Of a DNA stretch of 64,000 nt, positions 1 to 64,000 are shown piece by piece. This stretch comes from Tubulanus polymorphus (Eukaryota; Animalia; Nemertea): NCBI RefSeq assembly GCF_964204645.1, contig NC_134034.1, forward strand, positions 13,715,062-13,779,061, given 5' to 3'. The position numbers were made by a program, and so were the translations under genes. Positions within the stretch are counted from its first letter, which is position 1, and every line of letters starts with the position of its first letter. The notes under the pieces were generated by a model. That model had not been told where the DNA came from and made no database searches. It saw only the letters and a program-made list of their open reading frames with translations.

Positions 1-427
1 CGATACTGAAAACTACTGTTTCGAAAATGAACGGATCCAGTGTCTTCCGTGAATTCGCCGTGATGGTGTCGTGAGAAACAAAGGTCGCCCGGTGAACGGG
101 CGATATGAACAAACCGCCGGCATCAGCGCCAGGTTCTTAGTACCGGTACCTCGTCACAAACCGATAGTTTAATCGGTGTCATGTTTTCTACATTCAAAAC
201 CGGCGACTTCAATCACTCCTCAAACTCTTAGAGAATTTTCTATCGGAAGCGAAGCGCAGAAAATTGTAGGCGAAAAATAAACTGCCGAATTTCTCGACTT
301 GTGAGACTTTTTTGCGAAAAATCCTTTAGGGTTTTTAAGACTGCGGCGGCAAACAATGAGAACTATTCCTACGCGGGATCTTAGAAAGTGAAATGTTAGT
401 GAAGAAATGTATCAGCAGAAGAGACCG

Positions 428-530
428 CTTAGTCAATGTCAGGGTCATCATATACTTATTCATCAATGTCAATGTCAAGGTCTCATTGTCAGGGTCATTA
501 CACTTAGTCATCAATGTCAATGTCAAGGTC
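428..530. repeat. Low-complexity tcaatg/tcaggg repeat
   Basis: tcaatgtcaatgtcaaggtc and gtcagggtcat repeated. Confidence 0.75.
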
Positions 531-1909
531 TTATCTTATTGCGCTCGCATTTTTTAAACCGATGGCTATAATTCAGAGTTGTCGTTGTATATTTAAACTG
601 CTGCTGCCAAAGCGTGTGTTCGGGGGATGTAAAGGGTTAAATTAAAATGGCCGCTCGGTGTCTCTCGTTATCAGGGGCGGAATTTCATTATTCGGTTCTA
701 ATCTCGCGATGCATTTACAGTTTATACTTCCGTTGATAAGGAAAAGATTAATGTGCAAATATACGGCTGTCATACCCGTGCTAATCTGGGCTCGGTTCCA
801 ACGCTGTTGTGAGTTTTAATACTATCAAACTTCAGATTTCAACTCTAGATTCAAATCGACTGTTTCTAGCTGTTGATGGTAGATTTCGGAATACCGTTAT
901 GAGTTAGATTCAACTATCGAATCAGAATTAGTTCAATTTCAATTGCTTTAACTGAAGTAATCGAAAATGAACTGATTGTGATTCTGTTTATGAAGACAAA
1001 ATCAATCGATTTTCACAACTATGGAACTGACTCACGTTTCACTATTTATGTAAACAGAACAAGCATTTAAAAAGTTCTTCGAATAGAAAATGATGTATAT
1101 CAACTACACAGATTGATTTATCAACAAAGTACATATTTGAACTATTTTCACAAAAATAATCATTAAATCCTGAATCTATTGAACGAGCACTGTATTAATG
1201 AGTTACCAAATCAGTTTAAGATTTAACTGGCCTCAACATTCAACATGGGATTTAATGAAATCAATAGTTTTCTGCATTTTGCTACGACCGTTTTTTTGGT
1301 CGAACTTAGTACTTCACAATTGCTCATTATATTCCATTTGACTTCCTCAAATCCTGTAAGGATTTACTTAAAGCTCAGTTTTATTCAGGGCTCTAAAACC
1401 GGCTGGGTTCTCATAAAACCGGCTGGGTTCTGATGAGAAGCCAGTTCGTATCTACATCGTTAAAATCGATATAGATACAAATTCTACAGTATTAATATTA
1501 TTATAAAAATTATTATTATCACGATAAGAATATTATCATATATTTTCATGTACTGTATATATTTTGAATATAATTTATAAAGTGTAACTAATTCAGATCA
1601 GAAACATTTTTCGTTTTTTCTTCAATTTTTCGCAGTTCCTTGTGTCATTTTTAAAGGGCATCGCCTCCAGCTTCCACATCTCTTCAAGTTCGATGTAAAA
1701 ACCGATGAGGTTTGCTAAAAGTTATCTTTCTCCCATTTCGCCCGAGATGTGAAGAATGGTACTGTGGCAACCGAGGATTCGCTATGGTATCGCAAAGTTT
1801 GTACGCATCAATTTCTTCCTAGAACCACACAATACGAATTTCCAAATCACAGAGAACAAACATGTCCTTCAGAAACTCAAAATCAAAGATGGATATATCT
1901 GAGTAAATT

Positions 1910-2206
1910 CAGGGTGGCAACTTACCTGGAAATTGGAGGAATCAGGGAAATATCTTGGGAAATTTCTCTGGGTAAAGTCCAGGGAATTCTTAGCTGGAAA
2001 TCAGGGAAATCAAGGAAAAGTTAGGAAAATTTCTTTTCATTAATAAAAGTCTGGGGAAAGTCGTAGAGATAGACCAAATAGTTTCCGCCTATTTGACGGC
2101 GATTGGATTCTTAGCAAATCAAGTCAGGGAAAAAAACAACGTGAATGTCGGGGATTAGTCAGGAAACAGTAAGGTAAAAAGCAAGTCAAATTAGCTGACC
2201 ACCCCG
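1910..2206. mobile_element. Decayed hAT-like MITE
   Basis: Ends cagggtggc / gaccaccccg with many internal tcagggaa subterminal repeats; no clean TSD. Confidence 0.5.
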
Positions 2207-4999
2207 ATATATTCTATTCATATTCCGATAAAACACCCGGTCAGCAACTCACACGTCATAACCCTCGCCTGTGACCGCAACTTGAGGACAATCAAACAAA
2301 ATATAAATATATACATACTACGGATAAACCGACAAGTAAATGATTAATACGACGATGAAGCCGTGTCAACATTATTTATTTTTCATGGCGGATAAAATAC
2401 TATACGGACAATAGAGCTATGCAGATATAGACAGAATATGGTTTTATCAACTCGGTTTCTATGTGATTATCACTTGAGTATTTCTAGGTCACGTGGAGCG
2501 CGCGCTTTCCGCGACGGGCAGACGGCCACCGTCGGTCGGCGATAAGTGGCGGTTTTATACGAATTTGATAGTCGGCCTAAAAAGCTCGTTTTCGAGAGGT
2601 GATAAATGGTTTTTGATTTTGTATAAAGAAGCGTCGAGATCAGGATGATGGAAAGAGAGAATGCTATCTCTACAGCCGGTGATAAACGACCTTAATCTGT
2701 CTCCGTCAGAATGTCTGGGTCTAAAATGCATAATGAAATCACTTTCGAGGGAAATTACTTTTCTTTAGAAAACATAAGAGTCGAGTTTGATGTGCAATGT
2801 CGGTAATTTTACGGTTAGCAACGCATTAATTGTCGATCGATGAATAGACTATATATAGTTCGGGTCCTTGATGGGTCGCCATCTTCACCCGACCCGAATT
2901 CAGGATTGAGTGTCCGCGGTCAGGAAAGCTTACTTCGACTCGTCGATCTTGATCTCAAAATAGATAATCATGATAGTCCATATTATTTATTTGATTAATT
3001 GATTGGGTTTGATCTGATACTTTGGCCTCCTTTAGAAAACCACCACACCTGTCGGGAGCGAAACAGGGGGTGTGATTTTGAAATCGGAAATCGAAGTACA
3101 GATATAGTTGTGTGATCGGCTGTCCTGATTCATATAGTCGTGGTTGTTCTACGCGATCGAGATCATCCTTTACCCGAAAGAGAAAGTTGTCACACAAAAG
3201 AAATGATTAAAGATCCGGAAATAAAGTTTATGACTTTAAGAGATCGTTTTTCATAGCATCATCTGCTGCTCGTCGAATAAGCCGTGTTTGTCGGCAGACG
3301 ATCGCCAACTCGACTGCAGCTGGAAGTCTAACCCGTCAGACAAAACCTTTTGGAAATTTTCCATCAGTTCGGACGTTCGAATTCCGCACTCGGCAAACAT
3401 ACGACGATATCACCGGCCTGGGCATGTATAGCACGCGCGCGAAAGAGAAAGACGTGGACAGCGGTCAATGTTTGACCAGTCATATAAGACAGCATCGCCT
3501 CGATCGACGCTGAGATGGTTATTGTAGTATTCCAACAGACGCGAGATAAAGAGTACCTACGTAAGTAAGAGTGACCATCAATACCAACATATTTACAAAG
3601 GATCGATTTCAAATTATTAAGCGGCGTTTGTCGATTCCAATTCGGCGCATCTTTTGACTTCACTGAGGAAACTCAGACTCAGTCTTATCTTGTTTCAACC
3701 GGGTGTGGAACCCATGCTGAATTCTGGGACCGGTAATCCATCAACGCTCAACGTTTACCAGAGCCTTCTGCATGTTCAGTTACCGTTAATGCCCGTTACC
3801 AATCTTATAAGAATGTACGTACATGGGCGTCTCGAAGATTTTTCAAGGGGTATGGGGTCGAATCTCTTTACAAGGGACCGAATCCATTGGATTCTTTCAC
3901 ATATTGCCGATACGGCCTGAGTCTTCATTGAACCAGTTTCTTGTTTCAAAACCATCAATCTGCCACTCAGAGCAAAATGGGTTGGTTCTAGTTCACTTTT
4001 CGTTCTAATCATTAGAACGGAAAAGTACCAGAGAAGAACATATTCGGCCAGGAACTCCGCCGCAACCTGGATTCGAACCCAGTTTGAATCCCAGATTGCC
4101 GAGGAAATATAGTAAATGATAATAGTAGAGACCACATGGCTCAAACTACTGAAATGGTAAAATCAAGACGTGACTCCGGGGACAACATCACCGGATTTCG
4201 GTTTCAATTCTACATCCGGTCGACGCACCCCCTCCAAACTATTGTCTCCGTCAGTTCGTAAACTCTCAGGAGTAATATTTACTCCAGGATAGAACTTACT
4301 CACGCGCGCCGTGTCCAGCGGCCGACCCGACACAACGTAAATACACACTCTCGATAACAATAGGTTGTCACGTGACACACGAGAGCGCTCAATCCCACTC
4401 TCGATACAACGATTACGCATTAGAATTGTATTGGTATTAAGAGTCCTTCTGGGCAACAATCCGGTGGGGAAAGTGCTTCCCCGCGTAACCGTATTCGAGA
4501 CCCATTCTGCGTCTCCTACAAAACCTGTTATGAATTATTGATAATTACAGTTAAAAAATACATCAGACCTTCTGTCTAATTAATGCCAGTTTAATATAAG
4601 CCTTCGCGTTTTTATTTGGGTTTCAGGTAATTGAGAAAAACGGTTGTTCAAGCATTATGGGTTAACGGGAAATGATTTCGTGGCAGATGATAATTCTACT
4701 TGTGGCAAGTGAGGATCCACCAGGGGCGCTCATAGTTTGTCGGTCTTTAAACGCTTCAATTTCGTCTATATTTCAATGAAGAACTATTGCCTGTTGTAAT
4801 CGAGGTTAGTGGCAAGCGAGGATCCGATCACGACTTTAAGATGCATTCTCTTCATTTCCAAAGTTTCGAAGTTTATAGCGGATATGTCGCCATTTTATCA
4901 TTTTCGTAACGTAAGTTCGCAGTTTCAGCGCGCACGCGCAGTATCACGTCGTGTAAAGGATTAATATAGAAATTACATAATTATCGAGAGTAGAATCGA

Positions 5000-5077
5000 A
5001 TGTACAAATATGTACATGTTCATGTACACACTATGTACAGGTTCATGTACACACTATGTACATGTTCATGTACACAC
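5000..5077. repeat. 23-bp tandem repeat, about 3 copies
   Basis: atgtacatgttcatgtacacact repeated. Confidence 0.85.
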
Positions 5078-5384
5078 TCTCAACATTGTTTCCCATTCAT
5101 TTCCTCGATTTCGCATTGTGATTGTTCGTCACATAGTCTTCAATATAGTTTTGTTTGTTTATAATTATGAGTTCTTGTCGACGTGTGCGTTATTCCGGCA
5201 CACCAGACGCACACGGACACGTTTTGATATAACGCGGTTTAAAGTATCGAATTTCATCGAGTGATTATTGGACAATGCGACTGTTAGTTACATCCGTCAA
5301 GTTATCAATATTGGTCGATATTGAGATTCCATATATCTAACTCACAATCATATTGACGCCAACTTCCGCCGATATCTGCGTGGG

Positions 5385-5587
5385 GAATTTTACCGGTCTC
5401 AACTTTACCGCAGTAAGAGACAAAGTCTACTGTATTTCACAAACTCTTACTCAGTATTTGACACCAACTCGGGGTAGAATTTTACCAGTCTCAACTTTAC
5501 CGCAGTAAGAGACAGAGTCTACTGTATTTCACAAACTCTTACTCAGTATTTGACACCAACTCGGGGTAGAATTTTACCAGTTTCAAC
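5385..5587. repeat. About 2.2 inverted copies of the same 92-bp unit
   Basis: Reverse complement of the 6208-7913 unit; a degenerate continuation runs to about 5650. Confidence 0.95.
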
Positions 5588-6207
5588 ATTAAACTTCACC
5601 ACAGCGGAAGATATAGAGTTTACTATAATCACAGACCCCCAATATGACTCTCCGGTTTGGTTTGCTTCGCGCGTGCCCTAATATACGTACGTCTGAATTC
5701 CATTTAAATAACTCGACCGAAAATTTGAGTCTTCTAAAACTGGCGGAGCTCTATTTCCTATACAATCAACTCAGCTAGGGGGGGGGGGGGGCGGCTATCA
5801 AATCTGATCAGTGTTTAATTCGTTTCGATTTTCACCGCCTCAAATTATCGTCGGTAATTACGGGTTTTATCGTGAACTGATAGAAAGTCCGCCTCTTCTC
5901 CGTCGATCGAGTCTTTAGACTCTAGAACGTTTTAGAGTCCGTGGTCTTTATATATTAAACTTTTGTCCGAAGCACCTGGTTCATATGTTTAAACCATATT
6001 GTCGTGATTTTGGTGCGTCTGTTTGACGCAGCAGTTAACTACCGGTTATAAGCAGATACACAGATGACCTCCCGGTGCGTTCATCTATCGTGTGACCTTC
6101 AGAGTGGGTTGGCCATGCGATCTGGGAATCTGGGAATATTGTGGATTCCATGATTTTAATCAGAAAACTAAATTTGGAGTTAAAACTAGAAAATACTCGA
6201 AAACGCC

Positions 6208-7913
6208 GAGTAAGAGTTTGTGAAATACAGTAGACTCTGTCTCTTACTGCGGTAAAGTTGAAACTGGTAAAATTCTACCCCGAGTTGGTGTCAAATACTG
6301 AGTAAGAGTTTGTGAAATACAGTAGACTCTGTCTCTTACTGCGGTAAAGTTGAGACTGGTAAAATTCTACCCCGAGTTGGTGTCAAATACTGAGTAAGAG
6401 TTTGTGAAATACAGTAGACTCTGTCTCTTACTGCGGTAAAGTTGAGACTGGTAAAATTCTACCCAGAGTTGGTGTCAAATACTGAGTAAGAGTTTGTGAA
6501 ATACAGTAGACTCTGTCTCTTACTGCGGTAAAGTTGAAACTGGTAAAATTCTACCCAGAGTTGGTGTCAAATACTGAGTTAGAGTTTGTGAAATACAGTA
6601 GACTCTGTCTCTTACTGCGGTAAAGTTGAGACTGGTAAAATTCTACCCCGAGTTGGTGTCAAATACTGAGTAAGAGTTTGTGAAATACAGTAGACTCTGT
6701 CTCTTACTGCGGTAAAGTTGAGACTGGTAAAATTCTACCCAGAGTTGGTGTCAAATACTGAGTAAGAGTTTGTGAAATACAGTAGACTCTGTCTCTTACT
6801 GCGGTAAAGTTGAAACTGGTAAAATTCTACCCAGAGTTGGTGTCAAATACTGAGTTAGAGTTTGTGAAATACAGTAGACTCTGTCTCTTACTGCGGTAAA
6901 GTTGAGACTGGTAAAATTCTACCCCGAGTTGGTGTCAAATACTGAGTAAGAGTTTGTGAAATACAGTAGACTCTGTCTCTTAAGTTGGGACTGGTAAAAT
7001 TCTACCCCGAGTTGGTGTCAAATACTGAGTAAGAGTTTGTGAAATACAGTAGACTCTGTCTCTTACTGCGGTAAAGTTGAGACCGGTAAAATTCTACCCC
7101 GAGTTGGTGTCAAATACTGAGTAAGAGTTTGTGAAATACAGTAGACTCTGTCTCTTACTGTGGTTAAGTTGAGACTGGTAAAATTCTACCCCGAGTTTGT
7201 GTCAAATACTGAGTAAGAGTTTGTGAAATACAGTAGACTCTGTCTCTTACTGCGGTAAAGTTGAGACCGGTAAAATTCTACCCCGAGTTGGTGTCAAATA
7301 CTGAGTAAGAGTTTGTGAAATACAGTAGACTCTGTCTCTTACTGCGGTAAAGTTGAGACTGGTAAAATTCTACCCCGAGTTGGTGTCAAATACTGAGTAA
7401 GAGTTTGTGAAATACAGTAAACTCTGTCTCTTACTGCGGTAAAGTTGAGACTGGTAAAATTCTACCCCGAATTGATGTCAAATACCGAGTAAGAGTTTGT
7501 GAAATACAGTAGACTCTGTCTCTTACTGCGGTAAAGTTGAGACTGGTAAAATTCTACCCCGAGTTGATGTCAAATACCGAGTAAGAGTTTGTGAAATACA
7601 GTAGACTCTGTCTCTTACTGCGGTAAAGTTGAGACTGGTAAAATTCTACCCCGAGTTGGTGTCAAATACTGAGTAAGAGTTTGTGAAATACAGTAGACTT
7701 TGTCTCTTACTGCGGTAAAGTTGAGACCGGTAAAATTCTACCCCGAGTTGGTGTCAAACTATTGAGTAAGAGTTTGTGAAATACAGTAGACTTTGTCTCT
7801 TACTGCGGTAAAGTTGAAACTGGTAAAATTCTACCCCGAGTTGGTGTCAAATACTGAGTAAGAGTTTGTGAAATACAGTAGACTACTGCGATGGGTTGAG
7901 ACTGGTAAAATTC
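6208..7913. repeat. 92-bp tandem satellite, about 18.5 near-identical copies
   Basis: Unit gagtaagagtttgtgaaatacagtagactctgtctcttactgcggtaaagttgagactggtaaaattctaccccgagttggtgtcaaatact at 6208, 6300, 6392 and onward. Confidence 0.97.
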
Positions 7914-9249
7914 TGCGGGGCGCTGGTTTTTTGAGGTTCCTCTCCGGTATCACCGATGCGCGAGAGATGAGTATCGCATGAGCACACCAGGCTAGCGCAC
8001 ACCAGGCTAGCGCACACCCACGTGCCCCCTATGTGGTCGTAATAATCATCGCAATTAAAAATACGATCATGGCGAACGTTAATTGTAATTACGGATATTT
8101 TCGGATTCAACAGGGCCGACACACGCGTCATCGGGTTCGAATCCCTTTAATGGCCACGCTCTAAACGTGTCAACCAGTTCGTTAAAACACGTGCAATATC
8201 GCGCGATGACACGTGATTTGTAGGTGGCGCTGGCGGGTGGTGAAGCGCCCCTTCAACAAGATACGAATCGATTTTTTCATGACCGAATAATGGCGCCTCG
8301 TCCGCTCAACTCACTTAACACCGTTCGGATTTGTCGACAAGCCACGTGGTCACGTGGTGCTCGAAAACTAACGTAGCGTGGCGTATAGTGGAGAGGGTGT
8401 GTTCCGGTCACGTGACATTACAGGGCGATTCCGGTGCGCGTCTCGGGCGTGCTATTGTTCGGCCTTTTGTTTTTTATTTCACGTATTCCCGAGGTGTTAA
8501 ATTGATAGTCTGTATAAGGGCAGCAGCGGCTATGTGCGCGTCGCTAGGCTTTTTTTCCTGTGCTATCGCGCATTAAGAAGGCAATGTTTTGTTAACGACC
8601 TCTCAGCAGTAATAAGAGAACCAGGCGGGCAGACGAACCTGTTATGATACGCGAGGTACACACGCGCCTTCCCACAATAAACCGTTTTCAAAATGTGCAA
8701 TCGCTCGAAAATAATATCTCCCTTTTTGTCGCTATTCTAGACTCGGTTATTTAATAGACGCAACAAATCGACGACACTTCAATCTCTTCCCGTTTCGAAC
8801 AACGCCGATTCTGCTGCGCCTTTTCTAAAGTGCGTAATGTTGTTTCGGGGAAAGGGCAATCGAACACTTGAAGAGTACTTGGACGTCGTGTGTCGTGCAC
8901 CAATAGCGACACTCGCCGTTTGAAAAGGTGTTTTGTCGGATAAAAGAATTAGTTCCATAAACGATTAATGCGCTTGATTAAGAAGACGTAGTATTTTTAT
9001 AAGTACCTCTGTCTTCTGAAGGTGAATACACCCGCTTTACCAGAAAATTAGACCCACAGTCGCTGAGCAAAATATCTGTTTCTTTTTTCTTTCCTTTTCG
9101 TCACCACCCGAGGCAAAGAATTAAGTCGCAATTGGAACTATATCGTCGAGCTTTGGCCTCGAGAATTCAGTTTCTTTGATAACTAGGGGGGTGGGTGGCT
9201 CCAGGAATTGAGGGGGTCACCGATTAAGCAGAGTTTAGTATATTGATAG

Positions 9250-9341
9250 CAGACCCAGTTTTATAGACTGGTATCGACTTCATCCCACGAGCTTCACCAA
9301 TTGAAAATGAATCAAGTTCCCGTATGAAAACTGGGTACCTG
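9250..9341. mobile_element. Degenerate copy of the Harbinger-like MITE (32921 subfamily)
   Basis: acccagttttatagac...caattgaaaatgaa...aaaactgggt. Confidence 0.55.
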
Positions 9342-10006
9342 GTGATCTGGGGTTCCTCCTGAAAATAAAGAAGCCAGCGAGTAGAAGGTATTTTTTACAC
9401 CCTTCACCGGAATATAGGATATAGTTGTGTGATCGGCGGTCAAATTCTACGTGTTGCTAAAATCGTAGTAAAGTACATAATTGGGAAATTCGGTTCCGAT
9501 TCATTCAAACAATCTACAGTCTGAACCGGCAAGCGACTGATTTGGTGTGCTTCATTGCGTATATCAGCCTGAAGCCATCTCATTTTGATACTATCAAACT
9601 TCGTGTCAGAATCGCAACTTTTAGGTGTCAAATTTAAGCACGGTCGTTGTCGGGGGCGATATCGGAATTCAAGCCATTGACGCGAGTATCCTGTGTTTGA
9701 CTCTGATGTTAATGGTCCTCTCCGTCTTAATCCGCGGATTAAGCGATCAACAGTAATTAGATAATGACCGTTTGTAGACACACTTGTAACGCTTTTAACA
9801 GTCGAGATTTAATTCCGATTAAAATCTTTGATGATGAATGAATCGGTGACGGGGGATTGTTTGGGCAACGATGTTAATGTTGTGTGTGCTCTATGGGCAT
9901 AGCAACCGCAATAGCGCGTCGATTTGGAGTTGGACAGGAAATTGTGTAAAACAACATTAACTGAAGTTTCCAACTATGTACTTCGATTTAAACAAAAAAA
10001 TCAGTA

Positions 10007-10110
10007 AATTCGACCGCCGATCACACAACTATATATCTGTACTTTGATTACCGATTTCAGAATCGAACCCCCACTAGGCTTGAAAGGTGGGTTTGTGAGG
10101 GACCTTTAAA
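10007..10110 (-). mobile_element. Interspersed repeat end, possibly Kolobok-like DNA transposon (related copies at about 3035-3125, 9415-9450, 14697-14740, 20497-20600, 28322-28380)
   Basis: Shared core gtacagatatagttgtgtgatcggcggtcgaa and acaaacccaccacacctg. This copy ends in TTAA|AGGTCCC on the minus strand. Confidence 0.55.
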
Positions 10111-13100
10111 GTAGATATAAAATCAACCAATCGATCAAATGAGAAGGACGATAAAAAGTTGCAAACATAGTTAAAAGAGTAAGAAAATGTTGCAAACTTC
10201 AAAAGTTGCAAACAGTTTTTCGTTGGCCTCTGAATTCTGCTGTATTTTGCTACATTTCTGTCGAAGAGACTGGTCACCTGTTGCTGAATATCGACGTCTA
10301 TAGCAGACACATTTCTATCGTTTTCTCGTAACATTTTTTTTTGCATTATCACGACACAAAAATATATCCCGCGTCTTGCAATAATTGCTACCAGAAAAAA
10401 TAACGCCTCCGAGCAAAATGTCATGAGCATAGCAACTTTTACAAGGTCGCGGCGTCGGAGTTCGCTCAAGAACAGCAGAAAAATACGTGTATTCACCGAA
10501 TCGCTGAGCGCGACTGGTGTACGGCTATTATTTTATTTCAAACAATTGCCTCCCAATTAAACAATAGCTGATATCTTAGAGCATCGCAATAATAGATATA
10601 ATGGCACTTGTCGAAATTAACGGTGTAGCTAGTTTTTCTCGTGAACCCCCTCCGGGTTCAACTTGTACCCAATAACAATGAAACTACGCTACGACTACGC
10701 GAACACGCTTTCATATAAAGCATTGCATTAATTACAGCGAATTATCGTTACTTCTGTGTTGGAAAATACCGGTATCTGAATGTACAGAGCATCGCCAGTA
10801 ATTGGCTGGCAACTAAAAAACTCAGGAGCTGTTGTAGGAATTATTCGGTATCGATTATTCCTTGAAGTAAAAACCACAGCCCGGTAAACTTCGTGTTCCT
10901 TACTCCAGTACCGATCAGGTATGTTAAACAACAGCCCTACTCCAGGACAGATCTGTAAATTGTCTGGAATCTGGATCTGAACGTGTTGGAGAGTTGAGTT
11001 TTTAGAAACCACGCAACAAATGAAATTATTGATACTCACTGGATTTCACTAACTTCGGATTCATCATAGGCGACGATGTATATTTAGTTTTTCGTGTGAA
11101 AATGTTTGACGAGGCCAAACAAAATTTGCAACCGGCCCGAGTTGCGTGCGTGCTATAAATGATCATAATTATCTAGCAATTAAGCGACAACCACTCAAGA
11201 TTAGGTAACGTTTAATTGATTATCGCGCAACACCGATAAATACGTAATCATTTTTCATTGCGACAACGCGTCACGGGAAACCGGCGGTCTGGTCAAACAA
11301 ACACCCGACAATGCATGCCAGCGAAACCGTATTCACAGAAAAATATCCCTCTCAGCAATAACCGACAATAAACGGACGCCTTTAACAATTACCAGTGAAA
11401 AGAATTCTACGCCTGGCAATGAAAATACGACACCGTTTCGATAATAGAATCGCTCTTTATTAGTTATTATTTGTCGTTTCGAGTGGTCGCATCGCATTTT
11501 TATGTTTTATACCCGAGAACTCGTGTTCTCAGCCCGCAGCGGGGTAGGCGCGCGTTAGCGTTCGGTCGCAAATCTTTTTTTCAGATATTCTTATAAACTT
11601 CTTTTTCTGGTTACTACCGTTGACGGAAAATCCATGGACGGATTTAAGGGAGGGGAGGTGCAGGGGATGCGCACCCTTATTGAGGGGGGGGGGCACCTTC
11701 CTGAAATTGCCAGCAGAGATAGAATACCAGAGGGAAGATTCGATCAAGAGCAAAAATATCAAAGAGAAGAAATAATCTCAACTTGAGATGATTTCTCGCA
11801 GATGGAGTATTAAACTAGCGGTTTACGTCGATCCAACTCTGCGAACTATTCTCATCTATATTTGCGTCGATCTCGGTCGTTATCGCAGGTGTAACACGCC
11901 AGGTCGGCAGACGTCACGACGGACATGAAGTGAACCACATTTTTACCAGTCGGCTTATTTCATGTCGACCGAACGCGCGATTTGTTAAACTAGTTTTTTC
12001 TGCCAGACAAAAACTAAGATCAGATCTATTTGACAGAACTGGGGAACGTGTCGGAGAGTTTGAGTACCATTTGTCAAATCGATAGATAGATTATATATCT
12101 GTGTAATTCCTAAAGCAGCAGATAAAAGCACTTCAGAATTCAGTATTCGGACAAACATTCCTAACGCAGGCCCGGTGTTTTTTGTTTTCATCGCGGACAA
12201 TGATATTATTTTCTGAATGAAATATATCTTGACAGATTATCAGACGGAAGGATGACGTTTTTGAGGCAATATGGACTGAAATGCGGACACGGACCCGGAC
12301 TCAACCGGCAAATCGCGTTAGTCCGGGTGACTTTGTGTCGGGAGTCCGAGTCCGGTTTCGCTATAAATGCCATTTTAGACAACTAAACCTTAGGCCAAAT
12401 CATGGACTAAGATAACAGTTCATGGCCAAATGTGCAGAGATGGCTAGTATATATACTTAAAAATCGTATTAGCTTGGAGATATCAATAATCTCCAAGTAT
12501 TAGCTATGTATGTTGGCTCTATATACGTAACAATCCACTTAATCTCACGATTTAAAACGAGTCTCCGACTTACTCGACCCCGCGTTCGGTTCTAGCTAGC
12601 TATAGCAACCATCACTCAAAATAGTCGAAATAAACCCTATGTTACTATGTAACTATATGAAATTATAGATAGATATACGAATTACTTATCCGTTTATTGT
12701 TGCGCGATAAAACCAATGAAATGCTTATCATCGGCCAATTAGATATAATGTTAAACATTCGGTAATCGCTTCCATACTGTTTCATGAATTATCGCATCGT
12801 GTGAAAGAACAGTTTATGGTCAAACACGGTGTGAACGCTCGATTCGTTGCCGGGCAATTTAAATGTTGGAATTTTTGATAAAATCTGTTTGCGTCGAAAA
12901 TTCAAAATCTACACGACAAATTTACTATTGCGTAATGGAAGCTCCCGCGACCGAATGAAAGGAGTTTGTCAATAAATCTCCCGTTCGCGGTTTTATTATC
13001 TTTTATGAAATAATTCGGTCGCTCATTTAAGAAGTAAATAACTATCTCATTGCTAAGTAAGATAAGGATTGAGTTAAGCCGTGTCGCGCGTGTTGTTGGT

Positions 13101-13490
13101 ATGGAGGTATAACAATAGGTTGATAAGTCCGTCGCTTGCCTATAATTGAACCTAATTGATTATTGAGTAAAACGGTTGCACAAACCATTTACTTTCCAGT
13201 TCTCATGATTTACATAATAATTATCATTATTTACGATATTTGATGCCTTATTCAATAAAATTATATTGCTCTCGTGTACTTTAACATTGTTACATTATAA
13301 ATGTGTGGCTAGAACCTGAAGCAGCTTGAAATTTGAACTTGAATTTGAAATTGAACTTGAATAGATAGATAGATAGGTTTTAAGAGTTGAATCTGAATAT
13401 GCAATGTATGCAATATGCAATACCATAGTTAGATTTTGCAATACGACACATTAAAAGATTTTGACGAACTTGGAGCAGGTATCTGCTGAA

Positions 13491-13815
13491 CCCAGTTCCA
13501 AAGGTTGTGCGGGTTTGATTTGACTCTGGATCCAGTTCCACAGTTGTGTGGGTTTATTTTGACTCTAGATCCAGTTCCACAGTTGTGTTGGTTTAATATG
13601 ACCCTGGATCCAGTTCCACAGTTGTGTGGGTTTATTTTGACTCTAGATCCAGTTCAACAGTTGTGTGGGTTTAATTTGACCCTGGACCCAGTTCCACAGT
13701 TGTGTGGGTTTAATTGATCAACCCTAGATCCAGTTTCACAGTTGTGTGGGCTTAATTTGACTCTGGATCCAGTTCAACACTTTTGTGGGTTTTATCTCAG
13801 GCCCAGTCCAGTTGT
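13491..13815. repeat. 39-bp minisatellite, about 8 copies
   Basis: Unit ccagttccacagttgtgtgggtttaatttgactctggat at 13532, 13571 and onward. Confidence 0.93.
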
Positions 13816-16474
13816 CGACGTAAGAGTAGCTCGAATCTAGTCGTTTGAATCAACAGGATTTGAAATTCACAACGACTATTGTTTAAAAAGGCTATCAACA
13901 ATCATATATCATCTATCACCCCCGTATAATTGCCTCAATAAGGAGGCGGACGAGGACGATATCAATTTCCAGCATCAATTGTTGCATTCGTAGTAATCCT
14001 ATCTACGTCTTGTTTAGCTATACCAAGAACGTCCTTTATGAAAACAACGTAAATCGATATAGGCTCGTCGTGGATCTGTAAACAACATAAACACTGTGTC
14101 ACAGAGAAAGTGTTTCTTAACATCGTCGAATTCGCACCGTACAACAATAGAGAACAACAACACTATACCGCATCGTCACAGAACTCATTCTCAAACTCAT
14201 CTCTCACTGCGCGCTGTATAAATATTGTTTGAGAAAGAGGAATAATATCGATTGTCATCGTCGGACGACGGAAGTGACATCACGTAGGTTTATTTAGCGA
14301 ATTAGTTGGGAATTTCGAGATAAGTGATTTTCGCCACCTATAGACTCGGTCACGTACTCGGTTCGTAGTTCATCGCGGTGTCAGTTTCAATCAAGGTGGT
14401 CTCTCAATTCACGCTCGATTTCGTCTAATCTCTCGTTTTTTTTTCTGTTGCAAAGATTATCATTTCGCCTAAGCCTTTCGCTATTTATGATCCACGCCCC
14501 CGCCCCCCCCCCCGCGCCCCCGCTAACAAGTGAAAAGTAAATAATCATAATCATAAGCATAGTAAATCGGAATTGATAATTTGTGGAGATATATCAAACC
14601 GAGTTTTCAGCATTATATTTGTTTTGAAGATTTAAAGTTATTTATATGCAGAACTGTATGACAATATATACCTGTAAATATCTATTTTCTGTTTGTTCCT
14701 CACAAACCCACCAGGAGCGAAACAGGGGTTTAGGGGTCCATGGATTTGTCAGATTCAGAGTTGGTTGTGAAATTGGTCTATGGACCAATTTTACAGGATT
14801 GGGTCTTCGACTCTGCAACATCAGTTACACGGTTATGCGGGTTTGGTTTTTTACCCTGGATCTAGTTCCATATCCGCTGTGTATAAGGAGCGGTTTACAT
14901 GAAACACATCACCATATTGCATAAATGAAATACTGTTTATCAAAAACAATTTCCCGCAGATTTGAAATCGTCAAAATCTCTATAAAAGTAGATTTAAAAT
15001 CTGTCTAAAATTTGACAAAATGTTCACGTCGCACTAAAAGCGACGATTTTGAAATATCACGACCCGACTGGCCGGATCCCTATCTTAAGAACCAGATGCC
15101 AAACAATCGCAGTTTTCCCAAGCGCATAAACACGGTTTGGTGGACTCAGAAATATCATCTCCGCTCTGTGTAATCAGTGCAGATAGCGTGGCCCCGAGTC
15201 CATGACGTCATCGGACCCCGCCGCCTGATGGTAAGACAAGCGAACAAGATGGCGTTTTTCTCACCGGCCCGAACGAGAATGCCTCGAGTATATGAGATAA
15301 ACATGCAAGCTTGCACATGTTCGGCTCCCTTACTCGACAGAGAGACAGAGAGGCCTCTTTATCACGCGATTTTAACCGAAAGAATTAAACTCTTTAATGT
15401 CACCAATTTTGTGCATCCCCCATCGCGCCAATAAACGACGTCAATTCGAAGCTAATTGAAACAAAGAAAAAGTAATTCACACACAAAACAACTTTTTGAA
15501 TACATTCAAGGAAGGTTTCTGTAGCAATTTGATACATCTCAAAATTCTTCTTTTTTGTATTTGGATCGGAAGGAATTTGAATCAAAAGCTGGAAAAATTA
15601 GTCAGATACAGGAGAGCCCTCTCCAGGCATGTGCTCCACATTCTCAGAGCCCTACACTCACAGCCCCACAAACTCATAGCCCAACACTCTCAGGGCTCCA
15701 CACTCTCAGAGCTCCCTATTCAGAGCGCACTCCTCTCTCAGAACGCGCTTGTTACGTAGTGGTCATTTTGTGTTCTACCTGAACATAAACTCCTCATATC
15801 GTCATACCACCGCTATCGTCTGAAGTGATGGAATTAGAAGCATCCATTTGTTCGTCGATTAATGGCTCATTATTCAGCGGCATCAATTTATCGGTAGACG
15901 AAACGCGTACACGCGGCATATGTTTGTCATTGTCTATAGTTCACATGATTGTCTGTGTCCGTCACATTTTACTCAACGGTTTCTCGATTAACATGTAATT
16001 AAGAGGTAACCCCTGAACGCTTTTACATTACGTAGTTGTGCGGTATTAAGTATTCGATTACTAAAAATCTAAATAAGAAATTGGACAGTCTTATGAGGTT
16101 TGAAATAATTCTCAAAATACGGATGTTGAAAATGCTCATGCAGCTTATGAATAGTCAGCCTTTGATTGATTGGTTATGTTCATTTTGATCATTGCGACAT
16201 TTCTTATGACTTGTATGATGCATATCTTTAAATAGCCCCGTCACAAAAAACCAACAACGCATTCTGTGACTTCCCTCTCTCCATCTCACTCCACCACGGT
16301 TGATACAAACTTGGAGTAATCATCTTACTCCAAGCTACAGGCAAACCCTAAAATCTAACCCTTATAGAGATCATCATTTTTTATTATTCAACGAGTCCAT
16401 GGTGTGATCGGTCATTTTGGCTCGCCTAATTTCTGCATCAAATAAAAAATAGGATCATCCTATATTTTTGAAGT

Positions 16475-16714
16475 TTTTGTTATTTAATCACTTTAATCTT
16501 AATCCTTTAATCTTTATCCTTTGTCATATTCTTGTATGAATATCCTGTTATTTTCTTTTGTACTCAGTACGCCTGATGATGGTTAACAGTTGTTAGCCGA
16601 AACGTCGCTCCTCAAATATAATCATTCTGATATAGAATTTTTCAATCTCGGCTTCGTTATTGTGGGATTTCTCTCGTCATCATCATACACGGATATTGTG
16701 TATCTTCTCGTCTA
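16475..16714 (+). mobile_element. 240-bp hammerhead-bearing insertion (solo Penelope-like pLTR or retrozyme monomer)
   Basis: Flanked by the exact 11-bp direct repeat atttttgaagt (16464-16474 and 16715-16725); contains the hammerhead core; no ORF. Confidence 0.65.
16566..16612 (+). ncRNA. Minimal type I hammerhead ribozyme (Penelope/retrozyme type)
   Basis: CTGATGA (16573-16579), stem II ggttaac/gttagcc with agtt loop (16581-16598), GAAA (16599-16602), then CGTC: vestigial stem III and GUC cleavage triplet. Stem I is weak. Confidence 0.75.
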
Positions 16715-17410
16715 ATTTTTGAAGTGTTTTCCCTGTCAAATTAAATCTAATGAATTTTACGATAATCTGTCATTACGAGTGCTCTCTCAACTCAAAGCAT
16801 AAACCGATGATTCGCTTGAAACAAGCTGATACGATTAAAGTTCTACTGAAATCAAACGAGGAATTTCAAGTAACTAGTTTTCGTGTGGGCGATGATCGAT
16901 TCGTTTAAGAAAAAAAAGCTCCGATAATCGTCGATCGCTTTAAGACGAATATTTGCGCGAACGTTCGTCGCCAAACTCTGAGCCGAAGATTTACAAACGC
17001 GGAAACATCGGCGAAGTTTTTCTTAATCGCCGAAAACCTTTTGATACGGTTTTATGACTCCTCACGCGCCGTGCACCCGCTGCTCGAGAACTGCGACCGT
17101 TTCGTGGTATTTATGCCATCGGCGTTTCCTGATCGATTTCCTCGTCAAACAGACAGCGATAGAGAGAGACCTCGAGTCCATCAGCACTTATCGTCTTCAA
17201 ACTCAATTCGTGTCGCTTAATTACTTGAGTAAATGGCGCGCACCTGCAACGATACTCAAGACTGTAATTGAAACGCCGGTGACAACGCGTGCACGTGTTG
17301 TCGGAATCGAGAAGCGTCTTGAGAGTTGTTTGAGATTATTTCCGGATTCTTTCCTTCCGCGGCGGAAACTGGCGGAAACCAGCCAATATCCGAGGGTCAA
17401 CAAACCCATC

Positions 17411-17426
17411 AGAGACAGAGGCAGAG

Positions 17427-17458
<32 letters not shown>

Positions 17459-17690
17459 AGGGGCACGGGCAGAGGCAGAGGCAGAGGCAGAGGCAGAGGC
17501 AGAGGCAGAGGAGAGTCATAGGGTAGGCCCGAGAGGAGAGATGTGAGAGGGAGAAGAGGGCCCGAGAGAGAGGGGAGAGGTGAGAGGGAGAAGAGGGCCC
17601 GAGAGAGAGGGGAGAGGCATAGAGTGGGCCCGAGAGGGAGGGGAGAGGTGAGAGGGAGAGAGGTAGAGAGGTAGAGGGAGGCAGAGCCGG
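17411..17690. repeat. (AGAGGC)n microsatellite followed by polypurine repeat
   Basis: Direct inspection; source of the GR/QR/LP dipeptide ORFs. Confidence 0.92.
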
Positions 17691-20600
17691 TGAGCTAACA
17701 GTAGAAGATCTAAACATCTGTAACAGATTGCGACAATCACAACATTCCTGTCAGACGACTTGACACGACACGTGACCGGTCACGTGTCGTCAATCGAACG
17801 GTACTGCGAAGTATTTCACGGGGCGATCGTTCGAGCGAAGGACGGTTTGTTGGATCGGTTGTTATTTTGTCGGTCTGTTTTATCGGCAGTCGTCTGATAG
17901 AATGATCACCCGAAGCTATCACGTTTTCTTGTCAAATAATAATAATTGTTCAGGACGCGATCCTCGCTATAGCTCGTGTCTGTTTAGGGAGGGAATGTTT
18001 CAGAATATTGTAAACACCAAGATGTGTGGGGGCTCGAAGACACAATGCCTTATATGGATCTCGGATTTTGAATCTCGATTTCAACAGGATTCAGTTGAAC
18101 AATGGTGAAATAGCGTGAACACTCTTATGTGGAGAAGATTTTTTAAGTTTAAAACCCACTTCGTTTTAAAAATTCTTTTTTTAATATGTAAAGTTAAGTG
18201 AATTACTTGTCGGATAGATTAGAATGTATTCTATACTTCAATGAAAGGTAGAGAGGTTTGATTATACACAATAACTCATTAACGGTCATATTGGTTAACA
18301 TTGAACTTCAACGGCTCGAAAGTTCTCACAAACTTCACGTGGTCAAATTTGTTAGAGAATTTCCAAGCAGCCACTTAATGATTTAGCATTATCGTCCGTC
18401 GTTATAGTCCGTTCGTAATCTCTGGGAGAAGCCACCACAAAGCTACGACTTAGGGCGAGAAGATTACAGTATGGCGTATTTAACAATGGAACTTAATCCA
18501 CGACAAAAGCTGTCTCTGGCAAGTGGATTTGGGCGTGAATGGGGCCCATCGGTTTGTGGCTTGGCAAAACCTCTTAATGACTATACGACGGTAGATATTC
18601 GACACGACCTGTCGGAGACCTCAAAGTATGAGGTGTTCTCCCCGGACACAAGCAGCAAACACACTTTTGACCCAGTCAGAAAATCAACGGAACGGAAATC
18701 ACGGGGTTTACGGAATCGCTTACTTCATTCGAGTTAGGACCCTATTCCTTTAACCTGCATTTTATTCCGCTCATCGTTAGGGGGTATATTCGACCTCAAA
18801 TGCCGTACAAAGGAATTCTTATTCGAGTGTAAGGTACCCTCAGTATCTACAGTACCTTTCAGCTTTCAAAATGGCGGCTGACCTGTCTGAAGCAAACTGC
18901 ACGAAAACATTTGATAATACAATTCACATTTATTACCTAATTGAACCCTAAAAAACCTGATTCTGGGTTCAAGGTTTAGTATAATAATAATCATTGTGAC
19001 AAGTCCCGGTTATACAAACTACATTTAAAGGGAAGGACATATTTTTTTTTCGCCTTGTCACGTTTCATTTTTCAAACGCGCGCCTGCCCGAATATCGATC
19101 CATTTCTAAGAGGACTCATCGCCTATTTACACAAAGGTGTTAACTTACCACCACGACGCGCGTCGCGAATCCGCTTCAAACATCCAGGTGTCGGGGCCCG
19201 GGTTCCGCCGCGCGAAAACTCCATTTCAATGAAAGCAAAACAAAACAACGCGTTCAGAAAATAGGAAAATAAAACCTGAACGCAAATTTCGACGATACCG
19301 CGTGAGAACCGTGTGAACGATTTCAATTTTCCGAGATTCTCAGCGCGAATGAGGGACGCGATGATATTTGATTTGTAATAACCCACGGTCGTGCCCTTTT
19401 CGGACAAAGACAGCATTTTTGTTCTTATTTCCGATGATTTTTTTTCGCGACGTTTTCATTTACGGAAATATCAGGGGTTGATCCAGAGAGAGTCCAAGTA
19501 CAAGTCCATCAAGACGCGACGAGTTCTTCAAAATTGGCCCCCGAATAAGACAAACAACGAAGGCCAAAAAATTCTTTACCATTTTCTATTTTTGTGTTTG
19601 TTTCAAAATTATGTCAATTAAGTAATTCTTTTGAATAATGGAAATCATGGTAAAGTTCGAAGTCGTAGTGCAAAGAAAAATGAGAAATAGGGTATCATCA
19701 TTTTGCCCTGGTTACAACGAACTAATTAGCCTTATAACGTATATTGCGCTTTTTCATCAAAAGATAAATTCTTCGAAAATATTTTCCAAATTTTCATCGC
19801 GCGTTGTTCTTCATTCTGACGCATTGTATAAAGCCCGGTAGTGATATTCTGGTAATGGAACCTGTTTTAACCTGGCTTCGTTCCTTCCTCTTTATCCGCC
19901 GGGTTGTTGATTTCTGTGACCTTCGGGTCAACGCATCGCGGCTCACGCCCGTTTTCGTGAAATAGCGATTCAAAGCAAATACGCTTTTTAACAAAAAAAC
20001 CCCGATCTCTCTCGCTGCACTCACTGCGCGCGCGCTGTGTTTTGATTGTACAATGCACAAACTGATCCGACCTCCTCCATACGGCTCTAGCGCGCCATAT
20101 AGCTTTTTACGTTGTTACGTTACGCGCCGTTCTTTAACGTAAAAAACAACGTCACCGGTCCGCGCACGTGCGATACGTTTTGTATATTCTAAATCGACGT
20201 TACGGCTTACGTTCTTCGTTATATAAATATTTGTTTTACGCGACACGACCGGCTCTGGGCCCGGTGACGCAGAACACGGTGCGTTTAATTCAGATGAAAT
20301 GGTTTTAAATGGCTGAGTTTTTTTCCAAAGCTGTACAGAATTTTTGCAAATACGAATATGCATAAAACGATACGTAGCCTTATTCTTGTAATTTTTTGCA
20401 TCTCGAAATAGGGATCATCCTCCCATCTTTTCATTTGTTAATTCATCTAATTTGGTGCCCCCGACCATGGAGTAATCATTTAACCTCCAAGCCCCGACAA
20501 ACCCACTACACCTGCCGATAATGAAACGGGAGGGGGAGGGGGGATTTTGAAATCGTAAATCGAGGTACAGATATAGTTGTGCGAGCAGCGGTCGAATTTT

Positions 20601-21755
20601 ACATCATTTTTGTTTAGGTACATAGGGTGGAAATGACTGTTTCGCGTTTCGTTCCCGGCAGGTGTGGTGGTTATATAAGAGAAACACAAAATAAGCATAA
20701 ATCAATCGAATGAATAGAGGGAAAATCATCCGCCATATTTCGAAATAGTACCATCGTGCAAGATGAATGAAATTGAATTGCAGGATATCGACAAATTGAA
20801 ATAGAGCATCGACACACGTCAGGTCAGATGCATGAAATAATTCTTCAAAAACGTATAATGATATAATGAATATTTCTGTCGAGTGCTTACGAATTGGAAT
20901 ACTGACGCGTGTGAGTGAAAGCTCGAATGGTAAATATCTCGAGTTGTTCAACACGATTGAATTCATCTGCCCTATGTCACGTATTAGGTATCGCTCTTGT
21001 GCTCTCTGACCCAGGTGAAACTGGCCCTTCAACGAAGGCCGATAAAAGCCTCCTCGACCGAGAGTACCTTTGTTTACTCCTATTTCAAAATTTTCAGATG
21101 TAAAATAGTACAAACCACTGAGCTGTTGTATACATCGAAAACTATTTTGTGTAATTGGAATATTCGAGGGAGATGCCACGTGTAATTTTTGTCATCTTTG
21201 ATTATTCCTTCAAAGATAAGTTAGGATAATTAATTTATCTCCTATTATTTCCACGGTATGTACAGGGAAAATAATTTTGTTAACAAATAAATGCAAAAAT
21301 GGAAAATAAAGGCATCTAAAAAAATAAAACATGGTTATTTCTAGTATTCACAATACAGAAGGGTTTTTTATATGAACCGTTTGTTTATAAGTTTCACTAA
21401 TTAGAAATTTGAGTTGCTCTTTTGGCTTTAGTTAGTGTTAGGTTTGAAGATACTTGGTTCGATAGCGATTTCCAATGCGGTGTTCCTAGACCAAGATATA
21501 GAGCCAAGAAACAACGTAGAAGTCCAATTACGAAATTGAGATTTAATGAATCGTAGTGTAATGATTCAGAGAAGTGACCGCGGAACTGGCCGGAGATCGG
21601 ACGCGGGTCTCGTACGTAAGAATGCAAGCGCACTAACCAGAAAACCAATAGAACCAGACCATTAAGCCAGTAGTTATTCAACTTGTTGCTGATGGGTAAC
21701 ACTAGATCAAAGTTTTTCTTAATATGTTTGAATTTGGTTTCGCGAATTCGGTCAG

Positions 21756-21863
21756 GACCCGGTTTCACAAAAACGGTTAAATCTTTAAATATATTTAACT
21801 TCTATATCGATTCACTTTACCTTAAATCGAATTAGGAGTTCAAACGTTTTGTGAAACTGGGCC
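21756..21863. mobile_element. PIF/Harbinger-like MITE
   Basis: TIRs gacccggtttcacaaaa / ttttgtgaaactgggcc, TSD CAG on both sides. Confidence 0.8.
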
Positions 21864-21922
21864 CAGTGGGGAATAATCAAAAACTTAAGAAATCTTATGT
21901 ATGCCCAACACGAATACGATAA

Positions 21923-22661
21923 GATAAGATAAGATATTTATTTCACTCCAACCATAAGAATGGTACGTGGAGGCAAGATTGAATACAAAATATGGAATAT
22001 AAAAATTTACAAAACATGAACAGAATTATATACATATATACAAAACAAAATAGGAATTAACAAAATTTAATATCTAACTTTCAGTAATAAAACTATTTAC
22101 AAACAAAGCAAGTACAGAGATTGAATTATATACAGCAAGATATATCACACGTATATACACAATTCACTGGAGGGATTTGTATAAACTTAAACCTAACTGG
22201 ATAAATTTAGCTAATTGTGGGGTAGGATTCCTTAATATTTCCAAGTTTCTGGACATACTTAAATGGATGGAATTATCACGCAGATCACTTAGCAAAGTGC
22301 AGTCATAAATGAAGTGAAGCTCATCTCCTACGGTGTTACAGGCAGGGCACAGTCTTTCACTTCGGTCTATATGAGCGTTCGATCGATTATTTACCGGTAA
22401 TAAATAGGAACCAATTCTGAATTCGAATAAGCTATGCACAAGACTTCCGTCAAGTTGAGTTATATATTTTTCAAGCCTAACATCGTTCTTATATAGTTTG
22501 AAATTAACATACTGCTGATCGTCATTCACTTTTTGAAGCATTTCTTGTACGTGTTGGTCACGGAGGACTTGTTTCACGTACTTGGAGAGCGTTTTATAAT
22601 GTTCCGTGTATTGCTGTAACCATATGTAAGATAAGCCAATGTCGTCAAATATTTTCTTTAT
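21923..22661 (-). mobile_element. 5'-truncated LINE (RTE-X/L2-like ORF2 C-terminus plus 3' end)
   Basis: Open frame IKKIFDDIGLSYIWLQQ...LRDQHVQE...FRIGSYLLPV...ERLCPACNTVGDELHFIYDC (CCHC-type C-terminal motif). 3' UTR with stem-loop, AATAAA and (TATCT)n tail. 9-bp TSD atacgataa at 21914-21922 and 22662-22670. Confidence 0.88.
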
Positions 22662-23310
22662 ATACGATAAATGCTAATCGTAGCGCCAACTTGTTTTACA
22701 AAGTGGAACTAACCGTTCGACTCGCGTCGCCACCTCGCGGATAATTCCCGAACTATTCAATTCGTAAGCACTCGACAGAAATATCCATTATATCACTATA
22801 CGTTTTTGAAGAATTATTTCACGCATCTGACCTGAAGTATGTCGATATCTCTTAAACTTTCTTACAATCGATTCTGATTCGATAATTCTTTGGAAATTTG
22901 CGCGCATGTAAAGCAAGCCGCGGTGACGACGGTTTTTTCGTTTCGAATTTTCAAATGTAACGGGTTTAGACGGTTCAAACCGCTTGTTTCAAATCGCAAA
23001 TGATATTGACATTAAACAAGAGAAAAATCGATACAATCACCTGTCAAAATATGGATTTATCTAAAACTCTTTAGCCATCAGCTGTTAGTTCAAAATCATC
23101 ACCTTGAGTGAAGTGTGTTTGCAGATGACAAATGTAATCACTCAGACTAACGATTGTATATATTTTGTGAAATATTAGGGGGAGCGCGGGGGGGGGGAGC
23201 GAAAGGGGGAGAAATGATAGATACTTTAACACCGATACGACACTGGTCAGTGTAACTCCTGACTCACCAGTGCTCTATCGAATATAAATGAGAATTTTAA
23301 TTTTAATAAA

Positions 23311-23362
23311 TTTCGAACTTGAGACCTGGTGGTTCTCCACTCGACCAACTGAGCTAACTGCA
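23311..23362 (-). mobile_element. tRNA-derived Pol III head (SINE remnant or tRNA pseudogene)
   Basis: Minus strand gttagctcagttggtcgagtgg...caagttcgaaa: A box TAGCTCAGTTGG and B box GTTCGAAA, but no complete cloverleaf. Confidence 0.5.
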
Positions 23363-23777
23363 CAGGACATCGTAGCTCTCAAAATATATTCGCTATATAA
23401 TCTATTATTCAACGATTAAGTTTTTACCTGTGGTGATTTTGCTGTGGTATTATAGAAGTGTCAATAAATCAACACAATTTGAGGTCAGTTTTAGTTTATT
23501 GCAAGTTATAAAATCATTGCACAGGGCAAAAACATTACGATAAAGTCCAATAAAGTGGAATAGTTGTATCGAGATCCGATCAGTGATTGAATAAACAGAA
23601 ACAATACAACAGTCATTTATGGTGCTATATCATTTTAGTAAACGATTTGATACTTTTTTTCTAATGAATATCGCGCCAAATTGAGCAAAGTTTTACCTGT
23701 CGACCAGAAACGCTTATGTAGACAGGTTTCATCGGGATTTTGCCAGAAGTATCTCTAGGTATGAATTAGTTTCTCTG

Positions 23778-23885
23778 GGTCCAGTTCCACAGTTCCGAGT
23801 TAAGATTTAACTCTGAGTTAAATCACTGAAAATGAACTAACTTTAACTCAGAGTTAACTCTAACTCACAACTGTGGAACTGGGTC
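23778..23885. mobile_element. PIF/Harbinger-like MITE
   Basis: Long hairpin, TIRs ggtccagttccacagtt / aactgtggaactgggtc, TSD CTG on both sides. Confidence 0.82.
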
Positions 23886-24322
23886 CTGGTTATGAAAAAC
23901 GGGACGCACATATACTAAAAGAAAATGCAATTGAGAGCGATTACGTATCCACGTATAGCTCGTTCACACGGCATACTCTCTGAAGTGGGCAAGGCTTGTG
24001 TTGGTGTAATGGTCATTAGAACGGGTGTCTGAAGCCATCTGCTATACCGTCACGTTTTTCATCTGTTGCAAAGTGCTTTTTGATTCCATTGATTTTTACT
24101 TTAGGTTAAATAAGCTACACGTAGTTGTTATAGTGAAACAGACAGGTGCGCGCTCTCCAGTACCTTCCTATAATTTATTACGAATCGACATCTATAACGA
24201 CGATTATTATATATAAAACTCGGGGAGCTCTTGATATTTTGCTGGATTATTAGTCGAGATGAGTGGTTAGAGTACGAGAAAGAGAGAGATTTTTAATGAA
24301 AGCTACCAGAAGTTAGAAGGAG

Positions 24323-24790
24323 ATGCTACCAGTGCGACAGGTTCACCGTATTAAACCGATTATTGTAAATGCTTTTTGGGACCTCTTTAAAAGATCTCTT
24401 CTAAGTTCGAGCCAGGGATTAGCCCTGTGTTCTTCTGAATACATATCTGTAGTCTGTCGATACATTGGTATGATAATTTTTTGGAGAGTGCCGGAGCAGT
24501 TTAGAAAACCAATCCGCACCAAGATTTTTCCAAGGTGATTGGCACAAATTAGCGTAGGCCTATAGATGGATGACCGTTTCAGCAAGAAGCTCGATGTCTT
24601 TTCTGAAATCTTCACTGAAAGCCTTTCTGTGAAGTGATTCTCGTAACCGACGAAAAAGAAGGCACTCACTTGGAAAATTGGACTCCATGCTATCATTGAC
24701 TCAGGGACTGTTTTTCCGGCCCCACATTCGACTGAGCGCCGAGAAGGCCCGTATTATAAAGATGCTACTTCTATCCGATGTGAATAGCTT
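24323..24790 (+). pseudogene. Highly decayed LINE (possibly RTE-clade) RT C-terminal remnant
   Basis: In-order fragments YIGMII (YLGS-like), IRTKI, KKLDVF, VK*, LTW in a stop-interrupted frame. Weak, by eye. Confidence 0.3.
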
Positions 24791-27700
24791 ATGCACTGCA
24801 CGTTACAGAGGCTGACTGCCTATTCGGGACCACCATCCGACTCCTAACTGCTTATTCGCGCCTTCCTTCGTCTGGTAGATATTGAGTACCAGTCCCGGAC
24901 ACTACTGAACAGTCTAAACGTGAGATAGGTATAATGATGCCAGAATATCAAGTTATCTGGGGCGGCAAAGATGGATGCCTATGAGCACTAGGGTGTATAA
25001 AATCATGGTGGCATGAACCAACTCATACATTGATCCAGGCCATACTTCTAAATGAACAGAAGTACATCACGATAAATAGCTATTCTTACTTATTATTTAT
25101 ACCTTTCTGTCCATTTCTTATTTAACTTTCCGTCCAATTCCCATTCCGCCATCGGCAATTATCCCATTTATCAAAATCAAACCCCCTCGGAGTCCATTGT
25201 TGTCGTTTTTCTTAACTACGCCTTATTTTATGTAATAGTGATTACTATATTTTTGCATTGTACGTTTTAGTAAAGAACTTAGACTTAATGATTTAAAAAT
25301 CTTATCGCGCTGCTAAACCTCCATTTCGATGGCACCAGCAGCGGAAAACTAATTCTGTTCTATTCGTGATTCGTTATATCCATCACTCCTATGAAGGCAG
25401 ATGGATCTATATGATACGTAACAATAGTTTACAATTCATTTATATATCGGGATGACGCCCGAACGACAGGGAGGGGTACAGACATCACAGGTGGAATTCG
25501 GCACCAGCTTTCGCACGGAAATGTAAACGTATATTTTTTTCATATATCAAAGGCTTTTTACAAATTCAATAAACTTTTCAAAAAAAAAATAGATAGAATC
25601 GTCGCTGATTTTGTTCCTATCAATTACAGGGAACACGAGTGCGGACGCCGCGACTTGAGTTTCGCACCAGTTCAGACCCGTTAGGTTAGAACTGTTTTCT
25701 TTTTGTAATTCGTTTTTCGATCACCTGTCGAACTAAACCGTCGTGTCTGTGTGTTTGTACCTGTGCGCACACGGGAAAAAAAAACTCAAAACCCCAAACG
25801 CCGTCCGGCGAAAACTAAACCTATTAATCATAAAAAGGCCTTTTTGTCAGCCGGACGAATCGAGGCAAGTGTTCTTCGTTTGAATACGCGCTAATTGCAT
25901 TTGTCTAACCGGGCTAGACCTTACAAATCGGGAGCAGTTTCGGCAGATGTTTCGTGAGACAGGCCCCGCGTTGCAGACGATCTAGCTAAACTTTTCCATT
26001 GAACGCACAATCGAAGTAAGAACAAGAGACGTAATGTAAAAATGATTACAAAAAAAAACACGCCGTGAATGACGGAGATATGGATCGGCTGTGTTTGAAC
26101 AGAGAGAGAGAGAGAAAGAAGCTGCCATTTACGTGTTTGTGTTTGGTATATGTTTGTACTGCAAGAACGCAAGGTGCGACGTCCTCGGTATAATAGCCGA
26201 TGAACCTGCGATCGAGTGCACGACGACGGCCAGCGCTCGATCTCCGAGTCGGGCAGAAGGTGGGTGCAACCTGCAGATGGAAATGTGTTCGAGCAGAAAA
26301 GAGTTCTTAAAAATCTAAAACCGGCGACGATGGCATCGTTTAAACTGTCTGCGCTGTGAGGAGAAATAAACGCGCACCGTTCACCTGGTCGAGTGCGCTC
26401 AAACTATCGTCAGAAAACACCAAACGTCTGTCCGTAAATCTCAAAAACAAATATGTCTTGTCGGGTGCGTGTTGAGAGGATGCTTTAAATAAGAGAAAAG
26501 TTCTAAAGCCGAGGCCCGGTTCGAGAAAAGGCGCGCGAAAACCTGGACGCGGAGCTCTCCGATTGCGCGCCGCACGTCAGAGCATAAATTCGTATTTCCC
26601 TCCAGTCAACTTGAAACGCATGCGCACCGCCGATCGGCTGCCTTTGTCGTGTGTGAACAAGCTATCGGCCTTTGTTTCCGTGTGAAATTCGCACGCGAAT
26701 ATTTTTGCCGTGAAATGGTAGCCGTCGGGCGGACGCCACCTCCTTGATAACAACCGCGTTCGGTTAACCTTACCGGTACTAATAGTTAGGAATATATTAG
26801 GTTAATAATTATCGAATTTGATGTAAGAAATAAATGGTTTTAGAGTTGAGAGAAATTTCCATTCAAAAACATTGAATGGTGTTGTATCTACAAACGCGTT
26901 CGCGTGGCCTCGCGTTCAAGGGCAATATCTCCTGAACAGACCTAGGGTTTAAAAGAGCATCACAAATGGTTCTAGAAATAATTCAAACTATATTTAGTTA
27001 AACATATTCTTACAAAGTAGGATTTCCGAAAGAGACATTCAAATTCGGTTTTGAATTTCAAATTCCCGTGTCTCAAAAAGCGAGTTTTTAAGATAAAGCC
27101 TTGTAGTGGTTCTACGACTTTTTCTAAAGATAACCGATTAATATAGAATATCATCTTTACTCAATCAATGATTCAGATAAACTATGAGTAGGAGTTTATT
27201 TTTAAAGATAGGCAACAACCATTTCTAAACCGCCTCTTATAGATTATTCGTATTTGACGAGGAACTGTTTATTTAGTCGACAGAGTTTCGTTTTATATTG
27301 TTACATTTTTCAGTCTATTCAATAAACAAACAATGATATTTGCGCAGTCTCTCAAAGAAACGACGATTCTTGTAGGATAATTTTCGACACAACATTTCGT
27401 AAATATGGATGAGATGAATTTCACTTGTGAGCAAAACTATGTTAACAAACGGCTGCTTTAAATGATAGCGGACGCAAGCTTTACTTCTTGCTCGGAACAT
27501 AAGAAGCCAAATTCTTTACCCTACCGCGCTTCCAACGAAATCGAAGCGCATCTTGTGCAAAAATGTCAGCATATATTTTTAAAGATATCATTTACAATTT
27601 TCAACTATTTCAAGTGGATGAAATAAGTACTCTCGCAGTCTCCCAGCAGTCGCAGCTATCACCTTCCACGCGTATAAACGCGCGGCGCCATTTTGTTTTG

Positions 27701-28777
27701 TTATGTTTTTTTGAAGAATTATCCGTCAACTCTCAACGCGTGAGTGACGTAGGGGACGTTATATAATAGCATATCCCGTTATACGCTAATGAAAACTAGA
27801 ATTATCACATAAATGACCGTCGTATCGAATCTAAGAAAGCTCGGATGACATCGTTCTTGATTCTTGGAATATTCGTTTCAGTTAAATCCACTTCTGGGGC
27901 GGTGTTTGGGGGGGGGGGTGCAGGAGGCGTATGCTTTCCCTATAATTTTAGTCTCAACACACTGATCACCATTTCTGATTACAGCTGAAATGATGTGGCT
28001 ATCCCCATAAAGGCCCCTTTGACATCATCTACATAGAGGAAATTGACAAATCTTGAAACATATAGGTTTGTGCAGGCGTCCCTATGGTTAACCCAATCTT
28101 CTACAAGTGATGGCTTAATCGACAAAATCTTGCATGATACAAAGTATGAGCCGATTGAAATAGATGTCCTTCCCGCGGGTTTATAGCTATCCACATTATT
28201 CCCCCATGGCCATCGAATTAATAAATATTTTGGTCTATAAACCCGTCTAGAAAATATGTAGACGAACAAAAGCCGACACATATCCCAATTATGTACTTCA
28301 ATTTAAACACAAACTTCTGTAGTTTCGACCGTCGATCGCACAACTATATCTGTACTTCGATAGGTGTGGTGGGTTTGTCAAAGGACACCAAAATCAAATA
28401 AAGGATTTTTCCCTATTTCAAGATGAAAAAAGTCTATGTCGCGTGTATCCAGACAATACAAGGATTCGCTTGGTAATGATTTTTGTATTTATATCGTAGT
28501 GACGACAGATGTTTGTATATTTGTAATCGTTCATAAGTCGAGGCGGCCACTTTCCCGTAACGCCGTGTTTCACATAGCGAACTCTACTCGCTGCTAATTG
28601 GAATTTTGTGTAACTGCATCGTCGGTTGTATCAAATGTCACATGATTTCTGTGTCTCACTCTCTCCTCTGCACTAAGCTTGTAAGCGATCTCTGATTCAT
28701 TCGTGGCAGGAAATTCCAGAATCCATTCACAATGGTTCATCTTGAAGAGAAACGGGAAAAACAAAATAATTCGCGCC

Positions 28778-29370
28778 CGGTTCCGCAGTTGTGTGGGTTC
28801 AATTTGACTCAGTTCCACAGTTGTGTGGGTTTAATTTGACTCAGTTCCACAGTTGTGTGGGTTTAATTTGACTCAGTTCCACAGTTGTGTGGGTTTAATT
28901 TGACTCAGTTCCACAGTTGTGTGGGTTTAATTTGACTCAGTTCCACAGTTGTGTGGGTTTAATTTGACTCAGTTCCACAGTTGTGTGGGTTCAATTTGAC
29001 TCAGTTCCACAGTTGTGTGGGTTTAATTTGACTCAGTTCCACAGTTGTGTGGGTTTAATTTGACTCAGTTCCACAGTTGTGTGGGTTTAATTTGACTCTA
29101 AACCCAGTTCCACAGTTGTGTGGGTTTACCGATGTCTTTGGACACATTTTCACAGTTGTGTGGGTTTAATTTTACTCTCAACCCAGTTCCACAGTTGTGT
29201 GGGTTTACCGATGTCTTTGGACACATTTCCACAGTTGTGGGGGTTTTATTTGACTCTAAACCCAGTTCCACAGTTGTGTGGGTTTAATTTGACTCTGAAT
29301 CCAGTTCCACAACTGTTGTTGGAGTTTAATTTGAATTTAGACTCAGGTCAGTTCCACGCATGGATTTAAT
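28778..29370. repeat. 32-bp and 39-bp minisatellite of the same family
   Basis: About 10 homogeneous copies of cagttccacagttgtgtgggtttaatttgact (28810, 28842 and onward), followed by 39-40-bp variants. Confidence 0.95.
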
Positions 29371-30869
29371 TCGACCTTGGAATAATAGAGCTGAAGTCTC
29401 TCCAGTCTTTTACTCCGAGATTAAACTCTGGTCCCAGTTCATCGATCATCAGTTGCTCAACATTCTGTTTCAATATTAGATATCATTGTGTTTTATGCTC
29501 TCACTGTCGACGCTCAGAACACTAACAACCAATACGGTTTCAGGGCAGTAAACTGAGCCACTTAAACTCCGGAAATGACCGGAAACTGACGAACTATGCC
29601 GGAAATGTGTGCTTATGTTGACACATATCGGGCGCACACGAAGTAACGGCTTAGCAACGATGAGATAGCGGCATATGTGGATTGTTGGCAGTGATTGAAA
29701 GTGATCTAATTAGAGACAAAAGGCGAACGAACAAATAACTGTGTAAAACAGACCGCGAATATTGAAACAAACAGCGCACTGGCGCGCATGCGCGTACCTT
29801 TACAACAAATAACCGACAAGTGAAACTACACAGTCAAATCTAGTTTTTTGCATTTTGTCACCTGGATGATTCGAGGTGTGTCATTTTGTGACCATCAATT
29901 ACTAATACTACTCAAACTGCACAGATTTTTGCGTTTAACCGCTGCATAGAATGTCTCTCTTGATTAGCCCTTCATAGGGTTTAGTCAGTTACTGACCCGA
30001 GCACTTAATCACCACAGTTATGGCCATCTCGTGGAACATGTGAGAAACAGCGCAGACGTAAAGACGTGTCTGATATTTCAGCGGCTTACGAAGAGCCTCG
30101 TGCACGTGTCGCTTAACAAAGATATCCCCCATCGGTCCCGTGTCGACGAACAAACTCGCGACGTTCAAACCGGGCACTTTCCGGACGAATAAAAAACCAC
30201 GACACCCGTTAGTTTCCCCTCATCGGTCGGTGGATGGTTTTAAACGTCCACTCAGACCGCCGTCAGTTCGATATTGTCGCGGTTAATTGCGCCGAATAGC
30301 GGCAATCGAATCTATTGTGTTACGTTGAACAGTTTTTCGTAAATCGCTTCACGCCTTCGTTAACAATAGTCACAAGCACTCGTTTTCGGTTTCAACCGTG
30401 CAACGCTACTTTAATCCTTTAAGTAAAAAGACTTGTTGAAAAAATAGTTGACACCCTAAACGTGCGAGCTTGAATGAAAGAACCGTTACACGGGATTTTT
30501 TAATTTGTAAGTTGGAAGTGTATAGAAACCTATTGCGTGTTCGTGTCTGTTTTTATAGCAGGGATAAAAGTGAACTACATATCACAATGGACCGGGCTAG
30601 AATCTAATGACTGTTTTATGTATCGCCGTTAGATAGTTGTATTTTGTAATGCTCTAACGTCTCAAGCGATTTGTCTCATAATGAAATAACTAAATGATGA
30701 ACTCATTCAGATTTGCCTCTACCACAGAACATTATAACTAGAAATACAATACATATTTAGATGCATGAACATATTTGGTCTTTTATACCAAATTTCCAGT
30801 CTTTAGGCGCCATTTTGTGGCGGTCCCTCGAAGTCCCCATTGTTGCAATGATTTGAACTCTTTTTTAAC

Positions 30870-31118
30870 AAAATTGGCACGGGCCAACCGGATACCAAAA
30901 TTTGGCCAATCAAGCCTGAGCAAAATTTCTGCACAGGACAAATGATTGCGTGTGATGCAACTGGTTCCGGAAGGGACTTCGTTTCGTTTTCGTAGTTCAG
31001 TAGCGAGTGAGTGGTTTGCGTGGGAACGCACTCTCTAATTAGACACGGGCCAAATTTGACTCGAGCCTGATCCGTGCCAATTTGGCTCGGGCCAAACCAT
31101 CCCCGTGTGATCGCGGCT
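30870..31118. mobile_element. One-ended inverted copy of the 262-bp MITE
   Basis: Reverse-complement similarity to 51349-51590; ends in cgtgtgatcgcggct. Confidence 0.75.
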
Positions 31119-32920
31119 TATACGTATATGAACTAGAGCAACTAGTCTCTACAGACAGCATTCCTAGTTCTCCGATACGCGTGTGTGAATAACCGACTTC
31201 GCACTAGCACCACCTAGCGGATACATGGTTCACCTGTCAGATGGTTTTCAAATAAGCGATCTCTTTATTTCAATGTCGTATATTTGACAAAGCGCCGTTC
31301 CGTTCATCTTTTTTTATGAGCGAATGATTGATTTGTATTCATTAACACCTTTGTTTGCAGAAGAGATTCGCGGGAGACCTTTAATTAAACCTTAACACAA
31401 CCGTCAACACGTTTCATCACGTTACCGTACGCCAGCGCGCACGTGCTGCCCTCTATTGTTATCGATCGGGCGCACGTCCACTGATTAAACATGAAGTGAA
31501 AATCGATCGTTTCGTGTTTGGCGATAAATTTCGTATGGTGCCGTTTTTCCAGGTAAAGCGAGAACGCGCCGCGCGTCTGGTCGAATTATACACGTTCTCG
31601 TTGTTTTCTCTTTCTCGGCTCGGTCGCGTAACACGTGACCCGCGGTAGTAAAATAGTCCAGATATCCATACGCGATTCGTACGCAGCGTTGGTTGCCATG
31701 TGCAGAGGATTTCCTATTAAAAACAATTAACCCTGTTGTTGTCCTCGTTAATGGATACGGCACCTTAAACTTGATTTCGTATCGGGCTCCTTACGAGGCA
31801 ACTGTGGAAACTGATTTGACGACATTTAAGATGATCTTAACGATGTGAAATTAAGGGAAAGTAGAGAAAACATAAATCTTTCTTCCATGTTGATGGCGTC
31901 AGCAGCGGTACGATAGAAAACTAACCAGCATCATGGACACTTTTAGTATCTGGTTACGAAAGCTATTTTCACGCCACCGACCTGCCAATCTTTCGCGGAC
32001 TCCTGCAATCAATCTTTCCCACCTTCGGTTTTAGACCTGAAAGGTTGCAATTCCGAGTGGATGAGTTTTCACGATGTCTGTCTCGACGAAAAGGGCAAAC
32101 TCAATGGGAAGGCTTCACCAAGATTCTTAGTTTCTGATGTACCACTGAGTTGGTTACACTAGGATCGTAGAGCAACGCAGAGCACTGTGGAGACAGCCAG
32201 GGCTGGGTGTATGGGAAGGCATGGTCCACACCCCGAGACCACCCCTAAATCCGCCCCGATACGGAAACATGGTTCTGTTTCCTGTTTCCGTGTTTCTCTG
32301 CTGAGCTTAACCACCGTTACAATATTGCCGACGATTTCTAGGTGGAAATAATGTCATCAGCGGCTATAGAACTAACCTATAGATTCAAACCGCGGTCACG
32401 TGATACGTACGACATAGTACGGCACGTGACCTCGAGGACACGCGTGGCAACGGGCATCGAATAGGCTTTTTATTGCCGGTGTCGGCGCGTGCAGGTTTTT
32501 TTATTCGGGAAGGCGTGAACTATAGTTTAATCAAAGTTTGAATGCGTCATTAATCGACATTTGCTCCAGTTTCAGTCGTGGGTCACGGGTAAAATCGAGT
32601 CACCTGCTTAAACGTGTCACAATCGAATCCGTTAAACGCGTGTCGACCCTATACACCTCTATACATCATTAAACGCAATAAAAGTTAATGTGGTCTTTAA
32701 ATGACATTAAATTAATGTTCTTACGTTTTTTTCGTAGTAAATAGAAATTCACAATACGATTTACACGAACGGCTGAATTATTTTCCGAATGATATTCAAG
32801 TCTTTTAGGTTTATTGTGACAAACTCGAGGTTTCACAAAGGCAAAATGAGTACAAAAAAACAGAACAAAAGTTGATCGTTTACGTTTATTGCGATAAAGG
32901 CAATGTGAGATAAAAACCAG

Positions 32921-33033
32921 GGGCCGGTTTTATAGACAGGTATTAACTATAACCCGGGGGCTAACTTAATTCATTTTCAATTGAGTTAACCCCCCGGTTA
33001 ACGATGATACCCGTCTATCTATAAAACCGGGCC
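32921..33033. mobile_element. PIF/Harbinger-like MITE
   Basis: TIRs gggccggttttataga / tctataaaaccgggcc, TSD CAG on both sides, central ttcattttcaattg. Confidence 0.82.
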
Positions 33034-35640
33034 CAGAAAGATAGTTGTTAAAAAGTTAGTAAATTAATACAGAAGGTAATACACGACCAGGAAGGAAGCC
33101 TGAATTATCTTCATTCTTGATTCTGTTTTTTTATATTCTCTGCTTGCGAAAGTGTGGAAAACATAAACTCGTTTGGATACTAATGAAATCAACCGCCGAT
33201 ACGACCGTGCTCAATGAAAAACATGGACTAAATTCGTCACCTATAGATAGACCACTTTCATTGAGACAACGAATCAGTGTAATTGATCTTAAAGTAGGGA
33301 TTGACCCTGTTCTCTGTTCAATAATTTGTAGATTTCGTCTGACCGAGGGTTGGCTTATGAGACACGTACAAATCCATCAAATTCTTTGAATGCCTTTTTT
33401 CATTGTGTCAACAAAGATAATAAATACATTTCAGCGCGGTAGTGTCCTAATATTGCTTTTTGGACCTCAAAGTGCCCTTTTGGGGACATGAGTTGACAGG
33501 TTGTTCAAAATTAGCCACTCTGTGCGAGAGTACTCCCTATATTGCTTTTTTGGACATGGTATGTGAAAAGTCCTTCAAAATTGGCCTCTGGATCCGCCCT
33601 TGTTTAGCAAGTATATTTTGAATATCGGATATTTGCCTGGAAACTGAAAAACCAAAATAACCAAAATTATTGGTTAGAAATATCCTAGTAAGTGATCAGT
33701 AAGAAATAATTGAAATTGAAATCGTTTCAAAATGCGAGAATTTTACGGCAAAACCGAGAAGAGAAGCAGCAGCTGCCGCCGACGAATCGGAAATTTAAAG
33801 CTAATATTGAGTTTTCCGTTTCGGAGAAACTTTATCCTGGGAACGGAGCATATTCGTCTGTGTCGCAACAGGTGACGACAAGAGAGTCGATATCGATCGC
33901 CATTGGTCGACGCCGGGTGCGCGTTAAAAGAGAAAAACGCACGTCACGAAATGGAGAGACCAACACGATGAATACAGGTGCGCGCGAGATACGCGGAAAA
34001 ATGTCGATGTCAGATACAGAAATAATTACAATCGAAATTGCTTTAATCTTGACATGAAACTTTTCTATTTATCGGGTTATTATTGGTGAATGCCCCATGC
34101 GGTGCACGGTCTGGTATCGCCGTCTCGGGGCAGTCAATTCGTGTTTTAGTTTCTATACGTTATTCGTGAGATCTCCACACACGCGTACGAGCGCGTTTAA
34201 AAATCAGGGCATCTAGTACTCTATTTTTTAGTTTGTTCCGTCGGCGTCTGCCGTGAAGAGTTTGTGGTCGTGTTCTTGTCATGATGACAAGAACACGACT
34301 GATGACATCAGTCAATAATAGACCTAATCATAATTTGCTGCACCAACCCTTATTTCAAATAAAGCCAAATCAACAGGATGCACGACCGTGTTGTTCTGTG
34401 CGAGAGTTGTTCCGAGGTTTTGAGGCTACCTAACAATCTCAGACCAGTCTAAACTCTCCTAAGTTTCTATACCTAATCGTGCAAAAATGGCTAGTATATA
34501 TAGTACATAGAAATGTGTGGTTTGATAATCACCATTACTGTGTGTTAAATTCAACTCGAGTGAGTTGAATAAGTTCATGTTCGATCCAGAAAATGAATTG
34601 TGAAACAGGTGAATGAAATCGGGTCTAGAGCATCCTTAGCAATTCTGTTGTTTTTCCACACACTGGGATTACAACCCGGGCCAGCAGCGACAACCAACAG
34701 GCTCGAATTCCCAGGAAAAAAAACTCGTTCAACTTTCACTTCGAATTTTTATTCCAATTAAACGAATAACCATAAAACGCTTTGTTCTCTGACGTTAGGG
34801 AGAAATCGACCGGCTCTTACTTGCACACCGAGAGGGACCGCATCCATTGTTAGATTTCCAATTTCAAAAACCCCTCACAAGCTGAATCGGCCGCCTGCGT
34901 GGCTCTCTAGGGAAAACACCGACCGGCGGTGTTGGAATGAAATCATAGACGCGAGACGAGACGAGGTTCTGATCGGACGACAACATGCTGGTAAACATTC
35001 GTAAATAAATGTATTCCAATATCAGATATTCCTGTGAACTTCACGCGTACAGTGCGCATGCGCCCTTAGTCTCTCGATTACCTGTTAACCCCACACGTAT
35101 TATACAAAGCTTTTAGTTTTTGTTCATTATGTTTTAATCGATATCAAATGATATTCTGCACGAAGTATCCGTTAAGCTTATTGCTGCTGTTGGTTCAAGT
35201 TCATTTATTTCATAGAAATAAAATATGTACAACATAATAATCATTTACACATGATGGATAAAAGTGTGATTTTTAAATAAATTCATTATAAGATGCTGGA
35301 AAAAGGGAATGCCATATTTCAATGACGGCCAATCGAGGCCGTTGAAGCTAACACATGATGCTGCGTACTCACCGCGTCTGAATTATAATTCGTTTCATCT
35401 CGATTTTTGTACAAAGGATATGTTTTATATCTGTGATTTGTAGTAAAGTCTGTTGAGATGTTTTATGTAACGGACTGTAGATAAACGGATTATAATAAAA
35501 CACATGTAGATTTTAAGATAGCGTTCGCTTCACCTGACAAACTGGACCGGCCGCTCTTTAAAGACGAATAGATATAATTGAGAGGACAACTGTTTGAATA
35601 TATGTGATACAGCAAAAATAAAACCTTACAATAACGTCAC

Positions 35641-35856
35641 CTGGATATCCGAAAGCGACGATGCTACAAATTCTAGCATTCTTCGTGAGTTTAACGACGA
35701 GTTTTGAAACGGTATTCGCTTGACACATATACATCACATCACTGTTAGATACAGCGTACTGTTGCGCAACTACGCGACAATCCACGGTTCGATTCGTGTC
35801 ATTCACCGTGATTAGTAAACTGTCTGTGATCGTTTCTCGTCGATGAGGTGAAGGGG
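35641..35856 (-). CDS. Mosaic gene, F-type lectin/F5-8-like domain second half
   Basis: ctctgctttcag|CC phase 1. LLITVNDTNRTVDC...YMCQANTVSKLVVKLTKNARICSIVAFG matches C...C...VxI...LCEVxVFG. Donor at 35640 (gtgacg) or 35629 (gtaagg). Further 3' exons could not be resolved. Confidence 0.55.
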
Positions 35857-36334
35857 CTGAAAGCAGAGATACGCCACGTCATGTAACGTCCGACAAACTG
35901 AACAGTATTTTCCCCGCAATAAAAGTTATCGAATTCGTTGATAGTTTTCATGAAATATAATCAGGGTCTTTTCGACAAGTTCGAAAAATATCTAAGAGAT
36001 CGGTTGCAGGTCCAGCGAATATTCTCATAATCAACACAGCATGAACCGCGAGATTGTTATATCATGATGGATGTCTCATTGCGCAGGTTTGATATTGCAT
36101 TTTTGACATACTGTTTTGAATTTTACTCGACTAGTCACAGTATTTAAGATCAATCTCTTAGATACTTTCCAGATATGTTGCCAATACGCAAAAAATTTTC
36201 AACGGATTCGATGTTTCTATCGCTGAGGAAATACTTTTCAAATAGCGATTCACTTTCATCGGGACACCAAACATATACCAGGAAGTTAAACAAAGGTTTC
36301 ACACGGAAAAAAACCAGAACCAGAAGCTATTTAC

Positions 36335-36944
36335 CCAGAGTCGGTTGTTTGATGTAAAAGTACATTTTCAACGATGTCTCCGTCATATACTTAGCGCAGA
36401 TGACGTCATAGCCTACGCCGCTGATCTTCATTTTGTACGTGGTCATCATTCCCGGCTCGCGCGTCATGTCGGTGACGTCATCCGATTCTAAGACGACGTC
36501 ACCTTCGGGAATGATAGCGATCACGTCTCCTCCCGTTACGGGTATTTCGATTTGATATCTCTTTTTCAAATATGGAAACCAACGAAATTCTTCCTTTACG
36601 CGAACCCGGGCGACGCCTTCTAGTTCGAATCGTTGAAATTCGTCGACGTCGGAGCAATCCATCGCATTACTTGATTCGAACGTCTGGAAGATTCCAATTC
36701 TGGGCGAAACGATTTTGAGATTTTCCGTTGTAGTTATTTCAATGAGATTCACCGGGCCTTTCAATTTACCGATCCGAAAGTAGCCGTCTATACCACCGGA
36801 ACTGAGGTAAGCTACGGAATATAACGTGCCGAATAAACCTGTCGGTATAACAGTTAAATACATGACGGGATCAGTGTGAACTCGAGTTTTGCTGTTTACT
36901 GAATCGTTCAAAAAGACTATAATACCGGTCTTTGAAACTGACCC
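36335..36944 (-). CDS. Mosaic gene, large exon of unknown domain (about 200 aa)
   Basis: Longest ORF in the region, protein-like beta-rich sequence (e.g. IPVTGGDVIAIIP). Bounded by ctcattcaccag or gtcag acceptors and a G|gtaaat donor. Domain not recognised. Confidence 0.55.
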
Positions 36945-37016
36945 CTGGTGAATGAGAATAAAAAACCACATTTTTAAAACTTGTTATCATCATTTTTGTA
37001 AATCGATGAATCTTAC

Positions 37017-37208
37017 GTTGGGCGAATTTGATGCGGATATTTTGAATGGTATGCGTTCTGTGAAGTTGATATTCAATTACAGTTCCGCTTTCTGTTACGT
37101 CACATCCGCCGTTCATCCCAGCCGGTTCACCATCGAGTTTTTTACTTCCATCTCGTGTTGTGTGCACTATTTCAGACGTCGATAGAATATCTATTCGATC
37201 CTCTGTTC
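37017..37208 (-). CDS. Mosaic gene, F-type lectin/F5-8-like domain first half
   Basis: tttcag|GA, KLDGEPAGMNGGCDVTESGTVIEYQLHRTHTIQNIRIKFAQ C|gtaaga resembles the AxDG...CxxT...L...IxxIxI pattern. Phase 1-1. Confidence 0.55.
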
Positions 37209-37347
37209 CTGAAACCGAATTTAGGACTTGAATCAATCATTTCTATAAATATTCGGCTTCCGAATCCGTCGAAATCCGTTTTAAAGATAACTGATTCATG
37301 TTGCGTTGCGCGCTATCGCGCAACACAGCCTCTTTATTCGAGCTTAC

Positions 37348-37500
37348 CGGTATAAATCTGACAAAGACAAGGAAGCTTGATGTTACAGTCAAATAGATCG
37401 AGTTCTCCGCCGTATATTCCCGAACATCGCTTGTTACCGAAGTGAGTTCTATTTGGTGGATGCAAATTCCTTTTGATCCAAAGCGGTGTGACGTGTAGAT
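37348..37500 (-). CDS. Mosaic gene, C-type lectin-like domain C-terminal exon
   Basis: aacag|AT, DLHVTPLWIKR...KRCSGIYGGELDLFDCNIKLPCLCQIYT G|gtaagc, matching the CTLD WI...C...DC..KLPxxCQ pattern. No EPN/QPD or WND motif. Phase 1-1. Confidence 0.72.
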
Positions 37501-37607
37501 CTGTTAAATGTGGAAATTCTATAATTAATCTGATCATGTCTGATCATCGACTCTAAAGCCAATTCGTTTTAGAGCCCATGGTCTGAATTACTAGGTGTAT
37601 GATATAC

Positions 37608-37817
37608 CTGTAAATTCGTTGCTTATCCTGCGCCATATTTCTGTGAGCTGACTGAGAAAGAACGGACCCAACTCGGAGCCGAAAAACCTTTTCGCGCAGA
37701 AATCTTCGCAGTACCAGAACGGCATTATTTCGGAAACTCGAACGAACACGCGAGAATGTCCTAAATCAATCCACCTTCTCGGTATTACACGGTCTTTTTG
37801 AATCATCTTCATCGGGC
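37608..37817 (-). CDS. Mosaic gene, C-type lectin-like domain N-terminal exon
   Basis: ttttcag acceptor. WIDLGHSRVFVRVSEIMPFWYCEDFCAKRFFGSEL resembles the CTLD N-terminal half. Phase 1 donor G|gtatat. Phase does not match the previous exon (see findings). Confidence 0.55.
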
Positions 37818-37882
37818 CTGAAAATCACACGGACATATTGTTCGGTATCGACAAGATATCAATGATTATTGCGTTGACTTAC

Positions 37883-37972
37883 CAAAAGGCCTCGAAAAGA
37901 AGTTTTATTTGCGATCTTGATATCGTCGAAAGCCAAAACATCGCTTTCATTTTGGCGAATCAGTATTCTCAC
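37883..37972 (-). CDS. Mosaic gene, MAM-like domain C-terminal exon
   Basis: tatttcag|VRILIRQNESDVLAFDDIKIANKTSFRGLL|gtaagt. VLAFDDIKI matches the terminal MAM IAIDDI motif and the phase fits the previous exon. Confidence 0.72.
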
Positions 37973-38387
37973 CTGAAATACGTATAGGATATGAGTTTAT
38001 ATTGATATCCATATTTTTCCTCAGATTTTTGTGTAGATATTATTTACTGAACCGAAATACAATGATAATCCAAAGGTTAAGTAACGTCCAAATTCAATGA
38101 GGACTCTACGTTTGGAGGTTCAATTAAATCTGTATCTATATCGCACTATGTATAATCCCTAAAGACTTATAAGAGTTCATTGATACACGATTTTACCAAT
38201 GTTGGATGTGGGCTTTGAATTTACATAAAAGTTAATCGAAAATTAACTAGATTTTGGTCGGTTTGTCCTATAGATACGCACGTCATCTAGCGGGGACATT
38301 GGATACTCATTCCATTCCAATGGGTTTGTTTCCAGTATAGGTCGGTGCTCGCAGATATGAAATGTACTTGAAGAATCGATGAATTAC

Positions 38388-38629
38388 CGAGAATTTCCGA
38401 GATGCCGTATTGGTGACGTCTATTTCGGAGTAAGTCCACCGTTTCGAGGTGCTATACTCAGAGTGAACTGTGATCGGTTCAGAATCGGCACCGAACTCTA
38501 AAGTAACGTCGAACACCTTCCTTTTAGTCGTCTTTGTTTTATACCACAGTCCAATACAGATGTCCGTATCAAACTCGTTGTGTAGTTCCAGACTACTGTA
38601 TCCTGCTAACTCAGCCAGTAGATAATGAC
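38388..38629 (-). CDS. Mosaic gene, MAM-like domain exon (middle part)
   Basis: tag|GT CAT TAT gives GHYLLAE...ICIGLWY...RWTYSEIDV...KFS, matching the MAM pattern GxY...CxxFWY...W. Phase 0 donor gtaatt. Confidence 0.7.
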
Positions 38630-39023
38630 CTAGTATTCAAAATTTCATCATTAAAGCAGGCCAGAAACGAAGGTTATATGAAGGATGGCTCCGTAATCTG
38701 ACCAAAACGGCAAATGTCGTGGGGATAAAGACGAAAAGGGCTGAAAGCCAATTTCAATGCGTTTGAGTACACTTGATATTCCGATTACAACAACCAGAAA
38801 TTGGTGCCCTTCGCAACAAGAAGGCAGGCGTTTGCCTAAAACATTCAACCTTTCTGAAGACATTTTCGGGCGAATCTCGGAAATGTTTTAAAGTTTCTTG
38901 CGAACCATTTCTAATCCCATGGCTACAGCATCGACAAGTAAAGTGTGAAGATGAAAATCTAGACGGGGCGGAAAACATGTCCCGTCATCAATGTTCTTCA
39001 GTCAGTCGGGGTTTAATATTTAC

Positions 39024-39281
39024 CGTTTGTAACAGCGCATAATGGAACCTCGTCACAAGCCTCCCAGATTGTTCGCTTATCAGTCGTGTAACACCACGTG
39101 TAATTCTTATCAACCTCTCGGCAGTAATTCTGCAGATCTTGAATATTCGAATCTGACCAGTCACCAGGAATAGACGGTGAGTGCGGTTTCAAACTCGCCC
39201 AATTTTGACACATTCGACCGGATGTCGTTTTGTAGTAGTTCGATCCGGTAAACAAATCGGTGGCGTCCTTCCATTTGCATT
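39024..39281 (-). CDS. Mosaic gene, kringle domain exon
   Basis: CKWKDATDLFTGSNYYKTTSGRMCQNW...QNYCREVDKNYTWCYTTDKRTIWEACDEVPLC has six Cys and the kringle signatures (TxSGxxCQxW, NYCR, WCYT, WExC). Symmetric phase 1-1 exon, tag|AA ... G|gtaaat. Confidence 0.9.
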
Positions 39282-39917
39282 CTATTCCATAAATGACGAT
39301 AAGATAAAAAGTTTGATTACCGGACCAAGGGATTTCCCATCAATGTTGATGATCTGGAAGCTTCCATGGAATTCTGAACGAGATAGATCGCGCCCTATGG
39401 TTCTTGTATCGAATTGTGGCTAGGGCGTTAGAGTGTACGGGCTATTCTATCATCTCCAATTTTGTTTTTACTTATCATTCCAACAAGTTCTCTTGCATTT
39501 TATCTCACGCTAAAAATCTATTTACAAAGTAATAGTTTGTGTCGAATGAGAATTATACGATACCTTTTGGCGCGAATGTGTGATCGTGTGTGGACCAGGT
39601 TTTGCTCGTTGAACTGTTGTCGTTGATTTTCAGACGACCTGGCACAACCCGAGTGAAGTTACAAAGTCCATTCTCAAAATCACAATACAACGGGAAACCT
39701 GCTGTTAACGATATGACAATTTTTGATTAATGTAGATTGAATTGTTTTTTTGTTATTTTGGCATCGGGGATAAATTGCGATAACAATTGTTTTTATGAGC
39801 AAATATATCGATAAAATCGAGTTGATATCAAACTCATTTTTAAAAGTAATTAGAGACGACATCCATTTTGACCAACGGTGTATATTGCATAATGATTAAT
39901 AGTTCAATTGTTTACTC

Positions 39918-40203
39918 GATGGGGCGGTGGGGTGATGGGCGGTGGGGCGGCGGAGTGATGGGGCGGTGGGGTGTTGGGGCGGTAGGGTGACGGGGCGGCG
40001 GAGTGATGGGCGGTGGGGTGATGGGGCGGCGGAGTGATGGGGCGGCGGGGTGATGGGGCGGTAGGGTGACGGGGCGGCGGAGTGATGGGCGGTGGGGTGA
40101 TTGGGCGGCGGGGTGATGGGGCGGCGGGGTGATGGGGCGGTGGGGCGGCGGAGTAATGGGGCGGTGGGGCGGCGGAGTGATGGGAAGGCAGGGCGATGGG
40201 GTG
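39918..40203. repeat. G-rich minisatellite (ggggcggcggagtgat variants) in intron 1 of the mosaic gene
   Basis: Repeated GGGG runs; source of the spurious Pro-rich ORFs. Confidence 0.9.
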
Positions 40204-40581
40204 GCCACAGGATCAATAGACATCTTTATGTGGTCATAGATGCTTTTTACCGTTTTCAAATGTCTTCATTAGTTTTTAAGTAATTGCGAGTCAAACTTCC
40301 AAAACTGTAAAAAGGCTTATTAACAATATTCCTCATTCCTCATTCCTTACATTTCAATGACTCTTTATACAATTCTAAATAAAAGATCAATTCTATATTA
40401 TGGACTTCATAGCTCAAGTCTAGTATCGGAACTACGACATAATGTGGTTCTTGGTAACTGCAATTTGCCTGTAAGGTATTGATTTTATCAAAACCTTGAT
40501 TATTGATTGTAGACGAACATGTAGCCAGTACATGTAACGTGTATTTACAAAAAATGAAAATGAACATATGTAAATACTTAC

Positions 40582-40645
40582 TTTGTTCGGCGTCGGCTTC
40601 GGATTGTGAAATCATCAAAATCAACGCGATCAACAATCGATTCAT
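40582..40645 (-). CDS. Secreted kringle/MAM/CTLD mosaic gene, exon 1 (signal peptide)
   Basis: ACCATG start, MNRLLIALILMISQSEADAEQ has n/h/c signal-peptide character, strong phase 1 donor A|gtaagt. Confidence 0.7.
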
Positions 40646-43554
40646 GGTGATCTTTTCGAATTCACAATGACAACGACGCGTTAGGTTTGACATCGAGTCA
40701 GAGTAGACAGAGTTAGGAGATAACATTTCATCGGACAAATTATTCGTATAGGCGAATGATACACCCACTAATAAAGCCAGCAATGATTTATGCGGTGCAA
40801 CGACGACATGATCGGAGCAATCCAGTTCATCAATACTTCATCGCATCGTTTTTATTTCATTGATTGCTATTTTCGTTCCACTTCATGAAACAAAACAAAA
40901 CAAAACAAAAAACACAAACAAAAAACGCTTTCTATCGGTCAGTTACTTCCGGGTAATTGAAGAAAACGTGACCAATTTACCCAGTTCTCGTAATTGAATT
41001 AGGGCTCAGATCTCGCTGGTAAAATCTTGGACGCGGGCGACGTCCTCGGGATTCGAGCTCGTACGGCCAGTCCGAAAGTGGAATAAACTAAAACTGCAGT
41101 TTAGTGTGAACTGCGAAAGTGCGCTTGTAAAATGTCTAATGTTCATTTTCAACTTGTCTCAGATTTGTCTCATTGAGAAATGTTTTTACGGCGTCAAAAA
41201 AAAACACGGAGAGAGGCAGATCCTCCCTGCTTGACCCCCTACTACTGTCTCAGGAATACGGGTCGCAATACTCGCGGTGAACGGTCAATAGCGATGACAA
41301 CCGGACGAATATTTATTGATGGATTATGACACGAAGCATCCGTTTTATTCCAATCGTCCTCGGACTCACGTGATTGTAGCTTCTTCGCCGAGCGGAGATT
41401 GATCACGCCGGGCCGGAAGTATCACCGCAGAGCCGACCCAATAACCTCGATTTCAACAAAGCATTCGATTCCACACGCGCGCAATCAATCAGTTTTTCGA
41501 TAAAAGCGCAGCCGTTTTGGATTTAATCCCCGGATCATTCAAAAACTCGTTAAACATCGAGTTAGAATGATTAGATCTATTTAACACGTCAAAAGGTTAA
41601 TACCGACTCGATGCGGGTTAATCCGTTTTACCGGTTACCCCTCTCCCTCTCTGTGTCAGGCGACTTTATGAAATATCGAATATAGAATTCAATTGATGTT
41701 TCATTGCTTGCAAAAATACTTGAGTTGTTTCGAGCACTGTCGTGTTTCGCCTTGATTAGGCCGCACACTGAATCAACGCATGAAAATACAGATCAGCCAT
41801 ACTTTTTATCCAAAACCTCTTCCGGTCGAATGTAACTGACAAACTTGAATAACACACAGAACGAAACGTATAGATTAATACATTAACACTTTTTGTAACA
41901 AATTTTGTTTTTGTTATTGAAAAACGAAATCAAATAAATCGTTCGGCCGCAAGCACCTAGTAAATAGGGGAAAGGAAAATGAAGGAAATGATAATTGATA
42001 AATTCTGAAGCCCAATAGGCAAGACTATTTGTAAAGGGTTGTTTCGACGATACCAACGAATACCCGTATCCGCGCGCGCGCGCGTGCGCGTATGTTGTGT
42101 TATCCATCACACAATATGTGAACGTCGTGATATCGAGTTGATTATTAATTCATTAAGACTCAATCACCGCGTTTTAAGTGTTCCGCGTCCACTTAATTAA
42201 CTACAAACAATGCGCAGTAGTCATCGTGATTTCAGACGATTGATCGTTCCGCCGTGTCTTGTAGTCCGCGCTATTCTCTCTCCATACGTCCGATCTAACG
42301 TTTTCCGATACGCCCGAGGATAGCTGCGCACGCTTTGATTCGTCGACGAATTAAACGATTTTCTAGAGAGCGTAAAATCAATTTCTATTAACGAACGAAG
42401 AGCGCGTTGCTTTAGGGTATTAAGACCGCCGGTGGTGGTCGTGTTTGAGATACCCGCCGCATCTCCGACCTGTGAAATTCATTAAACGAGTTCATCACGA
42501 GACAAAAACATAGCAATCCATCCTCTAAAATATCTAAAATACTTTTATACGGAGCAGAACAACGTCCTGCCCTATTCTTTGAGCAAGGAATCGTTAGAAC
42601 TTTAATCGGGAAGTTTCACAACATTTTTCACCCGAATCAAAACGTTTTTCAAAATAAATCATATGATATCGGAGTGACAAACGTTGCATTAGGCCGACAT
42701 CAGTGTCTTAAGATGGCCGCCTCCTATATTCCAATTATCCAAATAGCCGACAGGAGTGGCGCCACCTGTTTTGGATCGGAGGGAGTCAGGGCCCATTTTG
42801 ACCGATGTATTTTGGCCAGTCTTCGCGGAACCTATTGTCACGGAGTTAAAACAATTTATGGCTATCATTCTTTATTATATGAAGATATCGGGCGCATCAT
42901 TTCAGCTGGAATCAAAAAGGATGATTGTGAAAGGTGAGACTAAAATCAGTGGGGCCACTGACACCGCCTGCTGAGGGTTTCCGATATGGTTTCGATGATT
43001 CAAGTTCAAGTAGCAAAGCACAAGAATAACATGACAAGTCTGGACCCGCTACCTAAAAGGGTAACTCGATATCTCGAGTGACAGTAACCTCGCGGACTGA
43101 TCGATCAAAATTGAACGAATTCCGGTGTCTTAATCAGCGATTTGTGCGCGCACGGATTTATAGATCAGTGACTCACGGCATTTGTAGCAGAAACACGAGG
43201 CGAACAAGAGGAAAGAAACATCGGCTGAAGAATTTCTCGGTTCGGAGATTGATATTGTATATCGTTGCGACGTCTGAAGCCATCTGTCGAAATTCCCTTG
43301 CCTTGTCGCAGTATCGACCGACTGATATACAGTGTGCCGCAGTCCATGTCTTCCCCTCCTCGCTCGCTCGCTCGTTGATTGCCTCTGGAACTATTCACCA
43401 CGATGACGAAACGCTATTATCACGGTTGAGCTGATTTCCATCCACGCATCCCGGTCCGTCCGCGCGCATTTCGTTAAAAAGAAAACTCATTTTGAGCTTA
43501 TATGATGAAAACCCATTCGACGTTGACTACGTTTTAGAGTCCACGATTAAACTT

Positions 43555-43735
43555 ATAACCCACACAACTGTGGAGCGGAGTCCAGCGTGGGATTAAACCC
43601 TATAATCAAACCCACATAACTGGTCCAGAGTAAAAAATTAAACCCACACAATTGTGGAGCGGAGTCCAGAGTGGGATTAAACCGGCACAACTGCTGTGGA
43701 ACTGGATCTATAGAGTATAAACCCGCTAAACTGTA
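43555..43735 (-). repeat. Degenerate reverse-orientation copies of the 39-bp minisatellite family
   Basis: aaacccacacaactgtgga... repeated; reverse complement of the 13.5 kb unit. Confidence 0.75.
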
Positions 43736-46700
43736 GATAGGTGTCGTTGTTGCAGGTTGTTTTTGGTCCAGGCCTGTAAAACGTGTTTTTTATCAGCTCG
43801 AATCCGTTTTCCTATTGTCGTGATGAAAACAGCGTGGAGTCTGGTCGAACTACTGCATGCGAGATGATTATTATCAAATCTTGTTCTATATAATTACACC
43901 GCAAATATTGCGGAATAATATCGGGTTTATGATGAAACGGCCCCCCGTGGGGAGGTCGCCACGTGTGCCCCACTTGATTATAGACATTTCATTTAATTAA
44001 AAATAACCACATGGATCTTCGTTAAACATGTCTATGGGCCGCCGATCCTATTTTATGTTTTTTAGGTTCTGTACCTAGCGACACCTTCGTTCATGTCGAT
44101 AGTTGCGAATTTATTCGCTCTTACGGCATAGGGCGCGGGGGGATTCCTGCACTTATTGGGTGTATTCTTAAGATAGATTATAACACAATGACCCCCCTCT
44201 CCCCCCCTCCCAGAGAGAAATGATCAGCTTGAACAATTCTCCACTGAAGGACTCACGGTATAGGAACTGATTTTTACTCCAGCACTTCGTTTCCCCTTTC
44301 ATCGTTTTTAACTCATAAATTACACTAAATACAAAAAAATGAACAGCATCATAGAAAAAAGCATTGAAAAAAAGAACTATTCTTTTAATATTTCGTGAAA
44401 AAAGCTTCCCGCATTCCAGGTAGAATATGTATAGATTTTATTATCGTATTTTTTTTTCAAAATAAATGCAACAAGTGTTCATCCATTAGTTTTAAATGTA
44501 CAACATTGTCTTATAAAAATACTATTTTATCGAAGACTCATTGGCTTCACTTTCCATCATGAACCATTCATTAATATTTCAAGATGGTTGCTTATTCAAT
44601 TGTAAAATTTTTTAGATTAGGCTGAAATAAAATGATACCTTGTTCCTAATCGGCGCCGGGCTATTTTTGTAAACAGCAATACAATTCGTAATCAGTTCAA
44701 TTCTATAGATACAGGGTCTGTTACGGTTTATCTTGATCATGATTTTAAAAAGGGGTATTAATAGGCGGCCGGATGGGTCAACTTTCAAGCTCAGCAGAAA
44801 TGAGAGACAAGGTATCAAACTTTTTTAGCCTTTTACATATTAGATATGAACATAGACGTTTTCGATTGATAGCTGGCGAATCTAGGATTAACAAAGCCAT
44901 GGCTCAAATAGAAAAAGGCATTTTTAACCATAATCGCTTGGATCGAGGACTTGGAGCTTTTGAAGCACGAAAACTGTTAATACAAAATGTATCTCGGTAA
45001 CGACATACATTTATAGAAAAAAGTCCGATCTAAATTCGAAGTTTTAGGTTCTGAATCCCTTTGATTAATAGTATACAATATGACTAGTCTTTTACTCAGT
45101 CCCTTTTTATTTGTGAATATATTTAGAGAATATTTTCATAATTCCTACATTCCCCGAAACACGAACGCATAAAATTGAATATTTCAAGACGGATTACAGG
45201 TAAACCCCATTCATTCTTTAAGTACTATAAGTTATCGATGTAAGTTAATAGATAAATAAACATTCTTTCTTTCTGTTGATTTTTACAGTTATAAGTTATG
45301 TGGCCTTATTTACAATACAGCGATGAATTATACCTAATCTACAGCCTTGAACCTGCATCCCTCAGCATCCACGTTCAAGTAATCCAGGCTTTACGATCTT
45401 GTCGTTCAGTCTTAACGTGTGCTGAGAATTTCGCCCGAAACATTTCTAAATTGAAAATGATCTATAATCATCAGGCAATGGAACATTATCAGCAAACTTT
45501 AAAGAAGCGATCGTCCAAACTTAACGTGCGTTCTGGATTTTAAATTGTAAACGAACCAACAAATTAGCTTCAGACATCAGACATTTTGTCGGCACACTTC
45601 CAAAAGTGCTCGTCAGGACTGAACGTTTGTTTAGGACTTTGTCCGAGACATTTTTGATTGAAAATGAACGAAGAAATGAACATCGAACACGTGACATTCG
45701 ATATTAATACACTTTCTCATATCTATGACAACAATCTACAGTGCTTGTGGGTGGTTGGGGTGGTGGTGGATGAGGAGGGGGTCCAAACTGCAGATAGATA
45801 CCTGCGTTCGAATCAAACTTATCGCTCATGCTTTAGAATTTGTATTTACATAAAAATATGTTATTTACATATGGCAGTGCGTAGAAAGGGCTAGTCGTTA
45901 TTCTGAGATTAAAAATACAGACAGATACTTTCAAACCCTGACCCAGAATATACATCAACACACACAGGCTCCAGAACTAAATCCCATCGTATGAGTCCAA
46001 GTCGAGAGCTCACAAGCCACCAGCTCTACCACCAGATGGCGCGTGTAACAATAGAACAACACTTGGATCGTAGTACATTTTAAATCCACTTTCATCTTGA
46101 TTTTTAGCCTCCTAAATCAGGCAGATTGATAAACTCGTGTCTCTTGCTGAACTCAATTCATATTTAGGCCTCAAATACAGCGCGAATTCAGTTCATCATT
46201 CATAGAATTTGCGAAATAATTGCGGATAGATTTTGATTTAATCAGAAAAAAAATCCGACAACGTTGTCCGAATGCACACTGTTGCCACCTGGTGGATCCA
46301 CGCTTGCATCAAGTGGAATCCCCGATTGCCACAGTTAGCTACGGAGTCCTCGTTACGCTTTCACTGAAGAGCTAACATGAGGGCGAATAGGGAGCAGTGG
46401 ATTGAACCCAATCAGTCGATTACTACGTGTAGTTAGTTGTATTGAAAATACATTTTTGAGCCGCGAGTAAAATATCGAACACTGATTATGACGACGATGA
46501 ATTCATGGAGGTTTGTTTAAAGTCATGTTTTTGATCAAAGAACGACACAAACGTTTTACAATGAGATTCTTTAACCTTAGAATAGTCAAACAAATTAATA
46601 TTCATACCTATAATTATATATATGATAATAATGATATTATAATAACAATTTTCTCTATCTTTGGAAGCACTTTTTGAATGTCAATATAAGAATTGAATGA

Positions 46701-47122
46701 ATCGCTTTGAGTGACTTCAACATTTCAATAGAACCATATCTTGGTAGTTCCTACTGTAATAAGATCCATCCCAACAAAACGGCGTGTCTGACAGTAGGCT
46801 ATTGCCTAATTCGTTAGGCTCCGAAATCGAGATTGTGTGAAGATCTCGTAATTAGGATTATTCGAAGTAACCCGTCTGCAAGCCATGGCAATCTATGGTA
46901 GAAATGAACAAAATTTTGTCTCCGAGACCACATCGGTTATTACGAAACCCTATTGTTCTCATATTGCACGTTTGTCCCATCATCTAACATCGTGAAGTCG
47001 CTATCATCAATGTTCTTATTCTGCTGCTGTTGTTGTATTGGAAGAATATCTGTCGGGTTGTGTTGAGCAATGGTCCATTTTAGGGGACTCCCGACTAGTT
47101 CACCCCTAAAACTACCCTCATT

Positions 47123-47313
47123 TCATAAATCCAAGGTGTTGTCTAACAGCGACGAACACTCGGAGGTCATCTTGTTTTGACGCGGATCTTCCGGGGTCCA
47201 GATTTTTGCACTCATCGTATTGTTCGGACCCATTTGGGGTTTCTTTTCGTCTGTCCAGGAGAGAGAGTGGCCGGTTAGTGGCGGTAATCCGTATTGCTCT
47301 CCTTCGTCCATCG
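47123..47313 (-). CDS. Ptf1a: Ptf1a/Fer1 coding exon 2
   Basis: Acceptor ttttattatattttcag|CG fits phase 1. Encodes [17 protein letters not shown] and [10 protein letters not shown], the C1 and C2 RBPJ-binding motifs of Ptf1a. TGA at 47125-47123. Joined CDS is 660 nt (219 aa); intron is 6457 bp. Confidence 0.95.
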
Positions 47314-49361
47314 CTGAAAATATAATAAAAGAATTGATTTTGAATTTATGAACTCGGTTCAGGCTACATACAGGTTGTACGTAGTTTGTTTGTGGGCGTG
47401 GATCCTGCAGTAACACGTCTTTATAAGGCCTGCAGTTACGGGGATATGATCAATTCAATTTCAAACTAGCTTTTCCATTCCTATACTGGAGCCTACTTCA
47501 TAGGCGTGTGGTATAATAATCAAGATCGAATCCATGCCAGGGGAGTATGGGTAATGTGTTAAATGCTTTTGAAATTTGAAGATTGTTCTTGGATTCATAG
47601 ACCTCAGAAACGTTCTTAGTCATCGCCATGCAACTGAGCCTATTGAATTGGTGGACAGTCAATTTGATGATATTTTTTTTCAGAATCCAAAAACGCGTGA
47701 GTTTCAATCAAAACACAATATATTGATAATATATACGAGCTGAGGTTGGACTGAAACTGAGCCTATCGATAATCCAGACCTCACTCATGAACAACGACAT
47801 TTTATCCGGTAGTTCGTGTGCAATATGCGCGAATATGTAGAATTATTGGGTTTAAGGAGTTTCGTCGTCGTCGTCGTCGTCGGCATAAACAACGACGATG
47901 CATCAACCTGACGTCAGCTGCAGCAACTCCCACCACGTTCCCCCGTATCAGCGTCTCTCACAGCGCGACAAATATACCGCATATATTATTCATAGATCCA
48001 GTCATTGAATATCTTGTGTCCGCGCGCGCTATCCAGAAATCGGTGGTGTAAAGAACGTTGGATTGCCCGGTCGGAGAGAACCCTTTTATCGCGTGTAAAT
48101 ATCCCGCGCCGCCCGCGCTCTCCATCACGGGTTCTTTATTCCATCACGGGTTTCCCTTCCTTTTTTCGCTCGAACAAAGACATTCGTCATTAAAATTTAA
48201 TAGGAAACTTAATTACAGTTTTGTCAGAATGATGATATTTGGCCAAACAGTTCTTTTATTTATCAGGAGTCTTTAAACAAGTGCAGGAGTGGATTTTTTT
48301 TCCAGTTCTTTATTCATTTTGGTTTTTAAGGAAAATATATTAAAAAAAACACACGAAACTTTATAAGTTAAGCTATGCTGAATCTGGTGTAATATTTTTG
48401 TACCCACAGGTCCTACTTCCAGCTGCAGTCAGGACTTACATTTTTGAGACCAAAGTCGAAGACCATCTCGGTGTACCAGTTGTATAGCGATCCTAGATCA
48501 TAAGACTGGTCTTAAGTTAAAAAGAACTAAGTTGGTCATAGACTGGCTGATCTTAAATCAAAGCCATGACTTAGATCCAGTCTCACAACCTAAGACCACA
48601 GTCATGAACTGGGACTAGAGACCACAGAAAAGACTACTTTCAAACGATGTTCCGCATAAGTATCCATGTTGTGAGTTTGGACTTGTTTCATATTTCATAA
48701 GTTGGTAAGGAGGGATCTCAAATACCAACGTGCTATCATTTAGTAGCGTGTATTGAGGAGATAGAACTCCCTTTGTACATAATCAGAAATTAAGTATTTG
48801 CAATTTTGAGACCGGGTTTTGAGGAAAATATCTAAACCCCAAGCGGTGGTTTTCGGGGTATGATAATTGCAGAAGCATCCCGATGACTCATGAATGATTT
48901 ATGTTTTTGCCAATGTTTCATCGAAATCGTGGGTTTTATCATACAAAGTAAGGAATCGTGAATATACGACAAATTAATAGATACAGCTAGGTATATAGAA
49001 TAGTTAATGGTACTTATATCGGCATAAATCAATAGAATATAATTGATTTAGATTAGAATAACCCAAGTATCCAGCTGACGACATCCTCCACTCAGGTATC
49101 AAAATCCATAACAAACACATGTTGGATTTAACGAGCAATTATTTGTTGTAGTATAACATATCGCGCGCCCCGGATTGTGTTTCTGATCGTGTACAGACTA
49201 TTCAAAACTTCAAATATTCGCTTGTCCACTACGCATTTGAAAATCAGGCAAAGAAATATTGTTTACGTGGACTGATAATCCTTGTTATAGAAATCGTCAC
49301 TTCCCCGTGTTTGTTGTGGCTTATCACAATAAACAGACCAAACGTGGAGAAATGATATTCT

Positions 49362-49800
49362 CGGCTGGCTGGCTGGCTGGCTGGCTGGCTGGTTGGCTGG
49401 CTGGCTGGCGGGCTGGCTGGCTGACTGACTGGTTGGCTGACTGGCGAGACGTAAGGACGGATGGATGGATGGACGGATGGATGATAGTTGGTTTTCTTCA
49501 TGTCGCAGAAGAAGGCGGGCAATCGAGAATCGATGTCGCAATGTACCAGTACCACTCTCCTCTTAGAAACCGACACCTGTTCGGATTCCCATCGTATCAG
49601 TTCTCTCTTTAGATCGTCGCGTGTATGCTTAAGTATGGGGGAACGAGATTGGGAGAATAAGAGAGAGAGGGGGAGAGAGAGAGGGAGGGAGGGTGAGCAA
49701 GAGAGAGAGAGAGAGAGAGGGGAGGGAGAGAGGAAGGGAGGGTGAGAAAGAGAGAGAGAGAGGGGGGACAGGGGAGAAGGAGCAGGAAAGGGGAGATTAG
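49362..49800. repeat. (GGCT)n, (GGAT)n and GA-rich simple repeats in the Ptf1a intron
   Basis: 49362-49482 tetranucleotide repeats; about 49655-49800 polypurine tract. Confidence 0.9.
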
Positions 49801-51348
49801 TGGCTCAGGAAAACAAGACTGGAATGGAAATGGAGATAGAGGGAGACGATACCAGATCTGGACGCGTCCGTCGAACTATAAACATCGACTATCAAGAGAA
49901 TCTAAGGGAGCCTTGAAGGAGTTTATTTAAAAACGGAAGAACTGAAGGAAATGGCGGCGGAGAAATGGATATTCCATTGATTGAAATAGCGGCGGATGGA
50001 GACACTTAATAATGATTTGCTCCCAACGCTCGTTCGTCTGCCATAACACTTCCGTCTCCCTGTGTTCCTCTTCCGCCTGTCTCTGCGCGCGCGTGTTGTG
50101 TATCGATAATCAATACTGTCGAGTATCGTCGATACGACAATTTTCTAATGATTTGTCTAAATATTACCGTTATAATTAGCAGCGCTTGCGAGGGCTAACT
50201 AGCGGTGATGAGAGCGCTGGCGTCGTCGAGTGAACAGCCAACTAACATAAACTATTGCGGGATACCATTGGAAAAGGTCCTGTGTTACACAGTTATTTCA
50301 TGCCACAGCCCTGAATCACAACCATTCACAATTTGATTGCATGAATACATTTTGAAATTGTGCTGATGAAATGTCTGGGTTTGTATAATAATATATGATA
50401 ATTCATTATGTCATTTAACGCCTCACATCTAATCACGACGCTTTGAAAAGTATAAAAACGTTAAGATACAATAAGACATGTTTATTCATTATAAATTCAT
50501 TTTCGATGCTGAACAGTGTTTTCAGCAACCGGCCCCTCGTGCTCATAGTCTATTTTTAGATATATCAACGGTTCAGTAAAATCGTGGTCTCAGAGAAGTT
50601 AACGTAACACCGTAGAAATACAAAAAATCTATTTATTGAAAAGTAGCCCATCTTGATGCACCATTCGCGGAGCATATGGATTGAAAGACCAGAATTTAAC
50701 CGTGGGCGTATAAACTAGGGTACGTACGTCCATGATCCAACCGTGGACTAGAAAACAAAATGGTTTTAGCGTCCATGATTCAACATATATGTTAGACTGC
50801 ATGCCTAGGCTATTGATCACCTGTTCATTCAACACAAAGTTGTGCTAAACCGTATCACAGCAATACTGAGTGTTGAAAATGTGGCCAAAAATTGAAAATT
50901 AAGACTCAAAAACTCGGGATGACGTAGGCTCAAACATTATATGCAGACGCATGCTTAACTAAAAGCACGTGATTCATGCATCGATATCAAACGCTTTGAA
51001 GCGGTCTATTTAAGAATTGATTTTTTTTTCGAGATGTTGCACCGAGCAATGAAAGCATGAATATTTGATAAATCATTTACCCAGTGGATTATGTTATTAT
51101 GAAGTGTCTCCTGCTCTGTGTAGCTCTGCGCAGCGACTGATGAAGCTACAACAGAGCGTTAAACCGAGGCGTCAATGTTGTACCGGACTGGAACACTGAT
51201 ACTAATCTCAGTATTCAGAGTAAACGGAGTAAAAACCTACAGTAAATGACATTAAAGCGTTTATTGTCTGAAGGTTTCGAAGTTCATCTAAACTCCAACA
51301 TCATAGCAACCAGTATTTTGTTTTACGGTAGAACTGGACTCAGTCAGA

Positions 51349-51610
51349 AGCCGCGATCAAACGGAGACGATTTTGTCCGGGCCAAATTGGCACGGATCAG
51401 GCTCGAGTCAAATTTGGCCCGTGTCTAATCAGAGAGCGCGTTCACACGTAAACCATTCACTCGATACTAAACAATGCTCAAACAAAGCGAAGTGGATCAT
51501 TTCCGGTGCCAGTTGCAATTCAAACGCAATCATTTGTCTGGTGCTAAAATTTGGCTCGGGCCTGGTCGGACGTTTTTGGTCGGGCCAAAAATGCTCGTGT
51601 GATCGCGGCT
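51349..51610. mobile_element. 262-bp MITE in the Ptf1a intron
   Basis: TIRs agccgcgatcaaacg / cgtgtgatcgcggct, 3-bp direct flanks AGA, subterminal gggccaaa repeats; second copy at about 31 kb. Confidence 0.82.
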
Positions 51611-52460
51611 AGAGTCAGGTTTAAAGTCCTAGAAACTGTAGAAAGTCGATATAAAACCAGTGATGTTAAACAGTGGTCCCAGGTGCATATTAAACTCGAA
51701 CTATATTGTGAAAACAGGACGAGAGTCAAATTGAAGAACAGGATACTGAGTTCAATTGAATCCACGTAACTCAAAATTAAACGCACACTCCCGCACACAA
51801 GGAGGAAAGCGCGCCGCCAGTTCCCCTGTGTGCGGGGGAGGGGCTTATTGTGGAGTCAAACCCGCGCAAAAGTGGAACTGGATTCAGAATCCACATCCAA
51901 CGGATCCAGTGAAACCTAATTGTCATATCAGATCATGCGGAGATCCATTGAACTGCTGGAACAGGTGAACAAACATAGATTTCATTTAATCACACGCAGA
52001 ACAAAAATCTAAACCGCTCAAACAACAAAACCAGCACAGAGATCCGATCCGGTATTACTCGGTTACGTGAATCGATTCGATCATATTTTTCAAATAGCAT
52101 GAATATTGTTTAAATCGTGTCATAAATCTTAGGAAGCGTTCAGTTTTCTAATCCGGGTCTAATCGTCGTGGGTAACGTCACACGAGGTGCGTCGTGTCGG
52201 TCGGTCCGGAAACCCGATACGCGTGCACTATATTGTTCATAGGCATCTACCGACCTTGAAACTACGCCCGCTGACGCAATAAAAAACTAAGAGAGATTAC
52301 GATTGTATATTTAATTTTTCTCGAATATAACCTCGGGGCATTTGTATTTGTATTCGATTGTGAGAGAAAAAAACGGGTTCCACACGCCTGCAAATTGTTG
52401 CACTTCTTTTGTTTGAGGCTTATTAGCCGGAAAATTCAATAAGCTTTAATGAGTCTTCTG

Positions 52461-52567
52461 GGCCCAGTTTCACAAAAAGCTTTTGCTCCTAAATCGATTT
52501 AAGTTGAAATGAATTAATGATGAAATTAAATCACTTTTAAGAGTTGAACTTTTTGCGAAACTTGACC
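52461..52567. mobile_element. PIF/Harbinger-like MITE in the Ptf1a intron
   Basis: TIRs ggcccagtttcacaaaa / ttttgcgaaacttgacc, flanks CTG and CCG. Same subfamily as 21756-21863 in opposite orientation. Confidence 0.75.
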
Positions 52568-53770
52568 CCGGCTTCATGACGTGTTTAATAGAAAACAGAT
52601 ATGGAGTTTGTACACGATACACTAATGTCGAAAACTGATTAGAAAACTGAAAATAATTTCGTAAAACTCTGGACACTCAAAGCTACATACAAAAAATGAT
52701 CATAGAGACTAACGAACGTCCCAAATAAACCGAAAATTTATTAATCTTTTGTGACAGACGATGATGATTTTAAACTTAACATTTCCTTCAAGATATCTCA
52801 TCTATACAGATTCCTTACGCGAAGAACAGACACGTTTAATACCCATAGAATTTAGAAAAAATTCAATATCGAATTTAAAAATCTAACAACGATCTCTAGT
52901 GAGCGTTCGAAACGTCGTCATTTTGTGTTAATTTTTGATAGATAAAATTCGATTTTAATTTTCTGAATTCTGTATATAACGTGGGCTTCAAACTTATTTC
53001 ACCGAATGTATTTATACACACAGATACACTCGATGATATTACTATACAATACATTGTTGATACACGTCGTCGACGAATCTGATAAAATAGTAAATCGTTT
53101 TGTTATCGCGAGTACCGATAACTTTCGAATTAAACTAGCAATAATTAACTGATAAAACGCTATATGTTCGAATGATCAGATTTATTTGCGAACTCTGCTG
53201 ACGAGTTTTATTTTCATTCGACCAGGATTTTAGCAGTTAAAGCAAAGGTTGTTGATCGAAATTTGAAGGAATCGTAGGCACAAAACGTGTATTTTCAACT
53301 GGATCCTAAACATCTGGCGGACAACATTTCAAAAGGCCAGAATCATAACATATATGTCTAAAAGCATTTTGGTTTAAAGATTCGAAACTGCACTTTGAAC
53401 AATCTTTAATCTCATCTTTAAAAAAAAACTTAATCTGTGGTTAAATCGATACAATTTCTCCACCGTTCCAGTTCAGTTTAGGATGAGTTTGTCCTTTGTA
53501 AAAAGAGACGCAGTTTTATAAATGAATATATCAATGACTAGTAGAGAGATTCAGTATTCGGAGATGCGGTAAATTAATGACTTAATGATTTATTCTGATC
53601 TGTCACAGTTTCGAAGTTTTTACTAAACTTCATCATCCGTGAACATTATCATATTATTTTGGTGTCTCCGATGATGGAGTTTACAAAAACTCCGATTAAC
53701 TGTCATAGACCGGAATAAATAATCACGTGATCGACAGTAGATTTAGTTAATATGAACACGTCCAGCTTAC

Positions 53771-54239
53771 CTCTGTGATAATTAATGATGACTTTTCTCG
53801 GCTGTTCACCGCACTGATTGTTAATGTTCTCTTTAGCGTGAATGTCCGATTGAACGAGTTCGTTAAGGAAACTGATGTAACCGATCGCTAACCGAAGCGT
53901 GTCCACTTTCGACAGTCGTTTTTCGTACGGTAACGTCGGAATATGGGCACGTAATCCTTCAAACGCTTCGTTAATCGACAACATCCGTTTACGTTCTCTT
54001 AAATTTGCCGCCTGGCGTTGTTGGACCTGTTGTTGGGGACACCGGCGCCGCCGACGCCTCGTCTTACCGCCCACCGGTTGAGGGGTATCGCCCGGGTCGT
54101 GCGAGGTCGACGTTTGATAGCTGGACTCCGAGGAAGCGATCGAAGCCGTCTCGATATCCGTGCTACCTCCGTGATACTGACCAGTGCCGTAATCGTGTAA
54201 AAATTGCCGATTTACGGCGTCCAAATCCAAATTCTCCAT
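53771..54239 (-). CDS. Ptf1a: Ptf1a/Fer1 bHLH transcription factor, coding exon 1
   Basis: ATG in strong context (GCCATGG) at 54239. Encodes [51 protein letters not shown], the Ptf1a-type bHLH. Ends at KVIINYHR G|gtaagc (phase 1 donor at 53770). An in-frame upstream ATG at 54278 could add 13 aa. Confidence 0.96.
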
Positions 54240-54354
54240 GGCACCCCGATTACCGCGATAAACGGTGAGATTTTTCATAAATATAATGACGTTTTGATGA
54301 AGATGTCTTGTTTTGTGTTGCGTCAATTTAACGCGCGTTTTCTGAGCGGTGTTT

Positions 54355-54694
54355 GTTATATCCGGTGAGCCGAGCGCTCGGTCGCGTGTCGCTTTCTCGT
54401 CGTCCACCAATCAGCGCCGCTCAGACGACCGAATGGGCGTGGCTTACGAGTGGAAACCCGATCTGGATATCGTCGATTCGTTCGTAAAGTAAATAAATGC
54501 AAGTGTCGCCGTTCTCACCGGGACAGCGGTGCAGATACAAAACGGCTGGAAAACAGTAGTTAGTGAAGGAAGTATAGGTGAGATACGACAATCTGGATCC
54601 CATCGGGTGCGGTTCCCACATACTAAAAAATACGGATAGCAAGAGAGAGAGAGGGAGAGAGGGAGAGAGAGAGGGAGGGAGGGAGGGAGAGGGA
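54355..54694 (-). promoter_or_regulatory. Putative Ptf1a proximal promoter
   Basis: TATA-like TATAAC (54360-54355), CCAAT box (54407-54411), GC box GGGCGTGGC (54435-54443), Su(H)/RBPJ consensus TGTGGGAA (54620-54613) and a GA/CT-rich tract (54642-54694) in plausible order upstream of the ATG. TSS not known. Confidence 0.55.
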
Positions 54695-56496
54695 CGGCGC
54701 GACGAATAAATTCACAACTTCTTTATTATTTCATTTATACCGACAATACACGATACAATAGAGAACGTGAAAGTTTATTGGAAAATCGTATCCGCATTTT
54801 ATACCTGTCTACAACACGCGCGACACGCGTGTTGCTTCGCGATAGATTCAACAGTTTGTTGGTTAGAATGTTCTGTACTCTGTAGTGGGTTCTATTTCTT
54901 TTTTGTTACGGCTTTCACACCAGTTTTGAATAGCGGTTCATAGGTTTGAAGCCCTGGTTAAGTAGCAGTTAGTCGGTCTCGCCATGTACTCGTTTTAGTG
55001 TCCCACGGTCTCAATAATCATTCAGGGTCCACGTGTTTGAATTCTAGTGCTAGCAGTCAGTCTTTCACTAGACTTTAGTTAATCTACGGTTCGTAAAACC
55101 CGTGTGTTTAGTATTTCACGCGCTGCCCTGATAGCGGCGGTTTCTCAATTTTCTTCCTATCGACAGGAAAAATTCGTTAAGAAGTTTCACAAATTTGTCA
55201 CGATAAACCCTGACGTCTGAAGTTGACAAAAAAGGACTCGGACCCTAAAATATATTACCACAGTATGTTACCGTATAAATCTCATTTGAAAGTTATTTCT
55301 GTGAAGAAAGTTATCGGAGATGTTTTGGGAGTTACAGCCTTAAAATCTGGCCATCATTTTCACGCATTGTCACAAGATAAACGGCACGCGATTCATAACC
55401 AATAATCCAAGGCTCTGTGTGGGTTTGAATCGTAGTCACAACCGTCAACTTCAGATCAGAATCTATAACCGAGGGAGCCATAGCCGATAATTGGGCCCTA
55501 ATTATGTCGGAAAAAGAAGTTCACTTCGCTTTGTCGTCATTTTAACGCCTTGTGAGTTAAAACATCTCTTTTAAAAATGCGGAAGTATTTTTGCTCACAA
55601 TAACTCGTCACTACTCCGCCCCTTCCGTGACTTCTAAAAAACGCGGACATGCTATAGGCCTTAACAGTGTCCATATCCCAGCTGGAGCGCAGGCGAACGC
55701 TTCGATTTCGTGCCTAGAAAACCTGAATTGCGAAGGTATCTCGGACCGAGGATCACACGATTCTGCCCTGTGTTTGCCCGGTGGAATTACACGCACGCGT
55801 TTAAACCGAGCGAAAACTATAATGGTTTTAAATGGTGCCTTTAGAATGTGCGCGATAGAATATAGCGTGGAAAGCCAACGAACAGCTAATTATTCTTTTC
55901 TTCTTCACGCAATCGTGTTCTGTATGATGTTTTCTAATCGCTCCTCGGAGAATATCGCGCGCCTATCGTAAAAAAAAGAGCTTTAGCTTTTGTAGATCTG
56001 AGCTTATGGCATCGGGTGCTCCTCATCGCAAAAATGTTTGCTTTCAACATCGTCTTCTGAACTCAGTGAAACAACACAGATTAGATTTTAGGAGATACAA
56101 CCACGAGTTTATATCCGTCATTTACATAACTTTAAGAAACAAAAATGCGCAAAGAATAGATTAGTAATTGAGAAAACATATCGAAATGTAGTTTACTCGG
56201 TAATTCGAAGCCAACATTAACAAACAAATCTAGCGATAATAATTATATTACTGTAAACAGCAATAATTAGTAATTGTGGCATGTAAATATGTGTTAGGTT
56301 TGTTAACATAAAAGGTGCGAGGAAAGCTCTTTGTACATCGTTTGATTTTTGATCAAGCTGAAATACGTAAGATGTGAATACCTTTCTCCAGAGTAATTAA
56401 ACCGAAGCAGCAGTAAGCAGTATATTGGAGCATTGATAAATAGTTATAGCTTAGAGAATAACAAATGGATAGCATTAGTTTCAAATTGAACTAAAA

Positions 56497-56600
56497 TACG
56501 ATTACGATTAAGATTACGATAACGATTTATTTACACTCCAACCATTTCCATGGTATATGGAGGAAAACTATTACACATGTATATACAAATATTTACAAAA
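56497..56600 (-). mobile_element. 3' end remnant of the same LINE family
   Basis: Shares tttattt-cactccaaccat...atggta..tggagg with 21936-21973 and has a short (ACGATT)n-type tail. Confidence 0.7.
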
Positions 56601-58926
56601 CAACACTGAAGTGATTAAAATTTAGATAATGAAAACGTAAAATAAAAGAGTTAATGTCGCCCCATCTGGCGGTATAACCTGTGTTGTGGTTGTCCATTTT
56701 CATCTTTTCTTCTTAAAGCTATGTTTTTTTCTTCGACGCTTCAATCTCTTTGTTTGATATCTTCCCCGAAACCGCTCACTATAAGAGAACTTGACCACAG
56801 GTCAAAATATACGAATCCGGCGACTGAATTGCGCTATTGTCTGTTCTCAGTCGTCGAACGCGGGACGAATTAAATCAGACACTGATGCGGAAGGTCTGGT
56901 TGTAAAGTTTGGCGCGATAGTTTTTTTAATCCGTTGTTGAAGCGCGCGTGCGGATAATAAGTTAAGGGTCAGTTTTTTGGCCAGTGCGGTGACGGAAACC
57001 GCATGGTGCTGGCGTAATGATTAATACCGGCCCGGAGGGTCCAACTCTTCATCGGTCTCTGGGTCATTCTTGTTTCGTTGCTGGCGTCTGTGATCGAAAA
57101 ATAACTGGAGACCGCATTGTGCCGCAAGATCTGCTGAATTACCGGACTTAGATGCGAAACAACCGAAGTCTCTTTGGCATAAAAAATATTACGATAATGG
57201 ATCATTGATCTAGGTTTCTACCCAAGATTCCATATAATAATCGTATTTGTAATCTAGCTGAGATTGATTATAAACGCCAGTAAGTTACTTTGATTTATCT
57301 CGCTTTTGCTGGTGTGAGGCTAAATAAAATAGCGAGAAATTACTGGACAATAACCGTGTGATGATGTGTACCTGAACTAGGTTATTGTACCCTTACAGTG
57401 TGTATCATGCACTTATACTGTACCATAAAAAATGTAACATGAACTATTTGACTCCTAGGTTGACTCAATCCTCACCCTGACAAGGGTGACTTCACCCTCA
57501 CCCTGACAAGGATGACTCCATCGTCACCCAAATACCATCGAGAAAAGAATGTTGATAAGATGTTGGTGTAATCACTCAATGATTATACCTCGGAGATAAG
57601 ATAACTGCCTGCCTCTCTGATAACGTAGTGAATTAGTGAAAATACGGCCGGATTATGAACTCAGTCAGTTTAAAGGTATTTGAATATTTGAAATCGCGGG
57701 AAAGCGTTAAAACCGTTACGATGGCGCTCGTGGCGGCGGCGGCAGGTCACCGGGCCATAGGACTTAAACAACTCTCTCCATCAAAAAAAACTCCACATAA
57801 AGAACATAAAATTGCGCGCTTAAATTTCGTAATTCGGTCGCGGTTCGCATTTCGATTGTCTTTAAAGGGTCACGGTATCGAGGCAGACGTGATGCGGGCG
57901 ACACTTAAACGATCCGTAACGACGTTCGCGCCGTCTTCAGCGTTCAGCAAACCGAGTTCTTGACTCTTTTAAATTGAAATTTAAAGGTGAGCGCTACGGA
58001 ACGTTACACGCGTCGACACGCGCTCTACCGGCGCTGTAGTATGTTTGTACTAGCGACGGAGTAAACACTCCAAAAACGATCGTATATACATATATGTACA
58101 TTCAAAGCGAGCTTCTAGTCTCTATTTTCCCTATTGTCGACTGCCTACGATTTTTCATATATATGAAATGTTTTAAACGCGTGTAAAGAAAAGGAACTGT
58201 GATTTTCCTGTCGTGGGAGAATTCAACCGTCGGTTTCGATGTAACGGCGTCTCGATCCTCTCGAGTTCAAAATGACGACGAGTTTGCATTGTTACGCGCA
58301 GTGACGTATGAACCGTCGAACGTTAGAAGTGAAATAAGTATAAGTATATTATTTAGATATTACTCTGTTCTCACGCTCAACCCGTCGCGCAAACATTACT
58401 AGAAATGATCAAATTCCCGACTTGAAACAGAGGTTTTTTTGTGTATTTTCTCGTTGGAGTAATTTTTCAAGTACTTTTCATCGAGTTCATTCAACAACAA
58501 CAACGGTTTAAATTCAATCGTTTTTCTTTGTTTTTCGCGTTCGTTAAAACGTATAAGCACGTTACATACGTACATGCCTCCTAAACGGGTCGAGGTCGTG
58601 ACACTGTGATCTTGAAAAGAGGATTTCTAACAAAAGGCCGAGATGCATTTTTGCATTTATTTAAGTGTGGTTCCACCGGAGCCTACAGACGAGAAGGGGA
58701 GATGAGGACTGAGACTCTTTTCGATTTTATTTCCACGACGCGCGGAATATTCTTCTGATTTCAAGATTAACGATTTCACAGATACAGAAGAATTGGAAAC
58801 TTCTAAACGCGTCATTCGGAAGAAAAAATTAATAGAAAATAGTATGGCAAAGAAAGCAAGAACGTAGGCAATCCGGTAAATCAAAAAGTCTACGACTAAT
58901 TGAATCCATAATTGAAACCCCCAACA

Positions 58927-60270
58927 CCGCCTCGCGACCTCACTTGGTGACAGGCCGCCTCGCGACCTCACTTGGTGACAGGCCGCCTCGCGACCTCACT
59001 TGGTGACAGGCCGCCTCGCGACCTCACTTGGTGATAGGCCGCCTCGCGACCTCACTTGGTGACAGGTCGCCTCGCGACCTCGCTTGGTGACAGGCCGCCT
59101 CGCGACCTCATTTGGTGACAGGCCGCCTCGCGACCTCGCTTGGTGACAGGCCGCCTCGCGACCTCACTTGGTGACAGGTCGCCTCACGACCTCACTTGGT
59201 GACAGGCCGCCTCACGACCTCACTTGTTGACAGGCCGCCTCGCGACCTCACTTGGTGACAGGTCGCCTCACGACCTCACTTGGTGACAGGCCGCCTCACG
59301 ACCTCACTTGTTGACAGGCCGCCTCGCGACCTCATTTGGTGACAGGCCGCCTCGCGACCTCGCTTGGTGACGGACCGCCTCGCGACCTCGCTTGGTGACG
59401 GACCGCCTCGCGACCTCGCTTGGTGACAGGCCGCCTCGCGACCTCACTTGGTGACAGGCCGCCTCGCGACCTCACTTGGTGACAGGCCGCCTCGCGACCT
59501 CACTTGGTGACAGGCCGCCTCGCGACCTCACTTGGTGATAGGCCGCCTCGCGACCTCACTTGGTGACAGGTCGCCTCGCGACCTCGCTTGGTGACAGGCC
59601 GCCTCGCGACCTCATTTGGTGACAGGCCGCCTCGCGACCTCGCTTGGTGACAGGCCGCCTCGCGACCTCACTTGGTGACAGGTCGCCTCACGACCTCACT
59701 TGGTGACAGGCCGCCTCACGACCTCACTTGTTGACAGGCCGCCTCGCGACCTCACTTGGTGACAGGCCGCCTCGCGACCTCGCTTGGTGACGGACCGCCT
59801 CGCGACCTCGCTTGGTGACAGGCCGCCTCGCGACCTCACTTGGTGACAGGTCGCCTCACGACCTCACTTGGTGACAGGCCGCCTCACGACCTCACTTGTT
59901 GACAGGCCGCCTCGCGACCTCATTTGGTGACAGGCCGCCTCGCGACCTCGCTTGGTGACGGACCGCCTCGCGACCTCGCTTGGTGACGGACCGCCTCGCG
60001 ACCTCGCTTGGTGACAGGCCGCCTCGCGACCTCACTTGGTGACAGGCCGCCTCACGACCTCACTTGTTGACAGGCCGCCTCGCGACCTCATTTGGTGACA
60101 GGCCGCCTCGCGACCTCGCTTGGTGACGGACCGCCTCGCGACCTCGCTTGGTGACAGGCCGCCTCGCGACCTCACTTGGTGACAGGCCGCCTCGCGACCT
60201 CACTTGGTGACAGACCGCCTCGCGACCTCACTTGTTGACAGGCCGCCTCGCGACCTCACATGATGACAGG
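58927..60270. repeat. 28-bp GC-rich minisatellite, 48 copies
   Basis: Unit ccgcctcgcgacctcacttggtgacagg, period 28 (58927, 58955 and onward). Confidence 0.97.
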
Positions 60271-62628
60271 TTTAACTCATGTTAGATTTGAATACTGCTA
60301 TAGCACGAGATGCTTTTTAAAACCAAGACGCAAAGAACCGTCCGTCTAAATATATCTGACACGTTCGAAAACATGACCGCGGACAGATTGTTTTCTTACT
60401 ATTGAGATTATCGAATTACTCGGAATCTGATCCGATCAGCGGTTTTTATAGGAAAATATCGAACGTCTGCCAGTGGAGAAAACGATACACAAAACGCCAC
60501 GTGTTGACGACAGTCGCGGCCACAATGACCACTAAACTAATCTATGTAATCACGATCATAACGCTGAACAAACACGGTTAGAGTTTCACCCCGTGCGCGA
60601 TAGCGTCCCGAACTTCAAGGGCGTCGCGCACTCGAAACGGTCGGTCAATTTACGCAACGTGACGACGACTTTGTGACGCCACTTCCGGTTGTTTGGCGAA
60701 CGTGACAATGGCCGGACGAGGAATTACGTGAACACGTGTTTGTGTACTCGATCGCGCTGCCCGAAACCGAACGGTGTAACTATTGAAATTTATTTTACCC
60801 CCCTCCCCCTAACACATAACAGTAAATCATCTAATAGATTTCGAAGTTTTACAGCTGAGAGCAGCAGCTACCACTACGGGTCATTATGATATTGCACAGA
60901 ACTCGTCGAGTCTAGATGCAAGATGAATCTAACTCTAGGCCAGATCTCAATGAACTTTGTTGAACTTACGGGCTTAGATTTGTGGCTTAGATTCGGTATC
61001 GGGCCATAGTTAGACCAGACATTTAGTTCTTAAGCCAATGTAACATAGCTAGAACCTTTCTAAGCTATGACAGCGCAAACGGGCCCCTACATTGTTTCAC
61101 AAACCCATTCTGTGTGAAGAAACTTAGCGACTAAAGAATATTTTTACACTTGAACCACAAAAATGTAGCCTCGACGTAACGTGGCATCTTCTTGAAAATA
61201 CATTTCTATATCCAACTGATTCGGGCGTTATATCAAAGCCTCATTCAAAGTTGTTGGTGCCCTTGGGTTCAGCTGAACAGCCCAAAGTAATATTTAGACA
61301 GGCCTTCAGTTGCTATAGAATGTGTGTGTCTGGACCCTTCAACTGGGCCACGTGCACCTAGCCTTGAAACTATGAATAGTCTCAAGTATCGACTTCGATG
61401 ATTAAAATAGAAAATACACATTTATTTCATTTCGATAATAGTTAATGATGCAGGAAGCGTTTACTCGGCCGAGCTTCGAGAGCAGTCGTTCTCGACTCCT
61501 ACGCCTACCTCAGCTCAGGCCATCGGCTAAACACTTCCCAATTAAACCACTGTTTAATTAACGAAATTCTGCTCAAAAAACGTTTCGAAATCTATTTCGA
61601 GCACCGGGTTACCGCGTGTGTGACGCCGCGTACGCGCTTAGTGTCCCGCGTGTCGGGAAATCTTAAAAGCGTAAAAATCGGGGTTCGAACACCTACGCAA
61701 CAGCGGCGGTGCCGCCGCGTGGTTTGAGTCGAATCACGATTTCTAGATAGTTTATTAACGACGACTCGAGGCTTTTCATTGTAAAGCGTGCGTCTCGAAC
61801 AACTTGAAACAGTTCTCTTCGTAATAACGAGTCTTTGTGTACGTATATACATCGCCTAATTGCCTACTTATAGAACGGAGGCAAAATACGAATATATCAA
61901 TTAGAATTTGTAATCACCAACTAAAATGTCGTTACGCGCGTCGAGAATATACATTGTTCAACTCCGATCTCAGCCGAACTGTTTTCCAGGTCTTACTGAT
62001 ATCGAACCAACTTTGTTTTTGTGGGTTGCTGATAAAATCATTGTTTATAACGTGAATGCGATTGTTAATGCAATAATGAATTTTGTTTTTATTCTATCCT
62101 CAATTTTGTGAGTTACTTACCTTACACTCAACAGAACCATGCACACGTGGACACAGTGATCGCAATCATATTTGTAAGTAGCGATTTTAGGCTGGTACTG
62201 TGTTCCTCATTTTATATCGAATTCCTTTGTAAATCAATAATGCAAATAATAATTTTGTCAAATTGCGAAATGCTTCGGTCTCAAAATTTCCCCAATCGTA
62301 AACGTGGGTTGGATCAAAGGAAATGTATTAAGGTTGCATTTCTCGAATCGACCCGGCAATCACCCAGACCAGGAAAATCCTTTAGTCAATTTGTAACTTA
62401 GATTAACTGAACCGTAGACTGGTGTGTGCAACCCACCAGGTGGGACGACCTACGCTTCAAGACTGCGGAATTGACTGTTTTTTTTTCAGTAAAAATGGAA
62501 GAAAATTGGAATTCATTAACAAACGTGCATTCCATAATTATCCGTACATGCATTACATACAAAATGATGATAAGAAATTCAAATTCTGCGTCGATCGTCA
62601 ATTTGATACGCGACAGTAGCGACATCTA

Positions 62629-62841
62629 TTATAAAAACGGAAGTAGCAGGAAAGTCGTCAGCAGTGGTGGATACGCGAGTAACGGTGTCGCCATCTCGAG
62701 GCCATTTGCGCCATTACAATTCTGATCTTTACAACAGTAAACATCGGTCAGTGGTGAATTCTTATCGGGTCCTTCTTCGCAGTGCAGTCCGCAAAACCTC
62801 CTGATCAACCAGTTGTTCTTGTCCTGATAAGTGACCACTTT
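62629..62841 (-). CDS. Ly6/uPAR three-finger GPI-anchored protein (quiver/sleepless-like), last coding exon; upstream exons not identified in window
   Basis: ttttacag|KVVTYQDKNNWLIRRFCGLHCEEGPDKNSPLTDVYCCKDQNCNGA plus hydrophobic tail LLAYPPLLTTFLLLPFL*. CCxxxxCN is the LU-domain hallmark, followed by an omega-site-like NG and a GPI signal. Confidence 0.88.
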   Translation of the reverse strand, partial: KVVTYQDKNNWLIRRFCGLHCEEGPDKNSPLTDVYCCKDQNCNGANGLEMATPLLAYPPLLTTFLLLPFL

Positions 62842-64000
62842 CTGTAAAAACGATAAAGATTTTCCACTTTAAAATCACTAATTTGATCATCTATTAACGT
62901 ACAGTTATTTTGATGTCTTATTTTGCGTGTTGTTGTTGTATCTGAGGTTTAGGCAATAAATAAGTATAATATGTATCATATATCATATATTATCACTTAT
63001 CATGGGTCCCTAATTGGAGTATGAGTATGTCTGAAGCTTTAAACCACGACCCTTTCAGCCTTTCAAAATTTGTGACTCTGCTAAAAATAATCGTTTTTGA
63101 AAGCGCGCTGATCAAAGCATCTAATATCCGGTGTTTGTAGTTCATTTGTTAGTTATATTTCGATTTTAAACATCAGGTGAAGTTTTTGAAATTTTGGCGA
63201 ACAGTTTTTTGAAATAGTGCGGATAAAGTATTCATTTAGCATTGGATATATCTCGGTTGAAGTCACGTGAAGCGCGGACGATCTTTTGAAAGAGTGCTCT
63301 GAATTGTGAGTCCATATATCGCTATATTATAACAATTTTTGACTCCTCGAAAAAAAATTGCGTGATAAAATGTGTCAAGAACAGAGTTTACCTCATTAAT
63401 CTGAACAGAATATATTACCGTGAGCCTAATAACAGGTACTCGTAATTAACGTTAATCATCTAGAGTAATTAACAATATACAATTAATAGATGTTGTTACT
63501 TGATATTCACCCAGATAAACCTTGTATATATATATCTCATATCATACCTCATTGAACTGTTCATTTCCGTGGCTACATGTATAAATATGTATCTATGTAC
63601 GTAGAGCTGGAATTATCTAACATATCTGTTCCAAACGTTCTGGAGTTTCAATTTATTTACTCCTAAACATATTCACCGTGTAGACTAATGTAGTCTGGTA
63701 AATATATAACCTTCTGAACGTGTACTGATAAAATACATAATGTCTGGTGTTTGTTACGGAAGAGCTTAGCGACCAGATGATTTTTTCCACTTTTTGAAAA
63801 TATTATATGTTGATAGAATGTCTAATGTCTAATGTCTGGGGTTTGTAGTTCATTTTCGATTGAAAGTCTCAATTTTCATCGTAAACGGTGAAGTGCTGAA
63901 GAGTGGAAGATCAGTTCAAGAAAGTGCGCCGCTCAAATGTCTAATGCCTCATGTTTGTAGTTAATTTTCAATTGAAAATATCTCAGGTGAAGTTCTAAAC

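Follow-up and report, generated by a model that had tools for sequence, protein, structure and literature searches.

Introduction

Minimal hammerhead ribozymes (min-HHRs) have been described in the pseudo-LTRs (pLTRs) of Penelope-like elements (PLEs; Cervera and De la Pena, 2014, PMC4209133), elements known for 5'-truncated partners in inverted orientation and for a tail on one end only (PMC8557442, PMC3846280). Another group of hammerhead-bearing sequences, the animal non-LTR retrozymes, is also known (Cervera and De la Pena, 2020, PMC7229834; Li et al., 2026, preprint). We herein analyse a 64,000-nt stretch of the genome of the nemertean Tubulanus polymorphus (contig NC_134034.1; hereafter the window), in which the original prediction saw a 240-bp unit of a separate non-autonomous ribozyme family. 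Our results do not bear out this classification, as the segment is instead the 5'-truncated 3' half of a PLE pseudo-LTR, longer copies of which continue into coding sequence.

The motif in the window and the family to which it belongs (family A) share with the PLE min-HHRs (PMC4209133) the CUGAUGA and GAAA boxes, a 7-bp helix II with the G10.1-C11.1 pair, one unpaired nucleotide between A9 and G10.1, the lack of helix III with a palindromic CG at 15.2-16.2, and the location in a pLTR; in both cases the copies are mostly solo and truncated, and opposite-strand pairs lie ~100 bp apart. They differ in helix I, which is 2 bp in the window family as opposed to 4-5 bp in most min-HHRs (PMC4209133), and the host is also new. 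A 2-bp helix I has been reported for a PLE variant of Drosophila virilis (PMC4209133). The family further resembles known PLEs in several respects: RT is followed by GIY-YIG in a single ORF, pLTRs arise from partial tandems, a 5'-truncated copy lies next to the element in inverted orientation, and a tail of 30-40 nt is confined to one end. Target site duplications (TSDs) vary in length and lie in AT-rich targets, two internal RT start sites adjoin each other, and the pLTR has a TATA box with an initiator. The RT start sites are, however, placed just upstream of the ATG, and not 111-118 nt inside the ORF as in the Anolis element.

With the non-LTR retrozymes (PMC7229834) the window locus has in common the absence of an ORF, a type I hammerhead, kinship to PLE pLTRs and dependence on retrotransposon enzymes. 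Retrozymes are, in contrast, tandem arrays whose monomers are cut by the flanking hammerheads and circularised, whereas the window locus is a solo truncated copy with one hammerhead and lacks the tandem hammerhead repeats that characterise non-LTR retrozymes; moreover, no copy of the window family has its boundaries at the cleavage site.

Results

Anatomy of the insertion

The repeat copy occupies positions 16473-16719 of the window (forward strand), where alignment to other copies (~95% identity) identifies it as the 5'-truncated 3' half of the family A pseudo-LTR, corresponding to the pLTR-ORF junction of ORF-bearing copies. It begins 93 nt ahead of the predicted transcription start, and its 3' end coincides with the distal RT start site. 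The copy is bracketed by the exact 11-bp direct repeat ATTTTTGAAGT (16464-16474 and 16715-16725), and both flanks are unique in the genome; the reported direct repeat around an ORF-less segment was thus confirmed, and its reading as a retrotransposed insertion with a TSD is supported. The edges of homology to other copies (16473 and 16719) fall 2-5 nt from the inner edges of the repeat. Since the final 1-2 nt (GT) of the left TSD also match the element, the target-derived part amounts to 9-11 bp; likewise, the opening 2 nt (AT) of the right TSD also match the element's terminal AAT. A genome-wide search with both flanks for a paralogous empty site returned none, the flanks being unique, and the suggested search for a tandem array revealed no tandem copy of the unit at the window locus.

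Upstream of the hammerhead, alignments and segment identity place a degenerate TATA box at 16535-16542 (forward strand), which reads TATGAATA in the window copy and TATAAATA in family A and its sister family B. It is positioned 31 nt upstream of A16566, within the initiator-like TCAGTAC (16564-16570, forward strand) that was located by the 5' ends of sampled copies. A16566 is the predicted transcription start, at which the element RNA would begin; the hammerhead core follows 7 nt further on. Downstream, a 3' block conserved between PLE families (16661-16716, forward strand; 93% identity) contains a small hairpin (16686-16702) and two RT start motifs; the proximal one, CTCTCGT, has its last nucleotide at 16677 and the distal one, TCGTCTAAT, at 16716. 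Given the two classes of 3' ends, 38 nt apart, and comparison with published elements (PMC11167929, PMC8557442), we read the ~38 nt separating the two RT start sites (16678-16716, forward strand) as the PLE 'tail', which is present in the window copy.

The hammerhead motif and its conservation

Core pattern searches and covariation define the minimal hammerhead motif at 16573-16606 (forward strand). It consists of CTGATGA (16573-16579), an extra unpaired T (16580), helix II formed by GGTTAAC (16581-16587) and GTTAGCC (16592-16598) with 7 bp including one G.U, the loop AGTT (16588-16591), GAAA (16599-16602) and CGTC (16603-16606), so the intact core that had been proposed was found as described. 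The catalytic boxes are present, with CUGAUGA (C3-A9), GAAA (G12-A14 and A15.1), U16.1 and an H17 other than G, and cleavage is predicted after 16606 (C17). A real helix III is absent, in agreement with the proposed minimal type I PLE hammerhead; the palindromic CG at 15.2-16.2, in the context A-CG-U, could let two copies pair over 4 bp (ACGU/ACGU). The length of helix I is 2 bp in the window copy and in all of family A, 3 bp in family B, 4 bp in family C and mostly 4-5 bp in family D (range 1-5), and the 4-5 bp typical of min-HHRs are not found in family A. The poor stem I pairing of the original prediction therefore holds as to length, but, being shared by the whole family, it is no sign of decay in the window copy.

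The proposed comparison with Rfam Hammerhead_1 (RF00163) and the other Rfam hammerhead models gave no match, neither at the gathering threshold in the whole window nor at E<=10 with a 401-nt query (16400-16800). These models share the catalytic boxes and type I topology with the window motif but expect helix III and a longer helix I, neither of which it has; we attribute the miss to the models' limit for motifs without helix III and do not count it against the motif. Minimum-free-energy folds of the monomer and the dimer (ViennaRNA) did not adopt the hammerhead conformation.

The 34-nt core, with up to 3 mismatches, was matched 282 times in the genome and not once in the reversed control. A looser pattern, with the boxes and the outer GG..CC of helix II as its sole fixed positions and the other five pairs free, yielded 666 genome matches vs 0 in the control, and a further hammerhead pattern 90 vs 1. 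Within the window, a box-only pattern matched three times (0.21 expected) and helix II accompanied only the match at 16573-16606, which agrees with the single copy noted there. Among sequences chosen by a filter requiring a helix II of at least 5 bp, both sides had changed in 4 of the 7 pairs in families A-C (93% of cells pair) and in 3 of the 7 in family D (96%), while slid controls scored much lower; stem II thus covaries across PLE families, as the original prediction had asked. The three major helix II variants were recovered also by the pattern fixing only the outermost two pairs (GG..CC). A single MAFFT alignment of all hammerhead families was discarded, as it set the families out of register, and the two groups were analysed apart. 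Collectively, helix II is kept paired by compensatory changes across at least four PLE families, and the boxes are invariant.

The element family and its sister

The window segment is not single-copy, with 47 matches scored among 999 candidates. Family A copies share a common 3' end and vary in their 5' ends, and the longer ones run upstream into frameshifted homology with aa 241-796 of a PLE ORF. The sister family B, with 75-80% DNA identity to family A, carries this ORF intact (796 aa) in at least four copies; in the copy at locus L043 it comprises RVT_1 (E 3.7e-12) followed by GIY-YIG (E 4.6e-06), and the proposed link to an ORF of this kind was thereby established. At L043 two ORFs stand in tandem with the UTR between them, and 2-5 nt separate the end of the window-homologous region from the next ATG; on contig C1, hammerheads in direct orientation are 2857 bp apart. 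Hence, partial tandems making pseudo-LTRs, 5' truncation with TSDs of variable length, and a single RT and GIY-YIG ORF in copies collinear with the segment all place it within the PLEs. Families A and B are 90% identical from the transcription start to H17 and 93% in the 3' block, with 52-56% in the remaining pLTR. Of 1583 candidates, 57 were scored, and none of these held an intact family A ORF, so that the family may at present depend on mobilisation in trans. A common 5' boundary in the middle of the RT domain, seen in many copies, proved to be an artefact of a truncated reference copy, as other copies extend further upstream.

Ends of short and paired insertions

Young copies are mostly 113-152-bp units bounded by the predicted transcription start on one side and by either RT start site on the other. 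Among 60 sampled copies, the 5' end fell within -5 to +7 of the predicted-start A in 54, and a head-to-head inverted partner was present in 41. Of 37 informative pairs, 33 had arms that ended at different RT start sites, one proximal and one distal with 38 nt between them, the tail-bearing arm often stopping 8-24 nt past the proximal site; the outer arm ends were fixed at the two sites, and the inner ones were variable. The TSDs of 29 other insertions measured 5-15 bp, compared with 11 bp in the window; the copies counted as evidence for the PLE reading had TSDs of their own, of 7-15 bp. The family thus displays partners that are inverted and 5'-truncated as well as the 30-40-nt tail on one side only, and the window copy is solo and tail-bearing. 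Copies starting at the predicted cleavage position would indicate cleaved RNA as the template; none of the 47 scored matches had such a start, and just 2 of the 41 inner arm ends came within 2 nt of that position.

Discussion

Taken together, our results make it highly probable that 16473-16719 is a solo 5'-truncated insertion of a family A PLE that carries the min-HHR motif as a passenger, the motif being selected in intact elements, where it probably works as a dimer and/or with the assistance of a protein. The anatomy of the locus suggests an insertion history in which the GIY-YIG endonuclease of the element would have nicked an AT-rich target, RT would have started inside the element RNA at the distal site, immediately ahead of the ORF start codon in a tandem unit, and ~247 nt of pseudo-LTR would have been copied before an early stop, after which the ends may have been joined via 1-2 nt of microhomology, giving the 9-11-bp TSD. 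In intact elements, the hammerhead motif spans +8 to +41 of the predicted transcript; the dimer would probably be held together by a 4-bp ACGU/ACGU helix III between the two molecules, and the cut would fall after GUC. In the window copy the motif is a mere passenger. This copy has no second hammerhead nearby and no ORF; without a partner for the predicted dimeric helix III, and with a mutated TATA box, it is probably inert. Against our interpretation speak the lack of an intact family A ORF among the scored matches, the 2-bp helix I, the lack of an Rfam match, the non-hammerhead folds and the absence of copies starting at the cleavage site.

We consider it unlikely that the segment derives from a separate, retrozyme- or SINE-like non-autonomous ribozyme retroelement, one with short masters of its own that PLE enzymes would mobilise in trans and that might propagate through circular RNA. 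Such an element would account for the hundreds of ORF-less units that bear the hammerhead and for the absence of an intact family A ORF among scored matches; moreover, family B, in which the ORF is intact, has nearly the same 3' block, which makes trans-mobilisation feasible, and animal retrozymes have been derived from PLE pLTRs (Li et al., 2026, preprint). However, the window copy reaches 93 nt past the usual 5' end, its pLTR is collinear with ORF-bearing copies, and the unit is not tandem at this locus. The short units, in turn, lack the TATA box, which sits upstream of their 5' end, and for this reason look more like by-products of PLE transcripts than like masters, and the fact that no copy ends at the cleavage site is contrary to a processed circular or monomeric RNA template. 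Even less credible is a chance likeness to a hammerhead in a conserved DNA or protein-binding site of the pLTR with no function in RNA. Besides the Rfam result, the 2-bp helix I, the missing helix III and the predicted folds, the poor in vitro cleavage of published min-HHRs would fit such a site, but the compensatory changes of helix II in at least four PLE families with invariant boxes, and the 666 and 90 pattern matches against 0 and 1 in controls, would not. The same architecture has, furthermore, been published for PLEs of many animals, and in one PLE cleavage was reported to depend on C3 and G8, with the element protein present.

The head-to-head inverted pairs with flanking direct repeats in 41 of the 60 sampled copies could also recall a foldback or MITE-like DNA transposon with a hammerhead-like sequence in its TIRs, the window copy being half of such an element. 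We regard this as extremely improbable, given that duplications as variable as these (5-15 bp) are not the kind that a transposase leaves, that inner arm ends vary while outer ends are fixed at two RNA-defined sites, and that the arms are homologous to the UTR of an RT and GIY-YIG element. Moreover, the duplication in the window surrounds a single arm, and neither a transposase ORF between arms nor a duplication of fixed length was seen.

Returning to the PLE insertion, we tentatively raise a further possibility, about which we are more doubtful than confident, namely that the copies may record PLE integration in vivo. RNA would start at the TATA/initiator site exactly 7 nt before the core, so that helix I is built from the first nucleotides of the transcript; RT would usually start at the first pLTR-ORF junction met, giving abortive 113-152-bp insertions, and priming would take place on both target strands, with one RT start site per strand. 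A tail on one arm only, together with the frequent stop of that arm 8-24 nt past the proximal site, fits two polymerases trailing each other along one RNA. Snap-back self-priming was considered as another origin of the inverted pairs, but the fixed outer ends and variable inner ends favour priming on both strands. If true, this scheme would provide in vivo support for, and a refinement of, the dimeric two-strand model that emerged from in vitro work on the Anolis element.

The window copy is a clear but ordinary example of the min-HHR already described for PLEs, and the value of the finding lies chiefly in correct annotation, since a motif combined with a TSD could pass for a new ribozyme retroelement. 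It also adds one more animal genome in which several PLE families co-exist and show covariation in their hammerheads. The family is more useful than the window copy itself, as its many young, independent short insertions with clean boundaries can serve as a natural data set for the start of PLE RNA, the start of RT and the origin of inverted tailed insertions. A tandem retrozyme-like hammerhead repeat also occurs in this genome; its source is a different PLE family, with a CUGAAGA core.

Hammerhead Motif of the Window Copy

The hammerhead core occupies positions 16573-16606 of the forward strand and consists of the box CTGATGA (16573-16579), an extra T (16580), the helix II 5′ strand GGTTAAC (16581-16587), its loop AGTT (16588-16591), the helix II 3′ strand GTTAGCC (16592-16598), the box GAAA (16599-16602) and CGTC (16603-16606). 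The core boxes and the 7-bp helix II described in the original prediction are thus seen in the sequence, helix II including a single G.U among its seven pairs. The Rfam search proposed as a check left the motif undetected, at the gathering threshold as well as at E ≤ 10 on 16400-16800, and minimum-free-energy folds gave no hammerhead shape. Despite the silence of Rfam, we consider that the motif is not a chance match. Its 34-nt core, with up to three mismatches allowed, has 282 matches in the 268-Mb genome versus 0 for the reversed control. Moreover, a pattern that required just the boxes and the terminal GG..CC of helix II (the GG..CC/GAAACGUH type) gave 666 genome matches versus 0 in the control, and a similar pattern carrying 3 inserted nt at helix III (the GAAACNGU type) gave 90 versus 1; many of these motifs lie in close opposite-strand pairs.

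In the window, the bare boxes occur three times (0.21 expected), and helix II is present only at 16573-16606. The other two occurrences, at 32330-32360 (-) and 45439-45474 (-), have probably arisen by chance or are heavily degraded copies. Hence no second hammerhead was found in the 64-kb window. The motif matches the "min-HHR" type of the pseudo-LTRs (pLTRs) of Penelope-like elements (PLEs) described by Cervera and De la Pena (PMC4209133), which cleaves weakly, as dimers (PMC4209133).

Origin of the Segment

The 262-nt stretch studied is a dispersed, multi-copy repeat (47 scored matches of 999 candidates), and the homology of the window copy to other members of its family (family A) spans 16473 to 16719. 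Copies aligned with their flanks share a common 3′ end (...TCGTCTAAT), while their 5′ ends differ, most reaching further upstream than the window copy, up to at least 1.6 kb; this is the pattern of 5′-truncated retrotransposition. An apparent common 5′ boundary proved to be an artefact of a truncated reference copy.

The link to an ORF with reverse transcriptase and GIY-YIG domains, sought genome-wide, is present. Sister family B (75-80% DNA identity) carries a 796-aa ORF matching RVT_1 (E 3.7e-12) and GIY-YIG (E 4.6e-06), a pair that is defining for endonuclease-bearing PLEs, and longer family A copies match amino acids 241-796 of this ORF in several frames. At a family B-type locus with two units in tandem (L043), the window-homologous region makes up the final ~250 nt of the noncoding spacer and stops 2-5 nt short of the ATG with which the following unit starts; the segment is therefore the 3′ half of the pLTR. 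Intact family B ORFs exist in at least four genome copies, and no intact family A ORF was present among the 57 matches scored. Family E, a third family with 68% amino-acid identity to B, has at least 10 intact copies with uninterrupted frames of ~833 aa (L132-L135 among its loci) and appears to be the PLE with the latest activity in this genome. The sequence on the 5′ side of the PLE copy at L031 (G000:C7:1303440-1319299) is repeated about seven times in 16 kb at 81-90% identity, which is a local tandem duplication.

Target-Site Duplication

The predicted exact 11-nt direct repeat, ATTTTTGAAGT, was confirmed at 16464-16474 and 16715-16725, and it coincides exactly with the independently defined edges of homology. 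The outer 2 nt on either side (GT left, AT right) are shared with the element, which makes this a duplication of 9-11 bp with microhomology at the junctions. Neither flank occurs elsewhere in the genome, so there is no empty site to compare. Another copy (L024) has its own flanking repeat of 12 bp, and paired insertions have their own duplications of 5-15 bp (7-15 bp in 26 of 29). A length that varies between insertions is consistent with target-primed reverse transcription and with what is published for PLEs.

Hammerhead Lineages, Covariation and Selection

The genome holds at least four min-HHR lineages of this motif type, with helix II reading GGCUAAC/GUUAGCC in family A, GGCUAA/UUAGCC in family B, GGCUGUU/AACAGCC in family C and a GAGGUUU-type, with GAAACUGU, in group D; family E, with the core CUGAAGA, is a fifth. 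Among rows picked for a helix II of 5 bp or more, 93% of helix II cells were paired in the alignment of families A-C (both sides changed in 4 of 7 pairs) and 96% in that of group D (3 of 7), versus 19-63% in slid controls. The main variants were also recovered with only the two outermost pairs (GG..CC) fixed and the other five free. These pair counts across the lineages support helix II.

All family A copies have a helix I of 2 bp; it is 3 bp long in family B and 4 bp in C, mostly 4-5 bp (range 1-5) in group D, and 6 bp in family E. Hence the poor stem I noted for the window copy is real, but as it is common to all family A copies, weak helix I is a family trait and not a sign of decay; it resembles a published D. 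virilis variant (PMC4209133). Identity between families A and B is 90% from the predicted transcription start to the nucleotide preceding the predicted cleavage (H17), 93% in the 3′ terminal block, 80% from TATA to start and 52-56% in the remaining pLTR segments, which indicates that the hammerhead motif is under selection in active elements.

Short Copies, Predicted Promoter and Inverted Pairs

We surveyed the ends of 60 perfect-core family A copies (L072-L131, contigs C1-C10), taken in list order from the 282 core matches. The majority of these young copies measure only 113-152 bp; with the other listed copies examined counted in, such short units make up roughly 9 in 10 of those with a perfect core. 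Of the 60, 54 have their 5′ end between -5 and +7 nt relative to the TCAGTAC adenine that precedes CUGAUGA by 7 nt. In the longer copies belonging to families A and B, a conserved TATAAATA stands 31 nt ahead of this A. Given this, we predict that transcription starts at the A of TCAGTAC, so that helix I would be built from the first nucleotides of the transcript. In families C and E, too, an initiator-like TCA has its A 7 nt before the core, and a TATA-like box lies some 30 nt ahead of the TCA; the box, TCA and spacing are thus common to A, B, C and E (L031, minus strand near 9715-9760; L043; L132-L136). The window copy is one of the less common copies that reach upstream of the predicted start.

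The 3′ ends form two classes 38 nt apart, 37 at a proximal CTCTCGT and 19 at the distal TCGTCTAAT, and match the two adjacent internal reverse transcription start sites, with a "tail" between them, of an Anolis PLE (PMC11167929). A head-to-head inverted partner accompanies 41 of the 60 copies, and in 33 of 37 informative pairs the two arms end at different sites, one proximal and one distal, with the 38-nt tail on one arm only. Since each pair has its own flanking duplication, the pairs are independent single insertions; both the inverted 5′-truncated partners and the one-ended tail have been published for PLEs (PMC8557442 and PMC3846280). No copy among the 47 scored matches and the 60-copy sample begins at the predicted hammerhead cleavage site.

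State and Class of the Window Copy

The original prediction had taken this ORF-less segment for a member of a non-autonomous ribozyme element family. We reject the retrozyme reading: the locus is a truncated PLE pLTR that carries a minimal hammerhead of the PLE type, a known kind of sequence. Relative to other copies of the family, a C-to-T change has made one helix II pair a G.U, and the TATA-box site reads TATGAATA instead of TATAAATA. The window copy has no ORF and no tandem partner and, lacking helix III, cannot be expected to cleave alone; we regard it as an inert remnant. In an Anolis PLE, hammerhead cleavage took place only with the element's protein and was dispensable for insertion in vitro (PMC11167929).

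Neighboring Features and Other Satellites

A retrozyme-like 69-bp tandem hammerhead repeat, 6.5 copies in the stretch examined, occupies positions 1-455 of locus L071 (G000:C10:12999500-13002000); its hammerhead is of the family E, CUGAAGA type and not of the window copy's family. An unrelated 37-bp satellite of 13 copies (L071:924-1407) adjoins it. In the window, a 155-aa ORF with no Pfam match (17054-17663, +) lies 330 bp downstream of the PLE fragment and continues into an array built of 18 CAGAGG hexamers and of 31-68-bp repeats rich in GA. A 235-aa ORF at 53703-54410 (-) contains a DNA-binding domain of the helix-loop-helix type (Pfam HLH, E 3e-20) and probably represents one exon of a gene for a bHLH transcription factor.
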